Below are positions 1 through 64,000 of a DNA stretch of 64,000 nucleotides, piece by piece. Origin of the DNA: Marsupella aquatica (lineage: Eukaryota > Plantae > Marchantiophyta); the NCBI GenBank assembly GCA_973895155.1, contig OZ316894.1, positions 17,948,563 through 18,012,562 on the forward strand, given 5' to 3'. How positions within the stretch are numbered: position 1 is the stretch's first letter; each line of letters starts with the position of its first letter. A program made the translations under genes and the position numbers. Under the pieces are notes generated by a model. It did no database searches and was not told the origin of the DNA. It saw only the letters and a list, made by a program, of their open reading frames with translations.

Positions 1-1049
1 GTTACGAGCATCAGCTGTTTAGTTTTCAAATTAATGACCCTAGAATCGGAGTTACTCTGCTGGACCTATATATTTCAATTGTGGAGAAGAGAACACACTG
101 AAGATTGGTCGGCGCTATATGTACGCCAGTTGTCGGAGTTACTTTGAAAGTATGGGTGGTGTTGATTTATGGACGTCCTCAGTTTGGACGATCAGGCGAC
201 TCGGATCTTTGATCGCGAAGTCTGGAATGTGAATATCATGTCACATGTTTGTCTTGAATTTTAAACAATGCTCGCGTCCCTTATGACAAAAATGATACCA
301 TTCGAATATCATGTCACGAAGATTGGTAGTCATACAGCGATTGAGACTAGCAAAATTTATGAATTAGACCCCACTCTGCATCCCCAGGTGATGATACAAG
401 ACGCAGAGAAGAGGCTTGGATACATGAGCACAGGGTTGGTTGTGAGCACATGTGAAAAATCTTCGGAGTTGTAACGAATGACCTACGGGTGAGTAAGAAA
501 ATGATGTGGATACCTTCCACCATGGACAGGAAGGGTAGGAATTGGCACCAGCTGGAAGAGGCCACGAGGTTTCACTGAGGTTTGACGATATGATAAGCAG
601 AGGAGGGACGTTTTCTACATTTTCGCGTCTGGCATTGCGACCCTTGCCAGCAATCATAGGTTTGGTTTGTTGCGACTCAAAGATCCAGAAGACGCTCCTC
701 TGGCTTCTGTATGTTGAAGGGTCCAGATTAGATGTACATATTGTTATTAAAGAAGTTTGCGAATACAAAACTCGTCCATAAAATGCCCACCAATTGGCAG
801 ATTAGAGCGCATTCTATTGTCAATCTCAAATCTCCATCACTGCCCTCTCTAAATTATCTTCTCCACTCACAGGCCTTCTCAGTATTGTCGTCCAGAGGTG
901 GCGCACGACTCCGGTTACTCCGGTTTTCCTCTCTCCCTTTCTCCTCATAGGAGGCAATTAACAGCCGTTACGATTTTCTTGAGAAAAATTTGTTTCCGCA
1001 ATCTACTTTTCTCCGGCAGGCCTTCGGAACAATGCAATAGGAAGACGCA

Positions 1050-4000
1050 ATGCGGGAGTTGGATTTGGGAAACGGACTTGGAGTTTCGACTCTAACAAAC
1101 ATGTCGACGCCCACCAGGGCAGCAGGCATTCCATTGAAGCGAGCGACCTCGGCTGATCGCGGAGCTGCAGGGAAAGGGAAGCAAAACCTTAATTCTACAG
1201 GAAAAGGGAATGGCAAGTACAACCGTGAATCGTTCATGCAGCACGCAACACGCGAACCGCTCCCGTTCAATTACAGAAGCAGAAGCGCTCTGTTCAGGAC
1301 GTTGAAAGGAGGAGCAATGGATGGTGGATTGTTCAAAAGCGCTCATGGACTTTACAAGATAGCGATCTTTATCATCGCACTCTGCTTCTTGACAATCACC
1401 GTGATGCAAGGCTCGGTCATGTTCATTGTGAAGTATACAGATTTCCTGACAATTCCGAAAGATGAAGCCTCCAGAACTTCCGACACCTACTGGTTGCCAG
1501 GGCCGCAGGGTATATCCGACTGCGAAACAGCGCTGAGGAGTGCAGTGGAGAACTTCGCGGAACATCTTTCGCTGAAGGCTACAGTTCCAGAGTTGTCGAA
1601 ATTGGAGCGTGGTGCGCGCCGCCCTCCGCGACTCGCGTTGGTACAATAATCTGCCTAAGGCTGTGTTTGTTGTTCGTTCTTATGATCGCGTTTGGAAGGC
1701 AAGGCTGAACTGGAGATTGCCCGAAAGCAGCATCACTGGATCTTATCTTTCCATTCCGTCAGTAATGCCTGTTTGATCGCGGATAATTGTCATACTAGTT
1801 TGATGAAAATGAATCATACAGCGACATGATCCAGAGGATACCTTGGAACATTAGTATTATGATACAGAGCATTACATACAGAGCTCAAAATGTAGAGGAT
1901 ACTGATGATGTCCTACTGAGTGTAAAATGTGAGAACTGTTCGAGCGGAAAAGAATGCTACACGTTGGTTGAAGCTGTTTTTTTGAAATCTGCTGAGTAGT
2001 TTTATTGGTTCACAAGCCGACAAATAGTGGCATTTTGGTATGTCAGTTTTGTGTTACACGGTGTTCTGGAAAGACTAGAACATTCAAACGTGGTTTAGAT
2101 ACTCACCGAGATCTAATACAAGTCTATATGTTGAGTGTATTTCCATAGGCTGCAAAATATCCCCCGACGCGCAGACTGACAGAATATTTTCTGATTACGA
2201 CGAAGTGGTGCTGACAGTTTTTGCGGTGCTGTGATCAGATCTGTCCCAATCTAGAGGACTTTGTCGAATCGGTGCACTTGAGCACTATCGCAAGAGGACT
2301 ACAATGGCTTGGGTATGGCCTGGAGGTATTCACCGTTTCTTTATCGTATTGATTTCAACGGACGATCTGTCTTCAAGTGACAAGTTTCTTTCTGGCAGCT
2401 CAGCAAGACAAGGCTGCAACATGAGGAACGTATATTATCTAGAATTTGCCCTATCTTGGTCAATTTGGCTTCCCTTAACCTGTTTATCTTATAATTCCCT
2501 AAACACATTTTCCGACGATCAGGCGCGGGAACGCGTCTATGATGCCCAGATCATGTTGACATATACCTTAAAAAAAAGTAGATTGCAACAGTACAATGCG
2601 TCCTCGGTGCGTCAAGTACGTCCTGAATTTTATCATAGGCATATTGGATTTGATATACTGTCTTTTAGCGTGTCAAGTTGTGTTGGACTTAATTGTGGCC
2701 GCGCAGTTGTATGGGCGGCAGGATGGGCCCTTGCGCCTTGCGTGGGAGGAAACCGGTGTTTCGGTTCACATTGTGCAAGACGATTGGCAAAATATCACTG
2801 TCGACTGGTCAATGTAAGCCCCTTATGGAAATTTTTGTCTGCGTTCAACATCAGCTGAGCAACATTTTCTTCGAATTTTGAATAGCCAAATTTCATCCGG
2901 TTCTATATTTTCCGTGTTAACCCCTGCTTTAACGCTTCCCATGCAGTTTCGAAGGTATTCTAGCTGTCTCTCTGGATGCCAAGAAAATCATCGAGAGGTG
3001 AGTTAGGCTTTCGAAAGCTTGTTCCAGGTTTGTTCATATCAAGTACACAATGTCGAATATCGCCATGGAAATTTTCACAGTTGTGCGCATCCCAAACACC
3101 ATGGACAAATTAACTGAGACAGTCATTTTGCGTGCTTCTCAGCCTCGCACAGGAGCCGTTCACAGACATACCTGTCCTCTGGATGATTGACGAGAACATA
3201 GTAATAGACAAAGATATTGGCTGGAATGCCTCTGCTGAGCTTCAGGCGGTTCATACAAGTTGGTTGGAGGCTTTTAATCGGAGTACTGTCGTCGTATTCC
3301 CTAACTATTTCCTTCCGGTAATTATTGTTTTAGTGGCGTTATGCTTGTCTTGGACTCGGTTTTGAATGTTGTTGTCTTGCTCTTTCACCTGTTTGTTGGT
3401 TAGAGTCGTAGGAGTCTTTAACTATTTTTGAGACCTATAGACGTGGTTCAGTTGAACTTAGGTGCATTTCCTGTCCGTTAGTTAGATTACTAGCCGGCTC
3501 CACCTGTTCAGGAGCAATGAATGTACAGTAGTTCAATCTACATGAGGTACGTTTTGCATCAAATCTCGGAATATCATGAATGTAATGCTCACGTTGACAT
3601 AATTGTAGATGGTGTACCACGACTTCTACGTTGGAAAGTTTTTTGTGATCCCCGGATCTCCGAGGGAGGTTTGGGAGGCAGAACAGTACATGCTCACGCA
3701 CACGAGAGAAGATGTCCGTGCGAAGGCTGGCTTGAGTTTGGATGATTATGTTATTGTCGTGGTCGGAAGCCCGTGCAAGACTAAACAACTCTGGAGAGAG
3801 CATGCCATCATCATGAAAGCCGTAGCCAATCTCATCTCATCCTCCTCCAGGAAACAAGGTGCTGCCACATTGGGGCGCTTTAGGTTGCTTTTCTATGGTC
3901 ATGGGAATTCTTCTAGTAGTTACGAACTTACTCTACAGGCAAGCAACTTTTGAATATTTCTTTCCTTCTTTTGAGTCTGTCTTGTATTGTTTCTTCATTT

Positions 4001-7000
4001 TCTATCGGTTTAGAAATGAATCCCAGAGTCTGATTCGGTCTCCGTCGGCTTTGAATTGAACTGATTGCGTTTGTTTGACTGATTGATTGGTTGATTGAGT
4101 GCAATCATCTTTACTTTTGCTATGACAAACGAAGGTTGTCTCGATTATGAGAACAGGATAGGGGAGCATCTGGAGAGGATATCATAGCAACTTACAGCAA
4201 GTATTTGATACGTTGCACATTTACTCAACAATCCACTCACTTCTCTCCGCAATTAGCTCACCAGGACATTACATATTAGTAAATGGGGTCGGGGGCTTGG
4301 TGCTGCAGGTGATGGCGCAGCAATTGGGGCTGAGTGTTGGGGCCGTGAAGCATGTGGGAGTTGATCGTGATTATCACGATGTGCTCTGGCTGGCCGATGT
4401 AGTTGTTTATGGATCGTTATGGGAAGAACTATCTTTTCCTCCAATTTTAATCCGGGCCATGACGTTGAAGCGTCCTCTTGTCGTTCCGAACCTCGATGTC
4501 ATAAGCCAACAGGTAAAGTTGTTACTCGATGGCCGTCAAATGCATTTAACATTTGAAATGAAGAAATTAGAATTGATCGGTGCCCTGGACCTCGGTTATA
4601 TCTAAAAGGTGAAAAGCCTTGCCAGCTAGGTGACACAAAATGGTAAATTGAGTGATATCTTGGAGCGCAGCTGAAAAACTTCTTAGGGCCCTCAACAGGT
4701 TGTAGATGGGAAGTCCGGCTTTATGTTTCCGGCTGGAGATGATCAAGCGCTGGGGCGAGTGCTCTTGATGGTCAAATCAAATCTGGTCCTGGCGCGGAAT
4801 GTTGCCTTCCAAGGTGCATCTCTTGCTCGCATCATGCTTGCTAGAGATGCAGTGGTCGACTACAGCTACCTATTGGAAAGAGTTTTAGAATTTCCTGGGG
4901 AAGCACAACTACCACGATCTACGGTTGAGATGCAGGAAGTTGTAGAGGAAGCGATACCAGAAGGTTGGCGATGGGATTTTTGGGGAGAGATTGAGACTGT
5001 CACAGCGACTGTGAAAGATCTGCTCTACCTGACGTCAGCTACTGATCTCAGATTTGTAGGCAACTCCTCGGTTATTGACTCGGGCAGGGAAGATCTGGAG
5101 TCCTCCGGGGACGACTTCGAGTTGCTGAACGAGAAAGACCTGTTTCAGGAGAAACAAGGAGAAGGGATCGTGACGTTAGAACTAGTGGAAAATGAAATGG
5201 TATCTGACTGAACTTGGTTACTGATTTTTATCTCCGGTTCCATATCTTACGATGACCTAAATGTTGCGCACCTTTCAATCCCAGGAATGATTTTCACTTC
5301 TATTTTGCAAAGGTCCGCTCCGTTGGCAAAGAATGGTCATTATCTCCCCTTGGTTTGACAGATTAGGGACAGACTCGAGAGGGTGGATACATCATTTGAG
5401 GAAGTCAACAAGATGGTCAAGAAGACGGAAACCCGAGTTGCTCAGGAAAAGCACCTAGAAATAGATAATTTGGAAGTTGAACGGGTTGCCCAACCTCTCT
5501 GTATATATGAACCGTACCACGGGTCGGGTGCCTGGTCCTTCTTGCATAGGGATCACCTACTCTATAGAGGTCTTAGCTTGGTACGTACTCTGGTGCCCCC
5601 CTCTATGTTCTTACTATCATTCAAGGCTATCTGTTATAAATTGGGTCACATATTTAGACGAGGTGCTTTGTTGACGCAACAGTATTTATTTGCTTTCGCT
5701 TTTAGGAATTACGATCGAGATCAAACATAGTTTGTCTGGACATCGACCATTCTTCGTTCAAGCCGTAAAGGACATTTCTTCTGGACGTACTTGCTGGCAG
5801 GGCGATGCTAAGGATTCATTATTGTAAACTTGTATCAAAAGGGTAAAAAGGAACGGAAAAAGGATTCATCATTGTGTGCTTTGGCCGACGTTTCAGTCAC
5901 CTTACGGGCGGAGACCATTACTTGATGATGTGGATGGAGGAAGTCGTCTTCGCCTCTTGAACGATTCTTACTACCGGGAAGTTCTTTGTGATGTTGCGGG
6001 GTTTTTCGCGATCGCGAAGCTCATCGATCGTGTGCACAGAAACCCGTGGATCGGATTTCAGCCTTGGCGTGCTGTAAGCAAAAAGGTTTGTTTGTTACCA
6101 ATCTAAGGTTGCAAATCCATATTGCTGTTTAATTTATAGAGGCTGGATCTAGGACGTTAGAGCATGACTACTATCTCAGTAAAACTGTCTGGGACGTCCG
6201 CGACAACACCCGTCTGGAGTGGGAACATTGAGTCAAGGCAGCACGCAAAAAGGTTTGTTTGTTACCAATCTAAGGTTGCAAATCCATATTGCTGTTTAAT
6301 TTATAGAGGCTGGATCTAGGACGTTAGAGCATGACTACTATCTCAGTAAAACTGTCTGGGACGTCCGCGACAACACCCGTCTGGAGTGGGAACATTGAGT
6401 CAAGGCCATGCTTACGCGAGCCTTGTCCAACTGTGCTACTTTTGACCCCAAACTCTCGTCTCAATGCAGTTGGCCCTAACAATGCCCGCAGAAGCAGCGT
6501 TATTGGCGGCTGTCGCGACAGAGCAGCACGGCGACGCTCTCTATTTCTGGGCACAACTGGAATCAAAGGACTCTCGGCCTGCTGATGACTTCTGGAATGC
6601 ATGCGATGTAGTCAATGCAGGAAACTGTAGGCATGTGGTCCAGTCATCCCTACGACCATTTTGCCAATGTTTTGCCATAAAATGACAGACGTGATTAGTA
6701 GTCTAGCAGGCCATTATCTGTAGCTCTATCAGGTCATACGCAACTTAGTCTGTCATTACTTTGCAAATTAATACTGAATTCGTAAACTAATATATCGATT
6801 GAACCGTGAGCTAATGTTGGTTTATTGTTGATGTTAAGCTGCAGGGGTGTTTTTTATGATACTTTCAAACAAATGTACGGCTTGCCATCAAATTGGACGC
6901 ATCTTCCGCCTATGCCAATAGATGGGGGTACATGGGCTGCAATGCATTGCTGGGCGATGCCTACCACGTCGTATTTGGAGTTTGTCATGTTTGCCAGGTA

Positions 7001-8276
7001 TCTGCATTTATCACTCTATTTCCTCGCAAATGTCCGGTTGCGGCATTCAGCCTGGTTGATGGTGTGGGTGACTGTCATTCAGCCGCGTTATTTGTCGTCG
7101 TGGGTGACTGTCAGGAAAAATTGGAGAACAGCTCTGACAAGTTATTCGTTTAGCACGGGCAGTCTTAGCAGTTGCCAGAGTCAACGCCTAGATTGTGCAA
7201 GTCGAGATAGAGATTATCCTAGGTAGAGACTAAACGTACACGCGTAACAGGATTTAGCATGTGTTGAGACAAGGTGACTTACAAATTAGAATGAGTCGGT
7301 AATATTTGTTGGGAGGCCAGAATAGTGTACGCGGTCAGGGAGTTCATCTAGAAACGCTACAATTGTCGTTACTATAATCAGACTGTTCAGTTCGTACTAA
7401 TTCGATCTTTGCGTGGGTAACGAGTATGCCAGTATTACTATGATACACTCCAATATTTGTTTTGGTCCAAAGAAAAACAGGTTACTTGACGGGGACTAAC
7501 TCCTTTAAACTGATTGGCTTTTGGACTGCAATTAAACGCAGTGCGCTGAGAGTTGATTTGAATCTTCTGACTACACCGATCGACGTAAGTATAGATCCTA
7601 TCGTAGGCATGCAATGGATGATTGAATTTCGCCGGGGCAACCTGTTTGTGGATGTCAGGATCTTCGTCAATGCGTTGGATGCACTGCAATACGAAGACCA
7701 TCATGACAGAGGAAGATGTTGTTTCAAGGTCTCTAGGATTGAGGTGAGTGAACGCACTTTTACATATGTATAGGCTTCACGGTTTTTTCAACTATTAATT
7801 TTGAACATATGCATGTGCTCAGTTTCATCACGCCTGGGCTATTCAAATCTATGCAGGTGAAGCACTGTTACTGTAATTTTTTGGAGGGGTTAGTCAATAT
7901 CTGGGCTTATCACAGTGCCCGGCGAATGATCTATATCGACCCCGAATCTGGTATGATGCATGAGCAACACAATCTTGGAGAACGCAGGGGGCAAATGAAG
8001 GCGAAGTGGTTCAGACAAAGCCTCTTGAAAAGCATGGATGAAGACCTGGCCGAAGAGGCAGACGAAGGACCTTCCGATACGCGATGGCTGTGGCCAGACA
8101 CCGGCGAGGTGTACTGGGCAGGCAGCAAAGAGAAAGAAAGGAGAGCGAGATTTGAAGCAAAAGTTGAAAGGAAGCGCAAGCAATTAGAAAAGCAGGCAAC
8201 TAAAGTTAAATACAAACAAAAGGCCCTAGGTTCTAGGTACCGTAAGCCCAAAGTAGCCAAGGAGATAATTTCGTGA
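1050..8276 (+). CDS. Multi-exon glycosyltransferase (GT-B/GT4-like, At4g01210/At5g04480 'glycosyl transferase family 1' type), N-terminal membrane anchor
   Basis: Spliced exons give RPPRLAL|ICPNLED..GYGLE|LYGRQDGP..VDWS|..QEPFTDIPVLWMIDE..VVVFPNYFLP|..FFVIPGSPREVWEAE..|ADVVVYGSLWEELSFPPILIRAM..|QPLCIYEPYHGSGAWSFLH..LYRGLSL|..DDVDGGSRLRLLNDSYYREVLC..HRNPWIGFQPWRA|..LPPMPIDGGTWAAMHCWAMPTTSYLEFVMFAR|IFVNALD..|KHCYC..VNIWAYHSARRMIYIDPESG..MDEDLAEEAD..WLWPDTGEVYW. Stop TGA at 8274-8276. Hydrophobic segment IAIFIIALCFLTITVM in exon 1. Start may be ATG 1050 or 1101. Confidence 0.9.
6078..6406. repeat. Near-exact tandem duplication of 162 bp (6078-6239 / 6245-6406) that includes a 5' splice site
   Basis: Both copies read gcaaaaag|gtttgtttgttaccaatc...aacattgagtcaaggc and are separated by the 5-bp spacer agcac. 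Confidence 0.95.
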
Positions 8277-10363
8277 GCGTGTCCAAGGGACAACCTTGCT
8301 GTCTTAAGTTGTCCCAACTGCCCACCGCTTTTCTTCAATCTTCATTCGTAGCCTACAGTTCCCGTGCGTGCGTTGACTGTAGTGGCCCGCAGCTGTGATT
8401 CGGCTGTTTTTCTGAAGAACATTTTTTGTTTCCCTGTAGTGGCATTTCGTAGGCTCGTAGTCTTGCAGCGTTCATTCCCCAATCGACTCCAATTGTAGGC
8501 TCCAACAATATTCAGTAAAGAGGGACAAGTTTACCCTCGACATACCTGGAGGTACGAAAGGTTTGTCTTGTACATAATCACCCTCGGACCCATTTGGTCT
8601 TGGGAATTGGCTAAAACCTCCCCACTTGTACATATATCGGCTAATGAAGGATCAAGGCTTTCCAGGGCTATTGTTTGATGTCAGTGGACTGGAGTTTTAG
8701 ATTTGACGTAATTAAATTGTTCTTATGTTCAATTTTTATTTGTGGCTGCACGGACAGGGAAAATGTCCACGACAGAGCTACGGTGAAGGTCAATCCCTCT
8801 GGGAATGTCACTGAAGGTGGGGGTGCTAGTTGAAAACAAGGATTGGGGGTAGGGTGAACAAAAACTTGGGCTTGAGCAGGCTAATTATATCTATAGCACA
8901 TCTTGAGTCACAGTTTGTTCTGCCCAACTATATAATGGCTATCAAAAGCTACTACTCAGGGCTTACTGTCCAGAGTGACTCTAGGGGCGGAACTGCATGG
9001 GTGGTTACTAGTGGAAAATGGGTATTGGGGAGGGTTGAATGGGGATTACTAGTGGAAATCGTGTATTGGGGAGGGTTGCCCTTGAATGTCCTCACATGCA
9101 AAGAAAGGGAACTCAGGCTCGTTATGGGTGAGATTGAAGCGCCATGGTAAACCATATTGTAAGCTATCTTCCAATTGCGGCAGGAAGCAACTGAATCAGA
9201 TTCCGAGGTGGGACACTTGATGAGGATGCTGGTTGATTTGTCGCTGAGATGAAATTCTTCCATTACTCGATTGTTTTAGGACTTCAACAAGATCTAAGCA
9301 GTTCGTAGAACATTCCTAAACTCTAAAGTAAAGCGAGAACTTCTATCAGGACCGCTTACGCGGATCTGCAGGATTCTGTCAATAGTCTCTGATTGTGATG
9401 ATGGATTTAACTTTTAAATCACGAGCATGGTGCCAACGCTGTAGCACTTCAATAATGACTGATGAGATTCTGTCAACTACAATGGCAACTAGAAGTTAGT
9501 TACTGCAGTTGTCATTAATTGATGAATATATTCTTGATGACAGCCTGTCGGTTGAGACGCAAGTTCTGATTTCGTCCTCCGACTCCCGTTGTATTCTAAC
9601 TCGAAGTTTTACGTAATAATTGAGCGGATGTTGCGAAGTTCCATTCCCACCTCCTGGTGTTGAAATGTCTACTTACTACTGAAATCCTAAGACTGAGGTA
9701 GTGGGCTTGGCTTGTCACGATACAACTATATAAGACTGGTAGGAAAGATGCATTTACGGAAAATTCGCGGAATGGATCGATCTCGGCTGCGATCGGAGGT
9801 CGACCGCAGGAGTCATTCGGCTGATGCTCCCTACCATAGCTGCGCACCACCACTACGTTCTTTTTAGGCCCAGCTTCTTCCCCGGCACAGGCTCCCCAAG
9901 TCTATTTAGCACCACTGGGGAGCACAGGCTCCACAACAAATTGAAAAGCCTGACAAAGCTATGGGGTAACCCATAAAACAATGGTTGAATCAGATGAATC
10001 AAATTGTGAATAGCATGATGCACCTGCAAGAGAAGATCCATGGTACCAGTTTCAGTAGTCAAAATTTATAAAAATTCACCTCACTTTTGGCATTAGTAAC
10101 TTTTTGGCACTAAATTCCTCTGTTTTTTTTTGGTCTTCAATGAGACACTTTCATACCTAGCCATCGACACAATCTGACGGTTGTCCTTAAATCTAGAGAG
10201 ATTTAACAAGCAGAGTCAATCAATGAATATTATGCGAAGTATTCTTAGAATCTTCTCCTTCACTCTAATGACCAAAAAGAAACAACATTTAAATTACCTT
10301 GATTGAGAGACAAAGAAAGGGGTGTCCTTGGCAAGGTTGGTAGCAAATGGAACATGTATCGTT

Positions 10364-10711
10364 TGTTGAGCATAGAGTACATTCATTCCGATAAGCACAT
10401 GACACATCCAATGCACAATTCATCGACACAAGAGATACATGGTTCACCTCCTCGAGGCTATGTCCTTGAGAACACACAAGAGAACTTTAATTATTGAATT
10501 CTAAGTCCATTGATCATACCAAGTCTCCACAATGTAAGCTCTCCTCATCTCTCAAGTGACCCCATAACAATGAGCCTTATTTCCACTTATCCTAGGAAGC
10601 ACCGCTTAGGATATAGTGTGTAACTTAGTTGACCTAACCACGTCTCTGATTACGGTTAGTCTAACTACAATTATATATCGTAACCCTAAACGTAAGAGAA
10701 AATACCTAACA
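10364..10711 (-). mobile_element. Solo LTR related to the copia at 15417-21106
   Basis: Reverse-complement similarity to the young LTR (cgacacaagagatac.tggttcacctcc..gaggcta; agtctccaca.tgtaagctctc; end cgtaagagaaaatacctaaca). TG..CA termini. Flanks TCGTT / TCATT are a 5-bp TSD with one transition. Confidence 0.85.
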
Positions 10712-11349
10712 TCATTCGTTGTGTGTTCACCCCTAAATGACCCACACGTACGAATAATGTGCAACACTACTATGGTCCACATTCCAGTTTTGCCATCATG
10801 GTCGTCCGGGTGTCTTTAGTTGAGACAATTGGTGCTATTCTTGCAATGTGGCAAGGCTGGCTAGGCAAGGGCCATTACTGCCCATCCCGACTATCAATTT
10901 TGTGTCGTACGCATACATATCGCTACTGACACAACATACATCGCTTGTCACATACATCCAAACATAGTCACACTGCCACATCATAAGCACGGGAGAATGG
11001 AATACAAGTGGAACTCATGTCCACACATGTCCAAAACCCACAATAATCTCAATAAAATCAAACCACAATCGACTCCAACAATACGCACTCAATCCCGTCC
11101 CATCCGATCACACACATATGTCAGCCGACCCACCTTGCACTCAAGGAATCCACGCTACATAGAAGGAGCCCCGACCACCATAGCCACAACATGAGCTCCT
11201 CCCTCCAAGGCTTAACATCAAAAGATAACCTTTCGATGCCTCACAAGAGAGACCTACCCTCTCACACAAACCTAACAAAACCTTATCGACTCCTATAGCA
11301 CACATACTAAACATATGGATCTAGATAGTACTATACACTCTAACACTAC

Positions 11350-11815
11350 CTAGAATGGTATGACATGCTGCTGCAACATATGCTTTTGTAGTAGATTGAG
11401 ATATACATTTCTGCAAGGTAGACTTCCAACTTCTACGTCCTCCTTCAAGAGTAAACAATACCCAGTTGTTGACCTCCGTGTTTCCAGACAGCCTCCATAG
11501 TCAAAATCTACATAGTCAACCAACGATTTGGTTTTGTTTGATTTATTATTAAATAACAGACCATAGTCTATTATGTCCTTAAGATACATGAGAATCCACT
11601 TCATAGCTCCCCACGTACTTTCCATGGATTTGACATGAATCTACTCACTTTGCCCATTGCTAGGGCTAGATCGATCAGGCCTGGTACACATCATCAAATA
11701 CATTAGATTGCCCATTGCCTTCTTAGAAGGAACCTTAGTCATCAAACCTCTTTCCACTAGATCCGTTGGACAGAAAGCCAATGATAACTTGAAATGTGAA
11801 GCCAAAAGAATATTT
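11350..11815 (-). mobile_element. Degenerate Ty1/copia RT-RNaseH fragment
   Basis: Translates to WGAMKWILMYLKDIIDYGLLF..YVDFDYGGCLETRRSTTGY, homologous to the pol C-terminus of the young element, with frameshifts. Confidence 0.85.
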
Positions 11816-11989
11816 ATTGGTCGGCCTATTCATTAAACGTGTATTTTCTTTTGTTCACAAATCAATCCTGAAATGTACACTATCATGTCCCCAAATGTAC
11901 ACTTTAAGAATCCCAAATGTACACTTTTTGATACCTATATGTACACTTTATAGGCCAATTCTTATTAGTATTATATTAATAAATTAGTC

Positions 11990-13504
11990 ACATCCAAATC
12001 GGGAATTTTTCTTGCTTTGAGTATTGTTGACCACACATAATTCTCAATGTTTTGTTTCTGACTCTTCCTTTGCCACTTATACAGGATAAACACCAAACAA
12101 AATGCTCAAGCTCATTAACCAATTGCCTCACAAGCCACACAACCTTCTTCCCAAGCTTGAAAGGTTTTTCTGTCCTCAGGTGCAATTTTAGAGTAGCATG
12201 CCAACGCTCCACTGCACCACTGCTCCATTAGTGTCCTGGTTGGCATGCTTAAACCTCCTGAAGTTCCTCACCCACTTTTCCACCCGGTGGTGCCATTCCT
12301 TCTCATAATAGCTAACAAACTCGCTATACTTGCCCTTCCACTTTTTAATGAAATCTGTGGACTTCTGAAACAGCATCTGCAATACCACAATGATCAAAAG
12401 AATGAGGAGAATGATTTTGAGAAAATGGAACCAATTTTACTCCACAATAATCTTTGCTACAGTTGTGAATGTGTTTATGTTGTCTTAGTACGCTGCAAAG
12501 TTCTTTAAGGATATGGTACCTGATGAAAGTGCTCCCATTATCTGTCCCAACTCCTTATTCACCTCTGCCCTTGAAACAGGATCTTTTATCTTCTTCAAAA
12601 CCTGTTTGTAGGGCACACCAGACATGCCACAAACATAATACTATTGGGACTCCTGGCCATAGTGACCTGCCACAAAATCCCAAAACTCAAATGGAAAATA
12701 AATATGGGGTTCAGGCTCACATACTGATTAAAACACTCATTTGGTTACCAGGCCTCCAAATAGGGGTATTTGGGCCATGTGGAAGCCAAAAATACAAAGG
12801 GAACTGAATAAGACAAAATGGTAATAAGTAGAGGAGGTGGGGTGAACTCAAAAAAGTGACTTCATATTCGAGTTCAGGAGGGGTCATTCACCCCCGGGTG
12901 AGTTGGGGTTCAGGCTGACATACTTCATGAAACGCTCATTTGGCGACCAGGGCCTCCAAATAGGGGGTATTTGGGCCGGCAGTGTCAAGCGAAAAATACA
13001 AAGGGAACCGAATAAGACAAAATGGGAATAAGTCAAGGAGGGGGGTTGAAGTCAAAAAAGTGACTTCATATTTGAGTTCAGGAGGAGTCATTGACCCCCG
13101 GGGTGAGTTGGGATTCAGGCTGCCTGACATACTTCATAAAATGCTCATTTGGTGACCAGGACCTCCAAATAGGGGTTATTTGGGCCATTGTCAAGCGAAA
13201 AATACAAAGGGAACTAAATTATACAAAAGGAACAAATAAATACAAAGGGAACTACAAACTACAAAATTGGAAGAATAACTCACATCAATGCATTGTGCTC
13301 TTCATCAGCACAATCCACAAGAAATGCTGAAGGCATCCATGTGTCCTCCAACTTGAGGACCTGGGACCTTGTTCTTTCAATGGCCCCTTTTACCGCTGTG
13401 AGCACAATTTGGAGATCTGCTTCCGCCTTAGATTCTGTCCAAGCCCAACAAGTTGGGATCTCATTTTGCCATTCATCATAACACAACAACGTGTGAAGCT
13501 CATA
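11990..13504 (-). pseudogene. Spliced MULE/Mutator-like DDE transposase pseudogene
   Basis: Exon 13504-13284 (YELHTLLCYDEWQNEIPTCW..FLVDCADEEHNAL) splices GT-AG to 12666 (SLWPGVPIVLCLWHV, the CxxH motif). Downstream: FIKKWK..FVSYYEKEW..DTNGAVERWHATLK. Frameshifts and stops are present. Confidence 0.75.
12706..13215. repeat. ~200-bp tandem repeat, about 2.5 copies, inside the transposase intron
   Basis: ggg.ttcaggct..catact..ctcatttgg..accagg.cctccaaatagggg..aaaaatacaaagggaac recurs at ~12706, ~12905 and ~13109. Confidence 0.85.
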
Positions 13505-14910
13505 CTGCATAAATGACACAAAAGGAAGTTGAGTGTTACAATGGCAGAAAACATAGTGACAATGAACAATTACAAAACACTGTTACATGGAAGATCCTTT
13601 ATACACACATCATAAAACTATTTGTCTTGAAATTCAATAATTACAAAAATGCACTATTCCTATTTTTTAATTTAATTTCACCCCATTAATAATGCATTAA
13701 TAATTTAATTCAATTGTTATGTTTATTTCACTTCAATCTATAAATCAAATATTTACCATAAAATAGTCCACAACAAGTGCCATTTTCTTCACAGCCACTA
13801 CTAAAATTCAGTGTAATGTAATGTAATCTTTAAGCTTTTTCCAAAATGGCCATTGTGTTGAATTAATCCTGACCGTTAGATCTCCCTAGATTTAAGGATG
13901 ATGATTAGATTCTGGCTAATGAGGCCTTGTGAATAAGTGGGAACTGGTTAATAGGACACATAAAACCTAGCAAATTAATTTTTTTGCAAAAAGTAGCTAA
14001 AACATTTGGAGAGGTGGGATCTAGTGAATTTTGCCACAAACTAATTTTTGCCACAGACAAAAACACTGATTGTAAGCCACCAGAGTAATCCCTCTAATTT
14101 CTACATTGATATCTGTAAAGTCCCAAAAAGATGGGCGAATAATCCATGATTAGCACAAAAGATCAGTGACTCAAAATAATGAGCCATGATGGTATACCAA
14201 AAAAAACTAAACATCTAAAAAAACAAAATAGCCCAAAAATTGTGGTTGACTTTTTTCAACTACTTATTTAATGACATCAAAACTTCTCGCAGGGTGCCCT
14301 TACCAGCCCCTCCAAGCTGATAGCGAAGTCCTCTAGAGCTTGACTTCATACCTCCATGATTGAATAGTTTTGAAAACCAGAACCTTCAAAGGACAAATAT
14401 TCCATGAAAAACAATGATTCTAACCTTTAAAAGAACCACAATTGCAAGGGCTTTCTAGACTGCTATCAGTTCACAGATAGCAAGTAATCAAATCCAAAAA
14501 TCACAGAGGGATCTATCTGGACAAACGTGCTGCAAGAAACAGAAAATTCAATCATTATTTTGTTTTTGTTTTAAAGATCACAGAAGACATTTCTAGTCTT
14601 GAAAGAAGTAGAATTCAAAGGGCTTTTCAATACACTAAGAGTTGTTTCCTATGGATTCTTAGTTAAGGAGTAAAATTTACAAAAACTACCAAAAAATATT
14701 ACTAAAAATTCTATGAAACAGCCAAATTTGATTAGTTGTGTAACAGTGGTGACAATGCCATTGTCACCGTCTCTGGTGATGGGCCATAACCTTGAGATAT
14801 ATAAGTGATCTCAACAAGCTAGTGGATGCATTGCGTCACTAGTGATAGGGGCTGCCAAGGGAGACAGTTTGTAACTGGACCCCAGGTTCGGGTAGGGTAT
14901 GTCCTTGTGC

Positions 14911-15045
14911 ACCCTCATTTTCAGTTATTTCCTCACTTAAAGTTAGTGTCTAGAGCCCCTCATTTTCAGTTATGCCCTCACTTATAGTCACTGTCTAGAG
15001 CCCCTCGTTTTCAGCTATGCCCTCACTTATAGTTAGTGCCTAGAG
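14911..15045. repeat. 45-bp minisatellite, 3 copies
   Basis: ccctc(a/g)ttttcag.tat..cctcactta.agt..tg.ctagag at 14911, 14956 and 15001. Confidence 0.9.
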
Positions 15046-15416
15046 CCTCCAATGTATATCAGGAACTAACTTGGCTTTATTAATTAGATTTCTTGTACAG
15101 GATTTTGCACTTACATATTTGTTGTGTAAACGAGGGCTATTTGCACATATATGAAGAAGTGCAGAATGGTCGTGAGAAAACGGGAAGAACCGGACGCCAT
15201 CCAATTAGCCAGGTTATGCACTTATTGGCTGAACTATGTTCAGCTATGTGATGGCGGACCAAAAAGTCCCCCAAGGTACTTTTGTTGTTCAATACATACC
15301 AATACAATGGACTCCAATAGTGGACTTCTATATAATTTCTCTTGTTCTAAAGAGATCAAAACAAAATCCAATGTATTGTGTACAGTATTTATATTCAGGC
15401 CAGATCATGATGGCAA

Positions 15417-15891
15417 TGTTGGGTATTTACTCTTACGTCTAGGTTAGGTATGACGTGGTTGGTACAACAACGTGGGTTGGTACAACTACGTGGTTAGGTA
15501 CAACTACGTGATTAGGTACAACTATGTGGTTAGGTACAACTACGTGATTAGGTACAACTATGTGGTTAGGTACAACTACGTGATTAGGTACAACTATGTG
15601 GTTAGGTACAACTATGTGGTTAGGTACAACTAAGTTGCACACTATATCATAAGAGGCATGTGTGCTTGGAGAGGTAGAACCAAGGCTCATTGTTATGGAG
15701 CCACTTGAGAGATAGGGAGAGCTTACACTGTGGAGACTCGGTATAGCCGACGGGCTTAGAGTTCAGTAAAGCTCTCTTGTGTGTTCCCGTAGACGTAGCC
15801 TCAAGGAGGTGAACCACGTATCTCTTGTGTCGACTATTGTGCGTTGGATGGTTCATGGGCTTGCCGTTGCGATCGTCGTCTATACTCAACA
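15417..15891 (+). repeat. 5' LTR (475 bp)
   Basis: tgttgggtat...tactcaaca, direct repeat of 20632-21106. Confidence 0.97.
15453..15632 (+). repeat. 18-bp tandem array (10 units, GGTACAACTA(C/T)GTG(G/A)TTA) in the LTR U3; same array at 20668-20847
   Basis: ggtacaac recurs every 18 bp from 15461 to 15623. Confidence 0.95.
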
Positions 15892-15893
15892 AT

Positions 15894-15905
15894 TGGTATC
15901 AGAGC
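15894..15905 (+). other. Primer-binding site, tRNA-iMet type (TGGTATCAGAGC)
   Basis: Canonical copia PBS 2 nt downstream of the 5' LTR. Confidence 0.95.
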
Positions 15906-16325
15906 ATGCTTGGGAGGTGACGTGTGTTCGTGACGGGATTTCATTACGGTTTTTCCAGCGTTGAGTGTCGGTGGATTTCCTGGAGTTCCGTCGCATGGAA
16001 CTTGGAGTTTATGGGCTCAACGGATAGATCGGGGCAAGAGCTTTCTAACGGTGTGAAGAAATCGCTGAACGGAGCTCGTGGTGCAGAGAGATCTAAGTTT
16101 TCGTCATTCTGGATTTTGTGAAGAAAGTTGGCAATCGACTCGGAGGGAGAAGCGTCAAGTGTTTTGACTCAACGGAGAGATTGAGGCAAGACGATTGTTT
16201 TGAGTCCGGGATTGGCTCTTTGATGCAAAGAGGAAGAGCATGTGACACCGATACCATCACCGGTGCGGCGTGTGGTGGAGGAAGCAGTACTACTACCGGA
16301 GCTCACGGTAGTGCCAAAGAAGAAG

Positions 16326-17182
16326 ATGGGGACTTTCAAGCTTGGGGGACCCAAGTATGAAGTGACAAAGTATGATGGGCGCTCTGACTACTTGCTATGG
16401 GAGAAGCAGGTGAAGGGAGTGCTCTATGCGTCAGGGATGGGCCAACTGCTGAGCCCTCGTAAGACGATGTTGATGAGAAACAATGGGACCGCATGCAGGA
16501 GCAGGGAGTGTGGTGTGTTACACTCTATCTCATGCCTCCCATCATCAAGCAGTTGGGTGCACATAAGGATTGCATGTCCTTGTTTGCGGAATTGCAGAGC
16601 AAGTATCACAGCAAGGAGTTGTCGAACCGGCTCTACACTTCCTACAAACTCATGAGTTTCAGGATGAAGGAATCCGGTACAAAGTTGCAAGACCATGTGG
16701 ATGCTTTCAACGACATGGTCGTTGACTTGGAAAACCTTGGGGAGACTTTGAATGATGAGACGAAGGCTCTGCAGCTTCTTAGTTCATTGCCTCCATCTTA
16801 CCAGTCCCTATCACGAGTGTTGTTGCATCGTGATAGGGATACCATTTCATACAATGACGTGGTAAGTTCTCTGCTTAGTGATGATCTTCAGCAGAAGATG
16901 CACATCACATCACAGCCTTTATCATCTGGTGCTGCCCTCAATGTTAACCGTGGGAGGGGTATGCAGCGACCAACTGGGGACCGTAGAACCCAGTTTAGAT
17001 CTAAATCCAGATCTAAGTCCAAGGGTAAATCCCCTCAGAGGAGGCAGGTGACATGTTGGAAGTGCAACCAAGTTGGACACTTCAAGCGAGACTGTAAGGG
17101 AAAGGCAGCGGAAACTTCATCGGCAAATGTGGCTAGGGCTGATGGAGAAGCTGATTTACTCAATGATGAGTATGTTTTATGA
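16326..17182 (+). CDS. gag: Copia gag with CCHC zinc knuckle; frameshift near 16463
   Basis: MGTFKLGGPKYEVTKYDGRSDYLLWEKQVKGVL.. shifts frame into DVDEKQWDRMQEQG..LLSSLPPSY..CWKCNQVGHFKRDC. TGA at 17180-17182. Confidence 0.85.
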
Positions 17183-20100
17183 AGCCGGGTGTATGCCCTG
17201 TGCACGTCATCTAGGAGAGTAGATGATGTGTGGATTCTTGATTATGCTTGCTCTTTTCATATTTGTTACATTCGTGAGTTTTTCAGTTCTTACTCTATTT
17301 CAAACGGTTCAGTTCTGATGGGAAATGATCACTCCTGTCGAATTGAGGGAATTGGGTCTGTGAAGATTCAAATGTTTGATGGCGTTGTGCGCACAGTGTC
17401 CGGAGTCAGGTATGTACCTGGCATGCGTAAGAATCTGATTTCACTCGGTGTGTTGGATTCAAATGGTCATCAATGGAGCGTTATTGATGGTGAACTTCAA
17501 GTCAGGTCGGGAGAGACAGTGATTTTGAAGGGGAGTAGACAAAAGAATTTGTATGTGTTACAGGGCAATACTGTATGTGGAGAGGCCAATGTAACCAAGT
17601 CTCACGAGGAGATGACTCAACTGTGGCATTCACGGCTAGGCCACATGAGTGAGAAGGGTTTGGCTATCTTACGGAAGAATGGACTCATTTCTGATTTGCA
17701 ATCTTGTAAATTAGAGTTTTGTGAGCATTGCATTCTTGGAAAGCAGCATCGTCGTGCTTTTGGTGTTGGAACTCATCGTTCCAAAGCGGTTCTTGAGTAC
17801 ATACATAGTGACGTGTGGGGTCCATCCCCGACTCCCTCACACTTTGGAAAGTTGTACTATGTATCATTTATTGATGATTACTCAAGATTTGTGTGGATTT
17901 ATTTCATGACGCATAAGTCTGATGTCTTGTCCATTTTTAAGAAGTGGAAGGCCCAGGTGGAGAATCAGACTGGAAACACGATCAAGTGTTTGGATACAAG
18001 GGTGAAGAGTCTGAGGTCAGACAACGGCGGGGAGTACACTTCAATGGAATTTGAAGAGTACTGTTCAGAACAGGGGATAACTCGCCATCTCACCACAGTT
18101 TATACTCCGCAGCAGAATGGTGTCGCTGAGAGGCTCAATCGGACACTGTTGGAGCGGTCACGGAGTATGTTGAGCCAATCAGGTTTACCACAAGAATTTT
18201 GGGCAGAAGCTGTCAATACCGCAGCTTATTTGGTAAATCTTTCTCCTTCTAGTGCTATCAATTTCAAAACGCCGTTTGAGATGCGCTATAAGCGGCAAGC
18301 AGACTATCATGGCTTGGTAATTTTTGGAAGTGATGCATATGCTCTCACACCAAAGAAGAATAGGACCAAGTTGGATCCTACCTCCAGGAAATGTGTTTTT
18401 CTTGGGTACCAGAGTGGTGTGAAAGCCTATAGGCTATGGGATCCTATTGCCTGTAAGCTCGTTGTCAGTAGGGATGTTTCCTTCAATGAATCCAGATTAT
18501 TGAAGGAGGGGGAGAATACTCAGGTCTCCCGTACTGACAAAGGAAAATCTCCTATCCCGGATCTCGTTGAGGGGGAGATTGGTTATGAGGTGCATGACCG
18601 GAGAGAAGGAGTTGCTCCAATTATGGAGCTGGTTCCTGTGCCAGAGGAACCAGAGGAGTTTGTTGATGCTGGTGAGCAGCAAGTGGATGCTGTTGAGCTT
18701 CAAATTGTACCAGCACACGCAGATCAACCGGAGTCATCGGCTAGAAGAACATCTGGTCGCACTGTACGCGCTCCATCAAGGTATGGACAGTGGGTTGATT
18801 CATCTCAACTGCAAGAGGATGATTTTACAGCTGATGATGAGGGTGATGCGTTAATTTTGGAAGAAGGAGAACCTTCTTCATTTCATGAGGCAAGTGCTTC
18901 AAAGGAGAAGCAGAAGTGGACTGCAGCAATGCAAACGGAGATGCAGTCACTAAAGGACAACAAAACTTGGGAGCTTGTTAAGCTGCCTAAGGGTCAGCAA
19001 GTGGTGGACAGCAAGTGGATTTACAAGCTGAAGGATAATTCCATAGGAGGTGGATCGAAGGTCTACAAGGCTAGATTGGTAGCAAAGGGATTCACACAAG
19101 AGAAAGGTGTGGATTACAATGAGGTCTTCTCACCAGTTGCTAAGTACTCTACAATACGACTATTGTGTGTACTTGTTGTAATGTTTGGTCTGCTGCTAGA
19201 TCAGATGGATGTTGTCACAGCTTTCCTCTATGGCACATTGGAAGAGGTGATCTTCATGAGACAACCGCTAGGTTTTGTGAAGAGAGGACAGGAGGAATTG
19301 GTTTGCAGATTGCTGAAATCCTTGTATGGGTTGAAGCAGTCACCAAGACAATGGAACAAGCGGTTTGACGATTGGATTCGGTCACAAGGTTTTCACAGAA
19401 GTGTATTTGACCCTTGTGTGTATTTGAAACCGGTGAAGAATGTTGTCTTTGGGTTCATTGTTTTAGTACTTTATGTGGATGATATGCTAATTGCAGCCAA
19501 GGATAGGTCTGAGATTGTTAAGCTCAAGGCACTGCTTAGTGCAGAGTTTAAGATGAAGGACTTAGGGCCAGCTAAGAGGATTTTGGGTATGGAGATCACT
19601 AGGGACTTGGAGGCTGGCAAGCTATGGTTGACGCAGAAGGTAATTGCAAGGTTCAACATGGAGAATAGCAAGCCAGTAAGTACCCCGTTGGCTCCACACT
19701 TCAAGTTATCATCAGCGTTCTGTCCTACGGATGACACAGAGAAGGGGTTGATGTCAAAGGTTCCATATGACAAGGCAGTGGGGAGTCTCATGTATTTGAT
19801 GACTTGCACTAGACCTGATCTTGCCATGGCTATGGGCAAGGTGAGCAGGTACATGTCGAATCCAGGGAAGGTACACTGGGAAGCAGTGAAGTGGATTATC
19901 AGGTACTTGAAGGGTACCGTGGATCATGGTCTTTTATTTGATGCGAATGCAAAGAATGCTAGATCATTGATTGGCTATGTAGATTCTGACTATGGACAAG
20001 ATTTGGACCGAAGGAGATCAACAACAGGATACGTGTTCACACTTGGCGGTGGATGCATAAGTTGGAGGTCTACTTTGCAGAAGTGTATTGCTCAGTCTAC

Positions 20101-20440
20101 TACAGAAGCGGAGTATGTTGCAGCTGCGGAAGCAGCAAAGGAAGCGATTTGGTTGGATAGACTTATCACTGAAATGGGATTGCCACAGGAGAATGTGAAG
20201 CTCCATTGTGATAGTCAAAGTGCGCTCCACCTTGCTGTGAACCAGGTGATGGACAGCAGAGTGAAGCACATTGACGTCAGGTACCATTTTATCAGGCAGG
20301 CTGTGTCTGATAATTTGTTTGAGCTAGTCAAGATTGATGGTAAACTCAACCCGGTTGACGCATTTACCAAAGTGATTCCTTTGGAGAGTTTCTCTAGACA
20401 CCGTGACGTATTGCAGGTTTTGCAATTGCATCACAAGTAG
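17183..20440 (+). CDS. pol: Copia pol (protease, integrase, RT, RNaseH), in the same frame as gag behind one TGA
   Basis: WILDYACSFH (PR site), WHSRLGH..CEHC (IN HHCC), HSDVWGP / LRSDNGGEY / QQNGVAER (DDE), KARLVAKGF, LYVDDML (RT), YVDSDY..EAEY (RH). Confidence 0.93.
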   Translation, partial: SRVYALCTSSRRVDDVWILDYACSFHICYIREFFSSYSISNGSVLMGNDHSCRIEGIGSVKIQMFDGVVRTVSGVRYVPGMRKNLISLGVLDSNGHQWSVIDGELQVRSGETVILKGSRQKNLYVLQGNTVCGEANVTKSHEEMTQLWHSRLGHMSEKGLAILRKNGLISDLQSCKLEFCEHCILGKQHRRAFGVGTHRSKAVLEYIHSDVWGPSPTPSHFGKLYYVSFIDDYSRFVWIYFMTHKSDVLSIFKKWKAQVENQTGNTIKCLDTRVKSLRSDNGGEYTSMEFEEYCSEQGITRHLTTVYTPQQNGVAERLNRTLLERSRSMLSQSGLPQEFWAEAVNTAAYLVNLSPSSAINFKTPFEMRYKRQADYHGLVIFGSDAYALTPKKNRTKLDPTSRKCVFLGYQSGVKAYRLWDPIACKLVVSRDVSFNESRLLKEGENTQVSRTDKGKSPIPDLVEGEIGYEVHDRREGVAPIMELVPVPEEPEEFVDAGEQQVDAVELQIVPAHADQPESSARRTSGRTVRAPSRYGQWVDSSQLQEDDFTADDEGDALILEEGEPSSFHEASASKEKQKWTAAMQTEMQSLKDNKTWELVKLPKGQQVVDSKWIYKLKDNSIGGGSKVYKARLVAKGFTQEKGVDYNEVFSPVAKYSTIRLLCVLVVMFGLLLDQMDVVTAFLYGTLEEVIFMRQPLGFVKRGQEELVCRLLKSLYGLKQSPRQWNKRFDDWIRSQGFHRSVFDPCVYLKPVKNVVFGFIVLVLYVDDMLIAAKDRSEIVKLKALLSAEFKMKDLGPAKRILGMEITRDLEAGKLWLTQKVIARFNMENSKPVSTPLAPHFKLSSAFCPTDDTEKGLMSKVPYDKAVGSLMYLMTCTRPDLAMAMGKVSRYMSNPGKVHWEAVKWIIRYLKGTVDHGLLFDANAKNARSLIGYVDSDYGQDLDRRRSTTGYVFTLGGGCISWRSTLQKCIAQSTTEAEYVAAAEAAKEAIWLDRLITEMGLPQENVKLHCDSQSALHLAVNQVMDSRVKHIDVRYHFIRQAVSDNLFELVKIDGKLNPVDAFTKVIPLESFSRHRDVLQVLQLHHK

Positions 20441-20620
20441 AGTTTTCTTAAACATTCATTGTAATTACTGATATATGCTCTTCCTCATTCCTATGTATTA
20501 GGCTACGGCTTAGTTCTGGTTTGCTCTAGTTAGAGAGGGAAACCGGTTTGGTTTCTGTCCAGAACTTCCCGCTGAGGGATCATATACATTGGCAGTATTA
20601 CTCTCCCCTAGACCAGAGTC

Positions 20621-20630
20621 AAGGGGAAGA
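20621..20630 (+). other. Polypurine tract
   Basis: aaggggaaga immediately upstream of the 3' LTR. Confidence 0.85.
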
Positions 20631-20631
20631 T

Positions 20632-21106
20632 TGTTGGGTATTTACTCTTACGTCTAGGTTAGGTATGACGTGGTTGGTACAACAACGTGGGTTGGTACAA
20701 CTACGTGGTTAGGTACAACTACGTGATTAGGTACAACTATGTGGTTAGGTACAACTACGTGATTAGGTACAACTATGTGGTTAGGTACAACTACGTGATT
20801 AGGTACAACTATGTGGTTAGGTACAACTATGTGGTTAGGTACAACTAAGTTGCACACTATATCATAAGAGGCATGTGTGCTTGGAGAGGTAGAACCAAGG
20901 CTCATTGTTATGGAGCCACTTGAGAGATAGGGAGAGCTTACACTGTGGAGACTCGGTATAGCCGACGGGCTTAGAGTTCAGTAAAGCTCTCTTGTGTGTT
21001 CCCGTAGACGTAGCCTCAAGGAGGTGAACCACGTATCTCTTGTGTCGACTATTGTGCGTTGGATGGTTCATGGGCTTGCCGTTGCGATCGTCGTCTATGC
21101 TCAACA
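20632..21106 (+). repeat. 3' LTR (475 bp)
   Basis: Identical to the 5' LTR except an A/G difference (15884 vs 21099). Confidence 0.97.
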
Positions 21107-21433
21107 GGCAAGAGATGAGGAGAACACTTAATGCTTTGTCTTTTGTGTTTAGTTCATTCTTTTTTTTTTATTCACTTTGTTTGTCTTGGGCTAAGTATAT
21201 TTAATACTTGCTCTTTTAAGTTTTTTAATTTCAGCCTGATGTGACCAAACCCCCTTTGGTCACGGGCCTGGTGTATCTTGCACTTAGAAAGAGCCGACTG
21301 CACCGTATAACTCACAGTTCTTGGGTGACTACCGGTTGCTCAATTCAATTCTCCCCTTCCTCACCGTGTGACGAAGTAGTGCAAGTATTGGAGAAGAATT
21401 TGAAGCTCCCGAGAGCACCCAAGCAAAGGGAAA

Positions 21434-22587
21434 ATAGCGTGGAGGGGCAAGCTCGCGGAATCGCTCCAGGAGTTGCGCATCCATTTGTGCCAGACTTCTG
21501 CAGCCAGCAAGTCACTCGGTTTGAAGCCCATCCCTTCTCCTCAATGCAACTTAATTGAGATGTCGATCCAAATGGACCTACCTGCTGCTTTTCTCTCTTT
21601 GATGTTGCAGTCCGCCTTTCCTGATTGCTTTTGTGTCTAAATGCCCTTTCCTGGTTCTGTTTCTTTGTTCGCCTTTGGATACATGCTTGAATGCCGTCCT
21701 GCCACCTCTCTGGTCTCAGTCCCATCGACTCTCGGTTCTTTCGTTTTTGATTGTGAGCTTTACTATGTGCCATCGAAGCAACGGACTCGGTTCAGTTTCG
21801 TTTCCCTGATGAGATGAGTTACAAACGTGTTCACAGGGACTTCATTGTGAAGAATTACAAAGAGCTGAACACTCTGAACCCCCGGCTCCCAATACTAATT
21901 CGCGAGTGTAGTAGGATCCAACCTCGAATCTGGGCCCGTTACGGTATGTCATTCTTCCTACGATGAAAATCTCGCTTCATCGACCCTAGTCTCGTGCCTG
22001 ATTCATTTTCGCTGAGAACCAATATCCAGTCAATTGTCATGCTATACATTGCACAATTTAGGGGTTGGTGCTTTGCTCATTATGCCTAGGTATCTCACTT
22101 TTGGCTCTCTGCTCGTATGCATAGGTATTCTGTTGGCACTCTGTACAAAGTTAGGGTTTACAAATTGATCCTTTCTGGATCGCTCAGTAATGTTCCTACA
22201 AATGCAGTGGTCGGTTTTTGGTGGTATTGTACGAAATCTTTACGCTCTGCCAATTTCGTAGTGTGAAAATCCCACGACTGATAATTCGACTGCTGACAAT
22301 TTAAGGTTGAGGACGAGCTCCTTCACTTGCAATGTATTTGAATACAAAGATTGACTGATATTGGCAGGTTGTACAACTTGACGTGGAATCAAGGACCCTC
22401 TTTTGCGTTTTTGTCTTTCTTCTTTTGCACCGTTGTTCCCCGGATGTCCTGATTTCTTAAATTTTCATAATGTCCGGATTTCGCAGACTATGGAGTGGAG
22501 CGAAGTGTAGCTCTAGATGGCCTCACTGAGGCTGAAATTGATGCCAAGCTGAAGGAGTTAGCAGATGCTGGACCGAACTGCAAATAG
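21434..22587 (+). pseudogene. NDUFA2: NADH:ubiquinone oxidoreductase B8 subunit (NDUFA2), three exons, apparently disabled
   Basis: Exon 21434-21518: (ATA)AWRGKLAESLQELRIHLCQTSAAS... Exon 21837-21943: [35 protein letters not shown]. Exon 22487-22587: DYGVERSVALDGLTEAEIDAKLKELADAGPNCK*. The start codon position holds ATA, and exon 1 (85 nt) is one base short of the phase that exon 2 needs. Confidence 0.85.
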
Positions 22588-22984
22588 GGATGTTCGTCTC
22601 ACCTCAGGACTTGAAATTGAGGTGGCTGTCAAGGTTGACATCTATGGGAGCCTCTGTTTTCAGTGAACTAGCGCTTGTAGTACATTAAGTAGTGCCTTTC
22701 AGTGCCCAAGTAGTCTGTTGCAAACTAGAAAATTTAACAGCCCAGGAGATTGCCATCGGGACACGTTAACCTTGCATGGACACGGTAGGACAGAAATAAA
22801 ATCGATTCTATGAGAATGTTAGATATTCCTTTGGTTGTTGGGTAGGAGTTTCTATCTTGCCCTATATCTTGTGTTTTCACAGGATTGAGACAAATAGCTC
22901 ACGAGACCTTTTGACAAACGGTCATTTCGGACGTTCCTCCAAATTTTAGCTACTTCAATCTCCTATGATTCCACGAATGTGTTC

Positions 22985-23450
22985 ATGTTTAGGGCGAGCG
23001 GGAGATTGAGCTATGGCGCATTGCAAGTTTCTGAGTGTTAGCGCATTCTCAATTTGGATCTTCCATACAGCTCGTCAGTCATCAGATTGTTTTCTTGTAA
23101 TGTGAAGGTGGTGGGAATGAGGCTTAGGGTTTAACACCTTAGACGCTACATAAATTTAGTTTCGGACAAAGAGTGTGGGAGAGGTCAGAGAATGCGTGCT
23201 AGAGAGCGTGGATTCTGTGATTCTGAACTTACATCGGACGAAATGAGAGTGGCTTGGTGACAAAAAAATTATCCGAAGACTGACACGATTGTAATTGGAT
23301 TTTGGCTTGTGGTGGGCAGACCGTGTTTAGTATCCTCTCGTTCCCTAAAAGAAGGTGAACATATTCTGAGGGTTCCGAATTCGGCACGGATAAAATTGCA
23401 TCGACAGTTCAGGTCAATAAATGCCTGGCTTTGCGCTTCTGCCACAGTGG
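22985..23450 (+). pseudogene. Putative organellar targeting-peptide exons of the PPR gene, with in-frame stops
   Basis: ATG 22985 MFRASGRLSYGALQVSEC*RIL.. is in the same frame as exon 23320-23450, whose GTAAGT donor (phase 1) fits the PDF exon at 24183. Stops: TAG 23039, TAA 23132, and TGA at 23258 or at the splice junction. Confidence 0.55.
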
Positions 23451-24182
23451 GTAAGTATTTTCTTTCTCAGCATTTATTTGCAAAACTCAACTTATCTGAG
23501 TAGCAATTAGAACCAAAATTTGGAAATCAATTCAATATAACGTCCCTTTTATTGTGGACTTCCTCCATGTGATGGACGAGTTCTTTAACATCCTTGTTTG
23601 AATCACACCATTTGAATCGTTTCCCGTCTGCTTCGTGTTTCACCTGGTCAGCGTGATTGACCTAACTTCTTATTGTAAGTTATGCCGACCACGTAGATGA
23701 ACCAGATCTGTCCATACTTGAGCGTTGGCTGATCTAAACTGCATTGAAGCACAGTCAAAGATGTCTTCTATAACTTAAAATCTTAAACAAAAACTAAAAG
23801 GAAGGTTTTCCATTCCAAGATACGGCAGAGGTCGAGACTTGGGGTGTAAAATGGTGAACTGAATTTTCAGAACCAGCTATCAAGCGGATTCACAGTTAGG
23901 GCCTAATTGTTGGAAAAGAGAACGATAGAGTAGCTCAATCTGTTATGTGGAGATCATTGAATGTTGAAGTAGGCATGGGACAACAAAGGGCAATGCCTAC
24001 GCGCGGTAGAAACTCTAGAACCTGAATGTACTGTAATTCTGGAGAGGAATAGCTTTTAGATAACGAATTGTGCCAAATGCTACATTTCGAGTCCCGATCT
24101 GGGTTTTCTGGATTGGACTTTGACATAAACAGCGCCGGGTGAGGTCATAATATTTATCAGCAGTTCTTGTGGTTGTTGCCAG

Positions 24183-26756
24183 GCCCGAAAAAGACTGTGA
24201 AGCAACTTTGGCTAGAGTTCTTTTCAGATCCTTCTCAGTGGTGGGATCATAGATTGGAGAAGGTAAACATCAATATGTACCACAGCTTCTCTGTGATTAT
24301 CTCTTACAACATAACGGATCACGAAAGTATTTTTCTCTCTCTACGACATTAGATGGAAAGCATTCTTCTGGTAGTGAAACGTTTATCCAGGATGTCAATT
24401 TCGGGATTTGCTCCTCCATTCTGACGGCTTGGGTTGCACTGCGCCATGAGCAGTTCAGGTATATAATCCGGATCTTGTTGTCCTTTCACAGGGAAATGTT
24501 AGGTATCCAGATTTCAAACATAAGAAGACACAAGAGGGTCTATGGCTGGGCAGCAAATCCAACCCTTCATGGGTGGAAACAGGGCTGGCTGCAATGGCAC
24601 CAGGTGCTGTCCAGTCAAACATATATTCATGGAACAGAAGGCTGGCTAGGATTGTGAAAGCTGGGCAATATGTGGAAGCCATAGAACTTTTCCGCCGAAT
24701 GCAAGTGGAGGGCATGAGTCCAGACAGTTATAGTTTCGTGCAAGTTATCAACGCATGTGCTAGCCTAGGTGATCTTGAAGAAGGCAGAAGGATTCATACA
24801 CAGATAATTCAGAGTTGTCTGGATCCGGATGTTTTTGTGAATAACAGTCTGATTGACATGTATGCCAAATGTGGGAGGATGGAGGACTCCTGCAGAGTGT
24901 TCAACGAGATGGCCAAGCGGGACGTGGTCTCTTGGAACACCTTAATTCTGGGATATGTAAAATGTGGTCAAGGGCAGAAGGCATTGGAACTTTATGAATG
25001 GATGCAACGTGAGCAGGTTGAGCCAGTTTGCGTCACCTTTGTGGGCCTGCTCAATGCATGTGCTAGTTTAGGTGCACTTAAAGAAGGCAGGATTATCCAT
25101 AAACAGGTCAGTGAAAGAGGTATTGAATTTGATGTCTTTGTGAGTAGTTGCTTGGTTGACATGTATGCAAAATGCGGGAGCATAGTAGAGGCTCAGAGAG
25201 TGTTCAACACTATGCCCCAACGCAATGTGGTTGCTTGGACTGCCATGATTCGGGGCCTAGTGAAATGTGGGCAAGGGCATAAGGCCTTGGAATTATCTAG
25301 TATCATGCAGCACGAAGGGGTGGAACCTGATGCTGGTGCCTATGTGGGCATGCTGAATGCATGTGCAAGTGCCGGTGCGCTAGGCGAAGGCAGGCATGTC
25401 CACGACCAAGTCATTCGAAATGGTTTTGAGTGTGACGTGTTCGTGGGCAGCTGCCTGGTGGACATGTATGCAAAATGTGGGAGCATAGAAGACGCTCAAA
25501 GAGTCTTCAACAAGATGCCCACTCGGAATGTGGTTGCTTGGACTGCCATGATTCAGGGGCTAGTAAAGTGCGGGCAAGGGCAGAGAGCGTTGGATCTATG
25601 TCGAGCGATGCAGCAGGAAGGGGTGGAGCCCGATGCTGTGACCTTGGTGGGCATGCTAAATGCATGTGCAAGCGTAGGAGCTCTGGAAGAAGGCAGACTT
25701 GTGCATCAGCAGATCGTCAAGAAGGGGGTTGAATGTGACGTTTTTCTGGGTAGTGGCCTCATTAACATGTACGCCAAATGTGGGAGCATTGAGGATGCCC
25801 TCAAAGTGTTCAATGAACTGCCAGTGCACAATTTGGTTGCTTGGACTGCTATGCTGGGAGGGTATGCCATGCATGGCTATGCAGCAGAAGCGCTTGAACA
25901 TTTCCAACAAATGTGCCAAGCAGGTGTAAAGCCGGATGGGGTAACTTTCATTTCTCTTCTGTCAGCATGTAGCCATCGGGGTCTAGTCGATGAAGGCCTG
26001 CACCATTTTGAATCCATGAGTTTAGTTTATGGTATTTCTGCGGAGGTGGAGCACTACGCCTGCATGGTTGACCTCCTTGGTCGTGCTGGGCATTTGCTTG
26101 AGGCAGAGAATATGATCAGGATGATGTCCTGTGAACCAGATGCAACTGTGTGGATGTCATTGGCCAGCACTTGCAGACTTCATGGTGACTTGGAGATGGG
26201 AGAACGTGCTGCGAAGCAACTTTTGAAATTGGAACCTGAAAATACTGGAGCGTATGTGCTCCTAGCAAACATTTATGCTGCTGCTGGCAAGTGGGACAGC
26301 AGTACAGCCGTTCATCAAGAGAGGTTGTTGAAGTGTAAGAATAAACAACCAGGACGCACCTGGATTGAGATTAATAGTGAGGTGCATAGCTTCACAATCG
26401 ATGACCGTGAGCATCCTCAGATTGGGGAAATCCATGCAGAACTGACTAGACTGCATGGGCTAATGATTGAAGCGGGGTATAAGGCAGATACCACCGTCGC
26501 ATTGCATGATGTTGAAGAAGATGAAAAGACGCTCCACTTAAGTCGCCATAGTGAGAAACTGGCAATTGCCTTTGGGATCATAAGTACACCCCCTGGCACT
26601 CCACTCCGCATTTTCAAGAATATGCGTGTGTGCGGTGACTGTCACTCTGCTACCAAATTGATTGGAAAGATAACTAGGAGGACAATTGTAGTAAGGGATG
26701 CCAATCGCTTTCATCACTTTCACGGTGGTCATTGTTCTTGCAAGGATTATTGGTGA
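24183..26756 (+). CDS. PLS-class PPR-E1-E2-DYW protein (C-to-U editing factor type) with an N-terminal OSB-like PDF motif
   Basis: Exons 24183-24262 and 24492-26756. Four P1-L1-S1 triplets plus P2-L2-S2, E1, E2, PG box (KQPGRTWIE), HSEK and CGDCH zinc-deaminase motifs, terminal CSCKDYW*. The N-terminal part reads LWLEFFSDPSQWWDHRLEK|GNVRYPDFKHKKTQEGLWL..NPSWV. Confidence 0.95.
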
Positions 26757-28339
26757 TGACTGTTGTCCATTACGGAGGGGCCGGGTTTTTATAGCACGGG
26801 CAGTTTTTGATATACTGGAGAGTTACCCACAATACAGATGACAAATTAACATCTTGACATCCGATCCGTCGTATCAAGTCAGGCAGCTGAGGATAACGGA
26901 AGGGGGCCATCAGATCAGATTGCGCTGTAAATTTTGTAGCACTGTGGTTCCGCCATTTGTAAATAGTAGACATGGTTCCTACGACATGTTGATAGTGCTT
27001 TTTGAGGTATATTGCATTCACCTTGTCTGATTGAATCATGTTCTGTTGGAACTACTTCGAAGTTACAGGTAGATCAGACTACTGTCTCCTTACCAGCACA
27101 TCCAGCCCCTATTCCTGTGCCAAACCTGATACAGTCGTGGAGCAGTTGTGTTCAATCACTTCCCAAAGGTGTTTTTTGGATGAAATTTGGCAAGTGCTAT
27201 ACAGGAGAGAGCGACTATTTATTCTTCTTTCTATTCTTCTTCTATTTGATGCAACTTCCCTTAGCTTTTGTGGAGGGCAGGTGCTGCTTATTACAATGTG
27301 TGGCAGCCTTCAACGTCTTCAAATCCCAAGGTAGTTTGGTACCATCTATGAAGGGTCCACGGTCTAGGGTATGTCCTCACACGGCACATCCGCAAGTCTA
27401 CTTGGTTACTTTATATATATTCTTATTCTAGTGTATTTAGAAGGGCTCTGCTCTTTACACAAGGAGCAAGACTAGCAAGAACCCAAGTGGAAGCCTCACC
27501 CATGCATTGTGAGGACCCTCGGCAGTCACCATACATCAGTTCAGTCACCATACATCAGTTCGATATTTCTGTTGGGACACTGTAAAATGTAGCTCTGCGT
27601 TGGGTGATAGCAGTGCCCAAGAAATGCACCATAATGTTTGCTACACCTCTTATCACCAAGCAGTATGTCATGTTCCGATATCTAGCCTAAGTTCTTTGGC
27701 CCCTAATGGCACCATTGGAAAAAGAGTTCATCCCCCAATTGGCTCTCAAGACAAACATACTTCACCACCATTGGTATTTTGCTGTTCTTCCCAAACTTCT
27801 TCAACTGCTACCCCATGGACGTTCTTCAAAAATCAAATTCCAACAATAGTCTAAATTCATGTATCTTTTGACAAAATAACATCCCCACTGATTAGCTGTG
27901 GATGGCCAGGCACCAGGGCAGGACACTGGGCAGCATGGGGCAGACGGCCCGCAGCAATGGGAAGTCACCAGAGGGCAGTGTCTTGTGGGATGTGTATTAC
28001 AACCCCCTCATCAAGTAGCTTGATTGGTTCACTGGTTGTCTCTCACTATGAGTCAGGAGTTCTTGTTGTCAATCCTACCTGATATTGTTTGCGCCCTCTA
28101 TATTTTTGGCCAGGAACGGATGGGAAGTGGCGAGGAGGGACGGTGGCTAAAGGGAGGAGTATATGCATAATAAGAGATAGCATGTTGCGGTCAGGGAGGT
28201 TGAGGACAGTGGACTGTCAGGAATGAAGAGTGCTCAAACCATGGCAGGAATGAAAAGCAGCCAGGGCAAGGGAGGGGGACCTTTTATAGTGGTAACTGTG
28301 GCAAGACCCTAATAAACACCACTTGATAGGAAGACCTAC

Positions 28340-28810
28340 ATTATTCTGAGAGAAGGCGGAGCTGGAAGGGAGGCTTCGTTGTTGGGGAGGTTTTCGTAGT
28401 GTGGGCATTTTGGAGCTTTTTGTGAGACCTTGTTTGGTTTTGGACTGACATTTGTACTTGAAAGGAAGATTTTGATCATTCGGGGTAGAGAAGGCGGAGC
28501 GGAAAGGGAGGCATTGTCATGGGGGAGGTTTTTGCAGTGCGGGCATTTGCTGGGGAGGTGGTTTTTGCAGTGCCGGCATTTGTTGGGGAGTTGTTTGGAG
28601 TGTGGGCATTGTTTAGCTTTTCGTGATACCTCGTTTGGTTTTGGATTGACATTGTTACTTGAGAGGAAGATATTGATTATTTGGGGTAGGAGCGGAAAGG
28701 GAGGCATCGTTGATGGGGAGGTTTTCGTGGTGCGGGCATTTGCTGAGGAGGTGGTTTTCACAGCAAAGGCATTTGTTGGGGATGAGGTTTTTGCAATGCG
28801 GGCATTTTTG
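28340..28810. repeat. Degenerate nested repeats (~30-bp ggggaggtttt.gcagtgcgggcattt units within ~200-bp duplications)
   Basis: tttggttttgga.tgacatt..tacttga.aggaagat recurs at ~28432 and ~28634; gcgggcattt-like units recur several times. Confidence 0.6.
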
Positions 28811-29286
28811 AGCTCTTATCATGCATTGAGATTCTCAGTTGTATGAATATATCTTTTTTTATGTGGAGGAGATAGTATTGCTTACTTTGCACTTTCCTGG
28901 AATGGCTTTGGAAATTTAGAAGAGTGCTGATGTTTTTCTGGAGAAGGTATTTGTTCTTCGCACCAGATCTTAGAAGATTCTTTGTTTGTTTTTTGTGCAG
29001 GAAGCCTGAAGGGCTCTGCAAGGGACAACACAGTTGTCAAATGGAGATTTGAAGGTCAAGTTAGAGCACTAGAGTGTTGGCTTCATCCTTATCATGGGAG
29101 TCGTTGCAGATAGGTTTACCCTTGAATTGAGAGAATCAAAACAATAGATATTATGTACTCCTTACAATATAGAGATAGTTCAAATGATGGATCTGTTGTC
29201 AAGACTGAAGACTCCTAATTGTAAATCAGATATTTTTAGTAACCAAAGAAGCAGACATTCCCACAAGGTCAAAGTATCCTACTAAC

Positions 29287-29548
29287 TGTTCTACAACAAT
29301 ATGTTAGAGCTCACAACAGAAGGTGCTCCGATACTAGTTAATGTAGTTCATCTTTTTGGTCGAGATTTAGGTGTCATTTTTCTCGCTTACGAGGGGCTGC
29401 ATTATTTGAAAGAAATTTTACTACACAAAGGTCCCTCAATTGTTCTACAGCAGTATGTTAGAGCTCACAACAAACGGTACTCAGATACTAGTTAACTTAG
29501 TTTGTCTATTTGATCGGGAGTTAGGTGTCATTTTTCTTGCTTACCAGG
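29287..29548. repeat. ~105-bp direct duplication (period ~154 bp)
   Basis: tgttctaca.ca.tatgttagagctcacaaca...gatactagttaa...ttaggtgtcatttttct.gcttac at 29287 and 29441. Confidence 0.8.
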
Positions 29549-31448
29549 TGATGTTGTCCTAACCAAATTTGTATATGTAAAATTCCCTTGAAGAAAATTG
29601 TAAACAGTACATTGTGATCTTGTCGCAATGTAACCTTGTTGGATTTACAAAAAAAATTAATTCCTCAAATGAGCTTGTTTGTTTATACAAGTGACCAATC
29701 TGTCAGGTTCGACTTGTTCTATTTGATCCAGGTTCGACTTGGATGCTGTTCAAGGAAGTGCTACTGGAATCCGTCATAATCTATGCAAATAATCATCCGT
29801 TCAGATAGCTTATCAGGTCTAACTAAAGTGATGGATGATATTGAGTTCAATTAGATCTGATTCATTGGTACTTTACATAGGAGTAAGCAACACAATTGGA
29901 GACCACCACTCAAGGACGGCAATTGTCTCGTTCCTTTTGCCATCTTGATCAAGCGGGTGATCAAGTTAATGTTGGATTGCATTGTTAATGAAAGAATGTC
30001 TCAATGTGTTGCTCATGTTTGCACATTACTTTGGTAGGATGGAAAGTGAACGAGAAGCTTGAGGAGCTTGTACAACATCTCATGGTTGGTGTGGGTTGTG
30101 GGAGTGAATTTGAGATATTAATGTAAAGTAGGAATAACGTATCCCATGGCAAAGCAGTTGTAGAAGAAGTTTAAACCCCTAAAAACTAAGAAAGAGGAAC
30201 TAAACCTAACCAAACAAACCAAGGTCCTCATCATTCCTAGCAAATGTGGCAAAAATTAAGCTAATGGTCCACATCAAGTGTCAAAATTAAATTGACATGT
30301 GGGATTGGAATGTCCTCTAGGGGGCTAGCCACTATGGAGGCACACTAGCACCACTGTAAGAGATTGACGATAGATGACCCGAGCTTGAGCAGTTGTAAGG
30401 TGAATAAAATGCGTTGGCAAAAGTGTGTGGTCAAAATAGATAGTTGCAACTCTCATTGTATCACTTTGTACGTCCCTTGCCCCCTTCATCCGTTCTAGTG
30501 TCTCAACGCAAAAGCACAAAAAAGGACAAGTTTTGCAACTTCTCAAAAGACTTAAAACTTGACACCTCCACGTAGCCCACTAGCCTAGCAAACCAACGTT
30601 GAAATCCAAAATTGAAACTGAGCTCTAACAAAAAACATTTTCATATTTTGGTCGGGGTGGGTAAAACTCAAAATTCTCCCCAATTTTGACCACCTTGGGG
30701 AAGAACCAAAATCTGAGCAACACCTCAATGCTGGAAATGCAATTTGATCAGTGCACCACATTGGAAACTCCGCTGGCTACAAACTTCCCGAAGATAAACC
30801 AAAAAAGTTATCTTTTGGTGGGCAGAATCTTTGATGGACGGCCAAGAACATGCTCTCTATTTTTTGGAATATTACCTGCACAAAGCGGCAGGGCTCACAG
30901 GGGGCCGTTCCCCCTGTCCAAGCGGTTAAATTGGTGGATCACCTGGCCCGGGATGCGGGATAACCAATAAGAGGAGAAAAAATAAAAAATCCAGGCCTTA
31001 AGGGATCTTAAGCCCCTTAGGTGTATAAGGGCCCAGGCATACGTTGCATATGCAAGAAGGGTGTATTGGCAGTTGCAACGGCTGCGTACCGGTGAGGAGG
31101 GCCAGGCCGGGACAAAAGGAATTTGTTGGCAGCATAGGCATACACGAAGGTGTGTGGGTATGGTAGGGTCGGAAAGGGCGCGACCGGGGGTGATAACCCA
31201 CGGGCTGCAACTTTTGCATCGGCCGGCGCTGTGGGCCACGACTGCGACTGCGGTATGCGGGAGGAGGGGGTACGTGGGGTGACAAAGGGGTATTCAGGGC
31301 TAGGGCGCAATGTGTATACACCTCTTTTGTATACATGCACTAAAATGGCCCTATTCTAAGCCAAATCTGCTTTAAAAAAATAATTTTTGGGTTACTCACA
31401 ATCCTGCTGTCGCTTACACCAAAAAAAGACTAGTTGCCGATAGGAAAT

Positions 31449-34393
31449 TGTGAGGAATTGACTTGAGTTCCCAACTTAGTTAGTTTGGCCTTACTAGGGT
31501 TAGTTAACCTTGGATTACATTAGGATAAGATCCATTTAGTTTAGGTCCACTCATCTTGGCCCCCTTGGGGGGTATAGGGTGGAGGGAGAGCTCTCTCTCC
31601 CTCATTCTTCACATGTACTCTCATTTGCTATGGAGCCTTCAGGAGTTTCTCCACTCAGGATGTCTCGTCGGTGTCGCATCTGTGAGTATCTCTCATGTTT
31701 CCGCATTGTTATCTAGTCTGGAGCCGACGGTTTCTTACAAGTGGTATCAAAGCTTTGTGTTCGTGGTTCGGTGGTCTGGGCAATGATGAGAGCACTCGTG
31801 TGTTGGATTGTGGTGGAAGATTGAGTCGTCATTGACAATTGTTTGTCCTCAGGTCTCATTGTTAATAGGTTGTTGAGGCAAAAGGGCTATAAATTGTGGG
31901 ATCCTGTTGATTGTAGGGCATTTGTAAGCAAAAATGTTGTTTTTGACAAAAAATGGTTGTCAAGACCCCAGGATATTTAGGAGGACCAGGTGGAGGAACC
32001 CACTACGATGGAGCTTGGTGGTGATGAGGAAGCTACTGGTCCCTCTGGTAGAAGTGCAGTTCCTCAACCAAGGCGCTCCATCAGGGCCAATTTTGGCCAA
32101 CCCCTTGATAGATTTGGTTTTGTAGATCCTCGTGTTCACGTTGTTGAGCATGACAATCATCCCGGTGTTGTTTTGCTCACTGAAGATGGAGACCCATCTA
32201 GCTATGAAGAAGCTATGGCCTCTCCAGAGAAGGATAAGTGGATGGAGGAAATGTTGAAGGAGATGAATTCTTTGAAGAAGAATTCCACTTGGCGCTTGAC
32301 TGACATGCCTCACGGGCTCGGGGGGTCACTATATGAAGGGTCATACATCACGTGCAACGGTTTGGGTCATTTATGACCCCCCTAAGTCACTTTCTAGAAA
32401 GTTGTACGGCACCACTCATGTGATGACACGTATGCATTTTGCAATTAAACAACCCTATATTTCGATAGAAGACTTAATAAGTCTTCCGCCAAAACCATTT
32501 AAATGGCCCTATACTTCGTCGCACATGATATGCCACTTCCATGGAAGTGACCCCTCGAGCTCACGGGAAGACACTGGTTCCATGTAGATGGCTGTACAAG
32601 AAAAAGCTGGATGGCACTTACAAGGCACGCCTTGTGGCCAAAGGGTACACCTAGTTCAAGGAGGACTTGGACTACACAGAGATATTCTCACCAGTTGTCA
32701 AACTTGCTAATATTCGTATTTTATCTATGATTGTGGCATTCTATGAACTTGAGTTAGATCAAATGGATGTAATTACTGCTTTCCTACATGGATTGCTTGA
32801 TGTGGAGATTTATATGACTTAGCCTTCAGGTTTTATTGACGAGAAGACCAGTCACTTAGTGTGTAAGCTCTTGCGCTCGTTATACGGATTGAAGCAGAGT
32901 CCCAGACAGTGGAATAAGCATTTTGATTCCTTCATGTTGTCTCAGGGATTCACACGGAGTGAACATGATTGTTGTATTTACATGAAGGAGGTGGAGAATT
33001 ACTCACGCTTTGGTTACATTGTGCTGACATTGTATGTGGATGACATGTTGATCTTGGCTGAGAATAAGTCTGATGTTGCTCATCTGAAAGCAATGCTTAG
33101 TAAAAAGTTTTCAATGAAGGACTTGGGTCAAGCCAAAAAGATTCTAGGGATGGAGATTCATCGTGATAGGGAGTAGAGGCAATTATGGTTGTCTTAGAGG
33201 CAGTATTTGGAGAATGTACTTGCCAAATATAGAATGGAGAATGCAAAACCAGTTGGTACTCGATTGGCTTCCCACTTTAAACTCTCAAAGAATGATTGCC
33301 CTTCTAGTGAGAGTGATAGATTGGTGATGAAACATGTTCCCTATGATAGTGTTGTGGGTAGTTTGATGTATGCGATGACATGCACTAGACCTGACATCCC
33401 GCCTAACATTGCCCATGTTGTTAGAATTTTGAGCACATTTATGACAAATCCTGGTAAGTTTCACTGGGAAGCAGTGAAGTGGATTTTGCGGTATTTGAAA
33501 GGTACCTTAGATTGTGGGATGTTATTTGACAGTAAAGCAGACTCTACATTAGAGTTTAAAGGTTTTGTAGATTCAGATTATGCTGGTAACTTGGATAACA
33601 GGAAGTCTACTACAGGCTATGTGTTTATGTTGGGTGGAGGTTGTATTAGCTGGAAGTCGGCAACTCAATCCTATGTTGCATTGTCTACTACTGAGGCTGA
33701 GTACATGGCTACCTGTGAGGCAACCAAGGAGCTGATCTGGCTACGAAGATTGGTGAGTGATCTGGGTCTTTCACCTGAAAAACCGGTGCTGCTATGTGAC
33801 AGTCAAAGTGCTTCAAATGCATCTAGCTAAGAACCCTGTATTCCATGCTAAGACAAAGCACATTGATATTCGTTATCACTTCATCCGTGAGGTGATTGAG
33901 ACAAAGCAAATATATCTGTAGAAGGTAGCTTCAGAGGAGAATGTGGCAGACATGCTTACCAAAGTTTTACCTACTACTAGCTTTAGTCATTATGTGGATA
34001 TTATTAATGTTAGGGCCCAATTGGAGACTATGTAGATATGTTACTTAGTTACATATTGTATATCACCTGACTCATTGTGTGAACTAGAGTCAAGGTGGAG
34101 ATTGTTAGGAATTGACTTGAGTTCTTGACTTAGTTAGTTTGGCCTTACTAGGGTTAGTTAACCCTGGATTACATTAGGATAAGATTTGCTTAGTTTAGGC
34201 TCACTCATCTTGGCGCCCTTGGGGGGTATAGGGTGGAGGGAGAGCTCTCTCTCCCTCATTCTTCATGTGTACTCTCATTTGCTATGGAGCCTTCAGGAGT
34301 TTCTCCACTCGGGGTGTCTCGTCTGTGTAGCATCTGTGAGTATCTATCATGTTTTTGCATTGCTGTCTAGTTTGGAGCCGACGGTTTCTTACA
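31449..34393 (+). mobile_element. Older, internally deleted Ty1/copia of a second family (non-autonomous)
   Basis: 291-bp LTRs (31449-31739, 34103-34393) with about 24 mismatches by eye, mostly transitions. PBS tggtatcaaagc at 31742, PPT aaggtggaga, flanks GAAAT / AAAAT. No gag, PR or IN core; IN C-terminal remnant (KGYKLWDP) and RT/RH with stops (LYVDDML, FVDSDYAG, EAEY). Confidence 0.93.
32317..32559. mobile_element. 243-bp MITE inserted in the copia RT
   Basis: TIRs CTCGGGGGGTCACT / AGTGACCCCTCGAG (13/14 match) and 8-bp TSD CTCACGGG (32309-32316 / 32560-32567). Removing it restores NSTWRLTDMPHGKTLVPCRWLYKKK..KARLVAKGY. Confidence 0.9.
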
Positions 34394-34599
34394 AAAATGT
34401 TGCCCAATTGCACCACAATTGCACCAATGCTGTCTGCAACTCTAGCACTATAGATACTTCTGCCGCATCTCGATCCCTTCACCTCAAGTGCCAATCCCAG
34501 ACTCAAAATGACCACCCCGCCGCAATCTTTCTGTTGAGCCTTAGCACTTCACATTTCTTCCCCCGAGCCAAGCATGACGTTGAGAAACCCGTTTCAGTC

Positions 34600-35372
34600 A
34601 TGAACAAAACCAGAAACAACTTTATCACTCATACCATCACACTTGGTTCACCCTTTGCAACAAAAGAGATACCCGGGGAGATACCTAAACAACCAATTTT
34701 GCTCGATCTACAATTTGAGCTATAGCATGCAACGCCTCAGGCACCGCAAAGCTCACATCGTCAAGAAAACAATCTCAGATCCCTTCCACAAAACCGTCAA
34801 ACACGAAAAAATCCAAAACAACAAGAAATTTGATTTTGCCACACCACAAACTCCTATCAATGATTTCTAAGCACCGTTGGAAAGCCCTTGCCCCGATCTA
34901 TTCGTTGAGCCAACACCTTCAAATTCCATGCAACGGAACCCTGTGAAATCTTTCAACACTAATCACTAGAAAAAATCGTCACAAACACATCACAAAAAAT
35001 CTTATCATCACTCCCAGACTTGCTTTTATATCAATTTGTTGAAGTTCTATGATGTCCTCCCTGATAATACAATCATGACTCATTCCATACTCACGTAGTC
35101 AACACAATCCATACGTGGTTCATCTCTTCTCCAAAGCTACATCCACACGAACATGAAAGCTTTATTTCAAGAGTAGTCTCCACACACGAGCTCTCTCTCT
35201 CTCTCTCAAAGTCGCTTCGTTACAATGAGCAAGCATTATGTACCAGCCACTGACACTAGCCTTGGTATATACAAGGTCACACATGACTAACCTAACCTCA
35301 GGTAAGTCCCTAACTGCGGTTAGCCTAATTGTCGTAATCTATGAGTCACAAGACTTAGAGCAATCATTAACA
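34600..35372 (-). mobile_element. Truncated 5' end (LTR 35037-35372, degenerate PBS, leader) of a copia related to the young element
   Basis: 34871-34960 is the reverse complement of the 15960-16055 leader (ccgttggaaagcccttgccccgatctattcgttgagcc). The PBS-like gcttttatatca sits 3 nt from the LTR end. Confidence 0.75.
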
Positions 35373-37313
35373 CAAATTATACATGATGTATCATTGTCAA
35401 CCATTAGAATTTCCAGAGATCAAGGAGGACCTTCAAGTCTTGAAATTGGGCAGTTGAATCAAAGAAAGGTTTGGCAAACCAGGACCCAAATTTTAGGATA
35501 ATGTCCTGGTTAGAGGGCATTATGAGATATAATGCCTTGAAAAAACGAGGGCGGTAGCCCAAGTTTTGAGGACATTATTCTCATAATGCCAGTAACTAGG
35601 ACATTAATGTACGTAAAAACTTGAGTGATTTTTTGATAACAAACAATAAAAAGTGAACCTCTAAGTAGACAATCCAAGGGAAAGAGCCTGCAATTGGCCA
35701 AAGGCATGAAAGAAGTTAAAAACAAATCTTGTGATTTTGATACAAGTTATTATGATATTTTATTTGGTAACACTATATTTGGATTTTACCTTTGCTATTT
35801 TTGTGATACTTCACATAATGCCCTCCTCCAAAGAAGGCAGACTGTATGGGAAATTAATGCACTCAAAAATACAAAGAGAAAAATCACAAAAGTCTTTACA
35901 TATTGGTAACAAGGTTGGGGTTAGTTTTGGAGAAAGGGAGATTTTGCCCTAGACAAAAGCAACGCAAATGGCCAAGGTCTCAGGCAAGGAAAATTCTGTC
36001 CAATATCTTACAAATAAAAACAAGCAAGGCAGCCCAGTATGCCAAAACCAGAAGCTGAACAAACCAAGTATCTCTCAAGTTGGGCCAGGAAGCCCACCAA
36101 CCACCCCTTGCTTTCCTTACTAGCAGTCACAGTCACTTTGTTGCTAGGTAAAGGCTCACTAGTCCATTGGTCAAATTGAGGTGGATCTAAATGTGATTGC
36201 TTCCTCTTGATGACCTCCCTCAAATATACTTCTGGGGAATTGATTAAGCTCTTTGGTTGGGGGCAAACATATATAGAAGAATCAGAAAACTAGTATATCA
36301 TTTTCTTTTGGAAGATGGGCGGAGAAGAATGCCAACTGCAAGGAGATGCAGCTGATGGCCCAAATTTTCTATTTTTGGCAGCCGCTGATAAGTCACAACC
36401 TGCAATGCCTTCCCCTCCAAAGATGCAGAAGCCATTGTGTAATACAGTAGTTAAAATGGGATGAGTAATTTAAGTAAAAATCCATCTCCAGGAGCTCGAA
36501 CCAATAATACTGTCTTATCCTGTATCCTATATATTGTCATATCAAATTTGTCTTATAGTATGGTAGTTATTCAGCCCTTCTTGTTGATCTAGCCCAATGA
36601 TGTGGCATTGTAGGGGCTCCTTTGATTCTACTTGTTGGATGGGGTGTCAACGGGGGACACAATCATGACATTTCAAGAATTTGTTATTAAGGTCCTGGTC
36701 CATGGATGAAAGTTTGGGATAGCTAGAGTCATCATAAGCTTGGAAGGGATCTCCATCCATGGACCAGGATGAGATCGAGTCCTCTTTGTATGAACTTTAA
36801 GCAGATACATGTCATCCTAGTCGCATACATATGTTTCCATCAATCATATGGAAGCAAAATGTTTGAAATGTGGGTCCCTTCAAGTTTTGGCTCTCTAGAC
36901 TTACATGCCACATGGGATGGACAGAGCCTGTTACTTCAGATGTTCACACACCCTTCATTTGTCAAAACAACAGAATACATGAAGTGGGAGGCCATGCACT
37001 CCATCGGTTCAAATTTTGGCCCAAAAGGTTATAGAAAGCAAAGGTCATAGAACAGAGGCAGACCGCAATGCAAGCTGAAACCGCACCAAGAAAACCAAAG
37101 AACTCGTCCAGATAATTGAGGTGGTCCATAAGTAAGATCAAACCTCTTGAAGCACAACCCTAGAGTAACCATGGGAAAGCATTATGGAGTGCAACATTGA
37201 CTTTGGCAGGGTCTATGCAGTTGCAGGCAAGGACATCTTGGTATTACTCTCCGGATGCAATTAAAGCCTCCTCTCCTCCTCTACATGATCAGAATCAATT
37301 TGGACCCCCTCAA

Positions 37314-37661
37314 TGTTGCTTTTTGAGCAAGCAAATGCTAGTAGTAACATTCAACAAACACAAAAGTACTTAACACAAGATATGTGGTTCACCTCTTCAG
37401 AGGCTATATCCATGGGAATACACAAGAGAACTTTATAAAACTCTAAGCTGCTAGTCCTAAAGAGTCTCGAGAGACTAAACTCTCCCTATTTCCTAGATGG
37501 CTTTGTAACAATGAACTTAAGCTTTGCTCGCAAACTAAGTCTTGCTTGTGAATACACTAGTAGCACATTTAACCCTGCATTTGACCTTAACCAAACATTT
37601 GAATTTGGTTCGACTAAGTGCGCTTACGTAGTACCCTAGACCTAAGAGTGAATGACGATCA
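37314..37661 (-). mobile_element. Highly degenerate LTR of the same copia family
   Basis: aacacaagatatgtggttcacctcttcagaggctat..acacaagagaacttta..ccctagacctaagagt. Length matches the other solo LTRs; no clear TSD. Confidence 0.65.
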
Positions 37662-38512
37662 TTACTTTCCTAGAAAGCTATTTAACTTCTGCGTATTTGT
37701 GGTTCTCTAGTATAGGTGCGATTCAAATTTGTTTGATCTTTTTTTCTTGGCTTGCATCAATTTAAACAATAAACCTAGAGGATCACATGGGTAGCTCACA
37801 GTCCCTTATAGGGCTATGTTGATGGTCATGCAAATAAGATTCATTTCCGATTCCCCAAAAGTCCACTGTACTCCCGTCTCCCCAAAAGAAAAAGAAGAGT
37901 AGAAGTAAGGTGTCAAAGTATGTTACGAGTATGCTTATAGATTTGTCATATTCATCTCTCCTTTTCTGGTACTATTCACAAAGTTATTTTCCTTTCCCCA
38001 AATATCTACTCCCTTGTCTCTCATAATTAAAATCTAATGACATGTGCATATATGGTAGGAATGATTCTCTTTGTTCATATTGTATAATTGTATCTACAAA
38101 ACAACATTATTGATTCTCCTTCAAGCACGACACTGGTGATCATTGCAAGTTGAGAATATATTTTATGTTTTTTATATTGATGCAATTGGATTAACCATTC
38201 TTGGCGGCAGGAAATGCACACCCTTAATCAGAGTGAAATTACAGAGAGTGGATTGAAACAAGTGCGTGTTTGGTAAAACTTAAGTCTAAGTTTAAGGGTT
38301 ATGCCAGCTACAAGAGCTTTTATTGATTCGTTTTGTCTTGATAGCGACCTTTACTCAAAAGTAAATCAAAATTCAGGTACTACAGTAACCTAAGTAACCA
38401 TTTCATTCACGTCATATGTGGGCAACCTTTTTTTGTGTCTAGAGCAGAATACTTTACTCAAGTCATGAAGGTGATGCTATAAAACATGCTGGGACATTTT
38501 GTTTTTTTGGCA

Positions 38513-38557
38513 TGTGTGTGTGTGTGTGTGTGTGTGAGGGGAGGGGGGGGGGGGGGG
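38513..38557. repeat. (TG)12 microsatellite followed by a G-run
   Basis: Seen directly; an (ATG)n tract follows at ~38614-38634. Confidence 0.9.
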
Positions 38558-38972
38558 CGGTGTTGCAGCTGGAGGGAAAAGGGTACATGAGGCAAAAGGC
38601 CAAGGTCTCCGCAATGATGATGATGATGATGATGGTCTAAACTTTTTTGGGCCAGTCAGTTACAAAAAGGAAAGCCCAAAAGGGTCTATGAGGCACAAGG
38701 CCAAGTCTCCACAATCCCGGCACAAGAAAACCCAAAAAGAACCTGAGCAACAAGCCCCTAAAAGTACATATCCATTCTGCCCAAGAACAGAAAAAACCTA
38801 ATGGGAGACAGAATTCCAAAGGCCAGAGACCCCATCAAGGCTAGAAAGCCAAGCCCTAAAGAGAATCCCAGAAAGGAGTGCACCAAACAAGGGACCAGAG
38901 CCTGTAGGATCGCTGCCTTTACCAAGGGTTGGGTCATTAGGCCCAACTTGCAAGTGCAAGGTCATTCAAAAT

Positions 38973-39316
38973 TGTTGAGTATCGACGACATTCATAATGG
39001 GATGCACATGACACATCAAACACATAAATGGTCAACACAAGAGATATGTGGTTCACCCCCTCAAGTCTACGTCTATGGGAACACACAAGAGAACTTTACT
39101 GTACTCTAAGTTTGTCGGTCATACCAAGTCTCCACAGTGTAAACTCGCCTTATCCCTCAAGTGGTTTCATAACAATGAACTTTAGTTTCACTTAACCAAA
39201 CAAAGAGCGTTTAGGATATAGTCTACAACTTAGTTAACCTAACCACATTTCTGACTATGGTTAGTCTAACTATGATTACATGTCGTAACCCTAGACCTAA
39301 AAGTAAATACCTAACA
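38973..39316 (-). mobile_element. Solo LTR (344 bp) of the young copia family
   Basis: Reverse-complement match to both LTR ends (tgttgagtat.gacgac ... cctagacctaaaagtaaatacctaaca). Perfect 5-bp TSD AAAAT (38968-38972 / 39317-39321). Confidence 0.92.
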
Positions 39317-42300
39317 AAAATGCAGCCCTCAACTGGAGTAGTGTGAGTATGTATATGACCGAGAGTTTTCTGGAAGCACCGTCTCATGCGCCAGGCCTGG
39401 TGGCAGAGATTTCGGGGTCCCAAGGACAAGGCCCTTGCAGGTCCTGACCTTCAACTTTTTGTTTGTTTGTCTTGAACAGGAAGGGGGAGGAAATACAATT
39501 AGACTCCCCCCATCCCAATGTGACAATTTTTCTGTAGGGAACCCAGACCAGGGTGAGCCCCAACAGTTCCGGCAGGGACCCGCACAAGGAAGGAGAGAGG
39601 ATTAAATCAGGGCCACAAAATGGACAACCAGGGAGAACAGATAATCAGAACTCCAATGCACTACCCACAAAATCCATCCCACCCACAAAACCCATCCCAC
39701 CCACACACATATACCCCAGTGTGTGGGAGGGGGGGCTCTCAGTTCCAGGCAAATCCCCTAGGTCAATTGGTTACCTTCAACTTTTCAATAAACATACTCT
39801 TATTTGTAGATTGTCAGGAGATAGTGTGAACGCAATAGGGACACAAGCTGCCATGCGCCCTGAGCATCGTTGCACTTGATAAGAACCTAGATCTCATTTG
39901 TGCCTAAGATTTTGTTGCGGCTTAGGGCTGCATTTATGAGTAACCGCACATGCAAGTTGGGCTTAGACTGACAAAAAAATTGACATTCTAAATTTAAAGT
40001 AAAAACTATGACAGGTCTTGATAATTGACTCAAGATGGTGGCAGTCTCATAAAAGCAAATCTGTTTTTTTGGCAGTGTGGTACAATATACAAGACTTCAG
40101 TAGAGAACCAAGTAACCAAACTACAGTGGCAACCAATTACTAGTAAAATACAGGATACCTATAATACATAATAAGTAGTACAGTATAACAACCAGTATAA
40201 CAAACAGTACCCAAGAAGAATACATGTACAATAAACTGTATGTAACGATGATAATGGTATAGAGTACACCACACAGTAGGGGGACTTCCGTCCCTCCTGT
40301 ATCAGTGTATTCTAGTTCTCCGGGAAATATACGGCCTCGAGTACAGTATTGGAGTGTGACGCCGGGACGGCAAACTCGCTGGAGGGCCTACTAAATTTAG
40401 AGCAGGCCTGGCGAGGCGAGGCACTGGCTGAAATCTGGCCGTCCACTGACAAGAGATCGTAGCATCGCATCCAGCCAGCCTGACAAAAGGCAGACAACGC
40501 AGGGCCCGCAGGCAGGTAGCTCACTCGGCCCCCAGCGGTGCCAGCAAGCAACCTATTGGCCGCCAGCCGGTGTGGTCTGCGGCCCGGCCAATAGCGAGGC
40601 CCTCCAGCTCACCCACTCGCCCGCAATTTTTTATCATATTTTACTCATGCACCAGACTTTCTTTTCCAGCCTTCCAGGCCTTTGTTTGGCATTTTCTGGT
40701 CAGCAAAGAGAGAGACGACGGAGTCTGTCATTTTAATTTCCCAATAAGCATCCATTGAAACTCGGGAAAGATCTAGCAGTGGCTCTCTGGATAAATTTAT
40801 TGAGTTTTAGTCTTGCGACGAAGAAACTCCAACCAACAAAACAACTATAGGCTAAACCTGCCCACAAGGGAAGAAAAGAGATATTGAGTAGGACCTCAAA
40901 TGGAGTCCCAGTACTCAACAATGCCCCTCAAGTCGAAAGTCTTTCAGTGGGACCCTATCTCGTAAATTTTGCTATGCTACGCAACCCTTTTTCTTTTTAA
41001 ATCTAGGAAGTAGCCACTGAGAAATACATTATTTCAAAGCATTCTGACAAATTTATATCTGCTACCAGTTTTTTTGTGATCTAAGGAGAACCATTTGATC
41101 TCACTAAAGTCCTTGAGTTTCACGAGCTTCCTCCTCCCCATAGAGTGAAATATTCTATAACTAAAATACTCTGGAAGGTGGCGCAGGAAATATTAAAACA
41201 ACGATCCTAAAAACTAGTGTAGTGGGTATCCAAGCTGAGGTGGGGGTGATGACCGCTGTTTCGTTAGGAATGTTTTATGTAGTAGCGTGAAATAACGGCA
41301 GCCAAAAACGTACCAGTTGCAAACTTTTGCAAATACTTTTCAATAAAGGCTAGTGAGGGTCTGGCTTGTGAGTCTAACATGTCATTCACTGACTATATTT
41401 TGATTTTTGAGCCTGGCTCGCATGAAAAGGTGAAATCTAAGTACCAGGAAGGCAGGTAAGGCAATTTCTTCACCTAGACCTGCCAGCAAGCCTTTTAGTG
41501 TGGGGCATACAATCTATTGCTCGGCTTAAAAGCACTCCATCTGACCTTGCCGTCAACTTTCTCTTCCCCAGCTTGGCATTTTCTGATTATTGGAGCGATC
41601 AAAATTAATATCTCAATGTGCAGGTACAATTAGTTATTTTATTGGTTTTTGGTTTGGGGGTCAACTGACTTCTGAAACGGAGAGAAGTCAAATGGTGGGA
41701 GTTGAACATCCCACAGCCACATTTACAAGGGTATGGGGTAGGTCGGGGAGTAGACATACGTTCACTGAAGGAGGGGAGGGACGGAGCTTGTGTAAAGGGC
41801 AAATGGCTTCATTCTATCTATGTAACCCAACCCATTGATCGTGGACATGGTACTCTAAAGAGCATACATCATTGAAGACCCTAAGACTTAAAAAGCTTGC
41901 TCAGTCTAAATACTAAGATATGTGGGTCTTTCTATTTCATGGGCTGTTTACAAATTGTCATTGTAGCAAGAAGCTCCCTTGGCCATTCAATTATGGTGAC
42001 AATTTTCCTTAACCATGAGATGGGCCTAAAAGGTGCCATGGTGCACATTTTTCATGGCCAACATGTGAGTCTCTGTGAAACTTGCCCACCAGGTTGCCTA
42101 ATACTTGAAATCCAGTTGGCAGACCAATCTTCCAACTCACTGCAGTGTTTCACTGCCTGACCATTTCTTATACTCGATGATACTTCTCCTCAACATCACT
42201 TACTATCAGTAATACTCTGCAACACAGGGTACTGGGCTCCTGTCATCATAACTTGTGTTCGTGTCCAGCCAAGTAACCACAACTTTTGGTACCACACTAC

Positions 42301-43299
42301 CACATACTGGCGTCCACAGTTACTACAACTCTACTATCCACGACTGAACTCTTGGGAGGGCGACTCAATAGAATAGACAAATGTGAGTCTAGTGCTCAAT
42401 AGCAAGGCAGTCCACATCACCCATTCATCCTCAAGTCACAGCTCCTTTCCCAGGGCTTCTTTGGCATTTCTCATCATCACAGCTGATAGGAAAACAGGCT
42501 TTACACACCAACCAAACCTGGGAGAACGGCCCAGAAAAAACTCAAAATGAATAGTTACAGCACACTGAACCCACAATCCTCTTCTTGACCCTCCTATGCA
42601 ATTTGTTTGAGAGCCTCTGCCATACTTTCCACTTTGGTGCTCAGTAGGGCTCGAGTCCTTGTCCTTTTGGCCATTGTTGAGACTCTTTCTTAGCTCTTCA
42701 TATATCAGAGTGCCCAAGGACAAAAAATGCCAAACAGGGAGACAAGTTCCCAAACGCAAAGCAACCCAATGAAGGGGAGGAAAAGAGGGGAAAGGGCCCC
42801 CCAAAAAAACAAGCCAAGGGGTCTCAAACCAAAAGTTGACAAAAGAACAAAGATAAAAAAGAAACCTATAAAGAAACCCTGAAGGCTAACACCCTACTGA
42901 TAGGAGAACTGAAAAGCCTGGTAAAGTTAGAGAGTACTGCAAAAGAGGATCCCTAAGCTATTCTGTTTTCCCATATTTTGTTGTTTGTTTTCCTTCTTTT
43001 ATTGAGTTTCTGGCCTTTGAGATCTTTGTTTGAAGCAAGACGTCTTTTGTTCTTTGCAGGATTTTATAGATTTGGTTGAAGCTTCCTCAGTTGTTTTGAA
43101 GCTTCCTCAGTTGTTTTGAAGCTTAGCTCGGAGTTTCGAGTGAATGGCGGTGGGCAGATTTTTCCATCATGGTGGGCTACTGAGCATCATTCTACTACTG
43201 TAGTCATCTACTATACTCCCTCCTATTGGACTGTACTGTACTGCACTGTATTCACCTGAGAGAAGGGGATTTACCGATTTAGGGGAGATTGGGTGGGTC

Positions 43300-44150
43300 C
43301 AAGCACAATTTCCGAGAGTGAATTGTTCAACAAGAGAATGATCTGGGGCTTCAGATGCATGCCCAGGACACTGTATAATGAGTTCGTTTCATGTTTCCAT
43401 CTATCTCTGTGCGTAATAATAACGTGTTCTGTACTATATTTCTTTGACCTTTGAATCAGAGATTTGACCAAACTACCTTTTTCTAATTGAATAGAGCCTG
43501 CTTGCTTTTGTTGGGCAAAGCTAGATGAACAGGAAAACAGTCCATACGGTACTGTTGTCGAATTCTGAGGCTCTCTTCACATGCCTCACTGTGCAATTGA
43601 TTCTCCTTTCTTCGAACTGTGGAAAGCCATCTGGGATTTATGGTCAGAGAATAAGTCACGACAGAATTATAGAAAAACAAACCAGAGTACGAGGACATGC
43701 ATCTTTGTGTGTGTGGCCCTTGGCGACCTTTGCCACATAGTTTATAGGATACATGTATCTGTGTGTCCACTCGGAAGTATGACACATAATCAGCAAGAAA
43801 TATGCCACATGATCAACACTGGTGTCAGTAGGGTACTTGAAGTTGGGGTTGGGGGAATAAAATCCATGCTGCAACTAACAGCCACCATGTCTCCAGCCTA
43901 CCGTACAGAAATTGGTCTACACCCAGAATTGGAGCTCCCCCTATCCACAATAATTTGAAATTATCCTGCACCCTCATTACTTCTTCAGACATAGTAAAGG
44001 TTTTGCAGAGATTCCACACCCATAAGAAATTCTCGAACAACGATGGTGGATATGTGGTGTACTGGAATCCACTGGAGATGTCAAAGATTGATTGACCATC
44101 AAAATCATTCATTCGCGTTCACCACCTGGACATCACCTAAAAGGCTAAAA
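43300..44150 (-). mobile_element. Probable degenerate non-LTR (LINE) ORF2 3' remnant
   Basis: Fragmentary frames give LLWIGG.., LLQHGFYS and YKLCGKG..H.., reminiscent of the zf-RVT region. Heavily decayed. Confidence 0.35.
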
Positions 44151-46103
44151 CTACATCTTACTATGTAATAAATTAGATTTAAGGTCCACCATCAAGAGTG
44201 GAGCCTGTAGACCATGACTTTGTGGGCAAAGACAGGTGGACACAGGGAGGACACTGAGAGGGGACAGTCAAAGCACGCATGAAGCCTCTAGACCATGACT
44301 TTGTGGGCAAACACAGGAGGACACAAGGAAAAATACAAGGAGTATGTTGAGAGGGTAGGGTATCCCTGCAAAAGCACAGGTAATCAATTGGTGGTTGTCA
44401 ATTGTTAATTTTTGTTTAAAAAGAGCAATCTACCTGTGAGCAAGTTGCGCAACTAGCTTGTAAGAAAACCCTTGGATTTGGTTTTTGTATTTTTAATGTA
44501 CTGTCTACAACTACCACAAGCGCCTGTGGCACACAACACATGTGACTGCCCCAAGTGGTTCGACACAGAACCCATTTTATATGCAGGAACATAGTTAGTT
44601 TGGAGCACAATTGTCAAAGTGGGATTCGTGGTTGTCCACTGTTCTTCATAAAAGAATCCGTGCCGCTGGTTTTCTTCGGGGGGAGAGGGGGCGCTTTACA
44701 AAAACTTAGAGGTCAGTTTTCTTTCCATATCTGATATGCAATCTTAGCCATTCAAATGTGGTAACCCCTGTATAAACAGGCCAAACTTCATCCTACATGG
44801 ACTTGGGCAACTATGTGACAAAACCATTACAGATCCTAGTCACCTGTAGGGGAGTCCATTTTTGGGGGCTGATGTGGCCTAGTTTCGTTATCAAAACTTT
44901 CAATCACCTGGTCTAAGAATGGACCGGTCCAATTCTATTCAGGATCGTCCATTTACTTTCTCGAGACATATTTGTTTTTCCTGTTTTTCTCGAGACGACG
45001 AGACATTGACACATTTTGGCTCATGTACCTTGGGGCACGTGCAATTTAACTTTAGTGCATAAAATGGACTTCGTGCAATGGACCTCAGGTTTCCAATGGG
45101 TGAACAGTGACTATTTATTCCCTCAAGCTCTTGTAAAGTGGCCCCCTTATAGTAATTTACTTCACCCCATTCGTAAAGATTTCCTTTCAAAACAAAACTT
45201 AAAACAAAAAGAAATTTACCACCTTAGGCGAACCACAGAAGTTTCCTCCTCCCGTTGGTGGAGAGCTAAAGCCTCTACCGTCGGTCGAGAGCTTTGCACC
45301 TTTGGTAGGCCGGGATTGCAACAGGGCAGGACATGATTCGTCATGCTCAAACATTAATGGGTTTGTCAGGGACATTAATGGGTTTGTCAGGGACGGTTTA
45401 TAAATGATCACAATTCATCTGTTACACAGTCAAATAAGTATACAGTAAAGTCTTGCTTAGAGGGCATTATGGGATAATATGCTCTGGAAAACAAGAGTTT
45501 CAGCTTGAGTTTTGAGGGACTAGTATTGTCCATAATGCTACCTTATTACCTAAAAGCCTGAGAAAATAGTCATTTTTCTAGTTTAGTAACAGTAAAGGAG
45601 AATGTTCCTAAAGAAATATCCAGATCTTGACCCAGGCATTATGGGATACTATGCTCAAGAAATCAAGCTTGAGTTTTGAGGTGCTAGATTATTATGCTAC
45701 CTTACCACACCCAAAAGCCTTTTCTCTAGTTAAGTAACAGTAGAGGAGAATGTTCCTAAAGAGACATCCAAATCTTGACCCGGGCATTATGCTCTTAGAA
45801 TGACCCTCAAATATTCAAAGGGACAAATCACGGTCCATTTGTGGTAGTTTTAGTTACTCTTTCTTGGTTTGTAGGGGTTTCTTTTTGCTCAATTCTTTTA
45901 GTTCCTCTTTCTTGGTTTTTAGGGTTTCCTTTTACTCACTTCTTTTGCGTTTGGTTTTGTTCACTTGGGACCTCTCTTGTTTATTATTTTGTACTCTATT
46001 TGGCCTTTTTCTGTAAAAAGTATATGTATATTTCTTGACAAATCACGAAGGACATTAACGTACAGTTATTTTGACTGCAACTCTTACCCGGTTCCCGTTT
46101 ACC

Positions 46104-46782
46104 CCCGGTTTGACCTTGCCCGTCAAACTGGCCAAAAATCGTCGGCAAATCGGCAACCCGGCACCCGGGTTCGGGAGCAGTCCGGGCCGGGACAAGTTCG
46201 GGAGACATTCGGGCCGGGTTCGGGCGAGGTTTGGGGGAGGTCGGGGGAGTTCGGGGGAGTTCAGGCGAGGGGGAGTTCGGGTTCGGGGGAGTCTGGGCCG
46301 GGTTCGGGGGAGTTTGGGCAAGGTTCGGGGGACCGGGAGTTCAGGGTAGGTCGGGGGAGTTCGGGGGAGGGTCGGGGGTGTTTCGGGGGAGTTCGGGGGA
46401 GGGTCGGGGGAGTTTCGGGGGAGTTTCGGGGGAGTTCGGGGGAGGGTCGGGGGAGTTCGGGGGAGTTCGGGAAGGGTCCGGGTTCGGGTCCGGGGGAGTC
46501 CGGGACTCTAAACCCCGCCCTCCTTCCCCCAGCCCCGACCCCAGACCCGGCCCCGGCTGGCTGCCACCCCGAACCGGGGTCCGGGGGAGTCCGGGTTCGG
46601 GTCTGGGGGAGTCCGGGAAGGGTCCGGGTGAGTTCGGGAGGAGTCCGGGAAGGGTCCGGGGGAGTCCGGGTGAGTTCGGGAGAATATTGTGGAATATCCG
46701 TCAAATTGGTCATTTTCGAGCCGTCATTTGACAGTTTGACGTGCCCGGCAAGCCGTCAACTTGCCCGTCAGGTTAAACCGGG
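46104..46782. mobile_element. 679-bp non-autonomous TIR element filled with a G-rich satellite
   Basis: TIRs CCCGGTTTGACCT / AGGTTAAACCGGG (12/13 match) and perfect 8-bp TSD CGTTTACC (46096-46103 / 46783-46790). The interior is made of GGGGAGTTCG-like units. Confidence 0.88.
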
Positions 46783-48657
46783 CGTTTACCCTCCTTCCGT
46801 GTTCTACCTCCACCGTACGCCCGTAGCGTATCGAATCTCGGAGGTACGTTTCCGTATGAACTTCCCGTACGTACGTTCGTTCGACAGAAGACGCCAGGCA
46901 GGCGACGAAGCTTCTCGCTTCCCACGCGCTTTACATTCCGCCGATAACAAAGGCTTTTCTCCCTCTCTCTCTCTTCGTACGCTTCCTCCATTCTTCCTTC
47001 GACGACTCCTCCGCCTCCCCTCGACTACACTAGTGCAATTCTGCGTCTTCCTCTCCGATTCCTCGAACGAAACAACGCCTGATGTGACGATTTTCATCTT
47101 TCGTTTTTCCTCCCTTCCTTCTTCTCCCTTTGCTTCCATCTTTCATTCCTCGCTCGCTTGCTCGCTCGCTTGCTTCCATTGTTTAGTCGTTTTGTCAGGT
47201 CTGACAAGTAACACGTACGTTTTACAAATCAAGCGCTCTCTCTTCCGCTTCTTCTCCTTCTTTAGAGCTCTTCCTCCTCGTCTTCTGCATTGAGTTTGAA
47301 TTCGTCTCTGTCGCAAGTCAGGGTACGAATTCGTTCTTCTTCCAACGGAGTACGGTGATCTGCTTCTTGTGTCTGCTTGTTTCTTCCTCTCTCGACGAAA
47401 TCTATCTCTGGACTCTCCGGGGGTGCCTTTTCATTGCTTACTACTACATCTGTGTCTCTTTGTCGCCTCCCTTCGACTGTAGAGTTGTTTCTCCGGCTCT
47501 GTTCCGGTTTGTCCTCCACTCGGTGCCGATCCACGCTGACAGCAAAGTTTTGCTTGCGTTGATTGAAAGACTGTAGAGACTCCTTCGACTAAGTTTGGTG
47601 CTTTGATTGTGTGGATGCGGAGTGTGGCTGCTTCATCTTGCAGCAGAGTCGTGTGGATTTCGTTGTTGTTGTCATCTTAGCTCGTGGACAGGTTAGAGCA
47701 AAGAATTGCGCACATTGGCCATTGAAAGGTTTACATCTCTGAGTTCGTCTTACGCTAGGCGCTGATCCGGTCTGGGAAAGTAGCGAGACTTCGCGATTGG
47801 TACTCGTACCTTCAGTACTCGACGTTTATTGATCCTCATACAAGCACTTCGGTTCCCCCTTGAACCTGGACATTGTGTCTATTCTACTACTCGGCTGCAG
47901 CACTAACATTCATCGAGAAATATCGTTGCTGACGGACGGGCCGTCATTGTCTTGGAGTCATGGCGACGCACTGCTCTAGAGAGGCCACTGTGCACGGAAA
48001 ACTCAGAGCATTGCGCTTCCACGCCCGACGAGCTGTCCTTGCTAGGAGAGCTGTGATCTCCACGGAGAAATGGAAGGTTTGACGCCAAGCGTGCATGGCC
48101 TGTCTACAGCTAGTCGCTGATCCTCGGTGTTACTTTTGAGAAATTCACCAGGTTTGTTGCCCGAATGCACTATCGTCATGTGTCATTTGTCTGCTTCGCA
48201 ACCGCGTGAACACAATCCTCTCTTCTGTATTACTTTCTTATCAACCACAGTAGGTGATATCGTCCATCATAAGCCACATCGTCCAACAGAGTACAACTCA
48301 TGTGATGGTATCTGTCTGGCATTTTCTGGCATTGTGACTCCTGAGATTGACATGAATTGTCCATCATTGTGCTCGAGCCAACACACTCCTGCTGTTGCTG
48401 CAGGTTTAGTATCACCATCTGCTACTCTTCCCTCGTCTGGTCTTTTGTTTGACTCAAGTTCGCTTGGATGCGAGCACCTCGGCTTACAGCAGGGGTTGCC
48501 AACTGGAGTTGGAGGATCGACTCGTCTGCTTAGTCTTTGCAGTACATCAGCAGACTTGCATTCCGTGCAGCGGATTTGCACTTTGGTCAACACGTCCATG
48601 AAGGCCACTGGAGCACGCTGGTGCGCTTTATTTCCGTGGTTGTTCAATACTTTAGAA

Positions 48658-49119
48658 ATGAACGCTCCAAAAGACGTCCGAGGTGGGACAAAGATGATTG
48701 AGTTACGTGGCCTAGGCGAGGTTGCTGCCTACGAGAGGATTGGTTTGTCCTACACAAGTCTGCGGGACGTCATAGCCGCGCAAAAGGGGAGACGCACGTT
48801 GACAACGGAGGTGGATGACGGATATTGCTTGAATAACAACCATCCCCGCACGCCTAAGAGTCGCTTACTTGAAAAGGCGGCTCATGCATGGTTGCAGCCT
48901 ACAGTTTGTGATCGGAGTTTTCAGCACGGGAACTTTTTCTCAAGGTACTGGTTGAGGAGCTTGAAGGGCACAAATCCGACGACCGCAGCTACCCGACTCG
49001 TTGCTCCACACAAATCGTCTGCCTCTCTGTCGAGCTGTATTGTATTCTTGCCTTTCCTCAAATGGTTCGATTTGTCACCGAGAGTGGAACGCCTACGGGA
49101 GCCTCCGACATTTCGGTAG
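48658..49119 (+). CDS. Small conserved plant protein of unknown function (YTSL(K/R)D ... (N/S)RL(L/V)xxAAxA(W/Y)LQP family)
   Basis: Motifs LSYTSLRDVI and KSRLLEKAAHAWLQP. The ORF is open from 48127, so the start (48352, 48658 or 48694) is uncertain. A CT-rich putative 5' leader lies at ~46950-47330. Confidence 0.65.
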   Translation: MNAPKDVRGGTKMIELRGLGEVAAYERIGLSYTSLRDVIAAQKGRRTLTTEVDDGYCLNNNHPRTPKSRLLEKAAHAWLQPTVCDRSFQHGNFFSRYWLRSLKGTNPTTAATRLVAPHKSSASLSSCIVFLPFLKWFDLSPRVERLREPPTFR

Positions 49120-49326
49120 CAGTGCCATTGATGCTTTCATAAGTCGACAACACATGCTGCGAACGTAAGGCCTCACTAAGGATGTTGATTTGCGAATTAA
49201 TTACTGTCCTTTTGGCCCGTGACCGAACTGAACCGAGCCAACTCGACCCTGGATTCCCGACGGTTGCAGAATTTCTGTTCTGTGCCGTGGCCGTGGCTCC
49301 AAGTGAAGCCTACCTATTCTAAATGG

Positions 49327-49504
49327 TTGGAAGGATACGAGCGGTTTACGATCGTGCTTCGATTTACAATTAGTACACTCATAAGCATGCGAATGTCAGC
49401 ATTATGAGAACTTTAAATTGGAAGGATTCGAGCGGTTTACGATAGTGCTCCGTATGACAATTAGTACACTTATAAGCATGCCAATGTCAGCTTTATGAGA
49501 ACTA
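49327..49504. repeat. ~87-bp tandem duplication downstream of the small gene
   Basis: ttggaaggat.cgagcggtttacgat.gtgct....t..acaattagtacact.ataagcatgc.aatgtcagc.ttatgagaact occurs twice. Confidence 0.85.
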
Positions 49505-51257
49505 TTTGCTCAGTTTTATGACTGTATCTATAATTCTGTACTCTAGATGAAGAAAATGACCGTAATTACAAAACCTTACCCACCATACCGACTGATATGT
49601 ACTCCTATCCTCGCAATGTACTATAAAAATTAGCTTCGAAAACAGCCCAAGGCCTTTTTCCATGCGAGGGGTTATTAGTGCAAGTCACAGAGGTATCAAC
49701 CGTATTAGCTTCAGTACTGTCTTGAAAAGTGTTGTTTCCTCTGCATTTTCTTGTTTATTCTGGGGAGTCCAGCCGGTAGCTACTTGCCATCGGATGGGTT
49801 TTCGCCCCGCCAGCCCTGACGATGTGTACTGCCGTCCGTGACGACTCTCATGCAAATTGGGGAGTTCTGTCTCATTTCCTGCGTCGTAATCTAAATAAAA
49901 TTTAAGTAAATTCTTTGGTCCTTTTCTGTCTGGGTCACATTTCGTATTGGCGACGAGTCGCAGCTTATGACTATGGTTTGATATTTTCGTGGTATCTCGA
50001 GCGGATCATAATCGTTAGAAAGACTACATCGCTGATGGAGAGTTGTGATTTCAAGATGTAGATGGGAAGAAACGACTCTTTTATAGTTGTTCCTCGGCTC
50101 ATGAAACGACCTTGTTATCGCTGTTCTTCAGCTCATGGCATCGTCACTCCCTTTGCATCTGGTGAGCTACGTCCACTTCTCTCCATCCTGATCTCCAAGA
50201 TTGATGACAATTAGCTGCATTGACGCCGAACCCGCTCGCAAGCTCCGGCAAGTTGCATACTAATTGATCGAAATTGAAGCCAGGATTGATCGAAATTGAA
50301 GCCATGATTGCCACACAGTTCACATGACTGACATCCTTGATGTAGTCACCGAAAGTGTTGTAACAAACACGTTAGACCTCATCGAATCCCTTGTTACTGA
50401 GGTTGTTATCATTACCCCTCTTGATATCTAGTGGAATTCCCACAATTTGGGTTCGTTAGAAGCATATTCTCGCTTATCTGCAGTGGCATCCCTTGTTCTT
50501 GACTTTGTCAAAAGCAGCTAGGAAACTCTTTGCAACTACAGTAGTTTAATGTAGCCAATTTTGAGTTACGAAATTATTTCCAGGAGGTGTAATATGGCCA
50601 ATATAAACTAAGAACTGGAAAATATAAAATTACAAAGACGATATCATTCCTTCTGTGCACTGTACCTGCTTTCTGAAGTATTACGGTAAATTTAGTTTCT
50701 CAATTCATCCTTGATGTGCAGCGATATCTATTGTTTATTTGTTTTGTTAAAAGCCACGTGAAAATATCTTTCTAACTAGTTAAAGCTTTTGACTTTCATT
50801 AACGGGGGTGGGTGGTTGGGGGTCTTGTAAAGCAAGGAAAGCGAGCCAGCAAGAATGGCAATAGGCGTGGCATTGGACCTGGGCATCAGATTTGCGATGT
50901 GGGCAGATTTTGCACTAATGCAAATAATGTTAATTATAATATAAAATTTGGGCCAGAATGTTAAAGTAATGCCTGGACTTACTGACATATAGTTCATGCA
51001 ACTAGCATGGACAACTAGTATGGACAGTCATGCAAGCTTTTCATGAACTGAAATCCAATTTTTGGGCTTAACCTATTAGGAAATGGTTATTTAAAATCAC
51101 ACCTGCCCTTCAAAAGCTACGGGTATCTGTAGTTACTATTAAAAGTAGCTTTTCCCTGAAATCATGGAACAAACTGGCACGGTAGAGGAGAAAAGTAATA
51201 TGTGGAGAACTGAGAGGTATTGAAAAGTAATATGTGGAAAACTGAGAGGTATTGGAC

Positions 51258-52176
51258 CTTTCCCCTTACATATGGCCAGGGGTGGTTTAAGGTAGCCACA
51301 GACACCTGAGAGACGTGGATAGGTCCACCAACAACTCGTTCTGCTCGAAGGGGAGACACCGGCACCCCCACTACCATTGTTGGTTTGGCTGGAAGGATTG
51401 GATTAGTAAGTACACAAGAAACAGACAATGCTCCCCCCAAGGCCAACACACTGATTATTATAGACCTACTGCCTGTAAGAGCCAGAATTTGGTGCATGAT
51501 CATAGTAGGCATAGCAGGCTGATTAAAAGGCGAGTGCACAAGTGTCCCAGCTGGGACCAGAAAGACCAGTGGCTCATTTGGACCTTGTGGCCCAATTAAA
51601 GTGGCATTGTTTTCCCTGTGGTTTTTCTCCTGGGTGGCTGTTGTTTGCCCCCTGCCTGCTATAAAGCCTTCCGTTATTACAACAACAACAAAAATTAAAA
51701 AGATAGCCAGTCCTCATTGTATTCTGAATGATTTATGGTTGTCAAAGATGGTTGCTTAAGGTCGCCACTCCTTACTTTACTGCAAATAATGGGCTGTCGC
51801 CACTTCGCTAGACGGTATACTCCTTAAAATAAACACTCATTTGTACCTTTCCTCCTTCATGGGGTGGATAGGTGCAGAGGTAAGCATCTTTCGGTTGGCT
51901 CCAACTTCATGGTTAAAGTTTTACTCCCAATGATTGCTCCCACCTCTCCTTTAGTTGGGCCAGATTGCCATGTGGAATTTGTCCCAATGATTGCACCCAC
52001 TCTTGCTCAAATAAATATAGACAATGACAAGGGAGAGGATGACTATTGAAATCAATACATGCACGGTCATGAATTCAAGCTGCCCAAAGGAACCATCTTT
52101 GACAACCTTAAACCATTCAAAAATACAAAAAGGACTGGCCTCCTTAAACCACTGCTGGCCATATATAAGGGGAAAG
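51258..52176. mobile_element. 919-bp element with ~41-bp terminal inverted repeats
   Basis: ctttccccttacatatggccaggggtggtttaaggtagcca at 51258 is inverted against tggcctccttaaaccactgctggccatatataaggggaaag ending 52176. Flanks TATTGGAC / TAGAGGAT match only partly. Confidence 0.7.
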
Positions 52177-54091
52177 TAGAGGATGTGTTACAAAAGCATC
52201 CGACAATGAATAGTTCCATCATGAGAATGAAACTTGCAAGTTGCCTATCTAGAATTGTGGAAAACAATCCATTATGTGCATTGAAACCCTGGAAGTAAAC
52301 TAATATTCTATGGATGGCATGACGATTCCGGTGTTGTGCCCCATTAAGACTCTGCTTGGAAAAAGGCTTAGTCATTTCTAATTTCAAGGTGAATATTGAA
52401 CACAACTGCAGTTCATTTTCTTTATTAAGATAACCAAACCATAGATCAAACAGATTTCCATCGTCAAAATCCTTTGATCACAGAACAGCACAGGAAACGA
52501 GCGTCCTCGAGTAAATTGCATATTGTGATCTTTGCTTTTGAAAAGCACAGACATGAAGTGAAGTTCACCAGCGAAATAGTATTGTTTTCCATTTTGTGAT
52601 CTCTCTGGCTTGCATGCAGAATAATGATGCATGTGCTTTGAAAGTACGTGAGATCCTAGAGAAACTGTTGTACTTTCACTACGGTCCAGTCTTTCCAGAA
52701 CCCTCTCAGTTGAACATCAGCTGGATCCGGGGCGTCTGGCTCATATAATTCTTCCAATCATTACCACTTTAAAAGACTAACACTGCTGCATCCATTTTTA
52801 GTTTTAGGCTAGTCTAGAGAAGATTTATCATGTGTCTATATGGAATCTTGAGTAGATAGGCGTGAGAGGCTGAGTAAGGAAATTTGAGTACATAGATGTG
52901 AGACAGGCTGCTATCACATCGACCTTGAGTGGTTTTATTTTTCAGATTTTCTCCCTCCTAGAATTGCTTTACTTGACTGCTTTCTCGACTGAGGTTCGAG
53001 CTGAGGACCATTAGCAATGCGGCCCCACTAGTGCAGAGTTTCCTTTTCGGTCAGTGAACACGTGAAGAGAAAGAAGGTTTGACTTCTAGAGTGATGTAGT
53101 GTGCGCCCCACTCTGAAATTTAGTCTCGCCGTTTCAACGTGATGATTAGCATCAATGAGGACTTGTACCTTAAAGTGAAAGGTATTCCGGGACATTCATG
53201 AGTACAAGGATACTTATCTTCCCACAACAGCAAACTACTTTACAAAACGTTAAAATTCATGCGCCTTCCAGCTTTAGATTAATGTGCAATATTTCTGAGA
53301 ACTGTAACTAACCAAACACTTCACAGAGCTTTCTCTGTGGCTCCAGATTGCTACTTTCCCACCTCTCATTATACATGCCACCCTCGGAAGGAAACAACGT
53401 GACTAGGCATTTCATGACATATTAGACATCTCCTGCCCAATCAGGTTAGCTGTATCGAACGCCTACAAAATCAAAGCCGGGCTTGGACGCTCTTCTAGCT
53501 ATATTACATAACTCTTTACCGGAAGGATGTTCATTACTTGCACATTGAGCACATCGACCTTTAGTTACAGGGAACACACAACCAATACACCATCTGGACA
53601 ATTTGTTCATGAGCCATCGACTCATTCTGGGTGGATAATTAAAAGAAGACGTGGTTGTTTGATACCTTGCTCCTCATTAGAATTGTGAAGTGTATGTGAT
53701 CACGTCCAGATCATTAAATAAATGTGCTGGCGGCTTTTCGCCAACGACCTCTTAACGGTTGAAAGTGGATTGAAACTAACTACTCCAAATTTACATACTG
53801 AGGTGTTGTTGTAAGAACCGAACTAGACTGGCAACGATCTACTTCGTCATCATCTGTATTCCTCATTCCTGCAAAAATACAGCTCCGTACAATCATTGCT
53901 TCACTCCTTGCATGCATGAAGTAACGACCAAGATGACCGAGCCCACAATACCATATAATTTCTTCTCTGTGAACAACAGAAACTTGCAAATCTAACTCAC
54001 GACTTCTAGCTACTACGAAGTGATGATAGTTGACAATTACAGAAACGATTTGACGACTACTAAGTCTAAAGCCTACTCGCAGTACCTTTGA

Positions 54092-57000
54092 TCAATTCGG
54101 TTGCAAAATCTCCTGAAGGTCAGCTTCACCGAAGCGCACTACCTCGGCGCAAAATTCGCACTTGACTTCAACATGACCTACAACATGGAGGTTTCGAAGT
54201 TATTAAACAAAGAAAGGAGAACAAAATCTCAGACAGATATTCCACTAAAACAGGACTGGCGGTTAGAGAAAAATCGTGTAGAAAGCTGTTCCGCACCTTG
54301 TTCAGCAAGGATATCTTTGACATCTGAGGGGCCCAACGATGCTACTGCCCTCACCATGCGTGGCTTCAGCTCGTCCACAGTACAGGGTCCAAACCTCGGT
54401 CCAGGCTGCTTCAAAATATATAAAAGATGTCACGTATGGTCAGGTCCATATAAACAAAGAGCGCTGACAGAAAATGATTGCCTCCAGAAAACAAAACAGC
54501 CGTTAGCTGAGTTGCACATCTCAAGAAGGTCAAATGAACTACAATTATATTTGAAAACAGTAAACTCTTGCAAAGGTCTTCCGAAGAGCATTAAAAAACA
54601 ATGGCGCCTTTGTCTACACAAAAGGAACCATTCAATGGTGTACTGGCATCATTTTCTCAGAAAAACACAAATGTCAGAACCACACCCTTCGAGCATTGCA
54701 ATTTAAAAAAAAAAGTGGACTTACCAGATCACTGTAGTCCCCCACACCAATATCCTTGAGAATGTACTCTGTTATCTGCTGAGCAGTCAAACCCTCTGAG
54801 TCTGAAAGGGGTGGCATTGTCAAGATGTTGTTCTCCAGAGTCGATAAGGTCTCATCTGAACAGAAGGGCAGCACCTGCCTTTGCCATATCAAGGATGGTT
54901 GTTTTAAGCCAAACCATACGATCTTTCCAATCAAGGTGACATCAACCGTGTAGTTCTGCTATTATACCGGCTAATAGCTTAAGATGTTAAGCACAATGCA
55001 TGAGGGCAACAATCTCATACTTCACTCACCTGAACCAAAAATCCTCCGGCAAATTTCACAGATGTGTCTCTGTTGAAGGAAACTCCTAACCCAAGAGCGA
55101 CATTGAGCTGGCACATTTCCTGAGCTGTTAGACAGTGATCGGGGAAGCTTTTAAAAGTGGCAGCCTAGACATAGGGTTTCTGCAAAATTGGCAGGTTATG
55201 ACTGACCCCATGCCCTAGAATGCACCTTATGATACTATCGACATTCATTTATCCTGTCTCATTGTACTTGTGACGCCATTCACCGTAGAATCATAGGTCA
55301 CACTAGAATCAATGGTTCACTTACGGATCTTGAAAATGGTCAACAGCAGTGCTAGATACACTACTAAACTATTTCCCAGATAAAGATCAAGAATAACGGA
55401 TCGGTAGAATACCTGCTCGCTGTCTGCCAGATAATGGGCAATATCCTCAGCGACCTCGCCTGAATAAATTGGTATCGTACCTCTGCGCAACATTGGCCAG
55501 TATTGATGGGTATTCTATAGAAACAATACAGAAGAGCTGCTTTCCAACTGAGCTATTTGTGACATGGACTGACCCTGTAATATAATACGACCTAAAGATT
55601 GCACAGACAGACTAGAAAATGGCTACTTTGTTCACTGTAACGAATAATTCACGTCGACTAAATACTAACCAATCCACCTGGCCACATGAGCCCTAAGTCT
55701 GACGAAAGTGTACTGAAGAAGTCACGGAGAAAAGCAAATGAAACGGTGTACATATGAATCAGAATGTGATACATACGAGTAAGGTTCTTTCCATGTGGGA
55801 TTGTTTCGCACTACTGTAAGAATACCTGTTCCAACGGCCGATCCTACATCAAGCTGGATGACACAACACTTCAGTATCAATACCACTAGTTTCCTTTAAA
55901 TGTGAGCTAAAACCCATTTTCGAAAAATTGCAAGAGATGCTATATCAGATATCTAACTGTAAACTCAGATAGAGGTCTCCTTAGCACGTCCGGGGAGGAA
56001 GAAAATGAAGTCTTACTTTGCCATTCTCTTTCAAAGGTGTTTGGCAAAGAGGATTGCCGACAAACCCTTTAACCATATTTTTTCCCGATGCCACGGTCGT
56101 CATTTGTCCTAACGGTCCTTGTCCTAGGAAGGTAATCTGCATGAAATTGTTATGCTCATTAGGTGAATTTCCCTCATTGAAATCCTTGTCAGCCCATTGT
56201 TACTAAGACGTTAAGACTATGTCCGCGATTTGATGAATTAGTCGTCACGTAAAATACTTGCACGGGAAATCTCCAACCCAACTTTTTGCGAGAAAGGCAT
56301 ACTGTACCTGAACAGTTTCGTTAGGACCTTTCATCGCACCCAAAAGAAGCGTCCCCATAAGTGCTCGACCTAATGCCGCTGAAGCCTTCTCTTCATGGCA
56401 GACCCCATTCGTCAGGAACCAAACGGAATCTCGACATCAAATAACACACACACATCAACAATCGGAATTACAGCCCAGAGATACCTAGTATAGTTGCCTC
56501 GTCCTCAAATCATGGCATAGATCTCAATAAAGCTTTGGTAAGCGAGACCTATTGATGATGAATTCATCAGGACTAAAACCTCTAGCCCAATGTAGAATGG
56601 ACAGGATGTGGGCAAGCTGTGAATCCTCACACACCGTAGGGGAGGTCTTATGCCGTGTTTGAGCTTCGTGTACAACGTCTGTGGCCACCAGAGTGAGTAT
56701 AGACACCTGCAAGGGTAACAGATGACACAGTCAGCAAAGAACCCCACGATCCAGCTTTCTGGGACACCCGCCTCCAGTCCACCCTGGGTGCCCACATTGC
56801 ATGCTGAACGGAACTTACTGACATATTTGAGGGGAAAATAAACTCCACCCTAGCTAGATATCACATCTCCTCACTGCTAGAGGTGAATGAACCCTAAACC
56901 CACACAACCGACAGCTTTTCACAGGGAAGCAGAGAAAGTGGAAAAGTCATTACCTCTGCCGCGGTAGAGATACACCGAAGGACCTTGTCTCCGCTGGCTG

Positions 57001-57241
57001 CCCCTCCATCATCAGCAGTAGAGTTAGCTCCATTGCCTGAACTGCCACCTGCTGCTCGAACTACTGACAGTCTCAGGGTTCGTTTCCTTCGCGCACGGAT
57101 GGGGGAATATTGTGATTCTGTTTTAAAATTTGATCTCAGACCATTGCTAGACATGAGGACCGCGGAACTTCCGCAAGAATCATCGCGTCTGTAGAGAACG
57201 CTTCTTCCTTCTGTAGACAAGCAAAAAGGCTGAATAATCAT
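54092..57241 (-). CDS. HSP33: Hsp33 (HslO-family) redox-regulated chaperone with N-terminal transit-peptide-like extension, multi-exon
   Basis: Spliced exons: DKVLRCISTAAE|VSILTLVATDVVHEAQTRHKTSPT|ASAALGRALMGTLLLG..|ITFLGQGPLGQM..VKGFVGNP..|LDVGSAVGTGILTVVR..PY|GTIPIYSGEVAEDIAHYLADSEQ|..LGLGV..AGGFLVQ|VLPFCSDE..|PRFGPCTVDELKPRM..|EVKCEFC..QPN*. ATG 57241 has an upstream in-frame TGA. 5'-UTR intron ~57303-58185. Confidence 0.92.
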
Positions 57242-58654
57242 CACCCGTTCGAATCACGCAATATCAACTCTCACGTCGCTGGAAACCTTGGAATCTGAAT
57301 ACCTGAATTAGGCAGATTATCTGACAAATAACTCAGTACTCTCTGCTACTTTTCAACAATATCATTATCCATGCTTCACGTTTTTATTTTTATTTTCAGT
57401 TTCATTATATCTGTCACATGCCATCAACCCAAACAGTGTCTCAATTATTGGAAATGGGCTTTAATGCGTCCTGTCAGCAGGACTACCTGGATAGTTCATT
57501 TGTAAGGAATGTAACAATTACTCGGTGGCAAGAAGGCTAGCAGGTGATATCCATGGCAGGAGAGGAGAGGAGAGGAGAAGTTCAACGAGGAAGGAAACAC
57601 AAAAAATCTTACAAACCATCGAAAACGAGTAACCGAAATCACCTTCACCTGAAAATTTGTATCCTCCGCACGGGCACTCTCTTTGCTAATCCTCGTCAAT
57701 TTGGGGAAAAAATACCAAGGAAAAGTAAAGGAAAGAGAAACGGGGAATCTCCTTAGCTGCTCTACAGCAATGTTAGAAAGCGTCTCACCAAACAACGTTC
57801 CGTCGTGGTTTCACTCTCGCATTAACGACCACTACGACAGTAGACTAGCAACGTAATCCCAGTACTGAGGTGAGATACGACCCGGGAAGACAGCCTCCAT
57901 TCTAATCTCCTGAATTCCCAAGCTCGATTCTAATCTCAAGAATCCCCAAACTCTCACGTATGCCAAACTTTATGCCAAATTCCGCTGACCCACGAGATTC
58001 CTTCAAGCGAAATTTCCCTCGCCCATATCTCTTCCCTGTTCTGTACATCCTACAGCCCCACCTCGCCGCCATCGCCAATCGCAGCAAGAAATTCACTGAG
58101 GGAGAGAACCAAATTACAAGAAACTGAGCACACCAGTGAAATAAACAATCCAATTAAATCAAATCCAATCCAATCCAATCCTTACCAGTAGAGCGGCGGC
58201 GCCATCCGCTCGTGGCCAAAAGCGAGAGAGAGCTGCAGCTGCAGCAGCTGCTGCTGATTCCGGCCACAGCACTCGCCATCACCCTCATCCACTTCCTGCG
58301 TCGACTCTACAGAATGATTGAATCTTTAGCACTCTCGTCCCTCCACGAGAGGGGAAAGAAAAAATACTTCGCTGCTGATTCGCCCTCTTTCCACTTTCAT
58401 CGGAATCTCACGGACTGCTGTAGTTTACTACTACTAGAGTATATTTCATGAGGACTCTGCTCTGCACTCTGTTTTGAATGGCTCTCGCTTGTCCGTCACA
58501 CATCCCAGCCATCCAATCCCAGGCCAAGCGTCTCAAGCCCAGAATCTCAGATCCTATTGGATGCCATCCCTCGATCTCCATGTTCATCCACGGCTATCCT
58601 GTGGACACGTAGCTCTACCCATGGGCTACAGGTGATTTTGATGGATGGGTGTAA

Positions 58655-58999
58655 GAGCACTCCCACCAGTGATTGCAGCAGAGCATTATGGGGTCTCAAA
58701 GTTTTGTTTTGTTTTTAGGGTGTCTTAAAGTTGACATTAGGGGTCTCAAAGTTGACAATTTGATGTACCCTAACTCTCTACTGTAGTTAGTTAGGGGTTA
58801 AGGACATAAAAAGTTACCGACCACAATATTCTTAAGTCCATGACTTTTTGCCAAAAGGATTGGTTGCCTGCCATTATTACAACTAGTCACTGTAGAGGTT
58901 GGTAAGAGAAAAAACAAAAAAAACTTTTGCCACAAGGATTGGTCTTATGAAAAAGTTATGACCATTTCGTTTAATGGCTGAATGCCATTAGGGAGTGTC
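58655..58999. mobile_element. Possible Tourist/PIF-like MITE between HSP33 and DJ-1D
   Basis: TAA|GAGCACTCCC at the left end and an imperfect inverted GGGAGTGTC at the right end; AT-rich interior. Confidence 0.35.
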
Positions 59000-60519
59000 A
59001 AAGTTCTCCCTTAACCAAACTGTCATTGCTTAATTTTTTTGGATGTATCACCCTTATGAGGTACTTATTTTTGTAGCCCAAAGTGATTTTTTCCTGGCCA
59101 TAACAAAGTTTTATGTCCTGAACCTTAATTGAGTTACACTTGTGCTTTGATACTCCTATTGTCTGTAATTTCTCAGCTTTGAGACACTCATTTAGGCCTG
59201 TCAGACAAGGTTGTAAATGAGGTGCGGCCAAGGACAGAAGATGGCTTTAAGGGCAGGACAAAACGTTACAAGCTACTCAAACAATGGCCCCCTAAGGATA
59301 TATCAGACGTCCAAAAGGTCATAGCCATGAGACCTTTGGTATGGCAGTTTAAATGTGAGGAAAGCTTTCTTTACGGTTTTGTTTAGATTTTGTTGACTTA
59401 AGTCAACTAAAGATAGGTTAAGCTGTCCCAAAGCAAAACCTGGTAGGTATAAGTTACCACTACTTAGTCAATAATGTTTCTCATTTTTCAATAAGGAAGT
59501 GCAGTATTTTGACTTACCAGTGGTTTAGGGACAGTGGAGGTTTATAGTGGGTACATGAGAATTAGGGAGGGGGTTCAGTAATTGCTTGCCATGTAAGATC
59601 CATCCCACAGTGTTGGGGACAGTGGCAGTTTCAACCAGGTTTGGGGAGGACACAGTAATGCAGTATTTTCAACTTTCTTGAGAACCTCAATGACCAATTT
59701 TGATAACCTGGATATACCAAATTTTGCTTTGGGGAGAGTGGCAGTTCTAGAGTCAACTCTCATGTGAGAATCACGGCCCTTTGCACTCCCAATACTTTTG
59801 GGAAAAAATAACAGCATAATGTGCCACAATGTGCTTTCCTGGTCCCCAACAAAGGGGGAGTTGACAAAAGGTGTACAGTAGTGGCTTTTAGGTTTTATTC
59901 CTAGGTTGGGACTTGCAAAGGCTGGAAAGTTTCCCACCTTTGCCCTTGGGTCAGCACAAGACCTGCTTTCATGCCTGCCTAACTAGAGGCTTAGGGCATG
60001 GCAGCCTAAATGAATGGTATGAATACATCTTTCATTTTGAGGGCTGCAAAAGAAAGGGCCAATAAAATGCAAGTTGGGCCTTAAGGGTAGGGACATGAGA
60101 GTTGGGGAGAGAGGTGAGTAATTGGTTGCCATGTAGGATGGATGATCGATGACAGGCACCATATCTGAATGTGTCCCTAATCAGTTCTTTGTAAAACCAC
60201 TAAGTGCAGCATTAATTCTGAGTCATCATAGTATCCAGATTGAAAATCATATCATCGGATTCAGAATGAAAAGAAGCTATGGCCCATTCCTGTAGAGCCA
60301 CTGAAGACGAGTCCACTCAGACTCAAGGTGGATCTCTTTTAGAGCCCTCTCCTCGGACCACAAAAAACCCACAAAGAGAGCAAGACATTGAGAGTGCGAG
60401 AGAGATTGTGACCAGAAGAGTCCGCAAGGTATCGATAGATCTGGTTGTTTGGGGCGGTGGGGTGCGGTGAGGAGGAGGAGGATTACAATTACAGAAGGTC
60501 GTGTGGTGCAGCTGCAAAG

Positions 60520-62821
60520 ATGCCCAGCAAGGCCGTTCTGCTTCTCGTTGGCGACTATGTCGAGGATTATGAGGTTCTGCACTTCTCTCTGCTAATTGGA
60601 TTGAATTTCAGTCTTTTCATGCATTTGATCTTGGAGAGTTATACTTCTCAGTTACCTCATCCGTAAGATAGAGTGGATTCGAGACGATGTAGAGCAATTT
60701 CGGGCCTGGAAGGCTTTCCAACAGATTGTTTGTTTCATCCCCAGAAATTAGGGACCCGTCGAGCTGTCTCATTACATCGGAGATTTGAGGGTATAGCCAT
60801 TTCCCAGGATGATAAAGAAAATCGAAGCGTTTAAAGCCTGGAAGAAATCGTTTACGGCGAGGGTGCTTAAAATTGCAACCCTGATATTCGTTCGTTGCTT
60901 GATTTTCTTTGGTCCTTTCAGGTGATGGTGCCTTTCCAGGCATTACAAGCGTTCGGAGTGAAAGTTGACGCCGTCTGCCCTGGCAAGAAAGCCGGTGAAA
61001 GTATAGCAACAGCTGTTCATGACTTCCTTGGCCATAAGGTCCGCATTGCAATGATGGTCTCTTAAATCATTGATGTAGGAGATTTTAGCTCCTAGTCTTC
61101 TCAATTTTGCTGTGGTGAAGATGAAACTTCGATGTTGTGATACCTCACATATATCTGTTTGGAGTGGTTTTCGATTTGACAGACACCTCAGTAATTCATA
61201 TTTTGCTCGCTTTCTGGTCAGAACATTGCTAAAGTGACATACTTGCTGCATTACATATTGCACGGGCTAGTAGATACAGTGACTGATCTTCTGAGATGCC
61301 ATTGTTTTCTGGTTTACAATTTGTAGACTTACTCCGAATCGCCTGGACACAACTTTGTCTTGAACGCCACATTCGACAACATAGATGCGGACCGCTATGA
61401 CGCTTTGGTTGTACCTGGTGGGCGAGCTCCAGAGTACTTGTCCTTGAACGAGAAGGTTCTCAAAGTGGTGCAGAAGTTTGCATCTGCAAACAAACCCGTG
61501 GCCTCAATTTGTCACGGACCGCTCATCCTTGCTGCTGCTGGAGTGCTGAAGGGAAAGCAATGTACAGCCTACCCGACTTTGAAACCTACTGTGCTTGCTG
61601 CAGGAGGCAAGTGGCTGGACCCGGAGCCAATCTCAGCCAGTTTCACGGATGGAAACCTGATTACTGCTGCTGCCTGGCCCGGACACCCAGAATTCCTCAA
61701 GCAAATTCTTACAGCACTTGGATCGAAAATTGTGGGGGAAGACAAGAAAGTCCTGTTTATCTGTGGGGTGCGATGCGATGCCAGTCAATTGCCCTTTTCT
61801 GTTATGTCATCCATGGGTTTGAGCTGAGTGAAATCTGTTATGAATTCACACATGTGATTGTGGATGACCAAATAATTGTCAAGGAGGATGTTCTACAGAT
61901 ATGTGGCATCTGTTGTAGTCTGGCTCGGCGAACATTACGGATTCTTGACTATTTTCAGTCGATGGATTTCTAAATTGGCTGTTATTCCCGGTGGGAATTG
62001 TGCTCAGGACTACATGGAGGATTATGAGGTGATGGTCCCCTTCCAGTCTTTGTTGGCTCTTGGCTACACTGTGGATGCTGTGTCTCCCGACAAAACAGAA
62101 GGAGAGACATGCCCAACTGCAATTCACGACTTCGAGGGTGCCCAGACTTATAGTGAAAAACCTGGTCACAATTTTGTTTTGACGGCTACCTTTGATCAAA
62201 TCAAAGTGGAAGAGTATGATGCTCTTGTCATACCAGGTGGCCGAGCTCCTAAGTACCTTGCTCTTGACGATGCTGTTTTGTCACTCGTCCATCACTTTGT
62301 CGCTGCTGACAAACCTATTGCTTCCATCTGCCATGGACAGCAAATACTTGCTGCAGCGGGTGTGCTTAAGGTGAATTTTTGTTACATGTTTAGGTGGTTT
62401 GTTCTTCACTGTGAGTTGATGCAGGAACCTTTCTTTGGTTGTGCAGACGTATTAAGTACATTAAATGAAGCGATTAGTGTCAACAATTCCAGTGGTGTTC
62501 TATGAATAGCCAGGTTTAGAATTCTGGATGATAGCTTATTTAAAAGCGATGTGCTAGTCTGCAAGAGGAAATCCTACGTGCTCATTTTCAACATTGAATT
62601 CTGATCACGTTCGTATTGTGTGTGGGAATCAGGGAAAGAAATGCACTGCATACCCAGCAGTAAAACCCCAGCTATTGCTGGCAGGAGCACAATGGTTAAA
62701 CCCGGAACCCGTTACTAAATGTTTTACTGACGGAAAGCTTGTTACTGGTGCTGCATGGCCTGCTCATCCGGAATTTGTGGCACAATTAGTAGAATTGTTG
62801 GGTACCAAGATATCATTCTAG
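60520..62821 (+). CDS. DJ1D: DJ-1/PfpI family two-domain protein, DJ-1D / glyoxalase III type (387 aa)
   Basis: Five GT-AG exons (60520-60573, 60922-61038, 61327-61767, 62008-62370, 62633-62821) total 1164 nt. Two repeats of [33 protein letters not shown]. Confidence 0.96.
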
Positions 62822-64000
62822 CTTGTCGAGCGTTGAAGAGCTGTACAGAGTTTTCTTCATTTACAAGCTTGTACAGATTTGATTCATTGGCGCGACTTTC
62901 AAGCCATGGAAAGTTACTGCCAAAGTGAGATACTGTAGTTTGTAAGCCAACTTCTGGTGCTAATGTTGTTTTGGCGATAGAAAGAAGGTGGGCACCAGGT
63001 GGGAACCACAGGAGTATACTTTAGGTACTCCTCGGCCTCCTGTTTGGTCTTGCGATCAGGATAGGATATAAATTTCTGGTCCACGGACTACAGGCCCGGT
63101 GATTGTTTATTATACTTATTGTATCCAGGAACAATTAGGGGATTTGACCAAACCAAGAATAGTGTTTCAGGACTTGGCAAAGTGTGAACGTAATTGAATT
63201 ATGCTTAGGGTTACGCAGGTGGACTCTTCACCTGCGCCTAGAATACCGTTCAAGGTACATTGTAACAAACCACATTTTGGTCTGTGTTTTGAAAGTAGTT
63301 GGTCCAGGAGTTGGGATTAAAGTACTTTTTTGGTGTTAATAAACGTGCTCTTTATTGGAGTTCGTAGACAGTAAATCTAACATGATAATCTATCCGACAA
63401 TCTACTTCACCAGAATTGGCTTCGGCTTACAGCACATCAACATTGGGCGAACTGTCCATGATTAAACACAATCTGTGGTCTGGCACAGGCATCATCAAAC
63501 ACTGAAGAAACTGCCCCGACCGAAATATTTATGAGAATGATCTCTAGAGTGATACATGCATATCAGCAGTAAGGTGCTGCATCGTTCAAATCAACGAGCT
63601 GTAGAACGTAGACAACCATCGATTAGTCAATTACCAACAACGTGTCCACGTTTGTTGCCACCGAGAGTTCCCTTTAGAGGCGAAAAATTGGACGAGGTCC
63701 AGCAATCAGCAAGCACATCAGTCAGTGCAACCCACGCATTTAATGTCTGTGCAATAGTCGTAAGTACGCGCTCTCGCTATATATTTTTCGTACTCAGTCT
63801 TAAGGACACCATTATCTTCTTCTCTTTCTGTTTAGCAGCAGAAAATTCAGATGCATTGAACCACGTCTGAAGAACGACATTTCAAGTACCAGTGAGCCCG
63901 CCAGTGAGTATTGGAATTTATTCGTCCGATCTGTTACAGATCTTTATAACTGTGAATAACAATTTCTAGTGTGCACATTAGCAGATAATTAAAGGTCGAT

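Follow-up and report, generated by a model that had tools for sequence, protein, structure and literature searches.

The window, by which we mean the whole stretch of 64,000 nucleotides of Marsupella aquatica DNA that was analysed, contains a gene that appears to encode a PPR-DYW editing factor with a PDF motif placed ahead of its repeats (Table 1). The segments 24183-24262 and 24492-26756, once joined, form a single 780-codon frame that ends with DYW and a stop at 26756, and the two remaining frames of the joined exons are closed by 46 and 60 stops. AG precedes both 24183 and 24492 and GT follows 24262, which are canonical splice sites. An earlier note on this DNA had joined the two exons in phase. 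The open frame and the canonical sites uphold that part of its two-exon model, which lacked an upstream exon ending at 23450.

Table 1. Features of the window and the evidence for each (X1, presumed RNA contigs of a relative; X2, a DNA run)
Feature	Position	Strand	Evidence or remark
Upstream coding exon, likely part of organelle targeting peptide	23320..23450	+	X1 contig; phase-1 GT donor 23451
GT-AG intron, phase 1	23451..24182	+	skipped in one X1 contig
80-nt exon, PDF motif first half (from 24206)	24183..24262	+	frame; OSB-only profile, 28.9 bits alone
229-nt GT-AG intron, phase 0, interrupting the PDF motif	24263..24491	+	skipped in 2 X1 contigs, 0 in X2
PDF motif second half (Pro-Asp-Phe at 24507)	24492..24575	+	frame; OSB-only profile, 32.2 bits alone
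Linker, 19 residues from last motif Trp to first repeat Trp	24576..24620	+	spacing shared with relatives
15 PLS-class PPR repeats, (P1-L1-S1)x4-P2-L2-S2	24621..26141	+	Pfam PPR families; repeat parse
E1 and E2 motifs	26142..26345	+	PF20431; repeat parse
DYW cytidine deaminase domain, ends DYW + stop	26346..26756	+	PF14432, E 4.5e-41; PDB 9kfx alignment
DYW domain landmarks	PG box 26349; HSE 26547; Met at base-stacking position 26622; CxxC 26631	+	alignment; parse
Complex I subunit B8/NDUFA2-like gene	21434-22587	+	PF05047
Copia-type LTR retrotransposon (gag, integrase, reverse transcriptase)	about 15410-21107	+	18-nt tandem array per LTR; one in-frame stop at about 17180
Second copia-like reverse transcriptase, fragments	32823-34725	+	
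DJ-1/PfpI family coding sequence, two frames	61327-62505	+	
Glycosyltransferase group 1	4162-4605	+	weak match, E 0.002
G-rich arrays, units 10-11 nt	46217-46681		

Five sequencing runs cover the stretch wholly or partly, none of them recorded as RNA; X1, presumed to be RNA, is a single run of assembled contigs from another, related organism, and its best contigs are about 87-95% alike to the window. The joint 24262|24492 (GT..AG ends), for which an RNA check had been proposed in the earlier note, is present in two X1 contigs and absent from the DNA run X2, in which one contig spans both introns. Another join, seen in one X1 contig, connects the upstream exon to the 80-nt exon: the contig aligns over 23315-23451 and continues at 24188, with four letters between, and the phase-1 donor at 23451 fits the next exon. 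Paralogous motifs cross the same junction in three more X1 contigs, and paralogous motif exons are present in contigs of the DNA runs. The B8/NDUFA2-like gene directly upstream of the PDF-PPR gene looks broken, with ATA at the expected start and its first two exons one base short of frame, and spliced transcripts of B8/NDUFA2-like genes are present in X1. The Copia-type element has 474 of 475 aligned LTR bases identical, which points to a young insertion.

The repeat parse gives (P1-L1-S1)x4-P2-L2-S2, that is 15 repeats, followed by E1, E2 and a 136-aa DYW domain, and the last exon matches the PPR, E-motif and DYW families of Pfam, in agreement with the 15 PLS repeats and E1/E2 described earlier. 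Fold searches match solved PPR structures to the repeats. The C-terminal 307 residues align to the consensus editor PDB 9kfx (E 4.4e-170) over the whole E1-E2-DYW part, with identical counterparts of His542, Ser543, Glu544, Cys570 and Cys573 as well as of the interface residues named in PMC13324415; the second zinc site and the terminal DYW are also present. The position equivalent to Leu567, which stacks on the target base (PMC13324415), is Met, and Leu is found there in 48 of 49 parsed relatives. The earlier description of the DYW domain as intact holds for the His, the Glu and both Cys, and needs a qualification at the base-stacking position. Under the PPR code, N/D stands for U, S/N for A and T/D for G; applied to the window's repeats, this code predicts the target U-n-U-Y-n-A-G-n-A-G-n-A-G, from -18 to -6.

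The upstream exon is rich in Arg and Ser and is joined by splicing in X1, and a start codon was not found in the window search: there is no in-frame ATG in 23320-23450, a TGA lies in frame at 23258, and the 54 single-intron models tried for the 5' end all lack convincing splice sites. These observations suggest that the window's copy may be decaying and may yield no imported active protein, a possibility we hold as somewhat doubtful and which is compatible with the other readings considered below. The Met at the base-stacking position, where Ala is described as abolishing editing in OTP86, and the broken look of the adjacent B8/NDUFA2-like gene point the same way, as do 17 listed amino-acid differences from X1, a partial and biased list in which X1 is nearer the family at 11 and the window at 5. 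Against decay stand 2265 bases of open frame, the presence of all zinc ligands, the canonical splice sites and the conservative nature of a Leu to Met change. Moreover, the orthologue in the relative is spliced, and it extends a further 458 bases 5' of 23315, where the start could lie. The result for the PDF-PPR family is independent of whether this copy decays.

The identity of the N-terminal motif was examined with profiles built from either side. A first profile, made from 28 aligned motif stretches that all came from PPR proteins, recovered 613 proteins among 6689 candidates, and its best 120 contain proteins named OSB1, OSB2 and OSB3 together with PPR proteins. The reverse profile, made from 50 copies in 18 named OSBs only, scores the spliced motif at 70.2 bits and its separate halves at 29 and 32 bits, well above the best unrelated score of 10.6 bits in six frames of the window; there is a mild circularity in this score, as the named OSBs had come via the PPR-derived profile. 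Across 262 OB-fused copies, 14 columns are fixed to 90% or more, and the window motif retains every one of them. These columns, among them three basic and four Trp positions, are also kept by 95% or more of 145 PPR-fused copies. Judged by its sequence, the spliced N-terminal motif is the OSB PDF motif, as the earlier note had recognised, and the OSB-profile check proposed there gave the same answer.

OSB1-OSB4, which Zaegel et al. 2006 are said to have described as organellar ssDNA-binding proteins, have in common with the window's protein a motif of about 50 residues with 14 strongly conserved columns. They differ in having an OB-fold-like domain followed by a C-terminal and often repeated PDF motif, whereas the predicted product of the window's gene has a single N-terminal PDF motif followed by PPR, E and DYW parts. 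An OSB N-terminal profile gives nothing above 5 bits for the OB-fold-like part in six frames of the window, and the combination of OB, PDF and PPR occurs in none of 349 proteins. Because the predicted gene product has no OB-fold-like part, we do not class it as an OSB. No Pfam model of the motif was found (best E 0.008, in one of 28 sequences), a PDB sequence search with the motif returned nothing (best E 0.73), and the ESM Atlas yielded no usable match. Residues 1-45 of the last exon, used as a query, produced two candidates and no match. A narrow pattern passed for one of 19 matches in prokaryote genomes and for none of 11 in viral contigs; the lone prokaryote match was taken as chance because its PDF half is missing and it scores only 11 bits.

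AlphaFold2 predicts the motif alone as a helix, short strands and a helix, with a pLDDT of 80.5 (blocks 66-88). When four repeats are included the pLDDT is 89 and the pTM 0.70 (motif blocks 79-94), a model that fits a docked and a floating motif alike. Fold searches with the motif gave no match (best E 4.6; other best Z 3.6, rmsd 3.3, 55 aligned), which is not proof of a new fold.

Residues 1-260 of the last exon, a region that includes half the motif, served to select 7108 homologues, of which the best 120 were analysed. Among these 120 the motif is present in 66, with a DYW domain in 24 and without one in 42, some being partial sequences; it is absent from the other 54, many of which are partial. 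By source name it occurs, within the best 120, in Sphagnum (16/20), Calypogeia (5/6), Diphasiastrum (25/38) and ferns (1/6), in none of eight gymnosperm proteins and in 19 of 42 that are unnamed. The nearest named proteins are in a near tie between Sphagnum, Calypogeia and Diphasiastrum, and the comparison places the host among the non-seed plants, likely the mosses or liverworts. The spacing of 19 residues between motif and repeats is found in 15 of 16 Sphagnum and 4 of 5 Calypogeia members and in 5 of the 24 measured from Diphasiastrum, while the N-terminal peptides of motif-bearing relatives vary freely in length and sequence. Members from Diphasiastrum and ferns have two or three PDF copies in tandem, separated by long linkers in the manner of OSBs.

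Of 391 matches to the search pattern in metagenome contigs, 297 are relatives. The best 80 loci, many of them redundant, comprise 70 with in-frame repeats behind the motif, nine of these with a DYW domain, and 10 that show no repeats, mostly in short or cut frames. An intron splits the motif in 11 of the 80, and in all five examined, one per type, its site and phase are those of the window. The motif was found in 1278 clusters at the 50% level; under a ranking that favours multi-copy proteins, 127 new identifiers divide into 58 with OB and PDF, 63 with PDF only, a class that includes fragments, and six with PDF and PPR. On the sequences compared, the architecture is that of a large family spread over several lineages of non-seed plants, and the earlier treatment of it as a rarity does not stand. 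A number of loci (L040, L048, L056, L064, L065, L072 and others) have short frames or stops soon behind the motif, as would be expected if the PDF-PPR family contains many dead copies.

Constraint was estimated from the same 80 loci, of which 23 passed a gap-free register filter and 13 were left once near-copies had been removed. For these 13 paralogs the motif has a dN of 0.137, a dS of 1.46 and a dN/dS of 0.09 (bootstrap 0.04-0.17), or 0.135 when the codons of the search pattern are excluded. The first repeat triplet has a dN of 0.170, a dS of 0.52 and a dN/dS of 0.33 (0.25-0.44), a contrast with the motif that is inflated by the dS of 1.46 and by the choice of loci through their motif score. 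For these two reasons the safe statement is that the rate of change in the motif does not exceed that in the repeats. A tree of 116 copies includes 56 that are PPR-fused, of which 52 group together (SH-aLRT 84), and a topology with a single clade of PPR-fused copies is not rejected (p-AU 0.69, 46 columns). The tree is thus compatible with one old PDF-PPR fusion, short of proof. It is likely that the fusion is old and was multiplied along with the PPR family in non-seed plants. Two PPR proteins, P0232 and P0166, have three and two PDF copies, and the tree places those of P0232 among OSB copies, which hints that fusion may have happened a second time.

We favour, as an evenly balanced judgement, an interpretation of the protein as an organellar C-to-U editor in which the PDF motif would act as a non-catalytic, sequence-independent single-strand anchor. 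The three exons would be spliced together, as is visible in the presumed RNA contigs of the relative, and the N-terminal peptide, to judge by the paralogs, would direct import into mitochondria or plastids. As is established for the family, the repeats would read about 15 bases 5' of the cytidine that the DYW domain deaminates. The PDF motif would form a small domain fixed to the first repeat and may bind single strands as it does in OSBs. The PDF motif of OSB1 alone is enough for ssDNA binding (PMC6963530), which favours an RNA editor with a sequence-independent anchor. Also in support are the 14 of 14 OSB columns, the low motif dN/dS, the fixed 19-residue spacing in moss and liverwort members, the predicted fold (pLDDT 80-94) and the presence of the catalytic and interface residues of 9kfx. 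Successive PPR repeats along the protein contact their target in the 5' to 3' direction (PMC13041630), with the edited C four bases beyond S2 (PMC13324415), so the motif would sit about 18 bases 5' of the edited site, a position from which it could not easily pass substrate to the active site.

As the ligand of the motif, ssDNA is slightly favoured ahead of RNA. OSB2 binds ssDNA at about 10 nM (PMC6451138), a nanomolar affinity of multi-motif tetramers that a single motif may not match, and mitochondrial R-loops are described as the site of OSB1 action (PMC8330923). If the ligand is ssDNA, the anchor would keep the editor at nucleoids or transcription sites, and tethering to nucleoid ssDNA is plausible; if it is RNA, the anchor would grip the transcript 5' of the repeat-bound stretch. 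Against the anchor, Physcomitrium DYW editors that lack most of their N-terminus are still active in E. coli (PMC6397227), and a consensus PPR-DYW protein edits with no such motif (PMC13324415). The PDF motif would thus be dispensable for editing as such. Also weighing against it are the 54 motif-less proteins among the best 120, many of them partial, and, for this copy, the start codon that was not found and the Met at the base-stacking position. More speculatively, and with the balance leaning against it, early land plants may have built many of their editors on an OSB-derived ssDNA-binding domain that docked to nucleoid DNA or R-loops and coupled C-to-U editing to transcription without MORF, a module then lost in seed plants as multi-protein editosomes arose.

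The motif could instead be a structural cap or protein-contact module that stabilises the first repeats or recruits partners, perhaps taking over part of the role of MORF proteins in seed plants, which we consider unlikely. The 19-residue spacing is fixed across moss, liverwort and some clubmoss members, the motif is predicted more confidently in context (blocks 79-94) than alone (66-88), and it occurs in lineages that are MORF-less according to PMC13386178 and in none of the eight gymnosperm matches among the best 120. Against such a role, every residue shared with ssDNA-binding OSB copies is kept, and Diphasiastrum and fern members have OSB-like tandem copies and long linkers. Less probable still is that the motif is a passenger, derived from OSB 5' exons captured for their targeting peptide and spread by PPR expansion. 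Apart from one tandem gene fusion, its place is always behind the N-terminal peptide and ahead of the repeats, many relatives are without it, and PPR expansion by retroposition copies entire transcripts (PMC13386178); however, motif dN is not above that of the repeats, and the residues and spacing are invariant in moss, liverwort and clubmoss members whose N-terminal peptides vary freely. That the protein deaminates cytidine in single-stranded organelle DNA with its repeats as guide, as the earlier note had also considered, is very improbable: a designer P-type PPR does bind ssDNA with the same code at lower affinity (PMC13041630) and one bacterial DYW-family deaminase acts on DNA (PMC11789416), but E1-E2-DYW matches the RNA editor 9kfx over its entire length, 15 repeats separate the motif from the active site, 42 of the 66 motif-bearing relatives in the best 120 of 7108 show no DYW domain (some are partial), and hundreds of such genes would presumably be mutagenic.

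Among known proteins the closest are the PPR-DYW editors of the PG type, for example PPR56 and PPR65 of Physcomitrium and the consensus protein 9kfx. With these the window's protein shares the order (P1-L1-S1)n-P2-L2-S2-E1-E2-DYW at canonical lengths, the PG box, HxE, CxxC and the DYW end; it differs in the PDF motif between N-terminal peptide and first repeat and in Met for Leu567. The PDF motif is not among the additional domains that PMC9459714 lists for Physcomitrium PPRs. RRM-PPR and MORF-PPR fusions likewise have an extra nucleic-acid or partner-binding domain on a PPR array. A survey of 364 genomes (PMC13386178) reports fusions with RRM, MORF and OZ, in most cases with small numbers in each lineage, and mentions neither 'PDF' nor 'OSB'; in contrast, the PDF-PPR architecture is found in a large part of the PLS relatives that were examined. 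In an OSB survey (PMC13393729) only proteins with OB and PDF were kept, and 'PPR' does not occur there. Full-text searches of the literature returned no description of a PDF-PPR fusion, which accords with the earlier statement that this architecture had no known functional description.

With no Pfam model, no solved relative and surveys that require OB together with PDF, a domain that a large part of the editing factors of mosses, liverworts and clubmosses carry may have gone unnoticed. If DNA anchoring is true, organellar editing would be tied to transcription and to the upkeep of the genome. The PDF motif may also serve as an affinity module for designer PPR editors. Beyond the PPR and OSB proteins, six proteins (P0224, P0229, P0121, P0122, P0225 and P0226) are made up of PDF motifs repeated many times in tandem; neither an OB nor a PPR part was detected in them, and two of them bear dinoflagellate names (Effrenium, Cladocopium), beyond the range reported for OSBs.
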